Below are positions 1 through 64,000 of a stretch of 64,000 nt of DNA, one piece after another. The notes beneath the pieces are model-generated. The model worked only from the letters and a program-made list of their open reading frames with translations. It was not told where the DNA came from and made no database searches. Made by a program: the position numbers and the translations under genes. How positions within the stretch are numbered: the stretch's first letter is position 1; every line of letters begins with the position of its first letter. Where the stretch lies: assembly GCA_964016885.1 (NCBI GenBank), contig OZ024753.1, positions 31,000,001 to 31,064,000 on the forward strand, read 5' to 3'. Source of the DNA: Eledone cirrhosa. Lineage: Eukaryota.

Positions 1-46333: not shown

Positions 46334-47590
46334 CTACATTTTAAATTTAAATTTATATTTAAACGTTGAGTTTAATCTATGTTTGCAACAACTGAATAAA
46401 TTTGTCCGTAGGTTAAGGGAATTTTTAGATTTTAGTATAAAGAATATCTCCTCTGCGCAGAGGTCACATGTCTCAGAGGATGAATTAAAAGGAATCCCTC
46501 TTGAGACTATATTCCAAGCCGTCGAATATCTAACGTTATCTAGCTTAAGTTGCCAGAGTACACCTGATAGTGCCGTTGAAGATTTTTTATTTGGATCTGT
46601 GAAAGAATTCTTGTGGTTATTATAGCGAAGTTTAAATTCCGTCGATGTGGAACCGACGTAGTTAAAAGAATTAGAGTCAGTATTAACATTACAATTGTAT
46701 ACTATATTTTTAACTAAGCAGTTGTTATTTAACGGACATTTAGATCTATCTCTACAGTTGCATTTGTTAACTTGTATATTATTTATGCTATTATCAGTAG
46801 TTTTTAAGTTCCTATTATTTATTCTATTAATATTTTGTGCTAAATTTTTGGTGGATGAATAGGTTAATTTAATTGTATGCCTATTGAAGATTGAGTGGTA
46901 CCTATGTGTTCTAGGGAAGCGATTATCAAGAGCTTTGAAAAATAATTTAGCGATGTGGGTTTTAATGTTTAGTGAGAAAGGGGGGGCAAACCAAATTATG
47001 TTCCTAGTTCTATTTCTTTTTTGTCCTTTGGAATTATTGTAATGCTTTCTATTATAGTTGTTAATGTTGTTGCCATAATTAAAAAAGTTGTTACTTTGTT
47101 TAGTTTGTTTATCATTATCTATGTACACAATCTTATCAGCATACCCTGCCCTAGCTAGTGCATCATTATAGTATTGGGCCTTTTCGTCAAAAATCTTTCT
47201 ATTCGACGAGATCCTAGAGATACGCTTTTGGACTGAGTTTACTATAGTGTTTTTGACAGATCTGGGGTGGTTAGAGTTAAAGTTGACATAGTTTAAGTTT
47301 TCATTCAACTTGTGAAAAGGATAGTGGAGACATGTGTTGAGATTTAATGTTATATCTAGGAAATTGACTATTCTATGGTTGTTCTCAATTTCTATTTTAA
47401 GGTTAAAGTAATTAAAAAATTTTGTAATTTGTTTACATTTTCTATTTAGTTCAGGGTTATTATTATTAATGAGTAAAAGCATGTCATCCCTATATAAACC
47501 TCCGGTAGTACCAGGTATTTTCCTATGTAGCGAATTGATTAAAAATAAGCCCACAAGGTCAGTTACTTGAGCTGAGTCGGAAGATCCCAT
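46334..47590 (-). pseudogene. 5'-truncated Naiad-like ORF (starts inside the RT)
   Basis: Identical to the C-terminal 418 aa of the full ORF; truncated at the inversion junction. Confidence 0.9.
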
Positions 47591-49166
47591 TCTTGACAGG
47601 GTGATACTGCAAATTAAGAACTTGGATTATGTATCTAACCTGAGCTTGTGGAAGGGAACCGGAGAGGTTGTTGAGTGGTTTAGGCAAATTAAATATGACA
47701 ATAATAATAGGTTTATTCAACTTGATATAGCTAACTATTATTCTTCTATTACCCCTAGTCTACTAAATAAGGCACTAAATTACGCATTCAAACATACGGA
47801 CCTAACTAGCAAAGAAATGCATATTATATTATCGGCTAGGAAAACTTTGATAGAATTTGATGACAAATTATGGACCAGAGCAGATAGAGATAGCAATTTT
47901 GACATAACTATGGGATCTTCCGACTCAGCTCAAGTAACTGACCTTGTGGGCTTATTTTTAATCAATTCGCTACATAGGAAAATACCTGGTACTACCGGAG
48001 GTTTATATAGGGATGACATGCTTTTACTCATTAATAATAATAACCCTGAACTAAATAGAAAATGTAAACAAATTACAAAATTTTTTAATTACTTTAACCT
48101 TAAAATAGAAATTGAGAACAACCATAGAATAGTCAATTTCCTAGATATAACATTAAATCTCAACACATGTCTCCACTATCCTTTTCACAAGTTGAATGAA
48201 AACTTAAACTATGTCAACTTTAACTCTAACCACCCCAGATCTGTCAAAAACACTATAGTAAACTCAGTCCAAAAGCGTATCTCTAGGATCTCGTCGAATA
48301 GAAAGATTTTTGACGAAAAGGCCCAATACTATAATGATGCACTAGCTAGGGCAGGGTATGCTGATAAGATTGTGTACATAGATAATGATAAACAAACTAA
48401 ACAAAGTAACAACTTTTTTAATTATGGCAACAACATTAACAACTATAATAGAAAGCATTACAATAATTCCAAAGGACAAAAAAGAAATAGAACTAGGAAC
48501 ATAATTTGGTTTGCCCCCCCTTTCTCACTAAACATTAAAACCCACATCGCTAAATTATTTTTCAAAGCTCTTGATAATCGCTTCCCTAGAACACATAGGT
48601 ACCACTCAATCTTCAATAGGCATACAATTAAATTAACCTATTCATCCACCAAAAATTTAGCACAAAATATTAATAGAATAAATAATAGGAACTTAAAAAC
48701 TACTGATAATAGCATAAATAATATACAAGTTAACAAATGCAACTGTAGAGATAGATCTAAATGTCCGTTAAATAACAACTGCTTAGTTAAAAATATAGTA
48801 TACAATTGTAATGTTAATACTGACTCTAATTCTTTTAACTACGTCGGTTCCACATCGACGGAATTTAAACTTCGCTATAATAACCACAAGAATTCTTTCA
48901 CAGATCCAAATAAAAAATCTTCAACGGCACTATCAGGTGTACTCTGGCAACTTAAGCTAGATAACGTTAGATATTCGACGGCTTGGAATATAGTCTCAAG
49001 AGGGATTCCTTTTAATTCATCCTCTGAGACATGTGACCTCTGCGCAGAGGAGATATTCTTTATACTAAAATCTAAAAATTCCCTTAACCTACGGACAAAT
49101 TTATTCAGTTGTTGCAAACATAGATTAAACTCAACGTTTAAATATAAATTTAAATTTAAAATGTAG
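47588..49166 (+). pseudogene. 5'-truncated Naiad-like ORF, inverted
   Basis: Identical to the C-terminal ~525 aa of the full ORF; begins at the junction CAT. Confidence 0.9.
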
Positions 49167-50273
49167 TATATTTAGTTTGACTTATATTTATATGAGAACT
49201 AGCCGATAAATCTTTTGATTCCTAAATCTTTGATTCCCTCTTTTTACTGTTTATTTTATTGTATTTATTTTTATTTTTATTGTATTTATTTTTATTTTTA
49301 TTTTTATTTTTATTTTTATCTAAACATTCCTCATGAAAAATTAAGCTACCCTAAAAGCCGATGCTCCAAATTTTATGAATTAACCTTACACTTGATAAAC
49401 TTATATATTAAATATAGGAACATATGTAGACATTATTGGACATCATAACCTTTTTTTTGCGATATTCCTTGCTAGATGTGATTTGATAGATAATTTTTGG
49501 CTTTGTCTTGTAGTGAACTTGGCAATATATTGTCAATTAACCTTGAAGGGTTGTTCTTTGTGGTTTATTTTTTATTTTTATTTTTATTTTTATTTTTATT
49601 TTTATTTTTATTTTTATTCTTTTAGTATTGTAGTATTCTATAATATTTTTATATTTTTATTTTTTATTTTTTATTTTATTTTATTTTTATTTTTAATATT
49701 TTTATATGTAAAGTTTTAATACGTAATAATTTTAAAACATAGTATTTTTAATATGCAATATTTTTATTATGTAATATTCTTTCGTAATATTCTTTTTTAG
49801 TTTTCTATTCTATATTTTTATATTTTTATATATTTTTACTTATTATCATTATTATTGTTATCTCTGCTTATAATATAATATATATTTTCGATTAGTATAT
49901 TGAAATCTGCTCTCTATTTCTGCTTGATAGATAATCTTGTAGAGTAATCGCAAGAATAATAATACGCTCAAATGTTTATACCACATTGAGAATGTTTTCC
50001 GGTAACTTTGAATTTGCGGAGTGAATCAGTTGGATTCACATAGACATATGAATTTTTTAAAAAACTAAACATAAGATAATGAATTTTCACGCATTGTGAA
50101 TACTTGTTTCATTCAGGAATACTGATATTTACAATATAGTGTAAGTTTTATAAATACTAATACATTAAAACATAGGGTTTTCTACGCCTCGAATATGTCT
50201 GGCTATTTTTAAATTTTTCTCTCTCTATATCTCTCTATATCTCTCTATATCTCCCTTACATTAATACTTGAGC

Positions 50274-50308
<35 letters not shown>

Positions 50309-50671
50309 ATGCATCATTGATACACTTACTCAAAATGACCTCCCACTACCTAATTTTTCTATATCTATATTTATATATGTATCTATCTCTATTTCCTCTC
50401 TCTATATATATATATATATCTCTTTCGGTCTCTTTACATGAAGCTCTTCGCTTTATCTATTTTTCCATCTCTCTATTTTGTCCCATGCATTTCTTCTTTT
50501 TCTTCTTTTTCTTCCTTTTCTTCGTTTCGTCTTTCTTTCTTTCTTATTTCCCTCTTTTCTCTCTCTCTTTCTTTCTCTCTGTATTTTCACTGCTAGAGTG
50601 AACCTCTTCAAATGAAGTTGATGTTTATTACGGTATGTCGAATATATTTATCTATAAAACTGTTTATATTG

Positions 50672-50737
50672 TATTTTGTCTGATGAAGGCATAGCATATT
50701 GTTAATATGATATCCCCGAAATATATATAATGAAATA
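50672..50737 (+). ncRNA. Hammerhead ribozyme in the Naiad pseudo-LTR
   Basis: tattttgt-CTGATGA-agg..catatt/aatatg..ccc-GAAA-tatata-TA-atgaaata; 180 nt upstream of the next ORF start. Confidence 0.8.
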
Positions 50738-50916
50738 AATATGGTTTTATAAATATAGTTTTCCATTTATTTAATATTGTAAATATACTCCAAGTATTTG
50801 TCGAGTGCTTTTATATCAGTTATAAATATTTACTAGTTGTAACCCAACAATTTTAAATATAACTTTACATGTTTCTTGCTCCAATACTGTTGAGCGCTTT
50901 ATATTATAACTGAAAA

Positions 50917-53130
50917 ATGGAATTCTTTAAGATTACTTCCTCTCTAAAAGACATACCTCTACCTAGAAACAAAGACTTTGTAAAACAACTAATAGATAAA
51001 TCTGACTCTTTTATAAGGAGAATCAGGTGGCGTGCATTCCACTTTGATAAATTTAATGCAGACGAAAATATCTCGGACTTAAACAAAGTTTTCAAATCTA
51101 AAAGAAATCCACCCCCTAACAAACTTTTATCTGACTTTGAAAACGATATAATTTCTATCATACAAGGGGTCAAATTCAAGAGAAACTTTAAAGGCCAGGA
51201 ATATCTGAAAGGCATTAAGGATAACATTGAGAGCTTAGAGAAAACTGAGAAGATCTTGGTGAAATCTGACAAGACCAACAACCTCTATGGAGTGCAGAAA
51301 GACATGTATAATGGCCTCATACTGAAAGAGCTGAGGAAAAAATACAAGGTAGCAGATAAGACCGAACTTGTGAAAATGAATGTTGAAGCATCTTGTATAA
51401 TGCATGAGTTGGAAATTGAGAACAGAACACAACCTTTTGTGCCCAGGAAACCGAAGATCAATATGAAGGACCACAAGAGGAATTTTGAGATTGACCTGCC
51501 AGTTAGATTAATCGCACCTTCAAAATCGGACCTGGGCAAATTAAGCAAAAACATTCTTGACAGGGTGATACTGCAAATTAAGAACTTGGATTATGTATCT
51601 AACCTGAGCTTGTGGAAGGGAACCGGAGAGGTTGTTGAGTGGTTTAGGCAAATTAAATATGACAATAATAATAGGTTTATTCAACTTGATATAGCTAACT
51701 ATTATTCTTCTATTACCCCTAGTCTACTAAATAAGGCACTAAATTACGCATTCAAACATACGGACCTAACTAGCAAAGAAATGCATATTATATTATCGGC
51801 TAGGAAAACTTTGATAGAATTTGATGACAAATTATGGACCAGAGCAGATAGAGATAGCAATTTTGACATAACTATGGGATCTTCCGACTCAGCTCAAGTA
51901 ACTGACCTTGTGGGCTTATTTTTAATCAATTCGCTACATAGGAAAATACCTGGTACTACCGGAGGTTTATATAGGGATGACATGCTTTTACTCATTAATA
52001 ATAATAACCCTGAACTAAATAGAAAATGTAAACAAATTACAAAATTTTTTAATTACTTTAACCTTAAAATAGAAATTGAGAACAACCATAGAATAGTCAA
52101 TTTCCTAGATATAACATTAAATCTCAACACATGTCTCCACTATCCTTTTCACAAGTTGAATGAAAACTTAAACTATGTCAACTTTAACTCTAACCACCCC
52201 AGATCTGTCAAAAACACTATAGTAAACTCAGTCCAAAAGCGTATCTCTAGGATCTCGTCGAATAGAAAGATTTTTGACGAAAAGGCCCAATACTATAATG
52301 ATGCACTAGCTAGGGCAGGGTATGCTGATAAGATTGTGTACATAGATAATGATAAACAAACTAAACAAAGTAACAACTTTTTTAATTATGGCAACAACAT
52401 TAACAACTATAATAGAAAGCATTACAATAATTCCAAAGGACAAAAAAGAAATAGAACTAGGAACATAATTTGGTTTGCCCCCCCTTTCTCACTAAACATT
52501 AAAACCCACATCGCTAAATTATTTTTCAAAGCTCTTGATAATCGCTTCCCTAGAACACATAGGTACCACTCAATCTTCAATAGGCATACAATTAAATTAA
52601 CCTATTCATCCACCAAAAATTTAGCACAAAATATTAATAGAATAAATAATAGGAACTTAAAAACTACTGATAATAGCATAAATAATATACAAGTTAACAA
52701 ATGCAACTGTAGAGATAGATCTAAATGTCCGTTAAATAACAACTGCTTAGTTAAAAATATAGTATACAATTGTAATGTTAATACTGACTCTAATTCTTTT
52801 AACTACGTCGGTTCCACATCGACGGAATTTAAACTTCGCTATAATAACCACAAGAATTCTTTCACAGATCCAAATAAAAAATCTTCAACGGCACTATCAG
52901 GTGTACTCTGGCAACTTAAGCTAGATAACGTTAGATATTCGACGGCTTGGAATATAGTCTCAAGAGGGATTCCTTTTAATTCATCCTCTGAGACATGTGA
53001 CCTCTGCGCAGAGGAGATATTCTTTATACTAAAATCTAAAAATTCCCTTAACCTACGGACAAATTTATTCAGTTGTTGCAAACATAGATTAAACTCAACG
53101 TTTAAATATAAATTTAAATTTAAAATGTAG
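50917..53130 (+). CDS. Naiad-like PLE protein, 737 aa, intact
   Basis: Same as 42370-44583 except KVADK vs KVTDK (position 51352). Confidence 0.92.
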   Translation: MEFFKITSSLKDIPLPRNKDFVKQLIDKSDSFIRRIRWRAFHFDKFNADENISDLNKVFKSKRNPPPNKLLSDFENDIISIIQGVKFKRNFKGQEYLKGIKDNIESLEKTEKILVKSDKTNNLYGVQKDMYNGLILKELRKKYKVADKTELVKMNVEASCIMHELEIENRTQPFVPRKPKINMKDHKRNFEIDLPVRLIAPSKSDLGKLSKNILDRVILQIKNLDYVSNLSLWKGTGEVVEWFRQIKYDNNNRFIQLDIANYYSSITPSLLNKALNYAFKHTDLTSKEMHIILSARKTLIEFDDKLWTRADRDSNFDITMGSSDSAQVTDLVGLFLINSLHRKIPGTTGGLYRDDMLLLINNNNPELNRKCKQITKFFNYFNLKIEIENNHRIVNFLDITLNLNTCLHYPFHKLNENLNYVNFNSNHPRSVKNTIVNSVQKRISRISSNRKIFDEKAQYYNDALARAGYADKIVYIDNDKQTKQSNNFFNYGNNINNYNRKHYNNSKGQKRNRTRNIIWFAPPFSLNIKTHIAKLFFKALDNRFPRTHRYHSIFNRHTIKLTYSSTKNLAQNINRINNRNLKTTDNSINNIQVNKCNCRDRSKCPLNNNCLVKNIVYNCNVNTDSNSFNYVGSTSTEFKLRYNNHKNSFTDPNKKSSTALSGVLWQLKLDNVRYSTAWNIVSRGIPFNSSSETCDLCAEEIFFILKSKNSLNLRTNLFSCCKHRLNSTFKYKFKFKM

Positions 53131-53985
53131 TATATTTAGTTTGATTTATATTTATATGAGAACTAGCCGATAAATCTTTTGATTCCTAAATCTTTGATTC
53201 CCTCTTTTTACTGTTTATTTTATTGTATTTATTTTTATTTTTATTGTATTTATTTTTATTTTTATTTTTATTTTTATTTTTATCTAAACATTCCTCATGA
53301 AAAATTAAGCTACCCTAAAAGCCGATGCTCCAAATTTTATGAATTAACCTTACACTTGATAAACTTATATATTAAATATAGGAACATATGTAGACATTAT
53401 TGGACATCATAACCTTTTTTTTTTTTTGCGATATTCCTTGCTAGATGTGATTTGATAGATAATTTTTGGCTTTGTCTTGTAGTGAACTTGGCAATATATT
53501 GTCAATTAACCTTGAAGGGTTGTTCTTTGTGGTTTATTTTTTATTTTTATTTTTATTTTTATTTTTATTTTTATTTTTATTTTTATTCTTTTAGTATTGT
53601 AGTATTCTATAATATTTTTATATTTTTATTTTTTATTTTTTATTTTATTTTATTTTTATTTTTAATATTTTTATATGTAAAGTTTTAATACGTAATAATT
53701 TTAAAACATAGTATTTTTAATATGCAATATTTTTATTATGTAATATTCTTTCGTAATATTCTTTTTTAGTTTTCTATTCTATATTTTTATATTTTTATAT
53801 ATTTTTACTTATTATCATTATTATTGTTATCTCTGCTTATAATATAATATATATTTTCGATTAGTATATTGAAATCTGCTCTCTATTTCTGCTTGATAGA
53901 TAATCTTGTAGAGTAATCGCAAGAATAATAATACGCTCAAATGTTTATACCACATTGAGAATGTTTTCCGGTAACTTTGAATTTG

Positions 53986-54185
53986 NNNNNNNNNNNNNNN
54001 NNNNNNNNNNNNNNNNNNNNNNNNNNNNNNNNNNNNNNNNNNNNNNNNNNNNNNNNNNNNNNNNNNNNNNNNNNNNNNNNNNNNNNNNNNNNNNNNNNNN
54101 NNNNNNNNNNNNNNNNNNNNNNNNNNNNNNNNNNNNNNNNNNNNNNNNNNNNNNNNNNNNNNNNNNNNNNNNNNNNNNNNNNNNN
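53986..54185. other. Assembly gap (200 N)
   Basis: Run of N. Confidence 1.
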
Positions 54186-54300
54186 GCGAAGTTAACCACG
54201 CCGGGATTTGAACTCAGATTATAAACGGCCGTAAAGTTTATGATTTGAGTTCAAATCCTGCTGAGGTTAACTTTGCCTTTCATCCTTATGAGGTCGATAA
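54186..54300. mobile_element. Two inverted partial SINE copies (6225 family)
   Basis: aagttaacc..gggatttgaactcaga then tgagttcaaatcctgctgaggttaactttgcc. Confidence 0.65.
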
Positions 54301-54748
54301 TGTAAATCAATATCTACACATATAAGCGCGCCCACGTTGTTACACTCATGCACGCTTATATATGTGCATGCATGGAGACACACATATATGAACACACATA
54401 TATGCCTGCACGCATACATACGCCGCAGTTACTTCGGTAGATACATATCTATTTATCCAGCTGTAGCAACCGTGACAAATGTGTTCGTCCAAGCATGAGA
54501 TCTCTATTTAACACCACACAGCGTCGTTGGTTTCTCCATTATGTAAAAACATCTAGAACGGCTTTCGTTTGGTGCATTTGGTCAGTGATATACCAGAATA
54601 ATACGGTTCTTCGAAGAACAAAGCTCAGAGCCGAGACATTTTCCAGATAAGTTCTTATACACAGGTAAGGTATAAATTAAAGCACCCACATTTCTATAGA
54701 TAATACATATACATTCATACACACATGTATGTGAGTATATATATATAT

Positions 54749-54814
<66 letters not shown>

Positions 54815-54815
54815 T

Positions 54816-54847
<32 letters not shown>

Positions 54848-55178
54848 CACATACACACACATATATATGTGTATATATATATATATATACGCATACACAT
54901 ACATATATGTATATATACATACATAGATGCTTATATATATATATATGTATATATACATACATACATGCTTATATATGTATATATATAAGCATACATACAT
55001 ACATGCTTATATATATATATATATATATATAAACATATATGTATATATATATGTATATACACATACACACATACATGCTTATATATATATATAAACATAT
55101 ATGTATATACACATTCACACATACATGCATATGTATATAAATATATATATATAAGCATACATACATACATGCTTAAAA

Positions 55179-55271
<93 letters not shown>

Positions 55272-55699
55272 AAACATGGAACTACAACAAAACGCTTACA
55301 TTTCTTTTCAGAATAACTCTGCAATTAAAACCAATATAGTTGTGTGATTTTAATTTTTTATTTCCTTATTTGTATTTTTGAATCCCACCCCCACGTCCCT
55401 CCCTACTCAAAAGGTATCCATTTAAATAGTTATTAGTATTTCGTCTAAAATATTACAGCAGAGAACATTGAATCTATTTATGAGGGCGTTGTGGTCGAGA
55501 CCCAAAAGACGGAGTGTGCAAGCCGGACCTGTTCCACAGTTGTGTCTATAGATCTCATGTCTATAGATCTCATGTCATAAGATAATGACTTGGAACTGCA
55601 GATTATAATGACAACCATAGAAGTATGATTGATGTCGTATCACACACACATCATTGATAGCTTCAAGTAGGAGATAACAGGAACCTGGAGTCTATCAAG

Positions 55700-56545
55700 G
55701 AACGGAAGATAACAATAATACATCTCCACTCTTTCACAAATAGAAAACTAAGGCACTCCACTTCGCTCGCGGATTACATCACATCACTAAAGGACTTAAA
55801 CATCAGCTTCTCCACGCACTGGGAGATTGTCGGCAGGGCTGCACGTACAACTTCAAGAGGAAATGCGATCTTTGCCTAATGGAGCTCTACCACATCATAA
55901 CTGCACCCCACGAGCTCATCAACAGCAGAGCTGAAACAACGATAAGTTGTACACATCGCTTAAAAATATCCTTCTTTAGATGGGTTAAGAATGAAGAGTG
56001 AAATAGTACACTGGATCTCCCTGCAACAAGTCTTAACACCCCGGCGGGCAGGCGCAGCAAAATAACACCCAGAAAACAATCTTTGCATACCAGACCCAGC
56101 CTCAGACAAACGGATGCGGCAAAAAAAAAAAAAAAAATTTATCCGGGAAAGACTGCCCTAACACCGGCCAGAGTTACCTCCCTTGACCTGCTGCAAAATC
56201 AAAACAAGATATTTTTGCGAGCAATGAATCTTGATGTAGATTTAACCCCAAAACTCTTTCCGAACTATATAAGGAACACTTGTGATTATTTATGCCCTTG
56301 AGAAGCCCAACTGGGCGAAACGTACGTAGGTGATATTTTAAATAAACATGTTTTAACGGTCTATTCTCCGATTTTTTACTTTCCCACGTGCTTACGCTCT
56401 GCTAACTCTCTAGCCCACTAAATATTAACACTTCGAATATTTAATACTGCCGGCACTAGTATCGAGCACCTTTGGCATACGCTACTTGGCAAATAACTAT
56501 ATGTATCATCTATCCCTCCTTTTTCTCTCTTTCTCGATACGTAAA
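55700..56545 (+). mobile_element. Decayed second Naiad-like PLE (endonuclease C-terminus and 3' UTR)
   Basis: Hand translation HLHSFTNRKLRHSTSLADYITSLKD..STHWEIVGRA, frameshift, KCDLCLMELYHII..INSRAE..SCTHR aligns with the 737-aa C-terminus. Confidence 0.75.
56293..56332 (+). ncRNA. Variant-core hammerhead-like motif (CUUGAGAA)
   Basis: tgcc-CTTGAGAA-gccc-aact-gggc-GAAA-cgtacg-TA-ggtg then AATAAA. Confidence 0.6.
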
Positions 56546-56547
56546 TA

Positions 56548-56568
56548 CTATATATGTATATATATATG

Positions 56569-56644
<76 letters not shown>

Positions 56645-56906
56645 AATATATATGTATATATATGTATGTATATATATATATATATGTATATATGTATATG
56701 TATATATGTATATATATATATGTATATATATATATGTATATGTATATATATGTATGTATGTATATGTATATATATATATGTATATATGTATATGTATATA
56801 TATATGTATATGTATATATGTATATGTATATATGTATATATATGTATATATGTATATATATATATGTATATATGTATATGTATATATATATATGTATATG
56901 TATACA

Positions 56907-56945
<39 letters not shown>

Positions 56946-56950
56946 ATATG

Positions 56951-57024
<74 letters not shown>

Positions 57025-57051
57025 TTGTATATATATATATGTATATATATG

Positions 57052-57083
<32 letters not shown>

Positions 57084-57085
57084 TG

Positions 57086-57127
<42 letters not shown>

Positions 57128-57128
57128 G

Positions 57129-57159
<31 letters not shown>

Positions 57160-57244
57160 GTATATATATATGTATATATATATGTATATATGTATATATA
57201 TATATGTATATATATATGTATATATATATATGTATATATATATG

Positions 57245-57293
<49 letters not shown>

Positions 57294-57334
57294 GTATATA
57301 TGTATATATGTATATATATATATATGTATATATG

Positions 57335-57391
<57 letters not shown>

Positions 57392-57392
57392 G

Positions 57393-57445
<53 letters not shown>

Positions 57446-57766
57446 GTATATATATATATGTATATATATATGTATATATGTATATATGTATATATGTATG
57501 TATATATGTATGTATATATATATGTATATATATATATATATGTATATATATATACATGTATATATGTATATATGTATGTATATATGTATGTATATATATA
57601 TGTATGTATATATATATGTATATATATATATGTATATATATATATGTATATATATATATATGTATGTATATATATATGTATATATATATATATATGTATA
57701 TATATGTATATATATATATATGTATATATATATATCTGTATATATGTATGTATATATGTATATATG

Positions 57767-57797
<31 letters not shown>

Positions 57798-58015
57798 GTA
57801 TATATGTATGTATATATGTATATATGTATATATATATATATATGTATATATGTATATAGTATATATGTATATGTATATATGTATATATGTATATATGTAT
57901 ATGTATATATATATATATGTGTATATATATATATATGTATATATGTATGTATATATATATATGTATATATATATATATGTATATATGTATGTATATATAT
58001 ATGTATATATGTATG

Positions 58016-58047
<32 letters not shown>

Positions 58048-58167
58048 TATATATATGTATATATGTATGTATATATATATATGTATATATATATATGTAT
58101 ATATGTATGTATATATGTATATATATATATATGTAAATATATATATGTATATATGTATGTATATATG

Positions 58168-58262
<95 letters not shown>

Positions 58263-58310
58263 GTATATATATATATATGTATATTATATATATATGTATA
58301 TATATATATG

Positions 58311-58341
<31 letters not shown>

Positions 58342-58443
58342 GTATATATATATATGTGTAATATATATATATGTATATATATATATGTATGTATATATGT
58401 ATGTATATATGTATATATATATATGTATATATATATATGTATG

Positions 58444-58476
<33 letters not shown>

Positions 58477-58674
58477 GTATATATATATATGTATGTATAT
58501 ATGTATGTATATATGTATATATATATGTATATATATATATATGTATATATATATGTATGTATATATATATATATGTATATATATATAAATGTATATATAT
58601 ATGTATATATATATATATGTATATATATATTGGCGACTATATATGTATATATATATATATATGTATATATATAT
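56548..58674. repeat. (TA)n/(TATG)n array
   Basis: Direct reading. Confidence 0.95.
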
Positions 58675-59216
58675 TGGCGACTAAACTGGCAACCCCACCA
58701 AGGTTTCTTGGTGAGGAGGGTGACTTTGGACATCCTGCAGGACTAAAAGCTAAACCTGACAAAGGGCAAAGGAGCTCTTAAGAGTCAATGGCCATCCAAG
58801 ATCACCGGGAGAGATGACCCCTTAGCCTTTGTCAAGGCAGAATTCTAGGAGAAGGAAAACTCTGATATAACACCTGCAACCCTGATGGTATCCAATGATG
58901 TTGACTTGTTCTTCTTTTTGGTAAATATCATCTTGGTTAAGAGAGTGGGACTGGTTGTGTGCAGTGCCTTTGCTCACTATAAAAGTTTCACTGCACAGGC
59001 ATTGCTTTATATCTGGAGACCTCTCTGCACTTGTCGTCACATGGTACCATGCGCCCAGCACTATGTGTCAATAATTGTCACAAGTGTAGTGTTTGTACCA
59101 GAGGTTTCAAGTCGCTGGCTGGACTAAAAAGTCACACTCGTTCAGCGTATCGGTAGGGGTTCTCCTACATGGATATAAAGTAGTGGCCGTACTCGAAAAC
59201 GAGTTGGCAGCCACCA
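58675..59216 (+). mobile_element. Short RTE-like element with zinc-finger remnant and (ATGT)n tail
   Basis: [21 protein letters not shown]; end ggccgtactcgaaaacgagttggcagccacc resembles 8742-8770. Confidence 0.55.

Positions 59217-64000
<4,784 letters not shown>

Follow-up and report, generated by a model that had tools for sequence, protein, structure and literature searches.

Penelope-Like Elements in the Window

The window, that is the whole 64,000-nt stretch of DNA analyzed here, is eukaryotic and rich in (TA)n. It contains an element, referred to as family A, with a tandem unit of 3964-3969 nt and a 737-aa ORF that combines an RT with a C-terminal GIY-YIG-like nuclease. One full copy of this ORF, recognized from the ORF list and by alignment, lies at 50917..53130 on the plus strand, and a second full copy, different in one residue (44148 vs 51352), lies at 42370..44583 on the minus strand. 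Judged by the motifs listed in PMC8557442, family A is probably a Penelope-like element (PLE) of the Hydra clade. The invariant YRDD and IVY/YVG positions are kept in a 27-sequence alignment. Shared with the clade are the C-terminal nuclease, DKT in place of DKG (residues 118-120), RWx (RWR at 37-39, with R where the clade has K), the CxCX5C linker (C596, C598 and C604), and CxxC and CxH around a conserved E/N (C694, C697, E700, N712, C721 and H723). As in the clade, GxKF/Y is not conserved, with no G before FKS, and CCHH is missing, the second histidine pair being absent by eye. Also common to both are insertion into (TA)n, seen in family A at its left end (40753) while the right end lies in an assembly gap, and the PLE layout, in which a partial tandem (pLTR) lies beside an inverted copy truncated at its 5' end. 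Family A differs in its unit of ~3.96 kb, where the clade is generally below 3 kb (a tendency rather than a strict criterion), in RWR in place of RWK, and in the length of its inverted arm, 6.8 kb. The best named relative of the ORF is an Argonauta protein (39%). The viral sequence collection contained no relative. Pfam gave no match for the family A ORF or for two RT frames of a second PLE, family B (three of four proteins); a GIY-YIG match was obtained for family B.

Hydra-clade elements carry a canonical hammerhead ribozyme in the pLTR. In family A a motif scan located a hammerhead-like core there at 50680..50735 (plus strand), and two minus-strand copies lie at 44820 and 40854. The motif has no Rfam match, and its fold (z 0.23) is no better than that of shuffled sequences. 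Further hammerhead-like motifs occur at 36682 (minus) and 37929 (plus), where 37923-37967 is a weak Rfam hammerhead match (E 0.01); over the window Rfam otherwise returned only microsatellite miRNA noise. Family A has two alternative 3' ends, at ~50781 and 50866-50870, which enclose an optional tail (50782..50870, plus strand) defined by loose ends running into (TA)n in sequencing runs X1, X2 and X3 and by alignment. At ~85-89 nt this tail compares with 30-40 nt quoted for PLEs. Contigs of runs X3 and X5 pile up over 50622-50889 to a summed depth of >1 million, vs 5,000-70,000 over the ORF, which suggests a very abundant short pLTR derivative, although depth is not copy number. Runs X4 and X6-X11, with small word shares, were left out. 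A decayed fragment of another Hydra-like element occupies 55380-56548, and microsatellite tracts of 1.3-6 kb directly adjoin PLE ends (28254-30230, 39435-40752 and 56548-62500).

Family B is likewise arranged as two inverted arms, 30227-32266 and 32999-35038, with a loop of 732 nt. Its best match is an Octopus vulgaris protein (70%), which, with the Argonauta match of family A, makes an octopod host likely. Its CX4CxxC linker is Neptune- or Nematis-like by motif. The loop arm (30227..33006, minus strand) is 5'-truncated and ends in (TA)n without a tail, whereas the non-loop arm (32999..35038, plus strand) runs on into a 56-nt extension (35039..35094, plus strand) which is missing from the loop arm and has no other copy in the window. 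This extension is likely the tail of the element, with an ORF start and a frame open from the ATG at 35013. Its peptide aligns with the first positions of a profile built from the N-termini of 24 relatives, a region present in 24 of 256 proteins, but the similarity is weak: 6/1000 shuffles score as high against the profile and 25/1000 in pairwise comparison. A search for a closer N-terminus returned the query alone. Both arms carry the same premature stop.

The one-sided extension seen in two small families of the window is element sequence, as second copies show. Short inverted copies at 38964-39328 and 19490-19708, the latter with a 1-nt centre, belong to one small hammerhead-bearing family in (TA)n. 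Each bears a tail at one end but not at the other, and these ends fall at the same bases; the small element 38964-39254 was left out of the loop-arm assignment. Another small family has three copies (19242-19424, 19970-20097 and 13128-13264), the first of which is an inverted copy that is centred in a short hairpin and has a tail only on its right side. More palindromic or inverted elements, several of them between microsatellites, are found at 27809-28248, 35870-36265, 13795-14015, 5041-5265, 3576-3692, 25060-25240 and 4226-4659, and these may be MITEs or PLE fragments.

The Inverted Junction of Family A

A repeat finder placed the inverted arms of family A at 42076-47590 and 47910-53424, 319 nt apart, and gapped alignment carries the mirror symmetry out to 53986, where the N gap begins. 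The left, non-loop arm (40753..47590, minus strand) consists of a 5'-truncated unit and one full tandem unit, and its outer end is the short 3' end of the clade joined to (TA)n. The right, loop arm (47588..53985, plus strand) is built of tandem units of ~3964 nt, and its outer end is hidden by the gap. Between them, the 319-nt loop (47591..47909, plus strand; repeat finder and alignment) is RT-coding and present at this register only in the right arm. By exact extension, the left arm agrees with the full minus-strand copy as far as 47590, and the right arm, traced backwards, agrees with the full plus-strand copy as far as 47588. Since each arm fails at the very next base, the overlap is exactly CAT (47588..47590); the 325 nt of 47588-47912 show 0 differences from both full copies. 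Arms, overlap and loop are thus as a sequence-only reading of the locus had described them. The native context across the right-arm start (joint 51551 to 47588) is present in contigs of runs X1 and X2, which confirms it outside this assembly.

The arms differ by two substitutions and one poly-T length change in ~6080 nt, with no difference in the inner 3.4 kb (poly-T lengths are 8/8 inside and 10/13 outside). This insertion is recent, given so few differences. The 5' reach of the two arms differs by 319 nt only, in ~7 kb. We rejected the use of arm differences in families A and B as proof of two sources, because they are too few and later mutation explains them; the sequence-only reading had held that distinguishable source copies, if frequent, would speak against self-priming, and such copies are indicated in one related locus, discussed below.

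Such a junction might be no product of retrotransposition, but an assembly or library fold-back chimera, or the result of later repair through a deletion between opposed copies or a fold-back at a break. A near-perfect 6-kb palindrome that adjoins an assembly gap fits this suspicion, and none of four sequencing runs lists a strand-change joint here, though these runs possibly come from other individuals or species and are uninformative either way. On the other hand, the left arm halts in (TA)n where the element ends, and the flanks show no mirror symmetry. Each arm also carries a substitution of its own (at 53145 the base is unlike that of three other copies, and at 51352 the right-arm base is retained in an X1 contig), which argues against one molecule assembled twice, and the same layout recurs in the second PLE family of the window and in loci from other animals. 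We regard an artefact or repair origin as highly unlikely. The junction is real, and its head-to-head inverted layout is already known for PLEs (PMC8557442, PMC2377424 and PMC3846280).

Junction Geometry, Pairing and Microhomology

The sequence-only reading took the junction for a direct footprint of cDNA self-priming. In such a snap-back, a right-primed cDNA would fold back until its last ATG pairs with the CAT that lies 325 nt upstream in the same cDNA. It would then be copied outwards, and the new strand would stop or be cut at the short 3' end and be joined to the left target end. The geometry fits this route exactly, the arms are near-identical and share the same tandem register, and snap-back junctions are reported for R2 insertions (PMC11371274). 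Pairing energetics speak against it. Among the 21 CAT sites that lie no more than 1.5 kb from the cDNA end, the one used ranks 6th in proximity, and the free end prefers partners at 8-44 nt over one at 325 nt. With DNA parameters for naked DNA at 15-37 C, the end pairs at this register with a probability of 1e-10 to 1e-13; a bare 3-bp closure amounts to +3.0 to +5.5 kcal/mol, and forced pairing carries a penalty of 16-19 kcal/mol. These values weaken snap-back without excluding it, because a polymerase could stabilise such a pair. The palindrome at 19584-19708, with its 1-nt centre, is too tight for a priming hairpin. An overlap of at least 3 nt is expected by chance with P = 0.080 when loops of 20-1000 nt are considered across the unit, and with P = 0.064 when the junctions are confined to the ORF. 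The CAT of family A alone is not beyond chance. With a free cDNA end that does not favour this register and an overlap that chance produces in ~8% of cases, the term direct footprint does not hold.

We identified 93 related loci, picked for long ORF matches, and followed 12 of them. Both outer ends are readable in five (L028, L084, L088, L090 and L092), three are cut by contig ends (L048, L059 and L079), and four were dropped as complex or unresolved (L078, L080, L089 and L091), with L080 and L091 being more complex multi-inversion copies. The 15 contigs L079-L093 come from prokaryote genome records and encode Hydra-like PLEs; they are likely animal host DNA in bins.

Enrichment of microhomology over many inverted junctions had been proposed as a check of self-priming. 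Runs X3 and X5, which represent one sample, contain three distinct opposite-strand joints of family A with overlaps of 2, 0 and 4 nt (orientation not given). Elsewhere the overlap is 2 nt in L084, at least 5 nt in L079 (as deduced from protein motifs) and 1 nt in the palindrome 19584-19708, and the family B junction has imperfect homology, with six of eight bases complementary at 32999-33006 (null 0.004). Microhomology is unreadable in L028, L048, L059, L090 and L092, which have no native reference, and L088 was entered as 0 in cautious sums. Tests on the sum of overlaps gave p = 0.016 with the family A junction, 0.047 without it, 0.013 with L079 and 0.10 for the least favourable set. A modest enrichment among the gathered junctions is likely, as the proposed check anticipated, but it cannot separate snap-back from the joining of two cDNAs, because both routes predict the same junction. 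One junction of L092 shows ~105 nt (7272-7376) unlike the expected ORF.

Outer Ends of Inverted Copies

The two routes can be compared at the outer ends. The optional tail of family A has a counterpart in the related loci, where the distance from the hammerhead core to the microsatellite is bimodal: among 39 such ends in the 93 loci, some of which represent other families or repeats of one family, 23 lie at 38-107 nt, 16 at 126-180 nt and none between. In the main locus, L088, L092, L028 and L084 (five of six readable Hydra-type inversions), the inverted arm stops short of a conserved tail motif by 20-29 nt, and in the sixth, L090, it ends at the long 3' end. Inverted arms thus stop at usual 3' ends in all six cases, which favours two separately primed cDNAs. 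In L088, L092 and L028 the loop arm continues at least 60 nt beyond the point where the inverted arm stops, and a polymerase copying it therefore had more template, yet stopped at the usual end. Snap-back needs an extra step to account for such stops. Copying might be stalled by a stem that the tail forms directly beyond the short end, or the endonuclease might trim at that point; the tail is ascribed to EN resolution in PMC8557442.

The distribution of tails is less favourable to two primings. In the three asymmetric Hydra loci (L088, L092 and L028) it is always the loop arm that bears the tail, and in L090 and L084 both ends or neither do, as snap-back allows; in all five loci the non-loop arm holds nothing beyond its template. 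We also considered a leader-follower arrangement, with the tail always on the non-loop arm, and rejected it since these three asymmetric loci show the opposite. As a candidate target-site duplication, a 9-nt repeat flanks L088 but lies inside a microsatellite, and the main locus is flanked by the gap and (TA)n.

Family B and L079 point the other way. In family B, the non-loop arm has 56 nt that are absent from its supposed template; should these be the tail, they could not have arisen by snap-back from the left arm. The premature stop common to both arms nevertheless points to one template, as snap-back would have it. In L079, 468 codons compared between the arms show 63 synonymous and 22 non-synonymous differences, and the arms probably represent two source lineages joined over at least 5 nt, which snap-back cannot yield; this is a metagenome contig and could be a chimera. 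Loops range from 319 to 1970 nt overall (721-1970 nt in the related loci, inflated by selection for long ORFs and by short-read assembly), and such a range, with no thermodynamic pull to the observed register, also favours two cDNAs. As the right end of the main locus lies in the assembly gap, snap-back retains a place there, but taken together we judge it a rather unlikely origin of the family A junction.

Two-Ended Priming as the Preferred Reading

We lean towards the reading in which both (TA)n target ends prime a cDNA from the element 3' end and the tips are joined via CAT, and consider it somewhat probable for the head-to-head form of family A. The nuclease would nick both strands of (TA)n, and each target 3' end would prime reverse transcription at one of two start sites, with either a single RNA or two RNAs from one source array as template. 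The two cDNAs would stop 319 nt apart and pair via CAT/ATG, and fill-in may be carried out by the RT or by a host end-joining polymerase. The main locus directly contributes the two arms, the 3-nt overlap, and a left end at the usual short 3' end in (TA)n. Joining of two cDNAs by microhomology had been named in the sequence-only reading as a rival to self-priming, and it is this rival to which the end structure of family B and the related loci leans.

Purified PLE protein from the anole system, a related clade, cuts and extends both target strands, uses two start sites bracketing the tail and is predicted to form a dimer, according to PMC11167929. In L1 twin priming, two cDNA ends extended by the RT are end-joined by microcomplementarity and their lengths are correlated (10.1101/2024.08.27.596794 and PMC11702581). 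Several observations count against two cDNAs. The family A arms are not distinguishable as sources, with the same tandem register and near-equal reach, and the shared stop in family B is a pointer to one template; shared sequence can be reconciled with two primers, since both cDNAs may come from one source array or from one RNA read twice. The hidden right end of the main locus, the tail on the loop arm in the three asymmetric loci, the weak protein similarity behind the family B tail and the possibly chimeric L079 weigh on the same side.

Self-priming as an idea for PLE inversions was already published in 2013, on antisense RNA (PMC3846280). In that proposal, drawn from palindromes at inverted junctions and from intron retention, a putative antisense transcript would here fold at CAT and prime a sense cDNA, with a junction identical to that of snap-back. 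It shares with our case the head-to-head inverted repeats and a tail on one inverted end, but involves antisense RNA and short junction palindromes, where we see a 319-nt loop, a 3-nt overlap and ends that lean to two primers. It meets the same trouble with family B and L079, and the in vitro reaction of PMC11167929 is target-primed synthesis on sense RNA from two sites. The chance that family A arose in this way appears very remote.

Two further systems resemble the preferred two-cDNA joining or its main rival. L1 twin priming also has two target 3' ends that prime two cDNAs meeting by microcomplementarity, but the second primer starts inside the RNA and the arms are different segments, whereas here both arms reach the element 3' end and form a palindrome. 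R2 snap-back, in which the 3' end of a cDNA primes synthesis on that same cDNA, has the same junction geometry; it was described in an engineered system (PMC11371274), and there the copied part cannot be longer than its template, whereas here one non-loop arm appears to do so.

PMC8557442 names the formation of tandem and inverted PLE insertions as open, and PMC11167929 describes what follows first-strand synthesis as unvalidated. Neither counts of microhomology at PLE inversions nor a two-ended priming model for them turned up in a literature scope that left out most subscription papers, including PLE reviews of 2005 and 2006 which may hold such a model. The family A junction alone adds little here. 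A sharper genomic test than counts of microhomology would score the tail-bearing arm, the position at which the inverted arm stops and whether both arms come from one source, and the genome behind the window, rich in young PLE inversions, is suited to such an end-based test. More generally, PLE inversions could be the normal product of two-ended target-primed reverse transcription, in which a dimer primes both strands from two 3' start sites and the cDNAs meet by microhomology; we offer this generalisation tentatively, with a little more doubt than trust. If true, two-ended priming would account at once for the inverted arm, for a tail on one side only and for the absence of a separate second-strand primer.
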